Shown: in pieces, positions 1 to 53,175 of the stretch | Numbering within the stretch: position 1 is the first letter of the stretch | How the letters are laid out: every line of letters begins with the position of its first letter | Assembly: GCA_026026165.1 (NCBI GenBank) | Contig: JAPEUD010000107.1 | Span: forward strand, 1-53,175 | From: Sarea resinae | Taxonomy: Eukaryota | Direction of reading: 5' to 3' | DNA: 53,175 nucleotides | Notes under the pieces: generated by a model | The model's input: the letters and a program-made list of their open reading frames with translations, nothing else | Databases searched by the model: none | What the model was told of the DNA's origin: nothing | Made by a program: the position numbers and the translations under genes

Positions 1-2867
1 AACCGCTTGCGGCAGCCACAGCCTATCACTAGAACTCTTGTTTCTTCTCTCTCCTCTTGCTCCTCCTCTAGCAGCTGCTCCTCCTCTGCTTCCTGCTTGC
101 GCTTCGGCTTTCCCTTAAGCTCAGGCTTAGACTCGCTCTGCTGCGCTGCACTAGCCGGGCTGCTGCCACTATCAAGCTGTAGGAATGCGTGCTACACCTG
201 ACTCACTTAGCCAAACGCGTTAAGAGAGCACGCGCTGAGATTCTAGACGATATCCCTAGAAACGCTATATCGAATTTGCTTGATAGCAGTGGTGTGCCTG
301 GTCTGCAGCTCGAGTTCGTCCTCCTGCTCGAGCTGCGGCTCCTCTACATCCTTGGCCTTGTCCCTACAATGCAGCGCTCGCCTCTCGCCCGCGGCGAATT
401 CCTTGCCCACGAATTTCTGGCCGATTGTGATCGCCACATGTCGATAGTCCTGCGTGGTCAGCTGACATTTCAACCGCGTGGATGTCTCGTGGCTAAGGAC
501 CTAGGTCAGCCGCTCTGTCAGCCACGGCTGCCCTTTAGCTGTGCCCTAGATAAATTCATTGTTAAGCCTGCTCTCTAAGCCGACCGCAGTCTGCAGGTGG
601 CTGTAGAACGGCTGCATGTAGGCTAGGTAGACGACTATAAGCTGGCCGACTCGCTACAGCAGGAAGCGCAGCACCACCTTTAGGGTATTGTACTAGGCCT
701 AGCTCTTATAGTAGCAGGTCACTAGCACGACTAATCTATCCACTACATAGACATTGCAATCCTGCAGCAGGCTGTTGCGATAGCGCACTAACAACTCCTT
801 AGTGCCGCGGCTAGGCTAGCCCCTAGTCACATGGCAGCTGAAGAGTAGCAGCTTGAGAAAGGCCTGCACGCGCTAGTAGTAGTCCCTAACTAGGCCTGGT
901 TCCTAGCCAGTGCTGTCGCGCTGTTAGAGCGGTTTTTTGTCTTCCCTCCTTTCTTTCTTCTAGACTGTCTAGAAGTATCAAGCCGTGCAGGCGACGCGCG
1001 CCACTATCAAGGAGAGCCCCTGATCGAGCTAGTTCGCCGGATTGCTAAGGAAGGACTAATTCCGCTGCGTGAACGCTATGTCGTCCTTAATGCCGGCTAG
1101 GTCGACAGTGAAGCAGTCGCCTGGTTCGCGGCACCACATCAGCTCAGGCCAGAGGATGGCCTTGGCGGCCTCGATCGCCTGGTGCGCCATCTGCTAGAAG
1201 TGGGCGATCACAATTAGCTTGCTGCAGAAGCGCAGCGACTGAGCATCCTAGGCCCAGTTTGTCGTCGCTGTGCTTGGCTGCCGCCAGCCGATGTACTTAG
1301 CGTATGCAAGCAGGCTAATCATCGTGCTTATTAGGGTCAGCGAGCTGTCGGCTAGGAATATCTTGCGCTGCCCTAGGAAGCGCTTCTGCTTAGCCTGGCC
1401 CTGCCGCTCCCGCGCGGCCGCTAGCAGCAGCACCTCGACCCTGATCACCCGCATGCAGTAGACCACCCTAGCCAGCTAGTAGGAGTAGCTTGTCGCTGTG
1501 TGCAGCCGCTCAGTGAGGGGGTCAATGCTGAGCACAGCGAGGAAGTGGACCAGCGCGCTGTCAAAGGGGTCTACTAGTAGTGGGTCAAAGATAAGCGCCT
1601 GCGAGAAGGCCAGCACTTGGTCGACCTGCAGGGCCTTGTCGCTATCAAGCTCGAGCGACTCCCAGACAGCCTGCAAGCGCTCGTTCTGCTCCGCGGTCAG
1701 ATGCAGCAATTCGTCGGCATCCTTTAGCCGCGCGTCAGGTGCGTGGGCGGCGAAGGTGCGGTGGGCGAAGACACGCAGGCAATAGCAGATCAGACACGCC
1801 TAATAGTTAGCATAGCGCACCTGAGCCTCCGCGGTCTGCAGCCGACCTAATGGCTTTAGGTGCACCTTAGTGCGCTTCTCGCTGCGCAGCCAGCGGCAGA
1901 GCTCAAGCGGTAAGGTAGCTAGCCTGGCCACGCAGCGCTTGATCATTAGTCGGGTGACCTTAGCGGCCTGGCTAAGGATCTGGTCTAAATCCTGCCGCTG
2001 CCGCTGCCGCTGCGGCCGCCTAAGTCGCTGGTTAGAGAGCTCGCTAGCGTAGAGAAGGTGAGCTATATTCTGGCGGCGCAGGTGGGCCAGCCAGCTGGTG
2101 CGACTGAACCAGCCAGTGCGATTAGTCTTCTGCACCTCGCTCTTAGTCAAGGCCTGACTCTGCTTGTGCGCGGCCTGCTGAGCATCGAACTCGCGCTAGA
2201 TCTGACTAGCTAGGTCGTTAGAGGCTGCTTCGCCTAGCCAATTATTATTGTAGCTCCTCTCTGCGTGCTCCTTTTCCGCCAGCCGCACTAGAAAATATCG
2301 CTGCAGCCTGCCAGTGAAGAAGGTCTGCACTAGAACCAGCTGCCAATTTGGCGAGTCCTCTTCTTCTTCCTCCTCTTAATCGGCGGACTAGGCGTGCTGC
2401 TTATTGCTGTGCTTCTGCATGATCTGGCGATTCGCTGTGCTAAAACTACAGTCTTAACAGGTAAAGCCGTCAGTAGGTGCCCCTAGAGCGGGAAATGCAG
2501 GGCAATTCGGCGGTGGCAAAGGCACAGCATGCAGATCAAGTAGGCTGCAGCCTTGATACTACACTCTAAGCAGACGTCGCTCCTTAGCTAGCATTGTATG
2601 ACTGTCCTTTAAGTGGCAGTCTATATTTCGAAGGGCGTAGCCATGTTGACAGCAGATTAGGACCTGATAGTTTGGCTTATAGTAGAATAATAACGATTGC
2701 GATCCTAATCTTAATCTTGATCCTAATCTCTCTTGCTGCTCCTCTTGCTCCTCTTGCTCCTCTTGCTGCTCTTGTTGCTCTTATTCTTGCGCCGCCTGCT
2801 GCGGCTGCTGCTGCCGGTTATCAAGGGCGGCGGCGGCGCCGCTGCAGGCGAAGTGCGTAGTTAGCAT
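1..2867 (-). pseudogene. RIP-inactivated DUF3505-domain protein with tyrosine-recombinase-like C-terminal region
   Basis: One frame from ATG 2867, interrupted by RIP stops, reads VLICCQHGYALRNIDCHLKDSH...PLPPP...GFTC*DC...HSNKQH...WQLVLVQTFFTGRLQRYFLV (DUF3505-like). It continues RWLRS..PLGRLQ..Q.RY, HFLAVLSID, ISLLAYAK, HVTRG*PSRGTKE, YYKS*, QDYRHVAI, LQTRH..RY. Confidence 0.8.
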
Positions 2868-3332
2868 GCCTTGGCTCACTGTAATAACCTCTCGACCCTC
2901 CTTCTTTAACCCTAAGTGACGCTTAAACTCTCCTAGTGGATTTCGCCGGCCAGGCTAGCCAAATAGCTAGCAGGCTAGGCAGGCGCAGTGTATATATATA
3001 GAGAGAGCTTTTTCTTCTAGACTGTCTAGAAGTTTTTTAAAATCTTTAAACGGCGGCTAGTAGATCAGATGCAAGCAAGCCTTCTCCTTTCCTTTAAGCG
3101 CTGCGCAGGCGCCAGAGGCGAAGTGCGCTGTTAGTCTGCCTTGGCTAGCTGCAATCACCTCTTAATACCTCGAACCCTAAGTAACCCTAAGGGACAGGGC
3201 AACCCTAAGGGTGGGAAATCGACGCTGGCGGGCCAGCGATTGAACGAACAGAGGGCGGGCGCGCAGGCAAGGATCAAGGCAGCTATCAAGGTGGTTGGGT
3301 CAGTGGGCAGAGGGCGTTTTTCAACGGGCGCG

Positions 3333-3450
3333 AAAACACTGTCGAGAAAACACCGTCGATTCTCGCTTATTCTCGCTTAGGCTCGGTTCGATGCCTTAAA
3401 GAGGCGAAGATCGGCGAAAATCGGCGAGAAGACAGTGTCTTTAGCCAGTG
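3333..3450. repeat. Subterminal direct/inverted repeat cluster at element end
   Basis: AAAACAC(T/C)GTCGA x2 (3333, 3347). TTCTCGCTTA x2 (3360-3379) faces GGCGA(A/G)(G/A)A x3 at 10-bp period (3403-3430). ACACTGTC (3336) is inverted to GACAGTGT (3431). Ends CAGTG at 3446-3450. Confidence 0.75.
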
Positions 3451-3459
3451 CAATGCGGT

Positions 3460-4370
3460 TAGGCCTAAAGCACATCTAGAAAAATTAAGTATAGGATAGA
3501 AGAAGAGATAGAAAAACTCACTTTTAAAGAACCTAACTATAAAAGCCTTAGTGGCTTCTTATAAGGCATATATAGCTGATAACTAAAAATAGAGCTCTTT
3601 AAAGAGGTAGTAGTGATAAGATATAACCTTGTAGACTAGGCGCTAGAAAGAGAGCTTTAGAATGACTAAATTAACAGATTTTTACAATCTCTTAATTTTA
3701 TAGAGTGCAGATGCTGTAGTGTTTAAATATTACTATAATGTGTTACCTTTAGAGTTTAGAGACTAAGACTTACTACCTAGACAAGTGCAACAGAGTTAGA
3801 TTAGTTTAGGCACACTATAAACCTTACTACAACTATAAAAGGCAGTATCCTTATAAACCTATGCTTTTATAGCATCTTTATAGGCCTTTTAGCGTTTAGT
3901 ATATATGCTAGTAGTGAAGCGTTGTCTAGTAGCAAGACAACCTTTGTGTGCTGCTATGCTAGCTAAGTTCTTATATAGGGATTTACTACTAGTAATATAA
4001 TAAGCCTTAGTAGCAGACATTCCTTTGCCTTTTCCTTTTCCTTTCCTACTAGTACTAGAGACAGTCTTATAGGCGGTACGCTTAGTACAAGCTATTATCT
4101 AGTAAAATGTTACTATTAAGTGTTACTAGTAGAGGTAGGAAAGAATAACTTACTATATTAGTGACTATAAATATGTTAAGAGAGTAAGAGTGTAGTGTAA
4201 AGAGTGCTAAAGGAGAATCTTTAGTTAGTATTAAAGAAAGAATCTAGAGAGTTGTCTATAGTTAGGAATAATTAGCTAAGTGCCTTTATAGTCTTAAATA
4301 TTACCTAAATGTGTTACTATTAAGTAGTAGTTCTAAAACTCACTTTAACCTTAAAACTTAAAGAGCACTA
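3460..4370 (-). pseudogene. RIPed intron-containing gene of unknown function (putative hAT cargo)
   Basis: Minus-strand GT..AG intron-like segments (e.g. gtaagttattc...ttttactag near 4099-4153) and a readable peptide RTAYKTVSSTSRKGKGKGKG. No family recognised. Confidence 0.3.
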
Positions 4371-4376
4371 AGAGAG

Positions 4377-4832
4377 AAATCTTAATAATACTAATAACAG
4401 AAGTGATAAAGTTTATTAAGTCTTATTAGTTTAATAATAGAAGTGATAAAGTTAATAAGAGAGAGTAATCCTCTTGCTATAGGAGAAGGTTACTAATAAT
4501 ATAGGTAGTAAGGTTAAATTAAGTAGTAGACCTATATAATATTAAGGTAAACATTTACTATAAGGTATATACCTTAGTTAGTGTTATTAGCTAGTTAATA
4601 AGGTACATACCTTGTAGTAAATGTTATTAACTGTTTAATAAGGCATGTACCTTACAGTAAATGTTATTAACTGTTTAATAAGGTATGTACCTTCTGCCTA
4701 AATCTTGTGTGCCTAAATCTACTATATAATTCAACCTTACTACCTATATCATTAGTAACCTTCTTCTATAGCAAGAGAGTTGCTCTTTCTCTCTAATTTT
4801 ATTACTTCTGTTATTAACATTATTAAGATTTT
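4377..4832. repeat. Inverted-repeat arms enclosing a 40-bp tandem array of 14-bp palindromes
   Basis: Arm ~4377-4530 is reverse-complementary to ~4718-4832 (e.g. CTCTTGCTATAG.AGAAGGTTACTAAT.ATATAGGTAGTAAGGTT.AATT). The 40-bp units start at 4595, 4635 and 4675, with a shorter degenerate unit at 4561; each has an AAGGTATATACCTT-like palindrome. Confidence 0.85.
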
Positions 4833-4879
4833 ATCAATTTTATTAATCCTATTAACTCTCTAACTGTTTAGGCAGTAGA

Positions 4880-6860
4880 AAGTAATAAGATAGCTAGCTA
4901 ATTACTCTCTAAATCACTTATATCTTCTATAAGCTCCTCTTAAAATAAGGCAGCTATAGAGAAAACTGTTATTATAAAGAAGAGGTGAGTTCTAGACTTC
5001 TAAGTGAGATAAAAGTGAGGTAAAACTTACTTCTTCTTAGAAATCATAGCCTACTAGCAGCTTAGAGCTAAGGGTAACACATTAAGGTAATAATAGTACT
5101 ACAAAAGGCTTATATTAGTTTAGGAAACAGTAAAAGCTTAAGAAAGCTAAATCTAGCACAACTGCGCTAAGTCTAGATATAGAAGAATATAAAGACAATA
5201 ACTAACTGCTTATAGATCTTAAGGATAGGGTTATAAACAATTCCTTGTATAGTAGCAGCAGTTAGAAAGGAAGTAGTAATAAGAAGACAGATAGTAAGGC
5301 TAAGTAACGCATTTAAGTAATATATTCTGTAGATATCTGCTAATAGTGCTACTCTAGTAATAACAGCAGCGATAAAGTTAAGATAGTCTCTGTTATTAAG
5401 AAGATAAAAGCAAATTTCTTAGATAAGGTTAGAAAAGCAAAGTTTTTAGACAAAGTAAGAAAGGCTTATAAGAAGTAGAAGCAGTAATATATCCTAGTAA
5501 CACTTCTAAACACAAAGCTAATAAAGTAATAGGACTATATCTAAGAGATAGAAGCAGAAGGAGATTAACCTTAATAATAAGCTAGAGAGCTTAGACTCTT
5601 TTACTCCTAGGAAGAGACGTCTAAGGTAACACATTTAGGTAACATTATTTGCTAGTAACTAATATTAGTGCAACTTGTAGTGCAACCTCTATAACTTTCT
5701 CTCACTCTAAAGGAATATTTAACCTAGAGATAGCTAGCCTAGTTAAACGTGTAAAAGCCTGTCTATAAAGACGTTATACTAGTAAGATAAGGCCTAGGAT
5801 AATTCCTTACAACAAATAACAATAGATTGCTAGAGCGCAGCTTAAAGAAGCAAAGTCTAAAGCATTAGAGTTAGAGCTAGATAGCAAACTCAGCGATACT
5901 AAGTTTAAGAAGACACTGAAAAAAGCAGATAGAGCAAATAGGAAAGCAAAATCCACTCTAAGAGGCAAACTCTGTTATAAGAATAGTTACACTAGTATAA
6001 TAACAGCAAAACAATAAGACTTTAAAGAGACTGTTATAGACTCTAAAATAGACAAACTAATAGAACAACGCTTTTTTCTCTACTAGTCTGCTAAGTAGGT
6101 TACTATATAGTAGTAAAAGGCTATTAAGGTAAAGAAAGCAAAGGCTAAGGACAATAAGCAGATAGTTAAGGATGTTGTTAATATCTTACTACTTAAAGAT
6201 AATAGAGATAGCTAACCTAATAGTAGTGCTAATCTTAAGGTAACACTTTTAGGTAATATTTCTTTGCAGCATCTATCTAACTAGCTTAGCAGAGAGAAAA
6301 TCTAGATAAGCCTAACTTGTTATTTAGAGCATAGAGTAAACGCATTAGAAGTCGCTTGCTAAAAGTAGTTCGCTGCTATAAGAGAGACATCTACTGCTAT
6401 AGCTATAATAACCTAGTAGAAGCTAGTGATCTTAATCTAAAGGAAGCGATGTTAGAGTTTGTAGAGCAGGTTAAGGACTATACAACTCTCTCTAATAGTG
6501 ACACAAAGGCTAGGACTAATTTTACTAGGTTTAGCAATTTAGAAGCAGAAGTATTTCTATTATCTAATAAGGATATTGACCTAATATTAAGTGATAAGAA
6601 GGACTTTATACTGCTGACTATAGGAGAGAAAACTTAGCTAGAGGATATTCCTAAAAGAGAGGATATTTGTAAAGGACTTAAAGAAGAGGAATCTGCTATA
6701 ACTAGGTCTGCTATAGAGGAGCCTCTGCTAGCAACAGCTAAGAATGTTCCTATTAATACAGAGGAGAGTAAGGATAACTCTACTAATAATGCTAAAGGAG
6801 AGGACTCTAGTTCTAGTGCTACTAGAGATAGCAATAAGTAGAGAGGCAGTTATAGCTAAG
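4880..6860 (+). pseudogene. RIPed multi-intron gene of unknown function (putative hAT cargo)
   Basis: Several short GT..CTAAY..AG intron-like segments (e.g. 5626-5669, 6240-6283). Long charged reading-frame remnants include ORF 6356-6637. Confidence 0.35.
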
Positions 6861-6979
6861 TAGCTTTTCTTTATTAGTCTGTGTCTACCTAGGGGTGGAT
6901 TTTCACTTTTTCTCTAGAATTTAGTTTACTAAAAAGGTAACACTTACTAGTAACATTGTGTACATTAATCACGTTAGGA

Positions 6980-9900
6980 ATGCATATTCTCTTAATTAAA
7001 TTTTAGCTGTATAAACTCTCTCCTAATAACTCTAGTAGATAGCTGTATTGTATTACTCTCTTTATAGTCTCCTTGCTATGTTTGTTTAGTTATGCTAAAC
7101 CTAGCAACCTTTAATGTTAATATTTAAGCAAATACTTCTCTAGTTAAGGGCACTTCCTACCTCTTTACTTTGCTGTACATTCTAAGGCCTTCTGCACTTT
7201 CTTATCGCTGTAAATTTCTCCTTTACAATGTCTAATTCGTTTAAAACATTAGACTATAAAGAACTTAGAGATAATACACAAAGGTCTATAGCTATTAAGT
7301 CTAAACCTACAACTATTACTTTAGCTTTAATTCACTATGTTCTAGAGGTGTTACAAAGGGATCCTACATAGCGAATAGTTATCTAGCAACAATTATATCA
7401 TAATACTTTTATCTTCTAGTAGTAGCAGACTGCTTATACAGATATAGGTTAATATAGAAGCCCTTAATAGGATTCTAAGACGTAGAAAAGCATAACCTAG
7501 TCTCTTTTCTACTAAGTTGCTAATGTTGCAACTAGCTGCCTAAGAGTAATATGTTAACAATATAGATATTAGTAAGAGCATCCTAGTCTTAAGAGGACAA
7601 GCACTTCTGCAATAAAACAGCACTATAGCTCTCTAGAGTGTGCTTAGTCTCTTATAGCAGGTATAATACGCACACTTAAGGCTCTTTAGACTATAGTAAG
7701 ATATCGCTATATATAATAGATCTCTTAACTAATACCTCTATCCTTAATGCTAGCAATATGCTTTAGCACTAAAGACTCTCTAAACCTTAGAGCTATTCTC
7801 TTAGTTAAGCTAGTAACGCCTTCTCCTTAAGATAATTCTATTAGCAAATCTTCTATAGCAGATTATAGAAAACTACTAGTTTAAACAATGCTTCCTCCTT
7901 TACTAGCTAGGCCTTTGAATTCTAAGGCGACAATAGGTTTATAATAACATTTATAATTAATATATAGAGATCTTACTAAGGATCCTATAAAGACTAGGCC
8001 TAGAAACTAAAATTTCTATTGCATTAGATATATAGCAGAGTCTAAATAAGATATCCTTTCTTTCTATAATAGGGTATTTTATTAACAAAGACTAGAATTA
8101 CTAGGAAGTCCTCTTAGAGTTTAAAAAGATAACTAAAGAGCACTCTAGTTGCAACATAGCTATATTACTACTTAATTAACTTTAGTGTTTTAACATTTAG
8201 GTTTGTCTTTAATGTTTATAGTAACGCTTTTAGGTAACATTACATTGTAGGATTATATACTAGCTGTGACAACAGATAACACAGGCAATAACAACACAAT
8301 GCATTAAGAGCTAATAAGTCTACTTGCTAATCACTATTAGATTGTATAGGATTATAAGGTTGCTTGTATGCCTTACCTTACGCATGTTATTTAGCTTGTA
8401 GTTATAGCTTTTAATAAGTGCCTAAAAATTACTGCTTTAAACAAGTCTATATAAGATACCTAGTTAGATACAGACTAAGAGCTGCTTTAGCAGCTTCTTT
8501 CTAAAGACTCTTTTAGCAGCACGTTACAAAAGGTAAGTGCTAATAACCCTTGTCTATTACTACCTCTAAAGTTTCTAGATTTATACACTTACTATCTATA
8601 TTACTGCTTTATTACAGCAAACTACACGCTTTTGTAATCTGCAGCTAACACTAGTTAATATAATCTAAGATGTTAAAACTTAATAGAACTCAACATATAA
8701 TATGCTGAAGCAGGCCTAGCAGCTGCGAGATACTCTTTAGATGTTTCTTATTAGTAAAACTAGTCTTACTATATGTAGAACTTATGTCTCTCCTACTAGT
8801 TAGGACTATATTTGCTATCTAATTGTCTTACTAAAGCTATTTAATAATTAGACAAGAGCTGTGTCTTAGACTAAAGGCGTAACTATCTATAAGACCTAGT
8901 TTATATACTCTTAGATTTTTAAGCACTTAGAGAAGTATCTAAACAAGATGCAGCCTAAGCAGACACTCTAGAAACAAGAGCTTACTTCTGCTATAGAAGT
9001 AGCAAAGACTAAGCTCTCTAAGTACTACTAAGATACTAAAGGAGTATAAAGGAGAATGTTTAATTTAGCATGTATCTTTAATCCCTTAACAAGGCTTAAT
9101 CTATATAAAGTATATTACCTAAATCTATTACCTTTACCTTATCCTCTAGGAATGTTTTGCTAATAGCTAAGAAGTCTAATAACTAGGGCTATAAATATTT
9201 GCGAAAGTACTAGCGCAAATTTAAGGACTATTATTAGTTGCATTATATAAGAACTAAAGTTGCCTCTTTAGATGTTGCTACACTCCTTATATTAGCATTA
9301 GATGTTAATTCACTTGCATAGGCTAAGACGCTTTAGAAACAACATTGCTTTATTACAGATCTAGTTAGTTAGTATCTATCTTTGCTAGCTACAGATTATA
9401 AGGATCCTTTGCAGGTAACACTTTTAAGTAATATTTCTATATGCAGGTGCTGATATTCTACTAGTTCTAGCGATCACACTACTAGCCCTTGCTTAAACAA
9501 ATAGCAAAAGACATTCTTACTATACCTAGAGCTGCTATTAGTATTAAACAGACTTTTAATAAGGTATAAGACCTTATTACCTTTTGTTAAAGTCGCCTTT
9601 TAGCAGAAACAGTTTAGAACACTATAGTTGTAAAGCACTTTAATTGCAATAAACTCTGCTTCTATATAGGTAAAGATAAATCTAACAGTATTTCTAAGGA
9701 CACTAATTATTAACACACGCTATTAGCTGAATTTAATGATTATTTACTTGTTATTAGTAATAATAATAAGCTAACCTTTATTAATAGTAGGCCTGCAATA
9801 TAGGATAACATAGACCTGTATAGGTTTTCTAGTAATAAGCACTCTTTACTACTTCTACCTCTACCTATAGTGCAGCTAGATAAACCTGCTTTTTAGCAGC
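6980..9900 (+). pseudogene. RIP-inactivated hAT (Ac/Restless/Tfo1-like) transposase
   Basis: Relic motifs occur in the expected order: KISIALDI*QS...GYFINKD*NY*EVLL (~8010-8120; DxWT), LAVTTDNTGNN (~8260), PYLTHVI*LVV (~8370; CxxH), I*DVKT**NSTYNML (~8660; TRWNST), IAKDILTIPRAAISIKQTFN (~9500-9560; C-terminal dimerisation). Ends approximate. Confidence 0.88.
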
Positions 9901-10394
9901 AGTCTTTACTTTAACGCTCTAAGTATAACAACGCTTAATCTATATTGTCTTAAAGAAAGCGCCTGCGTTTAACTATAGATAATTTATTTATTAGGTTAAA
10001 GGTATAGAGGCTCTCTTCTAGAACTAGTCTATTTCCTTCTTAATTATGTGAATAGTTACACTTATAGTAGTTTGCTTTGTATATACTACAGCATATATTT
10101 ATCTCTATTAGAGTAGAATTAGTTCTAGTAAAACATGCTATATTATAAAGGTTTAAAGAATGATTTAGTGGTTTTTATATAGTGTAGATTATGTAGGACA
10201 CTATAAACTAAATATATAGAGTGTATTATTATACTATTATTCTTATTCTACAGTTCCTATAGTTTTATTGTATTTACCCTCTAGATATTACCTCTATATA
10301 TTACTTTTTAATAATCTTATCTTATTAATCTACTCCTTATCTTATTAATTAACCTGTATATACCTAATAGGTAGGCTGTAGGCTCTACAGCTAA

Positions 10395-10492
10395 TTAAGC
10401 CTGCCTAAACCTAACCTGATTATGTAATCAGGCGGGCTAACCTGCCTAAACCTTAATTTAGGCTAAGTACCTAAACCTAAGTAGATAGCCTA
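10395..10492 (+). repeat. Putative right terminus (TIR + subterminal repeats) of the hAT element
   Basis: Repeated CCTGCCTAAACC/CCTAAACCTAA (RIPed CCCG..CCCGA-like units). The end ...GTAGATAGCCTA reads TAGGCTATCTAC on the minus strand, resembling TAGG(G)-starting hAT TIRs. Confidence 0.55.
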
Positions 10493-13400
10493 GTTAAAAG
10501 CAAGGTTTTATAAGATAATTATAATTATAATCCTACTTAGCGCAATCCTACTTTCTGCTAGCCTAGCTAGCTAATCACTATTAAGTAATAAGAGTATATA
10601 CTATATAATCTAACTTTAATTGCAAGTTGTAATATAGTTAGGTTTTACCTTTACCTCTTTCTTCTTATATAACGTTTCTATATAAACAGAGTCTTTCTTA
10701 GGTCCTAGGTTATATTTAAGATCTAGCATTCTTTTTAATATCTGAAATATCTTTTCTTCTATTACCTTTAGCGCCTAGAATTATCTGATTAGGCTCTCTA
10801 ACTTCTAGTTAGTCTAAGAGTTTATATCTAGACTTTATAACATTTTTAAAGGCTTATCTATTTGCATTACACTTTCTATTAAGTCTTTTTCTTTTATATC
10901 TTTTACAACTAATTATATAGGCGCTATAGACACTTGCTTAAGGTAGTGCCTTCTACCTAGTTTTTTAAATAGTTAGGAAATATATTATTATATATATAGT
11001 CTAAAGTGCACTCTATCTAAGCAGCGCTAAACATCCTTAACCTCTTCTAGTCCTTAGAGAAGATAGTATATATAGTTGTCCTATCTTCTTTAACCTTTGT
11101 TCTTATCTAGGATACAATCTAGTATAGCTATCTAAGAACAAGCATTTAATTAGAATAATTAGCAATAAAGATTAGCACCTATATAATAACCTCTCTAACT
11201 TTAACTTTAACTACTTCTATATATCTAACAAATGCTGTAGGTTTTCTATTAATACTAACTATAGTAGTAGCTAGATTTAGAGTCTAGCTAATACTAATAT
11301 TCTATACTATCTTAAGACTTATTAGATAGATCTTAGCTCTACTATCTAGAAGAGCTCTAGTCTATAGATTTCTTTCTATACTTATATCTGCTATTATATA
11401 GCCTGCTATATATAGCACATCCTTTATTAGTTCTTAATCCTAATAATTTAGGCTAAATACCTTTCTAACTATTACTAGTCTTTAAGAGGCATTCTCTTTT
11501 AAGTCTTATAACTTGTTTTCTTTACTTCTAGATAGCAATTAATATATTGCTTTAATCTAGTCTTTTGCTAGCTATTTAAAGAAAATCTTTTAGATATCTA
11601 AAGAATATCTTAAGAGCTCTTAAATAGTTATATATGCTAGCAGTTAATTAAAGATCCTTCTAACTAGTCCTATAGGATTTAATTCTTCTTTTAGTATATC
11701 TAATAGTTGCCTTTGCCTTTGCTTCTTATTTAATGCTTAATTTATTTCTATCTCCTCTAGGACTTTAAACTTTACCTCTTTTAAAGTCCTAGATAGTCTA
11801 GATATTTATTAATCTTTATCTATCCTTATATATATAATATCTCTCTTCTTAGTATACTAGTTTCTCTAATAGGTTCTTAGATAGATATTCTTTACAGCTA
11901 AGAGTTTATCTTCTTTTATAATCCTTTGTTTCTATACTCTACTCTAAGAGTTAAAAACCTTCTTACTTTAAGTAGAGTCTAATCTATATCTTAAAATCTT
12001 CTCTAGTTAATATACTGCCTAAACTAAGGCAGGGTTTTTATTATCTTCTACCTCTTTATTAGTATTATTAGCTTATAAGTCTCTTGCACTAATAGAGGCA
12101 ATATAAATAGAGTTAACTCTAATTTCTTCTTTACACTAATTATACTACTTCTTATATTCTCGCTTAGTAAATATAGCGCGATATTCTCCTCTAAAAATCT
12201 TTAATTTAGGTCTGCTACTTTCTTTAAGTCTTAGGCACATTCTATTTTGCTTATTAAAGTAGATTTTAGAATAGGTAAGTAACTATCTAATTATAAGGCA
12301 ATTAGTAACGCTATAGTTAGTTCTTCTACACTCTTAATATCCTAGTATAAGTAATTTGCTATTGTTCCTAGCTAAGGCTATTATAGCACTAGGTGCTAGT
12401 TAAGCATTTACTAGTCTATTCTATATTACACCTTAGTTCTATAATATAGGTAGAGAGGTAAGCAGCTTAGCTATTATTATTACATTCTTATTTGCTACTT
12501 TAACTAGTAGAATAAGATTTGCAAGCTAGGTAGTAATATCCTTAATAGCCTTATTAGTCTTAGTAGTAGTAGTTGTCTAAGTTAGCTTAGAAGTTACTAG
12601 AGGCTTAAGTAACTTAGTAGAGTTAGTCTTTAGAGTAGGCTTCTAGTTCTTAATTATTAGTTATACTATCTTAGTTAGTTCTTTTTTATTAAGCTTTTAA
12701 AAGGCTTAGATAGATTTGCATTGTTTAATAGCAAGGTTATATACTTTCTTAAAGTTAAAGTTAGTAATGCTATATTTATTAAGGTTAATATAACTATAAG
12801 AGATAACTTTAGCTTATATAGTCTCTAGAAGACCTTATAGAAACTAAAGAAGGTAAGAGTATCTATTAAGTTTATTTTTCTAGATAAGATTATAAGAGAT
12901 GCTTATAAACTAGCAGCAGTAATAGCGAATTTCCTTAGCTGTCTTCTAAGCTCTAGTTCTATTCTTTAAAGCTTTAAAATAGGTATAAGAGTTAATCTAC
13001 TACTCTATATCCTAATTAGTATATTCCTATAGTAAGGACTTTTTAAATTCTTTCTAGTTAGTTTTAAATTCTAGTATTATCTTAATATTCCTTGTAATAA
13101 TACTCTTATAGTAGTATAGCAGCCTCTTAAACACTTTCTCTACACTAAGCTAGTAGTCTATATATATTCCTTTATATTGCTTAAGAAACTTAGTAGTATT
13201 AACTCTAGTAAAATAAGGCACGCTATAACTTCTAAAAGAGAGTATAGGCTATATATATTAAGGGCTAGAAGACTCTACAGTGCTTTCTCTTAATAGAGTA
13301 AGAATTGCTAGAGTTAACTCTATAATAAGACTTATGTTTAAGCTAGTAGATAATAAAGATATAGCAGCAATAATAGCTAGTGTAAGAATCTTTATAGTTT

Positions 13401-15117
13401 CTTAAACAATCTAAAGAATGACTTTTTTTAATATATAGTAGCAACTTTTTCTTCTTATTCTCTCTTTCTCTTAAAAAGTCTCTCTCTTTACTCTTTACTA
13501 TTACTATTTATTTGTGTTGTTTTATTAGAGGTACCTCTCTACCTTAGAGAGGTTTGTATAAGAACTCTACTTACTTGTTTACTAATAATAGTAAAGAACT
13601 TATCTAATTTATTAACATTGCATTATATTGTTTAGCTTCTTATTTAATTATAGAGTTAAGTTCTATAATAAGTCTAGGTTATTATATAACTATTAGACTG
13701 TCTAGAAGTTTGCTAAGAGTGTAATCTCTAATCTAAATCTAAAGCACTCTTTCTCTAATTTATAGAGTCTCTAGCAGCTCTATTTAAATAGCTTTAACTA
13801 ATCTAATCTGTTTAGTAGTTAATAGTATTAATATCCTATCTTCTTTACTAATATATTACTCTTTCTAATTTAACATGCTGTTTTAATCTATATTGTTATA
13901 TACTTAGTAGTATTACACTTAACTATATAAATATAAACAGTTTAAGCTCTATATAGGTTACTACTATAGAGAGATAAAATAGACGCACTAAATTAGTGCT
14001 AAAGTAGAACACTTAGACAGTCCTAATAACTCTTTATATAGTTAATAAGATAGCTATAATAACTACTTAATAACCTACTACTAAAGTATAATTAGTAGAA
14101 TAGTATAAAGTAGAGAGATTAGAAGGTAACTACTCTTTTAAGAAAGAAGTAGTAAGAGAACTCTTAATTAATTAATTTAACTAAGGAATAAAGAACTACA
14201 CTACACTCTTTAGAAATATAAAGATCTAACTAAACTAAACTGTATAAATAACCTTCTAAATATAAATCCTTCTACCTATTACTAAATTAAATCCTATACT
14301 AAAGAACACCTATATAACTACTAACTAAGCTAAACCTAACTAATTTATCCTATAATAACGCTTAATAAACTGCCTTATTACTTAATAAATTATAAGCTAT
14401 TAAAGATCGCCTCTTACCTCTTTAGATAAATAGCTAACGCCTAACTATTTTAATAATAAGATCTAGTTAGTCTAGAAGAATTTCTTATAGTGTAATCTCT
14501 AAACTTTATATCTTTATTTCTAAATTCTTTTAGAGTCTTTATAATTCCTACTTCTTATCTCTCTTATATTATACTAATCTTCTATAGTCTTAATTATACA
14601 GGCTAGGTTTTATACTAGCCTTATAGATCTAGCAACCCTTCTATATATCCTTTAAGTAGTGTTTATACTTATTTGTAAAGCACTTTCTAGTTAAATCTAT
14701 ATTGTTTAAGCCCTATATAGGTTACTAATATAAGTGATTAAACTAGATCGCACTAGATAAGTGCTAGATAGTCCTAAAGATATAGGAACTACTAAATTGT
14801 AATAGCGCTACTATACTTAATATTTGCTAAGTGTGTTACTATCTTAGGTCTTACTACTAATATATCTTAGAGAACTTAAATAGGTAGTAGAATAAATATA
14901 TTAATTAATATAAGGTATTAGCCTATAGCCTTACAACTAAGTAATAAGAAGAAGAGAAGAAAACTAACGCGCTAACTGCTTGCTTAACTAACTGCTAGAA
15001 ACTAATAACTAAATACATATATAAAGAACTCCTAATACCTTCTTTCTAACTCCTAAGAAACACAACCCCACCACCGACGCCTGATGACTAAGCTATTGCT
15101 GATTTTACTCTATCACA
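10493..15117 (-). mobile_element. RIPed Ty3/Gypsy LTR retrotransposon remnant (5' LTR + gag), cut by the hAT insertion
   Basis: The minus-strand relic VPYFTRVNTTKFLKQYKGIYIDY*LSVEKVFKRLLYY (~13115-13225) resembles a fungal Gypsy gag N-terminus. Right boundary is ...TATCACA (TG...CA LTR end) at 15117. Confidence 0.62.
14834..15117 (-). repeat. Putative 5' LTR of the Gypsy element
   Basis: Bounded by TGTTAC (14834) and ATCACA (15117) at the RIP/non-RIP boundary. The partner LTR is not in the window. Confidence 0.4.
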
Positions 15118-15509
15118 ATATAAGTGTAGTTGTCTAACCCGAAAAAAACGTCTAACCTTAAACACACAGTTATAGGACAAACAGAGAGCATAGAATCATT
15201 AGCAGCAGATAGTTTTCAGGAAAACCAATATTTTCAATAGGACCTTTTATTCTGGTGTAAACCTAGCCAGGGCACCCTTCGAGCTGGATCGTCTTAATTC
15301 TGAAAGAGCAGGGAATATTCGTGTTAGCCAGCTCCGCGGAGATAGAGGAGCGCTTGCAAACAATATATACAGAGAGACATTATGACTCAATTTAGAATTG
15401 GGCTCGTTGCTGACAACCCTTCCTAGCATTCAAAATAGTCAAAATCCAAGCGTTTAGTTCGACTTCACTTTACCAACTTTCAATCATCAGAAGGATTCTG
15501 CGATAGAAA

Positions 15510-16236
15510 ATGGCATCTTCACCTAATCCCGTCGAAGCACCGGCGCACGTTCTCTCACTGCTCGACAAGCTGCACCAACTGTCTCTTACCCAAGAGAATG
15601 CTCTGGGGAATTACTTCTCTTCAGATTCCGAGGAATTCAATGCGTCAATGCGCGATAAGTTCATCGCGCTAGACCAAGACAAAAGCCAATTCGTCTACCA
15701 AATTGCGCGAGCCATTGAGGCGCGCAACGTGGTCGAGGCCGGGACCAGCTTCGGGGTCAGCACTATCTACCTCGCCTTGGCTGTTGGCAGTAACCTCGAG
15801 AGGAATGGGGGACAGGGAAATGTGATTGCGACAGAGATTGAGAAGTCAAAAGCTGAAAAGGCGAGGCAGTATTGGAGAGAGGCTGGGGAGCTGGTCACGA
15901 AGCATATCGAGTTGAGGGAAGGTGACCTCCTAGAGACGCTGGAAAAAGACCTCCCGGAAATTGACTTGCTCCTTATCGACAGTGAGTCTCCTTCAGCACG
16001 CGTTGAATCCTAGTTCCGATAGTTGATGCGAGATAGTTTGGGCTCCGCTCACCCTGCCGATTCTGAAGCTTGTGAAGCCAAAGCTGAGATCCGGAGCCGT
16101 TGTCATTATCGACAATACTGTCTCTTCGGCGGACAGGTATACAGAGCTGCTTGCGTATCTTAGGGCTCCCGGCAGTGGATTCGCAAATCTTACCGTCCCA
16201 TATTCAAAAGGGTTAGATTTTATTATCAAAAGCTAG
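15510..16236 (+). CDS. SAM-dependent O-methyltransferase (class I, MdmC/Methyltransf_24-like)
   Basis: Motifs KFIALDQDK, VVEAGTSFGVSTIYL, IATE, LREGDL, LLIDIW, IIDN. One intron 15982-16036 (GTGAGT..TAG); stop TAG 16234-16236. Confidence 0.85.
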
Positions 16237-16849
16237 CCTGTCTCTGCCCAGATATTTAGGATAGCCGATTACCATTTTCCTTGAAGTCGATCTCTTTATT
16301 CCTCTCCGCCTTTAGGCAGACAAGCCTTTATCTTTGATTCAGTGGCAGTTGTTCGCATCGGAATGAGAGATGGCTTTACCGTCAAAGGTCTTGGTCGCGT
16401 GAAGTCAACGCGTAGGACGTCGTGTTCGTTTGAGCGATCGTGGGAAACCCTACGACCTGGTGTCTGCGTGGGATCACACTGCATTTCTACCTTGGCACTA
16501 CGATCCTACATGAATTAGGTTAGGATTAGGTTTTTTTGTGGTCACTTAGCTTCAATCTATAATACCTCTGCAACCCTATATTGTATGGAGATATAAGACA
16601 TTAGTAGAGTTTTGTAAGTCATTGAGCTACGTCTTATATCTCTAATAATAACTCATACGAAAGACCCCTTGTGCGTAGTCTCTGCATCTATCACATATGC
16701 GGCTCTAATCACACCTACAGCGCTATATATCCAAGGCATTACTTCTTTCCGCAACAGTGTTTGTTGTTTTTTTTCGTCAAGGTTGTGCCTCATTAAACCA
16801 AATATTTGCAATTACCGGCTCCTAAAATATCATACAAAAGCCAAAAACA

Positions 16850-18436
16850 CTAATCCTCCTTTACTTCTTGGTTCCCACTGCTCCCGCTGTGGCTCTCTAT
16901 ATGAGGATCCTGCCCCGTTATAACACCTCCCATTTCGAGCTCCCCGGGACCCGTGACCGATCTCTTAATATAATGCCCTGCCGTCAAATTCTCGTGTGCT
17001 TCACAGGGTCCGAGGACGTATGCTGCTTCGCCGTGGACCATATCGCTGCCCGCGAGGAGCTGGGCTTCCGACATGCGAAGAGGAATGCGGCAGACGTATT
17101 TGATAAAGCACAAAATCAGGGATGTCCAAACAATGTTCCAGCCGATAATGAAGAGCGCGCCGACGATCCTGCACTTGTTGTTAGCGGGATGAACGGACAT
17201 GAAGTTGGAAAGTACTTACTGAAGCCAGACCTGCTTTCCGTTCCCGTCAATTGCGCCGCCGTTGGTGGTGAGACCAAAAGCAGCGGTACCTTTCCCTGAC
17301 GCGAACAGACCAACACAGAAACCGCCCACGCAACCGGCGATGCAATGAGTGTGCAAGATGCCCAGGGTGTCGTCAACCTTGCGGAAATAGGCGACTTTCT
17401 TTCCCATTATATTCATGCTGAGCCATGGAATCGTCCCACTAGCAAACCCGATGATTATCGCACCCCAGCCGGCAACAACGCCCGCAGCGGGGGTGATGGA
17501 AACGAGCCCAGTAATCATGCCTTGGATGGCGCCGAGAACAGAGGGTTTCTTATAATAGATAATGTCGCAGATGGTCCAACAGAGGAGAGACATGGCGGTA
17601 GCGACGTTGGTATTGAGGACAGCTGCACCAGCATCTGCGGATGCAGCATATGGATCCCCACCGTTGAACCCGTTCCAGCCGAGCCAGAGAAGCCCGGCGC
17701 CGATAAGGACGCAGAGCACGTTGTTTGGACGTGCTTCGTCGCGATCAGCTTGGAGGCGCGGCCCAATCCAATGTGCGCCGACAAACCCAGCCGTGCCGGA
17801 GGAAACGTGGATGACATAACCACCGGAGTAATCAATCACACCCATCTGGTAGAGAAAGCCACCTCCCCAGATCGAATAAGCGCCAATGGAATAGGAGAAC
17901 GTAATCCAAAGAGGGACGAAAAGCATCCAGGCGGTGAAGTTCATTCGACCGAGGAAGGCACCGGCCATGAGGATGACCGTGATGGCCGCGAAAACAAATT
18001 GAAAATAGACCATGGTCGCCAGAGGGAAATTCTGAAAGAGAACAGGGGAAACGGAGGGAAGCTGGGATTGACCGAGTTCTTGGGCCATTGTCACGACCGG
18101 GCCCGGCCGTCCACAGAAGGGCAGCATATAGATCCCAAACCCCATTTTATAGGCCCAGAGGACCCAGGTGATCAGGGTTGCGGCGAAGGCGTAAAAGGCC
18201 ATGAAGGCGCTGTTGATGGCCCATTTGCTGCGCATGATGCCGGCATAGCTATGAGAAACTTGTTAGAAATCTGTCCAACTGAAGCCACTTTCGAGCACGT
18301 ACAGAACGACGAGACCAGGCACACTCTGCAGGCCGACAAGGGTAGCGGCGGTAAGCTGCCAGGCATTGTCGCCCGTGTCCAACCAATCAGTGGTTGTGAA
18401 GTCGTATTGGGACCCGACATTGCCCTTGACGGACAT
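16850..18436 (-). CDS. amt: Ammonium transporter, plant-AMT2-like / MEP-alpha type
   Basis: ATG 18436; introns 18302-18249 and 17219-17169. Motifs [77 protein letters not shown] (twin His intact). Confidence 0.95.
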
Positions 18437-19550
18437 CTCGATCGACTGTCGCTGTCGCGGTAAGTTTCAAGAAGCTATGATTTGGCGCTCAATTGCCCCG
18501 TCGACAGACGAAACAGTAACGTGGGGTTGGCGTTTGGTCAGCTCTCGGGTGCAAGGAAGCAGAATCGAAGGCCTGGGAAGGTTGCAACTCTGCGAAAACG
18601 TATGCAAATCTCATGAAGAGCGGCTCTTTAGGAAAACGACGCAGGGCGGCAGTAGGTTTCGACGAAGATGTCCTCAAAGATGAGCCTTTGCCAAGCTTAT
18701 AAGAAGTCAGCCCAAGCAAGACCTTTGCTCCCATTCATCCTTATCTCGACCTATTGGGATCATGCCATCATCGAACCAACATCGAAGGTTACTCTGTACT
18801 CTGTACTCCGTAGAGACAGGGCTCAGACCCATGGAAAACAAAGCCATGCAATTCCCGCGTGTTTCCCCATGGCTGGCTCGTGGCGATGGCATGGCGGTGG
18901 CATGGACTGGCGGTATTGGCTGGGGTATGGTTGCATACTATGCCGCTTGGGCTGCCTGCCCCGTCCCGTCTTCCTTTGTTCTCGAGACGCCATTCCCCAG
19001 CTTCTTCGCATGCCGGAGGGCGTGCAGGGTTAGGGTTTGGGGTCCCGCGCGGACGCGCCGCGGTCGTGCACAAGCTTGGCCGAACTAGACGTCGTTTGAG
19101 ACATGAGGGTGTCGAGGCCGTCCAATCTCGTCCTTGGTCCTTATCTGTGGCTGCTCGAGCGGGCCGAGTGGCGCTGGAACTTATCGATACGGGGTGATTA
19201 CATGTCTCGACAAGGTACAGCAGAGCGCTCGGGTGGTGGAGGATGCTGCGCAGAGAGCCTGAGGGGTACGGCAGGAGTACCCGCGCAGCTCGGCACCAGC
19301 TGGAACCAAAAATCATTGATCGCTATTGATCTCCTAGCTCGGCAATGGAAGCTGACTACGGTAGCCTGCACCTTCGATAGACAGTCATTAAACGATCGGT
19401 GAGTTGGTGGGGGACTGATACTTATCTGACAATCTGATAGAGAAGCGACGTACTTCGTACCCCCGAGAGCATACCCCAGAGAGACATACCCCAGAGTGAC
19501 AGGCGCACGCCGAGACCGAGCGGCCAACCCATGATCGACGTCAACGGCCT

Positions 19551-20669
19551 TCATTCAGGCCCAGACGACTGGTCATGTCCGCCGAGAACAGAGAACCCAG
19601 CCAAGATTGTTATACGACAGCACTTGACCCTGACCCTAACTCTGTAGATCAGGAACCTGCCGTGGGGGGGGCCCTCCTTGAGCCATCCCAGCCTCATAAG
19701 CAAGCCGGTATCGATGCAACCCCTTCGCGAACAACTGTCTCCTGTCCCTCCAACATCCCTCCTCAACTTGGCAGAGCCGACCCATTGACTGAACCCAGTT
19801 AACATCCTACTAACCTTCACCGCCGGAGAACTGTCAGGACCCTCTGGACCCTCTGGACCCGGCACCCATCTAACCCCTCCTCGGATCCCATACTCCTCCA
19901 CCAACGCCTGTGCGACATCACTAAGAGTCTCGTATTGATGCGCAGATATATTATAGCACTGCCCGGCCACGATGTCCCTCTCCACATGCTCAGCAAGCGC
20001 CACATACACCTCTGCACAGTCATCAACATGCATAGCATGCAAAATGGTCTTCGGATCTTCCGCAAACTCCAACTCGCCTTCCACGGCAGCAGCTTCTGCC
20101 GCACGCTTGAAGAAGAGCCCATAGTAGCTTGCGGTCAGCCGAAGACGTTCGTGGGTCGCGTGACGATAGCATCATACAGGTCGACGTGGTTGAAGATCTT
20201 GATGGTGTTGAAAGCATGCTCGACTGCGAACAGCGGGGGTTCAGGGGCGATTCCTCGGTATAGGTTGCTCTTTAGAATCAGCGAGGGTGCTTTGCATGCC
20301 GTAGTCTTTACAGCCAGATATAAATATGACTAGGGGGCGGCTACCAGCCGCGTTGCTCGTCTTTGCGAGTGCGCGCAAAGGTGCGACGACATCCGTATAG
20401 TGCGCAATATAATCGCTGAGGTCCTTGGTCGCAGAGACGACGACATTGAAGACAATGCCTTGCGAGCTGAGGCCGTCGAGGAAGTATGGGTCACCAGGGC
20501 ACCCCGGAATGGGAATTATCTCCTCGGTCGCGAGCGACGGTAACACTGACGACTTTCGAAAGAGCCTATAGGTTGTCCAACCTGCGCGAACAAAGGCTCG
20601 AGCGACTGCTTTGCCAATGTACCCGTTTGCTCCGGTCACGAGGACGGTCTCGCGCTTGAGATCGGACAT
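19551..20669 (-). pseudogene. NAD(P)-dependent epimerase/dehydratase (extended SDR), frameshifted
   Basis: N-terminal LVTGANGYIG and SGCKDYG. Later pieces TEESPLNP, IVTRPTNVFG and HAMHVDDCAE fall in different frames (about three frameshifts at 20.13-20.27 kb without splice signals). Confidence 0.75.
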
Positions 20670-21289
20670 TAGCGATCTAGAGTATTTGGGGTTTATTTGA
20701 CTCGCTGTCCGCGTATAAAATTCCGGGAATAGGCATAATCATATCAGATCTAGTACTCCGAATCTAGATCAGGTGTATTGTTCATTTCAAAGCGATCAGC
20801 AATGTACGATGGCAGCGGTGATGGCGCCAGTAAGCTAGGTACGCCTGCAATTGATCTACAAACGGCGACTGGTGCGAAGCTAAGGCCGATCGCGATATTG
20901 ACCTAAGGTAGGTACTACCTAGTAGTTAGGTAGGTATAGCGATTATTGCTAGCATATACCTTACTATGCAGATGCTACTTTAAGTACAGCAGTAGGCCCT
21001 TTACTCTATTTCTCTAGATATACCTATAGCAAACCATCCGGCACAATGGCAGTACATCCAGACCATCTTAGCGTCAGGTTGGCAGAGCCGCGTGCTCCTG
21101 TGAGCGAACTCGCCAATGCGACTGCGGTGTGGCGAGGCTGATGTTAGGCCGACCAAGTGTTTTTGCCTAAGCCGCTACAGCCTGATCGTGACTGTCCTCT
21201 CGCCGTATATATCATGATCAACTGCGTAACAGAGATTGACAGTCATCGTTTTTCTCAAAGCTTGATCTACGCCCCAATACTCTACCACA

Positions 21290-22577
21290 ATGTCTGTTTT
21301 TGATAATGTCCATGATATTGAAATGCCTCGGGCTGTTCATTTTCGTACGATTGATGTTGAACGGCAGGCGGTCTCGCCAAATAATCACGAAAGAGCAGGT
21401 TCCGTGAAGCGGAACCTGCGATCAACTCTTTCATCGCCTTTTGGAGTCGATCTCCCGCCTCCTCCTTGCAAAAATGGTACACGTCTTTCCAATCGACCTG
21501 GACAATGCTGCTTTCTTTGTCTGGATGGCAAGGGAGCAGGCCACTATGCTGTCCAGGTACGCTGCAACCGATCAACGACGCATCGCCAGGCCGTGGGCTA
21601 TACTCTGTCTCGAAATAAAGAGGGGAGGATCCTGGTAGTTGATAGAGCTATCCTCCCCAAGGAGAAACCCTGTGAGAGCGATGCTGCGATATATCACAGG
21701 CTCAAAGAGACCTGTTTTGCTCACAAAGGGAAGTGGAAGAAATGGCTTCCGTTTTACGGAGTCACCGATGTGCGAGAAATCACGGTGAGCTGCCAAGCCA
21801 TCGTTGTCTCATATCCTGACCGTGCCCGATTACTTTCACATTGCTCGCCGGGACGTTCACTTCGGCACCCACTATCAGCGAGCAAGGTGCAACCCATCGG
21901 GCACGGCTACTGACTTCGAGACATACAGTTTCAATTTGAAGGGACAGCGGAACAGGATGGCCGATTCCGAATCTTCAGTATGGTCCCTGTCGATATTGAT
22001 AGAGTTCGAGAGGAAGTAGAAGGGATAATTGCTCTAAACTCAGATGATGGAGGTGCTGACGTGAATGAGATTTGCACCCCCGGATATTGGCATACCAGGA
22101 CATGTGAACTAACGACGGAGGTTTTGTCAACACCATGTATCATGGAGCAAGTCGAGGCCGCACAAGAGCATAAAAGAGAGTGCGCACGAGATCCAGAAAG
22201 GGCTGATGAATTGAGGACTCTGGAAGGAATGGCGCAAAGGAGTTGCATCTATAACATGGAGTTCGTATGACATCTCTTCTGTGCATTAGTCGTGCTGATT
22301 TGATAGGGGATGGGATCGGATTGTTATACCCCAACACAACCTGCGATACGACCGGTTAGATGAGCTATCAGGTCTGCATTTCATCCTGGGATGGCAGCTT
22401 GATCGTATAGCTTACCAAATGCCACTCAACGTCGCCTGGACCTGTCTCGGTCTGGCTGTAATCTGGCTGTGTGTCATTGCCTGGGCAGGACCAACCGGCG
22501 ATTGGGCTACTGCCATGGCGTTTGGGCAGCTTATCGCGGCCTCGATATCGGTCCTATTTCTTTACACCAAGGATTAA
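21290..22577 (+). CDS. Hypothetical fungal protein with two C-terminal transmembrane helices
   Basis: Exon 21290-21783 (donor GTGAGC), middle exon ~21929-22264 (donor GTATGA). Last exon reads ...LGWQLDR...AWTCLGLAVIWLCVIAWAG..DWATAMAFGQLIAASISVLFLYTKD*, stop 22575-22577. Confidence 0.6.
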
Positions 22578-22951
22578 ATATCTGTACATACCAACTGATC
22601 TTTTTTGTTGTAGGCCCAATTGCTTTAGATGCTATGGCTGCGGGAAAGAATTGGGTTGGGGTCCCGCCGACCAACACGCTGGGCGGCTTCAACTCAGGCA
22701 CAGGGGCCTGCCAACAAATAGGAACGTCTCGCTAGACGAAGACCCCACGATAACACTGGCTGCATCCTTACGAGGGCCGTCATCGACTTATTGAAGCTAG
22801 CGATGCTTACGCCCCGCTCTTTCACCGTCGCGAGTTTGGTCTGATCTGGATTTCTCTTTAAAGGAACTGCGTAGGATATTGTGACTGTCTTCCCATGTAA
22901 CGAGGTTTCATCGAGATATAAGCACCCAAATTCGCCGTAATTGTTTCGACC

Positions 22952-24593
22952 ATGCCGGAGTTCGAAATAGCGATCGTAGGAGCCGGTATTGTTGGCCTTG
23001 GAGCGGCGATCGGTCTCGCTAGGAAGGGACACAAAGTTTGGGTGCGTGGATGACTTGGACGGACGAGAATCTGCTGGCACTGGGAGAATCATTGACTCCT
23101 CGACTTTCTCTCAGGTCGTCGAGTCCACGCCAACACTCCAGGTGGTTGGCGATGGCATTGCCGTCGCTGCCAACAGCCAGCGGGTGCTCAAGAGTTACGG
23201 CATCCTCGACGAATTCTATCTGAGAGCAAAGAAGAATGTCGGCATCATGCGGCACCGCCGCTACAGTACAGGAGAGGTCATTTCGACCCGTGATATGACC
23301 AGCCAAGAGAAGCAATATGGCTATGCGTGAGTCAATCAGTCATGAGCCGAGTCCAAACAGTCGAGGAGACAGACATAAGCGTGGACTTACTGTGAGTGTG
23401 TCACCATCATTAGCTCTTACATCCTCTCCCGCCACGGCTATCAGCGATTTCTATTCGAGGAAGCAGAGAAGCGTGGTGTTCAGTTTCGATTCAACAGCCG
23501 TGCGGAGACAATCAAGGACGACCCAGCTCGGCCAGCCTTAGTTCTGGAAGGTGGCGAAAAGATTGAAGCAGATATCATTGTCGGTGCTGATGGTCAGTAT
23601 TCCGATCGTCGCTTTTCGTCAGGGGTGAGGGTTCACTTATGACTAGGAGTAAAATCCGCTGTAAGGAATGCCATGTATCCAGATATCAACGTCGACAGCA
23701 ACACCAATTGTTATCGAGCCGCCATCAGCCTCCAAGCTCTCAAGGCTGACCCTGAAATTGCTCCACTCCTCGACGCTCTTGACTTCTGGATGGGACCCCA
23801 GCATCTCGTGATCTCTGGTCCATCGAGCGATAATGATCAATACAGCATAGCTCTGTATCACCCCAGCAGCACGGGGACTGCAGGAGATTGGAAGAAAGCG
23901 GGAGACGTGGCCCACATGCGGGAGACTTTCAAGGACTTTGCTCCAGCGCTCCGAAAAGTCCTCGATCTCGTCGACGGGAGTCTCGTCTGGAAGGTCGTTG
24001 AAGTTCCCCCTCTCCCTTCGTGGATCAGCAAGGGGGGAAACATTGTGATCATCGGCGATGCCGCGCATGCCATGACGCCTTACCAAGGACAGGTGCGTCA
24101 TACGGACAAGATAGCTCCCAAATACTAATATTGTTAGGGCGCTGCTATGGGAATCGAGGACGGTGCGGCGCTGGCCGAAACTCTCAGCCGTGCAAAAGAT
24201 GTTGCCGACATCAAACGCGTCTTACAGGCCTTTGAGAGCATCCGCAAGCCGCGGGCCGAGCTGCTCACGAGCGCATCCTCGATGTTGGGAAAGATGTGGC
24301 AGATGCCCGACGGGGAGGCGCAGAAGCAACGCGATGAAAGGATGCGAGCCATGCCCATATGGGATGCGGCCAACTGGGACGGCAGCCACATCGATGACGT
24401 TCCGAGCTCGATTCGAGATCCCAAGTACCAGACGTGGGTCATGGGTCATGACACCGTCTCATTCGTAAGTGCCCTTGCCTCTCGGCTTGCTATTTCGTTG
24501 TGCTGTTCCCATGCAATAGAGTTCGAGTTCTGATGTGAAAGCTCGCTCTTATAGACGAATCGCCAGCTTGATCGGCTGTTAGCTCAGGATTAG
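22952..24593 (+). CDS. FAD-dependent monooxygenase (salicylate hydroxylase-like, group A)
   Basis: IAIVGAGIVGL (GxGxxG), IIVGADG, IIGDAAHAMTPYQGQGAAMGIEDG. About 5 canonical introns; stop TAG 24591-24593. Confidence 0.9.
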
Positions 24594-24974
24594 AAGGGCA
24601 TGACTTGGTGGACAAGGAAGGCAGACGCTTGAAAAGCTTTGTGCAATATCAGGTTCTTGCTTTTTCATATTTACCCGAATAGACCCATGGACCTTGTTCA
24701 ATAAATGCGTATAAACCCTGCATGGGGGCCTCAAAAGTCCCCACTCATTTATAGAGCACAATGTGAATATCAGCAACACCATGGAGAAAACAGAATATAA
24801 AACAATGAAGAAGAGAACCTCCATGATTGCAATTCTTTCTCGTATATTGAAGTTGCTATAGTCTTTCGGGTCGTCTGTTTAGACAGGGCCAGCATGATTC
24901 AGAAAAAAGGTGCTACAGTTCTCTATAGTATTATTCTATCTAGTAATTATCTAGATTTTTCCGGCCATGCATAT

Positions 24975-26789
24975 CTAATCATTAGTAGTTGCATCGTCTT
25001 CAGGCGTCCCATCTCTACACGCCCATCGATCTATAAATCTCAACGTTTCTCGACTCCACAGTCTATTTATGATGAAAAGCCTCAAGGGCACGAGAGCAAC
25101 GATGATTATCGGGAACGCCGGCGCCGCGGCCGTTAGCGTGATAGCGAAGATGCCGGCCGTGATAGCCACCTGTGCGACGGTGTAGAGGTGGATACTCCAG
25201 TAGCTCCAGATGGTTTCCGGCAGCAGAGGGAGCTCAGATGGTGGAGTCAAGAGATCGAGGATTCGGTACAAGAGTGGACTGTAATAGGGAATGAACTATT
25301 AGGCAGGAACTTTGTAGCTTGAGGGTTAGCTTACTTGACACTGAGACTCTGCTCGCCCATGAACAAAAACAATCCCGCTAGCACACTCGTCGGCGTCAAT
25401 CCAAGGACATGCATCAAGGGTGGACTGATAAACGCGAGGATACCACCCGCATGTAGGAAATGGCTCCATCTTTGCTCGTACACACGTTCGATGGTAGTAG
25501 TTTCCTCGCCCTCATCCTCGCCCTCATGCCCACTCTCGGCCTTCTCAACGGCATTGGGATTCCCTATCACTGGGCCGGTGACTTGGACCTTATGCATCAA
25601 GCTTTCGGAATGCAGAGGCGCTTGCGGCAAAAGGCCATTAGCGGGCGGGATACCGAGGATACCGCACATTGCGGTAGTAGTACCGAGAAGGACAATATCC
25701 CAGGCAAACCCGCTGGGCTTGCTCGTGCCGTAGCGCTTGTCGGTGCAGATAATACTGCTCACCTCATGATCGAAGAAGAAGAGCACGGTGATGATCAAAC
25801 CCGGGATCAGGGCGGCGAACACCCAGGTGACAGGCAGATGCCAAAATTGCACGAAGAAAACGGAGCGGTCCGGGGAAGAAGGTCGAAACGACTTGCTGAC
25901 TGCAAGAAACTGCTGATCTAATGTCTCGAGTCGTCCTGCATGTGAGATGCCAACAAGAGTGATAATGCTAATAGCGGCGGCGTATTCGCGCAAGCCCATG
26001 CGCACGTAGCGATGGAAGATAGGCCGCCAGATCTCAGCCGTCGACAGGAGGACGGCCAGAAATAAAGTACCGGTGGTACTGATGATAGAGTACAAAAAGG
26101 ATGCGAAGGAAGTCGAGTCGTAGGCGCGTTGCAGGACTTGGATGGCTTTGTGCACGTAAATGACACTGTTGAGGAGCGAGAATATCTCTGTACTGAAAGT
26201 TGTCACGTATCGCATAGTCCAGTCATGTGCGTTGAAGATGGCAAGTAGATAATGCATCCACGCGGAATGGATCAGGGACCAAGCCATGAAAGGGAGGAAA
26301 GGTATCTTGTCAAGGATTAGTTGAGGGCTCGGCTGACGATTACAGTGGCTTACATGAAAGGAGTTCATGCAAAGAGAATATATCTTTTCTGCAAGAATCG
26401 AAAAGGGGCCAGTCACCCCTAAAATAGTAAGGGGTTGGGCGGAGAACCTATGTCGATCTCGTTCGTCAGTTTTTTCTATAGGCCCACGTTCTGTCTCTAT
26501 CATACAAGGAGAAGATAATCCCACAGAGCCCTGTACTGAAGACCACCTCGATGGTGCCCCATTGCTTCCCCGTCGCGACATCCAGATCACTGGCAAATGT
26601 GATCCCTGGCAAGAGATTAGTGCAGAAGACAAATACGGCGCTGGCTAGAATGAGTTGATTAAAGACGGTCCAGTCAGACGCGTAGCGCTTCAGGATATTG
26701 CGGATATCACTGCGTAAGAGGCGGAATGGCTCAAGGGAGCCATCGGGTCGGAATGCCGAGAAATTGATCGCCGATAATCTGAACTTCAT
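24975..26789 (-). CDS. BOR1: HCO3-/borate transporter (SLC4/BOR1 family)
   Basis: Motifs RYASDW, TNLLPGITFASD, FSAQPLTILGVTGP, FFFDHEVS, PPANGLLPQAPLH, VYEQRWSH, VLAGLFLFMG, AFPIII. Three introns inferred. Confidence 0.9.
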
Positions 26790-27599
26790 CTTGTCCACTC
26801 AGCGCTCACTTGCTGATATCAGTGCCCTATGCCCTCGAAGGCTTTTGCCATTGCTCGAGATATCAAACTCTTATCGATTGTAGTGGGGTCACCCCATGCG
26901 TTGAGATCCAATACGTCATTGGTGGGGTTTTTGCGACGTTTTCGCGATGCCAAGTGTTGCCAAGGGTCCATCTGAACATTTTGACGCGCAAAGGTACTCC
27001 GGAGGAGTCGACAGTCGACATGACTAAGCTCGATTCCAACGAGAGCAGAAGATTAGGTTGACAGCGTCTAGGATATCAAAGAAAACAGCTGGGTAGGTGG
27101 TATCCTAATAGAAGACTACATATACTAAGACACTCAGCTATCTCTTATCGTTCTAGAGTCTCTAAATATATCAATAGACGATCCCACCGATGTTTTTCGA
27201 ACGTCCTTCGGTCGGGCAGTACAAAGTAATACTGGCCATGTCTGCACCGTGCTAGCTAGCACATGGCGAAAGGCCAAGGCAGAGGCTGGCAGGCTATGAA
27301 CCATAGAACTAGAGTTTCGGGGCACATGGGTAACGGTACGGTGGAGTAGAATTCTCGGGCTCTTACTTCTCAGATCAGCTGAAGTGAAATTTCTGGATCC
27401 TCATCACAGATTGCAAGCATTGACACGGTACATAAAATCAAATGAGTCGCTCCTCAGATGTGATGCTTGAAGCTGGCCAATCTTGGTGACGAATCCATTA
27501 CCAGCGAAACGAAACAGTTGGCAGCGAATCAGGGGCCTTCTCAGAGTATTCTCATAACATGGCTCTGCCAAGTACTTCCCAGCGCCCAAATTCATTGCA

Positions 27600-28400
27600 A
27601 TATCTTACCACCAGGAGTTCCTTGGAGTAAGCTTTGGCGTTGTAGTAAAGTCCTAGTACTCCGCATACCACATGTATAGTTCCAATCTAGAGACCCCGAG
27701 ATATGGCCCTTGTCATCCAAGATGTTGTGCCGGTTTAAGTCGCCAGGCATAAATACTATTTGATGAGGTCTGGACTGCATCTATTCAGAGCGAGTAAGAG
27801 CTTCCTGATATTCGAGCTTTGAATCGAAGCCAACAGCCCTCGAGAAAGCTATCAGGTAGTCGTTGAGCTGTTTTTCGGATTCGAACGGGCCAGCAATTCG
27901 TCTAGGACCGCGAATAGTTCAGATCGTGGTCCCGGATATCGAGCGATCGCGATCGCCACCCCATGTTTCAACTCTGCTAAAGCCGTCTCTTGCCCTTCAC
28001 TCAGGAGTGTCTCAACAATTCGGCCCAGCTCTCGACCAGACAGACAGGTCATAAGGATCAGGACAGGAGCGTTTGGAGGTTCCCGATATTCGTTATAGCA
28101 GAGGACCTTGGGTGCTGGGAATCCTGCAGCTCGAGCGTACTTTAAACGTATGTGGCCAAAAGCTCGTCTAGTCGTATCTTGTCTGACCATTTGAGTAGGA
28201 GCCTAAACAGGAGGGAAACGACTTGATTGTCGAAATCGATCCCGGACCAGTCGTAGCATCTAACAGAGAACTCTTTTAGCCATGCGTAATCAATGCCCCA
28301 TAAGCGACGAATGACGGGATGATATAGCCGAGGAGTAGGTAAAGTATTGGGGGCACATGACGGTGCGACATGACATGGCCAGTTGAAGTTGAGCATAAAG
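27600..28400 (-). pseudogene. Aminoglycoside-phosphotransferase/choline-kinase-like protein, frameshifted
   Basis: Fragments LLLKWSDKIRLDE, RAAGFPAPKVLCY..VLILMTCLSGRELG and IVFMPGDLNRHNIL..GHISGSLDW lie in different frames. The catalytic-loop HGD is degraded to PGD. Confidence 0.7.
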
Positions 28401-30209
28401 ATGCGCGTTACCGAACTTCACCACATCCTCGAAATGTTGCTACCGAAATTCCTGATAAGTTGGTTCACTGGAGCAAATATTAGTGAATCCAATGCATCCC
28501 AGCACGGGTAAGTTTGGCAAAGGTAAGGCACGTACCCGGAAGAAACGGTGCGCCATGCTACCTCTCCACCACATCCACCAATAGCTTGCCATGTATATCT
28601 AATGACAAAAGATATCTTGGACCGGATCACGAGTCGCGCAACCTTCAGGTAGTTGGGGAATCGAATGAGTTGCGAAGGTGAATTGAGAAGTGAACTGACG
28701 ATGAAGCGTTGGGTGCGTAGCAATTTCGTGCCGTTATCGATACTGTAATGTTCTTGATGACTAAGGCTGTACACATAGTACGCTATGCGGTATCAACCTG
28801 AACCCCTCGAAACTCCCGAGTGTCTCACTCGGAGATGAATCAGGGTCCGTAGGGAACTACGAGAAGTCAAACTACCTTACTCTGACGAAGGGAAGAGGGA
28901 GAATCGATTACTCCATCTCGGAGGAAAATACGGCGTATGCGAAGGAGTCCATAGCTGGGTTTCAAAGCTCTCATCAAACGCTATGATTGTTCTCCGCTCT
29001 GTTCCTGTAATTCCACATTCCACCCCGCAACGCCCAGTGTTCGATCTCATAGCCGAAGGGAGGCGCTCAGTGGCGCTGCAAGGTCCCGCTGCCTCCATAC
29101 GGCGAAGTAACGTAACGGTAACTCTGTTCTGACAGGACGGATGGCGCACGTCGCTCGCTCAGATTATTGCGAATAAATGCCGTGATCATGCTGACAGAGG
29201 ATCAGGCAATGCTGTCGTGATTTCTATGAATCAAAAGTAATCAAATTGACCGTATCACTTTGATGTCGTATCAGCGGTGTTGGCGACGCAGCGTAGTTGT
29301 AGTAGGAAGGAGGAAGCGTTCCTGAGTGATTGTGGGAGAGAAAGATCGACAACCCCCACAGTTGCGGGCGAATGCACGGATCAGTAAGAGGGCTTCCGGA
29401 AATCAAATCTTCTTGACAGCGGGAAATCCAGATTTCCCATGTTGATGCTTTGGATCGAAAGATTGAATGGTCAGAAGTGCCGACGCTGGGGCGGCTGCTC
29501 GCCCGTATCTGCTTGCTTCATCAGGAAGTTGAGCTCTGTATCGAACTCCGAGTAGCTAAGGTACGATACGGCAAGTAAAGTAAAGACATGTCTTTTTCGG
29601 CATAGTCGGTGGCGTAAAAGCTTGTTCTTTATGGGCCTGGACTTAAATAGCTTAGCAGAGGAACGGTCGGAAAAGTAGTGCAATCAGTAGGAGGTAAGAT
29701 AGGTACCTTGGTCGGAGAGGGTGGCCATGATCACGGAGAGGGTGATTCTTGGCATCGTTCGGCGAAAGACTACCATAGTAGGCCTGGAGAATAATACGTA
29801 GTAGATGCTAGGGACCTGCAATGCTCAGAATCTCCTCCCTCTCTCAACACCATGCCTCGGCCGTGATCCTATCGATTTATCCCGTCATCTAGCCCAGCGG
29901 CTACGGCATCGCCAGCACCAACACATGGGCCCCAATGACAATCGCTTGTGACGACTTCTTGTGATGACTGCTTGTGACTGAATATTACCTTCCCATTCTG
30001 GAAGTTATCTACCCATCCATGGATACCTTAGGCTGGATGCTTGCTGTACTCGAGTAGTACTCCGTAGCCGAGCCATCAGGTAGCCCTGGGGGTCGCTGAG
30101 AGTCCGGGTCTGGTTTTAAGGTGATGAGTGGCTGATACTCGAGTGCCCAAGCGCGGGTTTCGGACCATCGAATGGCGCGATGATTCCTGCAATGGCGTCG
30201 CGGGCCGCC

Positions 30210-30252
30210 CCCAGCACCCAGCACCCAGCACCCAGCTCCCAGCTCCCAGCAC
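30210..30252 (+). repeat. 7-bp tandem repeat (CCCAGCA/CCCAGCT) x6
   Basis: Direct reading. Confidence 0.8.
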
Positions 30253-31363
30253 CGCCCCACTGCAAGCCCGCCGTCGTATCTACTCGTACTCCCACTATCG
30301 ACCCTGACAATGGTTTAAGCTCACGCTCTGTCTGGCAGCCAGCCGATATGCGTGCCCCCCCCCCCCCCCATACTCACGAGTACACCACCCCCCTCACGAT
30401 TGCCTGCCTCGAACGGTCTTCTTGGATTAGCAATGGTCAAGCATGAGCTTCGTCAGTGGCTGACTGACTGCTTGGATGGCTTCATGGCTTGCACGCCTGC
30501 AAGGCTTCCCCCGCTCGGGCATTCAGGCACGAAGAAGGTCCTTTGGGGACCCTGTTGGCTGAGCACCCCGCACCATGAATATCCGGACTAACCAATGCCA
30601 ACATTCATTCCATCAGCGCTTGCCTAGCCCTTCAGAGCTTCAGGTACACGGCAAATGCTCTTTCAAGAAGCTACTATAATACCTCTGCTATCGTTATCGT
30701 TGATCGCCGAGTCAAACCGGTCCAACAGCCCTAGACTACGGCTCTCGGACGTTGACACTTTCCTCCGTTCGACGGTAGTTGCTCGAATCCACCACTAGAG
30801 AGACCCTGCAATATGATTAACATGCAGAGTGCTCGATAGGCGTGATCTAGGTTTTAGCGCACATCTCTGCCACCTTCCCCTTCAGCGCATGGCCGCTCGT
30901 TGCCTTGACGCGACCACATGCTCCCTCATACTCTGGGTAGCTTACTCTCGAGAATCATGTTGCGGATCGTCCGGCGTCGACAGTACCATGGAATACGAGT
31001 TCTAGAAGGACAACCCCAAAGCAGGAACAGCAGCTGATGTGACCATAATACAGGTAATAAGACATGGACATCCATGCTGTTCATGGGTCGATATGCTTTT
31101 GTCTGATGGCATGGGCGTTGCAACATGGAAACCCTGGCCGTCTGAAGACGATAAGGGAGAAAGACGGAATGTTCGTGATAGGGAGCTGATTAGTTTACAG
31201 TGTGATTGTTGTCTGCCTTCCGTCTATAAATGAGGCCTGATCCGTCGGTGAGATTCGATTCTCCAAGCTGCAAGCCACGAGCCTCACATCAAAAGCCTTC
31301 AAGCACCAGCTCAAAAGATTCCCTAGCCATCTCAAGCTCATCTCGACGTTCGACTTATTCATC

Positions 31364-32188
31364 ATGAAGCTCACCGCCGTTCTCCTCAGCAACTTGCTGT
31401 TTGCCTCGAGCATCTTGGCCGCTCCTTCGGGATCACGCCTTGCCGATCGTGTTGCTCGCAGAGCTGCCCGCAACCGTTCCACCCATCCCTTGATCCCCGC
31501 CTCTGGTCCCAAGACTGACGGTGGTAACAACGCTTCCCAAATTTCCTACAGCTCCAACTGGGCTGGCGCCGTCTACACCTCCCCCCCGTCCGGCCAAACC
31601 TTCAATGGTGTTTCCGGTTCCTTCAATGTCCCCAGCCCGAAAGCGGGCTCCGGATCCGAGTCTTCCTGGTCCTCCTCCGCCTGGGTTGGCATCGACGGTG
31701 ATACTTATGGCGATGCCATCTTGCAGTCTGGTGTCGACTTTACCGTCGACTCCAGCGGAGACGTCTCCTACGATGCTTGGTATGAGTGGTACCCCGATGG
31801 TGCCTACGACTTCGACGGCATCTCTTTCTCCGCCGGAGACGAGGTTAGCGTCACCATCACTGCCTCCAGCTCCAGCGCGGGCAAGGTCGTCTTGGAGAAC
31901 ACCAGCACGGGTACTACCGTTACGAAGTCACTGACCGCTCCTTCCTCCTCCAACGACCTTGGCGGCCAGAATGCTGAGTGGATCGTCGAGGACTACGATG
32001 AGAACGGCAGCGCCGTCCCGCTCGCCAACTTCGGTACCGTCACCTTCACCGACTGCAAGGCCACCACCTCGGAGCAGACCCTCGATGCCAGCGGTGCCGG
32101 GATCATCGAAATGGAAGACTCCAACGGCAACGTCATCACCGATGTCTCCATCCCCAGCGACTCCGAGGTCAAGGTCACCTACGTCTAA
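31364..32188 (+). CDS. Secreted glutamic peptidase, family G1 (aspergillopepsin II/scytalidoglutamic peptidase-like)
   Basis: Signal peptide and basic propeptide, then SSNWAG, SAWVGIDG, ILQSGVD (catalytic Q), AWYEWYP and NAEWIVED (catalytic E). Intronless, 274 aa. Confidence 0.96.
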   Translation: MKLTAVLLSNLLFASSILAAPSGSRLADRVARRAARNRSTHPLIPASGPKTDGGNNASQISYSSNWAGAVYTSPPSGQTFNGVSGSFNVPSPKAGSGSESSWSSSAWVGIDGDTYGDAILQSGVDFTVDSSGDVSYDAWYEWYPDGAYDFDGISFSAGDEVSVTITASSSSAGKVVLENTSTGTTVTKSLTAPSSSNDLGGQNAEWIVEDYDENGSAVPLANFGTVTFTDCKATTSEQTLDASGAGIIEMEDSNGNVITDVSIPSDSEVKVTYV

Positions 32189-33340
32189 ATGGGCGACGAG
32201 TCTGGTGCTTGAGAGGCAGCTTGGGGGGGGGGATGGCTCGATCAGCCCGCTTGTCTCTCGGAAGGGGTCGGCTGGATACTTGCCGACTCGCTCGGTGGGC
32301 TGGTTCCTCCTTACTCTTACAAGACAAATTGAACGATACGAAATTAGCTAGAGAATCTACTCAATCCTTCTTCCACGATTCGCGTGCTCATGCTCATATG
32401 TGATGTTTGATGATCGATATATATGCATGGTACCTAGGTGACTGTAGAGCTGTGGACCAGATCGGAACATCAAGGAAGATGGAAGGTGATCTAATCTGAT
32501 CGGGTCGGTTACCTACTACGTACCTAGCCTAGGAGGTACCTACCAGTATGCAGTCTACGGGTGTTGCCGCATGCCCGCGGAAGACGGCCATGCCCGCCGC
32601 CTCAGCCTCCCTCACCATATCAAATCACCAAGAGGAGGCTTGAACTACAGACGCATCATCCATGCTCTACTACTGAAGTACTCCTCCGGCAAGCAGGTGA
32701 GGCTGTCAACGGCTACGACGTACGGCGACGGCGCCACCCAGTCACGGTGGCAGCGCTGCCAGCTGGAGCTCCACTGAAGCCAACGGCCAAGGTCGTCGAC
32801 ACTCGCGTCTCTCCCCACTTTTCGAGCCAGCCATTCGTCTAAATGCCCCCAATGATTCGCCCCAAATGTCACGCGAATCAACGACGCTTTCTGCAAGTGG
32901 CATGGCCCTGACGGATTCCACGGATAGAACCTGGAGGACAGGGGCTACAGAACCTCAAGGATGGTGTTTTTAATATATCTCGATAGCACGAATGACCCAC
33001 GATTAGGACGAGGTTGATAGACAAATACGATAGCAGCACCACAGAACTTGTTCGCCATCTTCGACGTCCATTGCCGCTTCAACTCCGCCGTCAAGGAGCC
33101 TCGTTGAAGTCGAGAAGCATGGGGCATTCGCCATGTCAGATTCTTGGCTGAAGAGGCGGCTCGGCGCGGCCCCGCACCACGAGCCGGCCCATGTTTAGCT
33201 GATCACGACCGTCAAGGCTATCAAGACCCTCTCTGTCTCCTCAGCAAAAAAGTCCCTGTTTCTCTCCGCTCCCTAGACAGCTGCCACCTTCGTTCTCACG
33301 CTCTCTCCATCTCTATTGACCCAACCTTTGGCTTCACATC

Positions 33341-34753
33341 ATGGCTGAACTTGCACCGATTGATGTCGTATGTCTTTGCTTCTGTCCTCGACTATCGATG
33401 ACGGCTTGCTGATTGGGCGCAGGATTTGGATACTTCGGAAGAGGATTCATCCTTCGGCGATGGAGGGCAATCGTACGTTGACTCTCAGTCGGAGAATGCC
33501 ATTCCATGATACTAAGAGCAATGCAGCGAAACCACGTCGGTCGCGTCGAGCATCTATCGGGGAATGTGGGAGAATGGGAGAAAGTACGACTGCACCCACT
33601 TTCGTACCAAGACGCAACAATCCTGACCGCCGCAGGTATCAAACCTTGAGACGCGACGAATACTGGTCTGTTGCTCGATCGACTGTCGATATGCTCGTGC
33701 TCATCCATCCAGGGGACCTTCGGACGAAAAGCAGTTTGAGACAATGGAGCTCAGCCATCTTCTATACATGATCATCGATAGCGAGGAAAAGAACGTATTG
33801 TTCCGTGCTCCTATCGGAGACGATCCGCAAGTATGATCCTCTTCGACCAAGGGGACTCGCATTGAACTTACCAATTCTTTGCTAGAATATTATCGATTTA
33901 GGAACGGGTAAAGCAACCTGGGCCATTGAGACGGCTGACATGTTTCCCTCCGCAACTGTGTATGGCGTTGATCTATATCCGCCGCCCAGCATTTGGGTAC
34001 CTCCGAACTGCAAGCTAGAAGTGGACGACATCTCCAAGGAATGGACCTGGAGCCGCGAATTCGATCTGATCCACCTGCGCATGTTATATGGGGCCTTCAC
34101 GCCGGAGGAATGGGCTGATGTGTACAAGCAATGCTACGAGTATGTGCCGTTGATACCTGCTACTCATCCTAGTCCGCATCTCTCTACCCTCGAACTCAGC
34201 TGCTGACCCAGCACGTCTCCAGTAACCTCATCCCCGGTGGCTGGATCGAGCAAGCCGAGATCTCGGTCGTCGTCGATTGTGATGACGACACTCTCCCCAA
34301 GGACTCGCTCCTCGCGGGCTGGGGCCCCAACTTCCTCGGCTGCGCCGATCGTCTCGGCCGCTCCCTCGACACGTGGAAGATCATGAAAGGCGACATCGAG
34401 AAAGCGGGCTTTGTCGACGTGCACGAGAAAGTGCAGAAGCTGCCCCTGGGCACGTGGCCAAAGGATCCCTTGCTCAAGGACGCTGGTAAGGTCAACAAGG
34501 AACACTGGCTCGCCGGTCTCGAGGGCTGGGCCATGTGGCTGTTGACGCACTATGGGGCGCCGAAACCTTGGTCGTCCGAGGAGGTCCTGGTTTATGTTGC
34601 TAGTGTCCGCAAGGAACTGCTGAATCCGAAGCTTCATATCTATAACTATGGGTGAGTCTGAGTTTTTGCTATTTATCAGCATGTTCGCGGTCACTAACGT
34701 TCACTTTTCGGATTACCAGAAGGAGAGTCTGGGCCCGTAAACCCTTAGACTAA
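33341..34753 (+). CDS. LaeA-like/TAM-type SAM-dependent methyltransferase
   Basis: Spliced motifs ENGRKYQ, YWGPSDEKQFE, IIDLGTGKATWAI, GVDLYPP, FDLIHLR, GTWPKDP, GLEGW, RRVWARKP. Many canonical introns; stop TAA 34751-34753. Confidence 0.9.
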
Positions 34754-35268
34754 TACCAAGCCTTCCTGTCCTGTTTGAGTCAATGCCATCTTTCGTTCCT
34801 CGCATTAATGAGATGATGGCCTCGACGCAGCAACCTATTTCACCACTCATCGGTATATTCCATCTTCTCGCGTTCGTCTTTGTCTTCGTTCTTCGTGCAT
34901 CAGCGGTCCGCATTACAGAATGGTTGCGCTTGTCTTCTGTACCTCATCTGGTCGTTTCGTCCATCTATAGTATTATCCTCGACTCTGCGACATTCCTTCG
35001 TTCGCTTCCAGATTGTCTATACATACTACGCATTAATACTTTTGCCATGTCGGTAGCCCAGTACATGTAGACCGTGCGTACGATATGTTCGAATTACGAA
35101 TTAAGCTGTTCCTCTCCCTATGCACGTCTTTATTCGGCTGCTGCTGCTGCTGCTTCCGCTCGCTCTGTATGTGACCATGGCTTTGTGCTGTGGCTGTATT
35201 GGTGGTGCCGTGTTGTTCTCGTTCTTGCTATCTGCTACCTGACCTTGTTGGCAGAATAACCAGATAGT

Positions 35269-35316
35269 TTAGAAAGAGAGAGAGAGAAAGAGAGAGAGAG
35301 AAAGAGAGAGAGAGAA

Positions 35317-35363
<47 letters not shown>

Positions 35364-35380
35364 AAGAGAGAGAGAAGAGA
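35269..35380 (+). repeat. Compound (GA)n microsatellite with periodic AAA interruptions
   Basis: Units of AAAGAGAGAGAG(AG)n repeated about 7 times. Confidence 0.95.
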
Positions 35381-35719
35381 ATAACATTATCAGCTCATAT
35401 ACAAAGAGGGAGAATCAAATAGACTTGGATAAACAAGGTAACAGTAGTAAATAGTATAGAGTATGCTGCTGTGTAAAGGCGATATACAGTCTGTGATAAG
35501 GCTATGCTGTATAAAGATGATTGATCTTGCTACACTATCCTGTATCCTATAGATCAAGACAAGACAGTTAAACACGAGACAACACAACACCGTCACAGCT
35601 TCCTACGAGGGTAGTAAATCAATATAACCTCATTCCTCTATCCTAGTCCATTTATATTCCCGGGACCTTGGGTAAGCTTGGTACATTGGACGGAGCGGGC
35701 TAGGCTAAGCTAAGCTAAG

Positions 35720-37492
35720 CTATATAACGGGCGAAGTCTCCCGGTGCGGCTGGATCGTCGACGACGCGCCACCGCCACTGGCTAGAAGCTCTAGACGGCC
35801 GGCGAGCATGCGATGTTTACGGAGAGCGTCGATCCATTCTACTTCGTCTTCTTCTTCGTGTTCTCGTTCTTCCGTGTTGAGGTTGCTGACGCCGCCGTGG
35901 GAATTCTTGTTTGGCCCTCCGTCTTTGTCTTTGTCTTCCTCTTCCTCTTCCTCTTCCTCCTCATCTTCATCTTCATCTTCATCTTCATCTACATCCTCTT
36001 CCTCCTCCGCCCCTTCATCCCCACTACCCGTATCCTCGAGCTCAGACAACACCATACTAAAGTCGCCACCCAACCGGCCCAGGCTACCAGCCGCATACAG
36101 CACCTGCGTGAGCAGACTGTCACGCGCGGTCCTGTCGCGCACGTTGGGGAGGTATTTGCGGAGCGTGGCCGCGAGCAGGTCGACGAGGTGCAGGGGAAAG
36201 GTGGCGAGGGCAGGGGGCAGAGGCTGGAGCGGATCTGGTTGTTCTCCTTGTTCGTTTTCTGAGGGTGGAGATGGAGACGATGGCTTTGTTGCGCTGGGTG
36301 GTTTGGTGGTACTGGGGGGATGGTGTCCTGTTTTCGATGGCAAGGACGGCGACGGCGATGACTGAAGCTTACCGTTGGCCTTTGGTTTGGGTTCGTCGGA
36401 GGAGGCGGCGGCGGCGGCGCCTTGGCCCAGGGAAGACGCTGGGAAGATGCTTTTGTACATGGCGATGATGGCGAAACTCTGTTCTCGGAAGATTTCAATG
36501 TACCGCTTTAGATAGCGCTCCGTCTGCTGCCCGCCCGACCAGTCAGTAGTCGCTGGAGACTCCTTCGACTGCCGTTTCGTGACTTGTGCCCTCCTCTCGC
36601 ATTCCTGGTCGGCGAGCTCGCGCAGTGGCTCCAGCGCTTCGAGCATGGCGACCAAGTTCGCCAGCCGGCATACCAGAAACAATGCCCCTAGCGACCCCTC
36701 GTGGCCCCCGGTCGTGAGGCCCTTCTTCTGGAGGTGGCGGACACTCGCGTCGTCGAGCTCAGGTGCCACGCGACGGAGCCACCCGATCGTGCGCATGCCG
36801 CCTGCGAGCTTGACGCCTTGGGTGCGCAGACTGGCGATCAGATTCGTAGCCATGCCGCGCATTGCATCTTCGGATTGTAACGATACAGTGTTGATGAGGG
36901 CCGAGGACGGGTAGAGCGTGTGGAGGCGCTTGATGTGGGCGTGGAGTTCGAGCGCCGAGGCGTAGTTGGCAGTTGCGGAGGCATTGGTCGTGGATGATGG
37001 GACGTTGTTGTTGTTGGAAGAAGACGATGAAGAGATAGCGGAGGAGAGGAGCGTAGGCAGCTCTAGGATGTCGGACAGACGGTCGACGTTTCGGGCCAAG
37101 AGCATGGCTTTCTTCCGTCGGTCGAGGAGCGGGTTTTCGGCGGATTTGCCGTAGGCCTTGGAGAAGCGCAGGCCCTCATCGTCGAGACACGAGATGTCAT
37201 GGTGGAGTTTGGACGTCGCGGTGGCGAGCTGGGGCAGGGAGGTGCGCAGGGTGGAGAGATGGTCGTCGGAGTCGATGACGGCTTTGAAGGAGCGCGTGGA
37301 GAGCGATTGGAGGGAGAGGGCGTAGGTGTGCGATGATTGAGACAGCGATTGCGGCTCCGATGATGTGAGAGACGCCAGCGAGAGGGTCGACAGGCGGGTC
37401 AGGTAGGTCGAGGTCGTGGTGGGGTCAGTGGCCGAAGGGGGAGATGGGAGATGGGGGAGGAGGATCTCGTAGAGCGGGTCGGCGTCTGCCAT
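35720..37492 (-). CDS. COG8: Conserved oligomeric Golgi complex subunit 8 (Dor1 family)
   Basis: Motifs LSDILELPTLL, YASALELHAHIKRL, RTIGWLRR, YLKRYIEIFREQSF, LLTQVLYAAGSLGRLGGDF. Single 590-aa ORF. Confidence 0.92.
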   Translation of the reverse strand: MADADPLYEILLPHLPSPPSATDPTTTSTYLTRLSTLSLASLTSSEPQSLSQSSHTYALSLQSLSTRSFKAVIDSDDHLSTLRTSLPQLATATSKLHHDISCLDDEGLRFSKAYGKSAENPLLDRRKKAMLLARNVDRLSDILELPTLLSSAISSSSSSNNNNVPSSTTNASATANYASALELHAHIKRLHTLYPSSALINTVSLQSEDAMRGMATNLIASLRTQGVKLAGGMRTIGWLRRVAPELDDASVRHLQKKGLTTGGHEGSLGALFLVCRLANLVAMLEALEPLRELADQECERRAQVTKRQSKESPATTDWSGGQQTERYLKRYIEIFREQSFAIIAMYKSIFPASSLGQGAAAAASSDEPKPKANGKLQSSPSPSLPSKTGHHPPSTTKPPSATKPSSPSPPSENEQGEQPDPLQPLPPALATFPLHLVDLLAATLRKYLPNVRDRTARDSLLTQVLYAAGSLGRLGGDFSMVLSELEDTGSGDEGAEEEEDVDEDEDEDEDEEEEEEEEEDKDKDGGPNKNSHGGVSNLNTEEREHEEEDEVEWIDALRKHRMLAGRLELLASGGGASSTIQPHRETSPVI

Positions 37493-37939
37493 GATTGAGC
37501 AGGTGGGTGGGTATATAGCAGTCGCTTCAGGGTGCCATCATATGGTCTGAGATATCTGGCAGAGGCTATCGTCGGCCCTCTTGTTGGAGAGTGAACCTGG
37601 TGTTGACGCTGAAGATGGTGGTGATGGTGGTGATGGTGGAGATGTTGAAGATGGGATGTTGCACCTTCAGGGTCTGGCGTATCTCGCTTCTTGCTCACCG
37701 CCCGGTAAGCGCTCGACAAACGGATAATTGTCCCTCGTCGTGATCTTCTTCGATCCAGACTCTTCACATGCAGATCGACCCATCGTTATCTCATTAGATC
37801 GTCAAACCCCCCTCCTTTCCCTCGTCCTCCTCGAGCAATTCGGAGACTTTCTTTCTTCTGATTCGCATTGCCGCCTTTGGAGATGTTCTAGCCGTACCCT
37901 CTACATCATCGTCATCATCATCACCGTCGAGACACAACA

Positions 37940-40900
37940 ATGTCCGCCGCCTCCGCAGCAGCCCCGCCCTCGGGGCACCCCCCAGTGCACGACAGACAAC
38001 CGGACCGGAAGCTGTTAGTAGGTTACAGATCTCACTGATTACCCAAAGGAGTCCTTCTGACGTTCTCTTTCCAAGTTCTTCGAAGAAGACATCTGCGCTC
38101 TCGCAACGGACCCGGACAAGATTGGCGTAATTGAGGCAAGTCGGGTTGAGCCAATTGATACCACTAATGAAATCGTCTGACCTTTGATAGCGGACCTGGC
38201 ATGATGTACGCTTTGACTCGTCTCTCTCTTCGGGGTCCAGATTCCCGACTGATTCCTGCTAGGTCGACGGTCAAGGCTCTTTCAGCGATAGAGATGAGAT
38301 ATGGCGCGACGACAGCGTTTTGCCCGCCTCTTACCTGGAGTTCCTCGCCACGGGATTGGTGAGCGAGCACTGCTTCATACCCCAGCCACGATAAGCTGAC
38401 CGGGGCAATAGCCTCCACGAGATCATGTTGTCATACATTTCCTCCCCATGGGCGACATCAGCATCGCCAATTTACTCATCCTTGAGTCCCAGCTTGTCCT
38501 CATCGATCGTCCTCTTTCCTTCGGCGACATTGTGAGACGCCATGATACAGATAGTATGAATGGCACTGTGATTCGGACGTCTGTGTCTTGTCTGTTGACT
38601 CCTGCCTTCCCAAAGGCTTTGGCTGATGGCAGCATGGCTGAAGCGTCGATGCCGCCCGATGGCGGCCTACTAACAAGCAAGGCATTCAATGGACTCTCAT
38701 ATTCGGTAGATGATGGGACTCCAAAATATGGTAACTTCTATCTTCACGACGTACCCTCAGAAGAGCTCGAGCGGGCGGATCAGTATCGGGAAGGAACTTT
38801 TATCATCTACGACGGATGGCTCGGAAAGGTTGAGGAGACGGTGGAGGAAGTGACTATTCGATTGCGTAACGGGAGCGTGGTCGCAGTCGAGAACGCAGAT
38901 GAGCTCGAGTTTCCCTTCTCTCCGGACGCTACGGAAAAGCCTCACGATCCAATGCCGGTCGGCCATGCCGTCGTTGGCGACTTCGTCTCGACTAAGAAGG
39001 GTAATTTGCGCCGCGGGTTATGGAAATTTGGCGCCTACGATCCTTCAATCCCGCCTCAAGGATACGTCTTAGAAGTACGAACAGTTGAACTTGCAGTGCA
39101 CTGGATATTTCACAACCTTCTCACTTCGTCAACGAGGCGTCTCCCTACGGACCCTCCGCCTAGTACTCTGGACCATGCATATCTTGATTCTGGCAATATT
39201 AAAGCGTATGACAGGAGTGTACGGCCTTCTTCACAGCTCGAACCGAAGAGCCAGACTATTGGATCATCCGCAGGGTCGACAATTGATATTGGAGATCAAG
39301 TACGATTTAGGGACCTGACCGGAGCATGTGTTAAATATGACGGAGAATCTTATGTAGAAGGTGGATGGCGCCAAGGAAAGCTTGTGAAGATACCGCGTAG
39401 TTTCTCGCAAGGCTACGACATCAACTATTTTTCGGTCGTCTCGACGAAAACAAAGGTCGCCGTCCTATGGCAGGATCTTTCTATCACCGAGGAAAACAGT
39501 ATCGATATTGCACCGTGCATCAACACGGATGACTTTGAAGTTTGGCCAGGAGATATTGTCGTCACCAAAGAAAGCCGGTCTGGGGAGACCGATCCGCTGA
39601 CCGGTAGTGGACCTACGGGCCCAGATGGAGTCTTTCAACCCAAAAAGGTTGGCATAGTGCAGTCCGTCGATTCCAAAGAGCGAATTGCTCAAGTTCGATG
39701 GTATGTCGACCCTACCATTGAATTGGTTGGTGACAGTAAGTCAATATTACTTCCGGGAGCTCGCACAGGTCCAATATCCGAGGATGTTGAGGGCGTTAGT
39801 TGTTATGAGATCATGACCTCCCCAGCCTTAAACAAACGACGAGGTGACTTTGTGCTCGTTGTTCCGGGTAGCCTGCAAACAGAGGACGATGGTCATGAAA
39901 ATACCGACCCTGCGGAGAGCACCGCCAACAATACGTTGATGAACTTACCGCGTCGGATATTAGATCAAGCTAGAGAGTTTGTCATGAGTGGGGGAGGAAA
40001 TATGCTTTTTGGGCAACTGTTGGCAAATACTGCCATCGTCTCACAGAATGGGGATTCTCCGAGCCAGAGCAGAAATGTTCCTCAACTCTCACCGGAAGGA
40101 AGCCTACCACCTGGTCTGACTTCAGGAGCGGAAGATCTGGCAGCTCAGGTCATGGCTATCCTCGCCCAGAACCAACAGGGGGACGCCATCGATTGGTTTG
40201 GGGAGATTGTTGATCTAGGCCTCGATGGTCGAGTGACTGTCAGATTCGGTGCGCTGGAGGAAGTTCGGGATGTTCACGTCCCACCCGAGATGATTACCGC
40301 TATTTTCAATCCTGATGATCCTGATGGAGATAGTGGGTACTTTTACTCGGATACTGAGTCTGATGGCTGGAGTGATGCCATGAGCGGTCTGGTGTATGAT
40401 TCGGACGATGTGATAGAAGAAATTATCGAGTACGAGGGCGGAACGAGACTGGATGGAGATGGAGGCGATGAGATGTGGCTGACTGACGAGGATGGAGAGG
40501 ATGCGGAGCATGCAAAAAAAGCAGAGGAAGCATCAGACGTGTCTATGGCGAATAGTGACGTTGGAGATGTAACAGCAGGCGTTCCGAAGGTGCAGGGAGA
40601 AACCGATGCGGCCGCAGAAACATCCACACTTGTCGACGAAGAAAACCATCCGGCCTCTAAACCTCTTTCGTCCGGGCCCGTTGCACCCCCAGCTTTTCAG
40701 GTCTTGGAGTCTGATCCGCCAAAAAACCACCCATTCCTAAAGCATACACCAAAAATGTCTACGGTTCTGATGCGACGCATTCAAAAGGAGCACAAAATAT
40801 TACAGACTTCATTACCCGATGGCATCTTTGTTCGCACCTGGGATTCGCGTATCGACTTGTTACGAGTTCTCATTGTTGGGCCAAAGAAGACGCCTTACGA

Positions 40901-41575
40901 ATATGCTCCCTTCCTCATCGACTTCCAATTCGGAGACAAGTTTCCAACCTCACCTCCGGATTCTCACTTTCATTCTTGGACCGAGGGCATCGGCCGAGTG
41001 AATCCGAACTTGTACGAGGACGGGAAGATCTGTTTGAGTTTACTCGGCACCTGGCCCGCCGACGGCAGGAATGAAAGCTGGTCTCCGGTTCGCTCAAGCA
41101 TGCTACAAATCCTTGTGAGCATCATGGGCCTGGTCCTGGTCAAGGAGCCATATTATAGTGGGTGAATCTCCTGTTGTTACCAGTACAATACTAACAGTCA
41201 GTAGACGAGGCCGGCTTCGATGTTTTGGTTGGAACAGAAGGGACTCGGGCCACATCTGCACAATATACGGAGAAAGCATACGTTCTGTCTCGCGGGTTCA
41301 TCACTTTTGCGTTGCGGCACACACTAGAGAGCTTTGATGACGTCAAACTGTGGCTTTACATCTCGCGCGCTGAAGCGGCTCCACGATTACTAGATGTCGT
41401 ACTGAACGAAGCGAAAGAAGTCATCAAACGGAGCGAAGCACCCTCCACTTCCGAAGCCAGGGTCGATGGCGAGACCGATGGGAAGAACCAGGATGGCATC
41501 GTCCGCGTTAGTGCCGGTGCGCTCGTACTTTTGCGCAAGCAGGTCACCGCACTGGAAGAGTTTCAATCTCTATGA
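37940..41575 (+). CDS. UBE2O: Large ubiquitin-conjugating enzyme, UBE2O/E2-230K-like
   Basis: C-terminal UBC domain (RRIQKEHKIL, GPKKTPYE, RVNPNLYEDGKICLSLLGTW, KEPYY). Small 5' exons from ATG 37940, main exon to ~41158, final exon ending TGA 41575. Confidence 0.9.
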
Positions 41576-42812
41576 ATCCAGCGAGGATAGGGCGTATTGG
41601 AAAAGGCACTGGGGGAAGCTGCTGATAATAGCACTTGCATCAAGGAATTGGTATTTGGTATTTGATATTCGGTGACGACGATAGAAGGCTCATTCTCGTA
41701 TGTCTTTTATGTCCTCAAGTTGTGGGATAGACTCGCATCATAGATTTAATATAGGTATTTAAATGATCTCCACGGTGCATGAGGAGTAAGTGCGTGTGCT
41801 GGCAATCGATTCTTAGGTAGTCAATATCCTCATGGCTTCCCCGGGGGGGGGTTCAATCCGACCTTTCCGGTCTGTCATGCTCATGGTACTCACCAAGCCG
41901 GAGAAGAAGGATCTATCTATAAATGGCGTGGAAATGGCAGAGGCGGGAAAGCTACCGCTGGGGACCGAACTGGCCGAAGTGGGGGGCCGAAGCTACGCGA
42001 GCATCCAAAACCATCAAGTGTCAGCCATCCATGGATGACGTCTCTTGAATCCTCTTTTGAAGGGGCTACAATTCGATGGCGGTGTGTAAGTGATTGATAG
42101 TCGGAAATCATGCAAGGAAGGAACCGTCGTCCATGGTCTTACGACTTTCTCGTCGAGAATTTGTCGATGTGTCGATGTGTTGATGTGTCAATGTGTCGAT
42201 GTCTCCTGAGGGAATAGATGGATGAGATGAGGCGCGGCTATCGTCGGTGTTGGCGATAAGGAAGAATTCTCCCCCGCCGTCTCTTTACTCGAGTAGTCTC
42301 CGCCTCCACCCTCCCCCATGCCCTCCACTCTCACCGGTCTCCGTGCGGCTCTTCCGCGCACAGCGCAAGCTCTTCACACAGCAGCGGCCAGACTCGGTTT
42401 CTCTTCGAAATCGTCGTCTTCTGCCGTCGGGATGGATAAACGTTTGCTGATCCCGGCACACGCGTTACCCGGTCCTCTCTAGTCGTCCTTCGTTTCCAGA
42501 CATCTCTATAACGCCAGGCCAGGCACGACTATTCCATCCGCCCTTCCAGCGTTCGGCCTTTCATCTGGACTCGCTCCACGGACGGGAGAAAGTCGGAAGA
42601 CGCTGCCAATGCTCCTGTTGGAACTGTCTCTATCACCATGGCGGTTACCCCCGGCAAGAAGGACTTGCCCCAATGCCTGCCTCAGAATACGTACGGATGA
42701 AGCGCTGGCTTGTCTCATCGGCATCTGAGAATCTCGAGATATAATAACTACCCTGTGGACGCCATGAAGACTCAAGTAGACCGCCGTCACTATTCCGCCC
42801 AAGAAATTCGAA

Positions 42813-44830
<2,018 letters not shown>

Positions 44831-45775
44831 CTGATTGATCGATCCCTTGATTAAGCCGTTTGTCATTTTCGTTCCGTCATATATATCATACTGGGGGCTA
44901 TTGTGGTTTCATTAGAAAGCAATCGGTCTTTGGAAGGATCTTTGTTTTTTCTGTTCGTCGGTTGGGGTAATTGTTGCCGCATCTGGTTTTTCTAACGAGG
45001 TCTTTGATGGTAATCGGGAACAGGACTTGGTATAGATGCATTCTCTCGGTATTAGCTCTCTCTTTGGCCCTCTAGCTCTCTCTTTGGCCCTCTCTCCCTC
45101 TCTCTGTCTGTGCCTAGGAAAGGAAAAAGAGAAACCTGTAAATTCGATATAAATTGCACTAGACCATTTTAGAGTGTAGATGCTCTCTAGTTTCTCTCTC
45201 TCTTTCTCTCTTTCTCTCTATCCTCTACTATCTGTTCCCGAAGAAAGAAAGGAAGTGTTTGAGAGAGAAAAAGAGACATGGTAATCTGTGTACCATACAA
45301 CACAGTCAGATATTATTAGATTTTGATCCATTCATGTTATGTAAGGTATGGAGTACTACGTAGTAGTACCACAATAGCACCATCCTCGGAGATGTACCTA
45401 TGCCGGTGTACCTCCACAACCAATTATGCTGGAGAAGTACCCGATAGGTAGTAGAAGCGATTGATCGTCCAACATGACATCGGTACTACTACTAATAAAC
45501 AATGAACCTTCAACAATGAATGGGGACCCTCTGACCTTCCTACCTGAGGGTCCAGACTGACTGACTGAGCGTATTAGCAAAATGTGAGATCAATGTGAGA
45601 TCTCTTCTCCCCTCCCAGCCGGCATCTTAGTTTGAGCTCATTTCATTCGTTTTCTTTTGATTCTCCCTCTTTGAAACCGCCGCGCGAAGGGGTACTAGTG
45701 AATGTGTGAAGTGTGAATGGCCTCAGTTCTCCGCCATCCTCAAGCTGTTTGCACCCCCTCCCTCGGAGCGCGGTC

Positions 45776-47338
45776 ATGGCGTCTCCGGCGGCACCCGCAA
45801 CCGCAACAAACGGCAATGGCAATGGGAATGTGAGCTTCGTTGATCCGGCCAAGACGGGCAGCTATCCCGTCATTCTGAGCGATAGACTGCTTGGCAAACG
45901 CGAGGGACCAGAGACGTTGACCAGTGTCATATGTGAGTGAGCGAGCTCTGGACTTCGCCAGTCCAGTCAAGAGCGAACGGTACTGACAACATAATCATCC
46001 GCAGACAACCATAAGCCAGATCAGACGGGCTCCTCTCGAGAGACGACCGTCACGCCCTCCTCAAAACATCGGGGCACCTACATTCTCTCCATCACCGACT
46101 CCGACGACAATGGCGGCTCTTACACGTACACCGGCCGTCAGAACCGCCCTTCCTCCGATTCCTACGTGCTGATCTTCGACCAGAACAAGCAGGCTTTCGT
46201 CCTCGATAGATTAGACGCCGAGTTTAAGTTCAACCTTGTTTCGGCTCCCTGGGAACGCGACGCAGAGAAGCTCTCCCGGCAGTATCCCCAACTAGACATT
46301 ACAGAGGGCGAGGCCGTGTTCGAAGATGAGCTCCTCGACGAAACGGTGGGAGCTGGGGCAGGAAGCGAGCTCGATGACCTGCCTGACCCAAATAATCCCT
46401 ACGACTACAGACATTTCCTAAACGCGAAACGCAGCCCTTCTCCCGAATTTCCCAACTCGAGTGCGGCGACGCCCAAGATGACACCCAACGTTCGAGCGAC
46501 TGCCCCTACCCCAACTACGCCCCGCTTCTTGGAACCTAATCCCCCGCGAGCGCGAGCACAGAAGAAGGCACCGCAACCACGCAAACCTAAAGCCAAGCCT
46601 GCGCCCAAACGGCCACCAAAGACCAAATCAGCAACTGCTACGTCGAAGTCTAAAGCGAAAGAAGTAGAAGAGATCGAGTTTGCCGATGGAGATGATAACG
46701 AGGACGGCGACGACGGCGGCCTCACTATCGAGCTGGATCCGGATACCAAGCCCAAACGACGCGGCCTCGGCATTGGGATCGGCAAGCAATTCTCCAGTTC
46801 TATGGCCGGGCGTCTCTCCGCCGCGGCTCCCATGTCCCTCCGTTCTGCAGCCAGTTCCGCCAGTCCCGCCAGTCGATTTGATAGTCCCGCAAGAGGACAG
46901 CAGCAGGCAGATGATAGCACTTCTTCAGACAGTGACGGCGAAAACGACAATGAGACTCCCGGTCAGCAGAAGATGGACTACGGGTTCGAAGGAGAAGACG
47001 CCGAGGCCGATGACGATGACGTCGACATGCTGGAGCTGCCTCCGCCGACCGTCACCGTCTCTACTGGACGAAGCCAAACGCAATCCGCGGCCGATGACGG
47101 TGACGCAGACGACGATAATAATGGCGATGGCGATGGCGATGGCGATGGCGATTACGATGACCTCGAAGCCGAGCTTGCTCAGGCATTGGAGTCACAGGAA
47201 GAAGAGGGCGATGGAGGATGGGAGTATGAACAGCAGGGACAAAGGATTGGTATGGGTGGTGAGGCCATGGTATTGAGTAGTTCGCAGCTTTCGCAGCAAA
47301 GACGAGTCGAGAGCGAGAGCGAGAGCGAGGAGGAGTAG
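45776..47338 (+). CDS. EAF (ELL-associated factor)-domain RNA Pol II elongation factor-like protein
   Basis: YPVILSD...YNHKP...YTYTG...VLIFD...FVLDRLDAEFKFNL, followed by a disordered acidic tail ending SESEEE. One intron ~45933-46003. Confidence 0.7.
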
Positions 47339-48223
47339 AAAGATGTCTCCATGCTTGGACACATGGATGGAGTAAGGAGCGACTGGGATCATGAGATCGG
47401 GCGTTTAATCATGTTGGAGCGCGAGAGGCAAGGGTATTTCATCTCAGGGAAGCGGGAGCAGGCGTTGCTTAACATTCACCTATACCTCTGTTTTTGGCAA
47501 TAGTTATCCTGTCATTTCTCACCTAGGAGGGTTCCCGTTCAACAGCGCAGTCACGTCCATTTTATAGCTGCATTTCTTGTTCTTTTCTTTTTTGTTCTCT
47601 CATATTAGAGCGCAGAGATTCTTGCGGTATGTGGGGAGCATAGTAACTATTTCGAATCATACAACTCGTTCCTGGCCCTTTCCCCCATAAACAGGTTACA
47701 CGAAAGCAGAACAAGCCTCTTAATCTCGACACGTACGCAGACGTCTGTTCTCTCAAGCACGCAATTGATACCGAGTGCTGCCACAGCACAGCGCCGCACA
47801 TGCCCACCACAGTCTCCACCACAACACTTCTCCCATTCCATTCCGTTCCATCATGTCTGATTTGGCCCGATTACCGTTTGGCGTCATTCGCACGGTCTTT
47901 CTTCGCTTCATCGGAAAAGGACATTTTGAAGAGCGTAACAATGGAGGCGCATATCTGAAAAGCGGTGTCTCTGCAATTAAGCGCGGGTAAATCTGGGTTC
48001 ATCCATCTTCTCATCGATCCTGGAATAGACATTCTGCATATGGATACCGCGTAAGCGTCCAATGACCCTTTCCTGATGGGCCCGCCTCGCTCTTGTGGAC
48101 TGCGATATCTTTCTTGGTGCCTTGTAGTCCTAGCCTCTTCATAGCCTCTTCCGTCCGTTCGAAAACAGCCTAGGCCATGCGTAGCGATACAAGCCGCATA
48201 AAATCTCATATAATTTTGCTCCT

Positions 48224-48847
48224 TCAATCGTCGTGGATGATGATACCAATCTCCTCCGGGTTATCGACTCGCGCCACGTTTTTTCCATCGCCATTACTCA
48301 TATTGCTAGCGACGGCCCTCCCGACTTGTCCGCCATCTGCAACGCCCACCGCATTCAACGGCACCTGGGCCTTGGTCTCCGCTCCATCATCCTCACTGCC
48401 CTTCCCTCCCTTGCCCTTCCTCGCCTTCATCTTCTCCCTCCTAGCCTTATTTTTGTTGGTCTTTCTCTCATCCCTGCGCCTCAGCTCCTCTTTCCTTCTC
48501 TCAAACTCCCCATCCTCCTTCTCGCGCCGAACCTCCTCATCCATAGCCCTCAGACGCTCGTACTCCCGCCTCCGACTAGCTTTATATACGTGGAATTCGC
48601 CGGAGCCCGCGCCCGCGCTCGAGCCTTGCACGTTGGCCACGATCTCCGGCGGTATGGCCGACGGTCTCGACAACGCGCCGCCCGATGATGAGGATGGCGG
48701 CAGCACGATTTCTCGGTCCGGCTTCGCGAATAACGCGTCAAGCTCGTTGGCTTGTGCGCTGATGGGCGTCAGGGCGCGCCGCTTGACGGGCCGTTTCGAG
48801 CGCGGGTCCGAGGATGTCGGCACGGATTCTGGAATTGGCTCCGACAT
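48224..48847 (-). CDS. PRKRIP1: PRKR-interacting protein 1 homologue (DUF1168)
   Basis: Signature PPEIVANVQGSSAGAGSGEFHVYKASRRREYERL; ATG 48847. Confidence 0.93.
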   Translation of the reverse strand: MSEPIPESVPTSSDPRSKRPVKRRALTPISAQANELDALFAKPDREIVLPPSSSSGGALSRPSAIPPEIVANVQGSSAGAGSGEFHVYKASRRREYERLRAMDEEVRREKEDGEFERRKEELRRRDERKTNKNKARREKMKARKGKGGKGSEDDGAETKAQVPLNAVGVADGGQVGRAVASNMSNGDGKNVARVDNPEEIGIIIHDD

Positions 48848-49565
48848 TGAGGTGGTTGTGCGTAAGCTGGTGTTTGCGTAGTGGGTCTCAACCTTCACTC
48901 AGTGAGGATGAGAGATGGCCTAGCCGAATACTTGCAATGAAGAGCAGAATAAAGACGATGTGGAGAAGTTGCGGGCGTTCGCAGAGAAAAAGCAAGATGA
49001 GGGCATCGCGCGGGCTTGAGCTCAACGGGAAGCTTCACGATGCGGTACGGCGTTCGACGGAGACAAAAGATGCAATGTCTAATTCACATGCATTCTCTAT
49101 GACGTCACGTATCGCCACAAACAGTTTCTGCCTATGAATATTCACAAAACAGTGCCATGCTAAAATACGAAATGGGCGAGGAAAGATTGCTTGAATTGCC
49201 TCCAGCGGCGAAGAGGGAGAACATGGAGGGCGAATGCGATCGTCGATGAAGCCTTCGGTGTAAATAAACAGCGATCGGTCCAACTCCGGCTTCACGTCAT
49301 CTTGCTACTCCGTACTCTGCCACACGGACACCAGGTGCGCAGCCAATATCGGACCACCAGCTCAGACCAGCTCATGTCATATTCGACGGCAAATCGCCAA
49401 TCTCTCGATATAACAGTCGTCCAGCTTAGAACACACAGACCTCATCATCTTCTTTTTCCGCACCTTCCTATAACTAATGCTTTGCGCCTCCGGTGGAGGG
49501 GCTTGAACATACGCTCTTCGTGATACTTTCATCATCACCACCATCACATCACCATTATCATCATC

Positions 49566-51973
49566 ATGGGGATGCCACGCGTGAGTTGCCACGGCTAGAT
49601 CGGGGCGCCATTGTGGATATCTGGCTGACACTGATTAATGAAGATGATCATCCTTGTCCGCCACGCCCAGTCAGAAGGAAACAGTATGTCCTCCGTCTCG
49701 ACTTTCCACAATGTCTAGCATGAGACTCGCAAAGCTACTCAGCTCTGTCCAATATTGTTCATGTTCCAATCAAGATATACATACTTACGTTTGAGGCAGA
49801 GAACCGAGACATACATCAGAGCGTTCCGGATCACCGAGTGAAGCTCACACAGGAAGGATGGAAACAAGTATAACGTCACGGCTATCTTTTCTGCAAGCAC
49901 TGCTAAAATAAAACTTAGGCCGAGCAAGCCGGGAGGAACCTCCGCTCAATGCTCAAACCGGACGACAAAGTTCATTTCTTCACAAGCCCCTACCGCCGAA
50001 CGCGAGAGACCACCGAGGGAATGCTACGCTCCCTCACTTCGGACGAATCGTCTCCACTATCTCGCGACAGCATACGAGTCTACGAGGAGCCCCGTCTACG
50101 CGAGCAGGATTTCGGAAACTTCCAGCCTTGCTCAGCAGAGATGGAGCGCATGTGGCAAGAGCGCGCCGACTACGGGCATTTCTTCTATCGTATCCCCAAC
50201 GGGGAGTCGGCGGCTGATGCGTATGATCGTGTCAGTGGGTTTAATGAGAGTCTATGGAGACAATTTGGGGATGAAGATTGCGCCGATGTCTGTGTGCTCG
50301 TCACGCATGGATTGATGACAAGAGTTTTCTTGATGAAATGGTGAGCCCTCGTCGTCCCTTGTTAGAAAATACCTCTCATGATCATCAGGTTCCACTGGAG
50401 CGTCGAGCGCTTCGAAGATCTACGAAACATAAATCACTGCGAATTTGTCGTCATGCTTCAAAATGATGCCGGAAAATACATTCTACAGAATGAGCTGCGC
50501 ACCTGGTCAGATCTTCGAAAACAGCGGGCGGCTGTCGAGGGGAAGCCCGTTAGCAGTACTGTCTTGACTGCACCGGCACCTCGAAGGAGATGGGGTGGTT
50601 GCCCGGACGGGTGTCAGCACGGCAAAGTCAAGTTGCCCGAGAGCAAACTACGAGCTTTGAAGGCCAGTAGTAATGCCGTAAAAAGCGCCGGAATCAAAAG
50701 TCCGGTGAAAGATCGAAAGGGATTTCTACCGTTGGTCGCAGATGCCGCTGAGGCCACTGCACCAGCGACAGCAACACAATCGAATCCAGAATTTTCATCT
50801 GCTAGCGCAAGTCTTCTCAAAGCAACCGAATCGCTCATTGCTACCGCCGCAGTCTCCAAATCATCTCGCCCCGGAGATTCTGCTTCGGTGCAGACATCTT
50901 CTTCTCTCGCGGCGGCGACAGCACGCCTCCTGACAGCGGCAGAGTCTCTCATCACAGCTGCTGCTGCTCCAACATCTTCCACACTGCGTCAATTACCGCA
51001 AAACACCCACATCGTCCCGTCCGAAATGTCCGACGAGATAGGAGCCCATCTTGCCTCTCTTGCTTCTCCCTCGGCAGCCCAGCTCCCACGCGACCCTCCG
51101 GCAAGCGACATCTCTCTTCAGCACGCAGTGCACTCCATGATCGGCCCTAAATCCGACATCCCTCGTCCCCCGAACCCGACCCCCCTGGGTCATCCATTTG
51201 GGCATGACCACGATGACGACCACGACCAGGAAGCATCCACTCTTTCCATGCTCCGCCACGCTGGTCGCGACTTTGGCGGTTCGGCATCTGGCACGCCCTC
51301 GCGACCTGTATCGCCCCTTCTAGAGCGCGAGCACTCTCATCCCCATTCACATTCTCATGGCCACTCTCACGCTCGCAGCCACTCTCACGACCACGGAGCC
51401 CGTCGCGTGGTTGTCCAAGCTGTTGGCAAACACGCCCGTAGCAGCGCCCACTCCCCACACTCGGCCTCTGCACCAGGGACCGAATCCGAGCCAGAAGCCG
51501 AATCGGGATCTTCGACTGAGACGGAAACCGAGACGGAGGCGGAGCTAGAGAGGAGACCCGTACACGCCCGCGCGAGAGCGAACGTACTCGGCGATCAAGG
51601 AGATGGGGAAGGCAACGTCGGCGATGACGGCAAAGGCGGAGGCGAAGCCGAGGGCGACGAAAGCGGAGATGGAGATGCAGAGGGCAAATTCACTTCCGCT
51701 AACGCTGGCCCAGCAAGCACGGGGCCGAGCACCGAGAACTCGGACTGCGAGGCTGATGTTTATCTCCCGCACCATCGTCATCACCATCGGCAGCAGCATC
51801 GTCATGACGACCACGACGATCACGACCATCATTTCGAACTCGAGCATAAAGACCGCGACGGCCACGACCACGACCAAGCATCAGACGATGCACACACGAC
51901 CTCGCTCTCGCTCCTTGAGGAACTCGAGAAAAGAGATCGCCAGAAGGGGCTCAAAGGCACCAGCGCTTATTGA
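49566..51973 (+). CDS. DET1: Histidine phosphatase / phosphoglycerate mutase family (Det1-like) with long disordered His-rich tail
   Basis: Spliced MGMPR-MIILVRHAQSEGN (RHx motif), VPDHRVKLT, SPYRRTRET, EEPRLREQDFGNFQ, FFYRIPNGES, LVTHGL. Confidence 0.85.
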
Positions 51974-52429
51974 TAGGTCTCTGCCTCTTTGTCTACCGGG
52001 CTCCCTCCCCTCCTCCCAACCTTTTTCTTTTAATTTTGGCTCTGGCTGGTGTGGGGCATAGAGGGCGCTTGTTTGTTTTGCGTCGTTGCTCCAGAGCGAA
52101 AGCTAGACGAGAGATGAGTGCATGGAACGAGTCCGAGGCTAGGTACGGGTGCCATGGGCGTGATAGGAATGGGTTGTCGTGGGCATCGCATGGGTTGATT
52201 TAGTTGGGTCGGGTTGGGTTGGCTTTGTCTGCCTGAGAAATTGTACATTTATATCCATGCTATATACCCTCTCCTCTTGTACATAAGTATATAAATATAT
52301 ATCCCCTGCTCTCTCTCTCTTCCTCTGTCCCCCTTTTTCTCTCTCTGTGTTGCTCTTCTTCCTCTTCTGCTCTAGAGCAGAAACCTATCCGGGTCTGTAC
52401 TTTACCTCTGACCTACCTACCTATCTCTA

Positions 52430-52506
52430 AAAAAGAGAGAGAGAGATATATATAGAGAGAGAGAGAAAGACAGAGAGACGGAGAGAGAGAGAGAGAGAGA
52501 GAGATA
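52430..52506 (+). repeat. GA/TA-rich microsatellite in low-complexity intergenic DNA
   Basis: Direct reading; (AAGGTCA) x3 also at ~52873-52893. Confidence 0.85.
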
Positions 52507-53175
52507 GGAAAGTGATCTAACAAGCCCTATAGACAGAAACAAAGACAAGCTAGTAGATAGATAAGAGCAAGATAAATAAGTGAATAAACAAATATAAATG
52601 CTAGCTGTCTGTCTATGCGTATGTTTGTGTCCTGAGCAGTAGTTTTCTCTCTCTCTCTCTCTCTCTTCTTTTTTTCTTTAGTAGATCTTTAACATTGAAG
52701 TATGTATGATACGGTGGCCTGTGGTACCAGTTCTAGAAGAGATATTTCTCCAGCGGTAGGCCTTGTAGGTAGGTAGGTCGGTAGACAGACAGGTAGTAGG
52801 GTCGCTCTAATCGCCATCTTTTTCTTACCTATATAGGTACTTTGTTCTAGAATACCCAGGTACCTAGGCAGTAAGGTCAAAGGTCAAAGGTCAAAGGTAG
52901 GTAGGTGGCTAGACATTGAGTAGACTACTAACAGCGTAGAGCGGGATAGAGTATAGGATGGAAAAAATGGCAACATGAGATGCGCAATCGTACACTAGCC
53001 CTTGCACGCACGTCATGCACGCACGCACGCACGCACGTACATAGTTCTACATTTACTGCAACTCGTCCAGCTAGCCATCCTCGTACCCATGCATGCATAT
53101 GCATATATCCATCTATCCATCTATCAACCAGCAATACAGCAAGGACAACAAGTTCTCCACTACTCGTCACCGCCG

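Follow-up and report, generated by a model that had tools for sequence, protein, structure and literature searches.

Does a short motif that recurs in the introns of a transposable element point to a family of related introns, to a binding site, or only to the base composition of decayed DNA? The question is raised by a 53,175-nucleotide stretch of Sarea resinae DNA (contig JAPEUD010000107.1 of assembly GCA_026026165.1; hereafter, the window), in which a preliminary description had noticed a bipartite motif, GTAACAC-N6-GTAAYATT, in the introns of all three genes of an hAT element. Two explanations were offered there, namely homologous introns that proliferate within the element, and regularly spaced protein-binding sites hidden in introns.

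The host of the motif is a RIP-mutated, multi-copy hAT transposon with three genes, arranged as follows.

3520..4020, minus strand: relic of a histone H3-like (H3L) gene, killed by RIP, recognised by similarity to histone H3
4377..4831, no strand: palindromic core between the divergent H3L gene and central ORF, with 100-nt inverted arms and three tandem 40-bp repeats at 4576-4693
5097..6840, plus strand: relic of a lysine-rich central ORF, recognised as a spliced reading frame
7229..9800 (end approximate), plus strand: relic of an hAT transposase, recognised by hAT homology

Matches of at least 80% likeness occurred on 2587 contigs of run X1 and spanned all 30 bins of 3200-10450. H3L matched histone H3 in PDB with an E value of 5.1e-6, and its Pfam Histone match (E 0.00096) fell below the cutoff; a search for the C-terminal piece found none, the 3' end being missing or unrecognisable. 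Family searches with the central ORF, Pfam included, gave no match. The transposase was matched by 17 library proteins at E<=0.001 (best 1.7e-8). Among the library proteins, P0005 carries zf-BED, while P0010 carries Dimer_Tnp_hAT (E 3.1e-14) and aligned to the transposase region in four collinear tblastn HSPs over 7823-9644. The direct Pfam match to the hAT dimerisation domain was weak (13.2 bits vs a cutoff of 21.4); nucleotides 9486-9644 align to residues 559-611 of P0010, within its Dimer_Tnp_hAT match at 533-608. The palindromic core is presumed to be a bidirectional promoter, and its hairpin matches were sub-threshold only. This copy of the element is heavily RIPed, at least 6.8 kb long and cut at its left end at about 3462, where loose ends at 3461-3463 indicate that it is truncated or joined to another repeat. 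A RIP-tolerant search for TIRs and TSDs gave TIR matches at chance level only and no TSD. Since the element is a RIP-killed relic here, no present function is expected at the locus.

All ten motif copies listed in the preliminary description were recovered, in position as well as in strand, and the degenerate reverse copy that it also mentioned proved to be real. Two more were found, one with its half-sites in swapped order (5484-5504) and one beyond the transposase relic (10284-10304).

3726..3746, minus strand: exact; +28..+48 of the 60-nt coding intron of H3L
4106..4126, minus strand: exact; +28..+48 of a candidate 55-nt 5'UTR intron of H3L
4297..4317, minus strand: exact; +27..+47 of a candidate 51-nt 5'UTR intron of H3L
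5074..5094, plus strand: 1 mismatch; 3' end (+90..+110) of a candidate 112-nt first intron of the central ORF
5304..5324, plus strand: 2 mismatches; first GT is the donor of intron 5304-5357
5484..5504, plus strand: GTAATAT-N6-GTAACAC; first GT is the donor of intron 5484-5532
5626..5646, plus strand: exact; donor of intron 5626-5668
6240..6260, plus strand: exact; donor of intron 6240-6289
6937..6957, plus strand: exact; between the central ORF stop and the transposase ATG, in a candidate 41-nt 5'UTR intron (6937-6977)
8221..8241, plus strand: 1 mismatch; +21..+41 of transposase intron 8201-8250
9111..9131, minus strand: degenerate, antisense; within a candidate plus-strand intron, 9110-9149
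9415..9435, plus strand: exact; donor of transposase intron 9415-9464
10284..10304, minus strand: RIP-altered, antisense (GTAATAT-N6-GTAATATC); 3' of the transposase relic, outside any recognised gene

The orientation of the motif flips at the palindromic core and largely follows the direction of transcription, as had been suggested: 11 of the 13 copies are in sense orientation (two-sided binomial about 0.02, a hand calculation), the exceptions being 9111-9131 and 10284-10304. The copies spread over 6.6 kb, from 3726 to 10304, and their starts follow one another at irregular distances of 142 to 1284 nt.

The motif is rich in A and T, and RIPed DNA has many TpA-rich words, so that a chance product of AT-rich, RIP-mutated sequence had to be considered. 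Between 3726 and 9435 there are seven exact copies (3726-, 4106-, 4297-, 5626+, 6240+, 6937+ and 9415+) and ten with at most two mismatches, where 0-0.2 are expected; none of 100 dinucleotide shuffles contained an exact match. With the mismatched copies (5074+, 5304+ and 8221+) and one weak match at 14819-, the matches number 11; in the shuffles, they averaged 0.19 and never exceeded 1. The relaxed pattern GTAAY-N8-GTAAY occurs 13 times in the window, every time within 3729-10304, whereas it averaged 0.16 occurrences, and never exceeded 3, in 300 third-order Markov simulations of 3440-10400. The half-sites are spaced by exactly 13 nt in 13 pairs, in agreement with the preliminary description, and any other distance up to 40 nt is represented by two pairs at most. 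Pairs with this spacing are absent from the adjacent 4.6 kb of RIPed DNA (10451-15050), despite its 29 half-sites, and from the 38-kb GC-normal, gene-bearing part of the window, despite its 74; the host genes of that part contain no copy of the motif. A chance origin is thus refuted by the shuffles, the simulations and the adjacent RIPed block, and retains a negligible probability. The absence from 38 kb of host genes and from the neighbouring RIPed DNA also indicates that the motif is specific to the element and is not a host intron signal. The whole metagenome collection gave six single matches, about the chance level by a rough hand estimate.

Judged by homology and reading frame, the motif-bearing segments are GT..AG spliceosomal introns of three genes of one hAT element, as had been claimed; seven of them have such support. 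These and other introns of the element are listed below.

3714..3773, minus strand: H3L intron, 60 nt, GTAAGT...CAG; its removal restores the H3 junction
5304..6289, plus strand: four motif-first introns of the central ORF (5304-5357, 5484-5532, 5626-5668 and 6240-6289), from the reading frame
8201..8250, plus strand: transposase intron, 50 nt, GTTTGT...GTAG, from alignment to the hAT protein P0010
8533..8578, plus strand: transposase intron without the motif, 46 nt, GTAAGT...CTAG, from a frame change between tblastn HSPs
9415..9464, plus strand: transposase intron, 50 nt in the best model, from alignment scores
4099-4153, 4293-4343, 4985-5096 and 6937-6977: UTR introns, candidates only

Removal of 3714-3773 yields ..LG-T-SALYKIKRLQKS, which matches ..PG-T-VALREIRRYQKS of histone H3 (the PGTVAL junction). 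For 8201-8250, the alignment score against P0010 was 259 with the 50-nt intron removed, and 144 with a 30-nt intron or none; for 9415-9464, it was 104 with 50 nt removed, 91 with 32 nt, 89 with 83 nt and 31 with no intron. When the four central ORF introns are spliced, one frame has 18 stops in 515 codons, and the other two have 50 and 107; unspliced, each frame has 57-83 stops, and removal of units of about 30 nt at three of the four sites (with 5484-5532 unchanged) leaves 51-81. The candidate intron 9110-9149 leaves a 1-nt frame discrepancy. Two introns, 8533-8578 and one at about 3476-3521, lack the motif. The motif introns measure 41, 43, 49, 50, 50, 50, 51, 54, 55, 60 and 112 nt.

The copies are real and located in introns, and they fall into two positional classes: all 11 sense copies adjoin one end of their inferred intron, six starting at +1 and five ending 2-12 nt before the AG. 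According to the earlier statement, the donor GT often comes from the motif itself; this holds for the former class (5304, 5484, 5626, 6240, 9415 and probably 6937) and fails for the latter (3726, 4106, 4297, 5074 and 8221), where a canonical GTRAGT or GTTTGT donor precedes the motif by 20-89 nt. The element contains nine GT[AG]AGT hexamers, and four of these stand 26-89 nt upstream of a sense copy. In the motif-first introns, a CTRAY branch site and a YAG follow the motif by 13-33 nt, and the second half-site offers an alternative donor 13 nt downstream, which would shift the frame if used. In the donor-first introns, the UAAC boxes of the motif are, as judged by eye, the best-placed branch-site candidates. 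Folding of 12 introns gave z-scores from -0.81 to +1.91, 11 of them positive, and no stable structure. RIP may have erased pairing in these sequences. In unstructured intron RNAs, the boxes would be accessible.

Similarity among the copies is limited to 21-30 nt. Within the block, conservation is 80-100%, while intron heads and tails are unrelated, and information content drops to background right outside positions -1..+22 (13 ungapped rows, one of them mis-anchored by 3 nt). In some copies, the likeness extends further: over 26 nt, 6238-6263 and 9413-9438 agree at 96%, five copies run on to a TG-YAG that lies some 30 nt after their start, and CTAATA..AGTGCWAC, which spans the acceptor, is common to introns 5304 and 5626. 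At 3729 and 4300, the second box has a T, a RIP product, where most other genomic copies of the element have a C, which points to GTAACAC-N6-GTAACATT as the ancestral form.

That most short introns of three genes carry one rigid 21-base motif suggests either a common origin or a splicing signal peculiar to the element. Our preferred reading, held tentatively at a probability of roughly 0.45, is an element-specific intron cassette spread by duplication within the lineage. The cassette would comprise two R|GUAAC(A) boxes at a distance of exactly 13 nt and form the core of a family of short spliceosomal introns in this transposon lineage. GUAAC overlaps both the fungal donor consensus (GUAAgu) and the branch-site consensus (cUAAC), so that such donor/branch-site hybrids could supply whichever splice signal an intron lacks. 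In one arrangement (five to six introns), the cassette would stand at +1 with its first GU as the donor; in the other (five introns), a canonical donor would come first and the cassette would lie near the acceptor, its UAAC boxes serving as putative branch sites. Because the transposase, the captured histone and the central ORF differ in origin, the cassette would have been copied into or between their introns, and it may have been kept afterwards by a splicing-related constraint. Both the splice-signal role and the spread by duplication are inferred; common origin of the intron cores is the simplest route to the same 21-nt block in three genes, and to this extent the earlier idea of homologous introns proliferating internally stands. 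Several observations count against the cassette. GUAACA has no G at +5, unlike the fungal donor consensus, and GUAAC has a G where branch sites carry C, so that neither reading is a consensus signal. Moreover, two rigidly spaced boxes exceed the requirements of a splice signal and resemble a two-subunit binding site, and the two antisense copies, the two motif-less introns and the discrepancy at 9110-9149 fit poorly. In a bolder version, which we consider unlikely, a unit of about 30 nt (GT...YAG, with two GUAAC boxes, a short pyrimidine stretch and YAG) would be a minimal intron cassette that copies itself and is too short to be spliced on its own. It would seed or remodel introns by making use of a donor upstream of it, or of a branch site and an acceptor downstream, and would have colonised all three genes, including the captured histone.

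The resemblance to a binding site invites a reading at the RNA level, in which a tandem protein or snRNP site would co-control the splicing of all pre-mRNAs of the element. Such a site might be occupied by two U1 snRNPs bound to pseudo-donors, by a branch-point-binding KH protein that contacts two UAAC half-sites, or by a factor that the element itself encodes, for example the lysine-rich product of the central ORF. An analogy is the third intron of the P element, where pseudo-5' splice sites block splicing in somatic cells. Equal half-sites at a rigid distance, sharp edges of conservation, unstructured RNA, the sense-strand bias, the restriction of the motif to introns of all three genes and the frame-shifting second donor would all agree with such a site. 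Nonetheless, two copies are antisense, the central ORF product matches no family, and in at least four frame-supported introns the motif start is the donor, for which the motif itself acting as donor is the simpler account; as a whole, we regard this reading as rather unlikely. The antisense copies, one in a plus-strand intron and the other outside recognised genes, would suit binding at the DNA level, as would the coverage of the whole element and the rigid direct repeats, a form typical of DNA to which proteins bind. On this view, sites tolerated in introns only would be bound by the transposase, by the H3-like histone, by the product of the central ORF or by a host factor, with a role in transpososome assembly, chromatin marking or enhancer function. 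DNA sites, however, have no reason to begin exactly at a donor G or to end just 5' of an acceptor, and 11 of 13 would not be expected in sense orientation. This placement of the intron-located sense copies, together with their irregular spacing, contradicts the regularly spaced binding sites envisaged in the preliminary description. Known sites of hAT transposases are subterminal, as in Ac and Hermes, where short repeats occur many times, as the motif does here, but lie in both orientations within a few hundred base pairs of the ends; here, the copies run from 3726 to 10304, are mostly in sense, with all 11 sense copies at inferred intron ends, and no convincing TIR or subterminal copy was found. 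We therefore reject hAT subterminal binding repeats and consider DNA sites in general improbable.

The motif might also be a functionless relic of recent copying. Not long before the element spread, a GT...YAG unit some 30 nt long, or entire introns, would have been duplicated inside it, by a route such as reverse splicing, templated filler DNA or segmental duplication, and would not have decayed yet. The likeness that extends beyond the motif in some copies favours this view, and fungi are known to have near-identical introns in a single gene or in a small number of genes (PMC3609843). A neutral copy should, however, have blurred edges, yet in the ungapped register information content reaches background within 1-2 nt of the block, heads and tails are unrelated beside a well-conserved core, and the sense copies always sit at an intron end; such a relic is accordingly also improbable. 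The tentatively preferred cassette agrees with that placement.

The preliminary description knew of no such architecture in fungal hATs, which is half right: the three-gene layout is already published, while the intronic motif was not found in print. The H3L transduplicating hAT of Pyrenophora tritici-repentis (Manning et al. 2013, PMC3538342) is a multi-copy element with an H3-like gene, a central ORF and a transposase, and its ESTs show introns. The likeness to our element lies in this layout of one repeated unit; word-seeded protein searches with the RIPed frames of our element gave no match. Its copies are about 5.6 kb long, near-identical and un-RIPed, in contrast to the longer, truncated and RIPed copy here, and the passages of that paper that were covered make no mention of an intronic motif. 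Dhillon et al. (2019, PMC6710886) described H3-capturing hATs in Pseudocercospora, Cercospora and Sphaerulina (Mycosphaerellaceae), which resemble ours in RIP-killed H3-like copies, AT-rich blocks and high copy number. Their H3 copies are described as intronless, with no other structural features reported in the text, unlike the intron-bearing H3L. In their six consensus sequences, GTAACAC occurs 0 times, GTGTTAC once, GTAACATT once and AATGTTAC 0 times, counts from which line wrapping could hide a few, and which indicate a Mycosphaerellaceae hAT family without the motif. The word "motif" occurs 0 times in PMC6710886, the 21-mer strings gave no literature match, and no published description of the intronic motif was found.

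Duplicated introns in fungi include same-gene duplicates, low-copy near-identical introns and introner-like elements (Collemare et al. 2013, PMC3609843; 2015, PMC4457414). Our introns resemble these in that sequence is common to different positions and genes, implying intron duplication, and the taxonomic setting (Dothideomycetes) may be similar. They differ in sharing a core of only 21-30 nt, which lies at either intron end, in being of ordinary length and unstructured, and in residing in one transposon and not in host genes. Introner-like elements, part of what the earlier idea of proliferating introns implied, were therefore rejected: similarity does not cover whole introns (-1..+22, or about 30 nt in five copies, with flanks at background), the motif introns are not longer than regular ones, no stable structure is predicted, and the window's host genes have none. 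The proliferating sister (stw)introns of Hypoxylaceae (Fekete et al. 2021, PMC8469720) are likewise sequence-similar families of spliceosomal introns at new gene positions in a filamentous ascomycete; those have terminal inverted repeats of 45-55 nt and a symmetrical structure, whereas the repeat here is direct, with a 13-nt period, no symmetry and no predicted structure.

The functional consequence at this locus, dead through RIP, is none. The origin of new spliceosomal introns is an open question, for which fungi of this general kind are the main model of multiplying introns. In the present element, a single rigid intron core is common to three genes that have unrelated origins and include a captured histone H3, the normal structure of which is well known. 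Should the introns of the captured gene have been gained or converted after capture, the event could be dated and dissected; another species has intact copies of a similarly built element, and these are expressed. The apparent use of the GUAAC box at either end of an intron would be an unusual case of one cis-element with two splicing roles; if the motif is a binding site instead, it would represent a new kind of transposon self-regulation. Were the self-copying unit of about 30 nt true, an hAT element would be a vehicle, and possibly a source, of intron gain in fungi.

The 21-bp motif GTAACAC-N6-GTAAYATT is real, occurs far above chance and is restricted to one element within the window. A pattern scan of the 53-kb window gave seven exact matches, all at 3726-9435, compared with none in 100 dinucleotide-preserving shuffles. 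When up to two mismatches were allowed, 11 matches were obtained (shuffle mean 0.19, maximum 1); these were the ten sites of the preliminary description, all of which were recovered, and a weak one at 14819. The relaxed form GTAAY-N8-GTAAY has 13 copies in the window, all within 3729-10304; 300 third-order Markov simulations of 3440-10400 averaged 0.16 copies and never exceeded 3. The 13 copies include the degenerate reverse copy suspected earlier, found at 9111-9131 on the minus strand, and two copies missed earlier, at 5484-5504 and 10284-10304. The two half-sites lie exactly 13 nt apart in 13 pairs, and every other distance up to 40 nt is represented by two pairs at most. No 13-nt pair occurs in the adjacent RIPed block at 10451-15050, which has 29 half-sites, or in the 38-kb GC-normal part of the window, which has 74. 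It is on these shuffle, Markov and spacing controls that the reality and restriction of the motif rest, and they dispose of the possibility, raised in the preliminary description, that it is as frequent in shuffled or other RIPed DNA. A metagenome scan for GTAACRCWTTTARGTAAYATT gave six loci in unrelated AT-rich contigs, with one copy each (one locus had two relaxed copies); by a rough hand estimate, this is about what chance would give, and no relatives were among them.

In an ungapped alignment of the copies, two stretches, -1 to +9 and +12 to +22, have high information content, and the positions just beyond the block are at background; a 3-nt mis-anchoring of one of the 13 rows lowers these values but cannot raise them. 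The consensus is R-GTAACAC-WT-NN-WR-GTAACAT-T, with a purine at -1 in every copy. In the second boxes at 3729 and 4300, most other genomic copies in DNA-run contigs have C where the window copy has the RIP product T, so the Y of the motif was ancestrally C. Five copies also share a T-rich stretch followed by a TG-YAG whose end is about 30 nt past the motif start, and the likeness between 6238-6263 and 9413-9438 reaches 96% over 26 nt. Folding of 12 introns gave z-scores of -0.81 to +1.91, 11 of them positive, and hence no stable predicted structure. We know of no fit to the R-GTAAC box among the forkhead, bZIP, PUF, Nrd1 and Mmi1 motifs.

The element that carries the motif is a hAT relic in an AT-rich block at about 3.4-15 kb, where RIP indices are strong (TpA/ApT 1.6-2.05, (CpA+TpG)/(ApC+GpT) 0.25-0.85), and the window copy is dead through RIP. 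Relic frames were translated with stops read through as X. Read in this way, 3520-4020 on the minus strand matches histone H3 (H3L; Pfam Histone E 0.00096, short of the Pfam cutoff); against PDB chains, 170 distinct sequences were matched at E<=1, of which the best 60 were all histone H3 (best E 5.1e-6). An exhaustive HMMER search matched the transposase relic to 17 proteins at E<=0.001 (best 1.7e-8). One library protein, P0010 (659 aa), which served as the alignment reference and has Dimer_Tnp_hAT (E 3.1e-14), gave four collinear tblastn HSPs at 7823-8197, 8185-8535, 8654-9109 and 9486-9644; another, P0005, has a BED finger. Word-seeded protein searches gave no hit at E<=0.001 among 4147 candidates for the read-through transposase frame, and none among 15 candidates for the H3L frame. 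Between these genes lies a lysine-rich central ORF, for which Pfam, a C-terminus protein search and a protein atlas gave no recognizable family: 927 candidates from a word-seeded search of its C-terminus against longer proteins yielded no hit, and a 100-aa open stretch scored at best 0.82 in the atlas, under the lead level.

H3L and the central ORF are divergent and flank a palindromic core at 4377-4831, probably a bidirectional promoter. Its arms (4431-4530 and 4718-4817, 100 nt) are inverted and 85% complementary, and between them are three tandem 40-bp repeats (4576-4693), each with a AAGGTAYRTACCTT palindrome. Rfam gave just three sub-threshold miRNA-like hairpin matches, in the palindrome at 4549-4664, and none at the motif. 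In one public DNA run, 2587 contig pieces match 3200-10450 at a likeness of at least 80%, compared with one and zero contigs in runs of two other organisms from the same study. Differences between copies in these contigs are almost exclusively transitions (A>G 164, T>C 155, C>T 129, G>A 123; 51 transversions in total), which, with the number of pieces, indicates that the element is present in its genome as a family of many copies diversified by RIP. The contigs have loose ends at 3461-3463, implying that on its left the window copy either is truncated or runs into another repeat. Element termini were not found: a degenerate 13-mer search gave 79 chance-level matches, and a TIR pair at 3249-3263 / 10269-10283 (CAGAGGG...) was rejected, as it has no TSD and its left member lies, per those loose ends, in a different repeat. 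A last H3L exon at 3341-3478 (minus) was also dropped, since the H3 match is absent there.

The surrounding sequence has features of its own. Because the contigs diverge in both directions, 3461-3463 is probably a junction of two different repeat families. To its left, 3200-3461 is GC-rich, matched by many run contigs and not RIPed; within it, 3330-3440 holds short tandem direct repeats (GAAAACACYGTCGA x2, TTCTCGCTTA x2 and ATCGGCGARAA x2) that resemble subterminal repeats of a DNA transposon. Further left are degenerate telomere-like CCCTAA units (aaccctaagtaaccctaaggga...caaccctaaggg) at 3165-3215, a 63-nt direct repeat at 2830-2892 / 3100-3162 (76% identical, 270 nt apart) and tandem repeats of the CTCTTGCTC type (9-12 nt) at 2721-2801. 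The stretch at 1-3000 is GC-rich yet abundant in TAG/CTA (TpA/ApT 1.3-1.8); it resembles a copy of another repeat with light RIP, and not a host gene. An 18-bp palindrome, TTCTAGACTGTCTAGAAG, occurs at 958-975, 3015-3032 and 13691-13708 (two of the three exact; 0.12 matches expected). All three places are external to the hAT element, and the palindrome may flag termini or internal positions of a separate repeat family. To the right, Pfam gave no match in any of the six frames of 9700-15100, and comparison of the rest of the AT block with the element scored 32-33, where shuffles scored 26-31.5, which amounts to no similarity; 10451-15050 is a heavily RIPed repeat with no Pfam match, element similarity or motif copy.

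Within the element, the motif copies fall into introns of two builds. In motif-first introns, the first GT of the motif is the donor; in motif-last introns, a canonical donor lies upstream and the motif is near the acceptor.

Features of the element, with positions in the window
7229-~9800, plus: hAT transposase relic (HMMER, tblastn)
3714-3773, minus: H3L intron, motif-last, 60 nt, GTAAGT...CAG, motif at +28..+48 and not at the start
4099-4153 and 4293-4343, minus: candidate H3L 5'UTR introns, motif-last
4985-5096, plus: candidate first intron of the central ORF, motif-last, 112 nt
8201-8250, plus: transposase intron, motif-last, 50 nt, GTTTGT...GTAG
5304-5357, 5484-5532, 5626-5668 and 6240-6289, plus: central ORF introns, motif-first, starting at the first G of the motif
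6937-6977, plus: candidate intron in the transposase 5' leader, motif-first
9415-9464, plus: transposase intron, motif-first, 50 nt
5484-5504, plus: motif copy from the relaxed scan, missed earlier
10284-10304, minus: motif copy from the relaxed scan, missed earlier

Homology or reading frame supports the introns not marked as candidates. Excising 3714-3773 joins ..LG|T|SALYKIKRLQKS, which corresponds to ..PG-T-VALREIRRYQKS of histone H3. Excising 8201-8250 raises the P0010 alignment score from 144 to 259, and the alignment now spans the junction; the 30-nt intron from the motif GT implied by the preliminary description brings no gain over the intron-free model (both 144). At 9415, models of 32 nt, 83 nt and no intron score 91, 89 and 31, respectively; the 50-nt model scores 104 and gives ..DPLQ|FW.. 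aligned to ..DLLE FW.. of P0010. With its four introns excised, the central ORF has 18 stops in 515 codons in one frame (the remaining frames have 50 and 107), compared with 57-83 in each frame when unspliced and 51-81 when units of about 30 nt are excised at three of the four sites (5484-5532 again excised whole). A ciliate-like code or tiny-intron origin, prompted by the abundant TAA/TAG and the unit of about 30 nt, was discarded in view of the transition-dominated differences, the typical RIP indices and the failure of 30-nt models.

The five motif-last introns share one build. The donor is GTRAGT or GTTTGT; the motif follows after 14-21 nt (83 nt in the 112-nt intron), and AG after a further 2-12 nt. 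Of the element's nine GT[AG]AGT hexamers, four are donors of these introns. The four motif-first introns of the central ORF finish with a CTAAY box and then YAG. Thus, the earlier view of the motif segments as related introns was borne out, and the claim that the motif supplies the donor GT holds for the motif-first class (5-6 introns) but not for the five motif-last introns. In the three H3L introns (donor G at 3773, 4153 and 4343), the motif starts 26-27 nt past the donor G, and their heads are near-constant in length and unlike one another in sequence. Introns 5304 and 5626 have similar tails, and the exons after them begin with similar bases (CTAATA..AGTGCWAC; 5340-5365 and 5655-5685), which hints at a segmental duplication inside the central ORF. 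Some sites depart from the pattern. The antisense copy at 9111-9131 sits within a candidate plus-strand intron, 9110-9149 (GTATAT...CTAG), whose surrounding frames leave a 1-nt discrepancy; the antisense copy at 10284-10304 is downstream of the transposase; and 8533-8578, based on a frame change between HSPs, and about 3476-3521 (minus) are introns without a motif.

This kind of three-gene, H3-carrying hAT is already known. An element of about 5.6 kb was described in Pyrenophora tritici-repentis (Manning et al. 2013, PMC3538342), any kinship with the window element being judged by gene content, and RIP-killed, H3-capturing hATs were described in Pseudocercospora, Cercospora and Sphaerulina (Dhillon et al. 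2019, PMC6710886). The supplementary consensus sequences of the latter contain no GTAACAC, one GTGTTAC, one GTAACATT and no AATGTTAC, although line wrapping may hide a few; by this near-absence, and as far as those sequences go, that family is distinct from the window element's. The word "motif" does not occur in the accessible text of PMC6710886, and literature searches by 21-mer strings or topic gave, among the papers listed and in accessible text, no description of the motif. Hence the architecture, said earlier to be undescribed in fungal hATs, is published as to its three-gene layout, and the motif itself would be new within the literature covered. Introner-like elements, as characterized in the accessible text of Collemare and colleagues (PMC3609843), have hundreds of near-identical copies, are longer than regular introns and form stable structures. 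The motif introns have neither whole-length similarity nor greater length nor stable predicted structure, so that the label "introner-like" does not apply. Within the window, no copy lies in host genes. The motif introns bear a closer likeness to the "same-gene" and "low-copy" near-identical introns in the same source. Nor are the motif copies a set of hAT subterminal repeats.

The transposase, a captured histone and an unrelated ORF all carry the motif, and 13 independent origins of one 21-mer are not credible; the block was evidently copied among introns, and chance is negligible as an explanation. Were the block a neutral unit copied recently, which seems unlikely, its edges would not be expected to be so sharp, a feature that favors constraint over mere recency. 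No more probable is a set of DNA binding sites tolerated in introns: the two antisense copies speak for it, but every sense copy inside an inferred intron is flush with one intron end and 11 of the 13 copies are in sense orientation (hand-calculated binomial p about 0.02). These positions likewise fail to support the "regularly spaced sites" of the preliminary description. Together with absence from host genes of the window and the single-stranded RNA expected, they tie the motif to splicing rather than to DNA binding. The rigid two-box design would suit a tandem site in RNA at which a putative factor controls how the element's transcripts are spliced; we consider this somewhat less improbable than the DNA and neutral accounts.

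The donor consensus is GUAAgu and the branch-site consensus cUAAC, and GUAAC overlaps both, which would offer a simple account of the two intron classes. At +1, the first box would serve as donor. Close to the acceptor of motif-last introns, no UAAC branch candidate seems, by eye, better placed than the boxes, which a hand count puts 6-21 nt from the AG. The reading that we tentatively prefer from sequence (probability roughly 0.45) is that the motif may be a splice-signal cassette, whose two GUAAC boxes could serve as donor or branch site, copied among the introns of the element.
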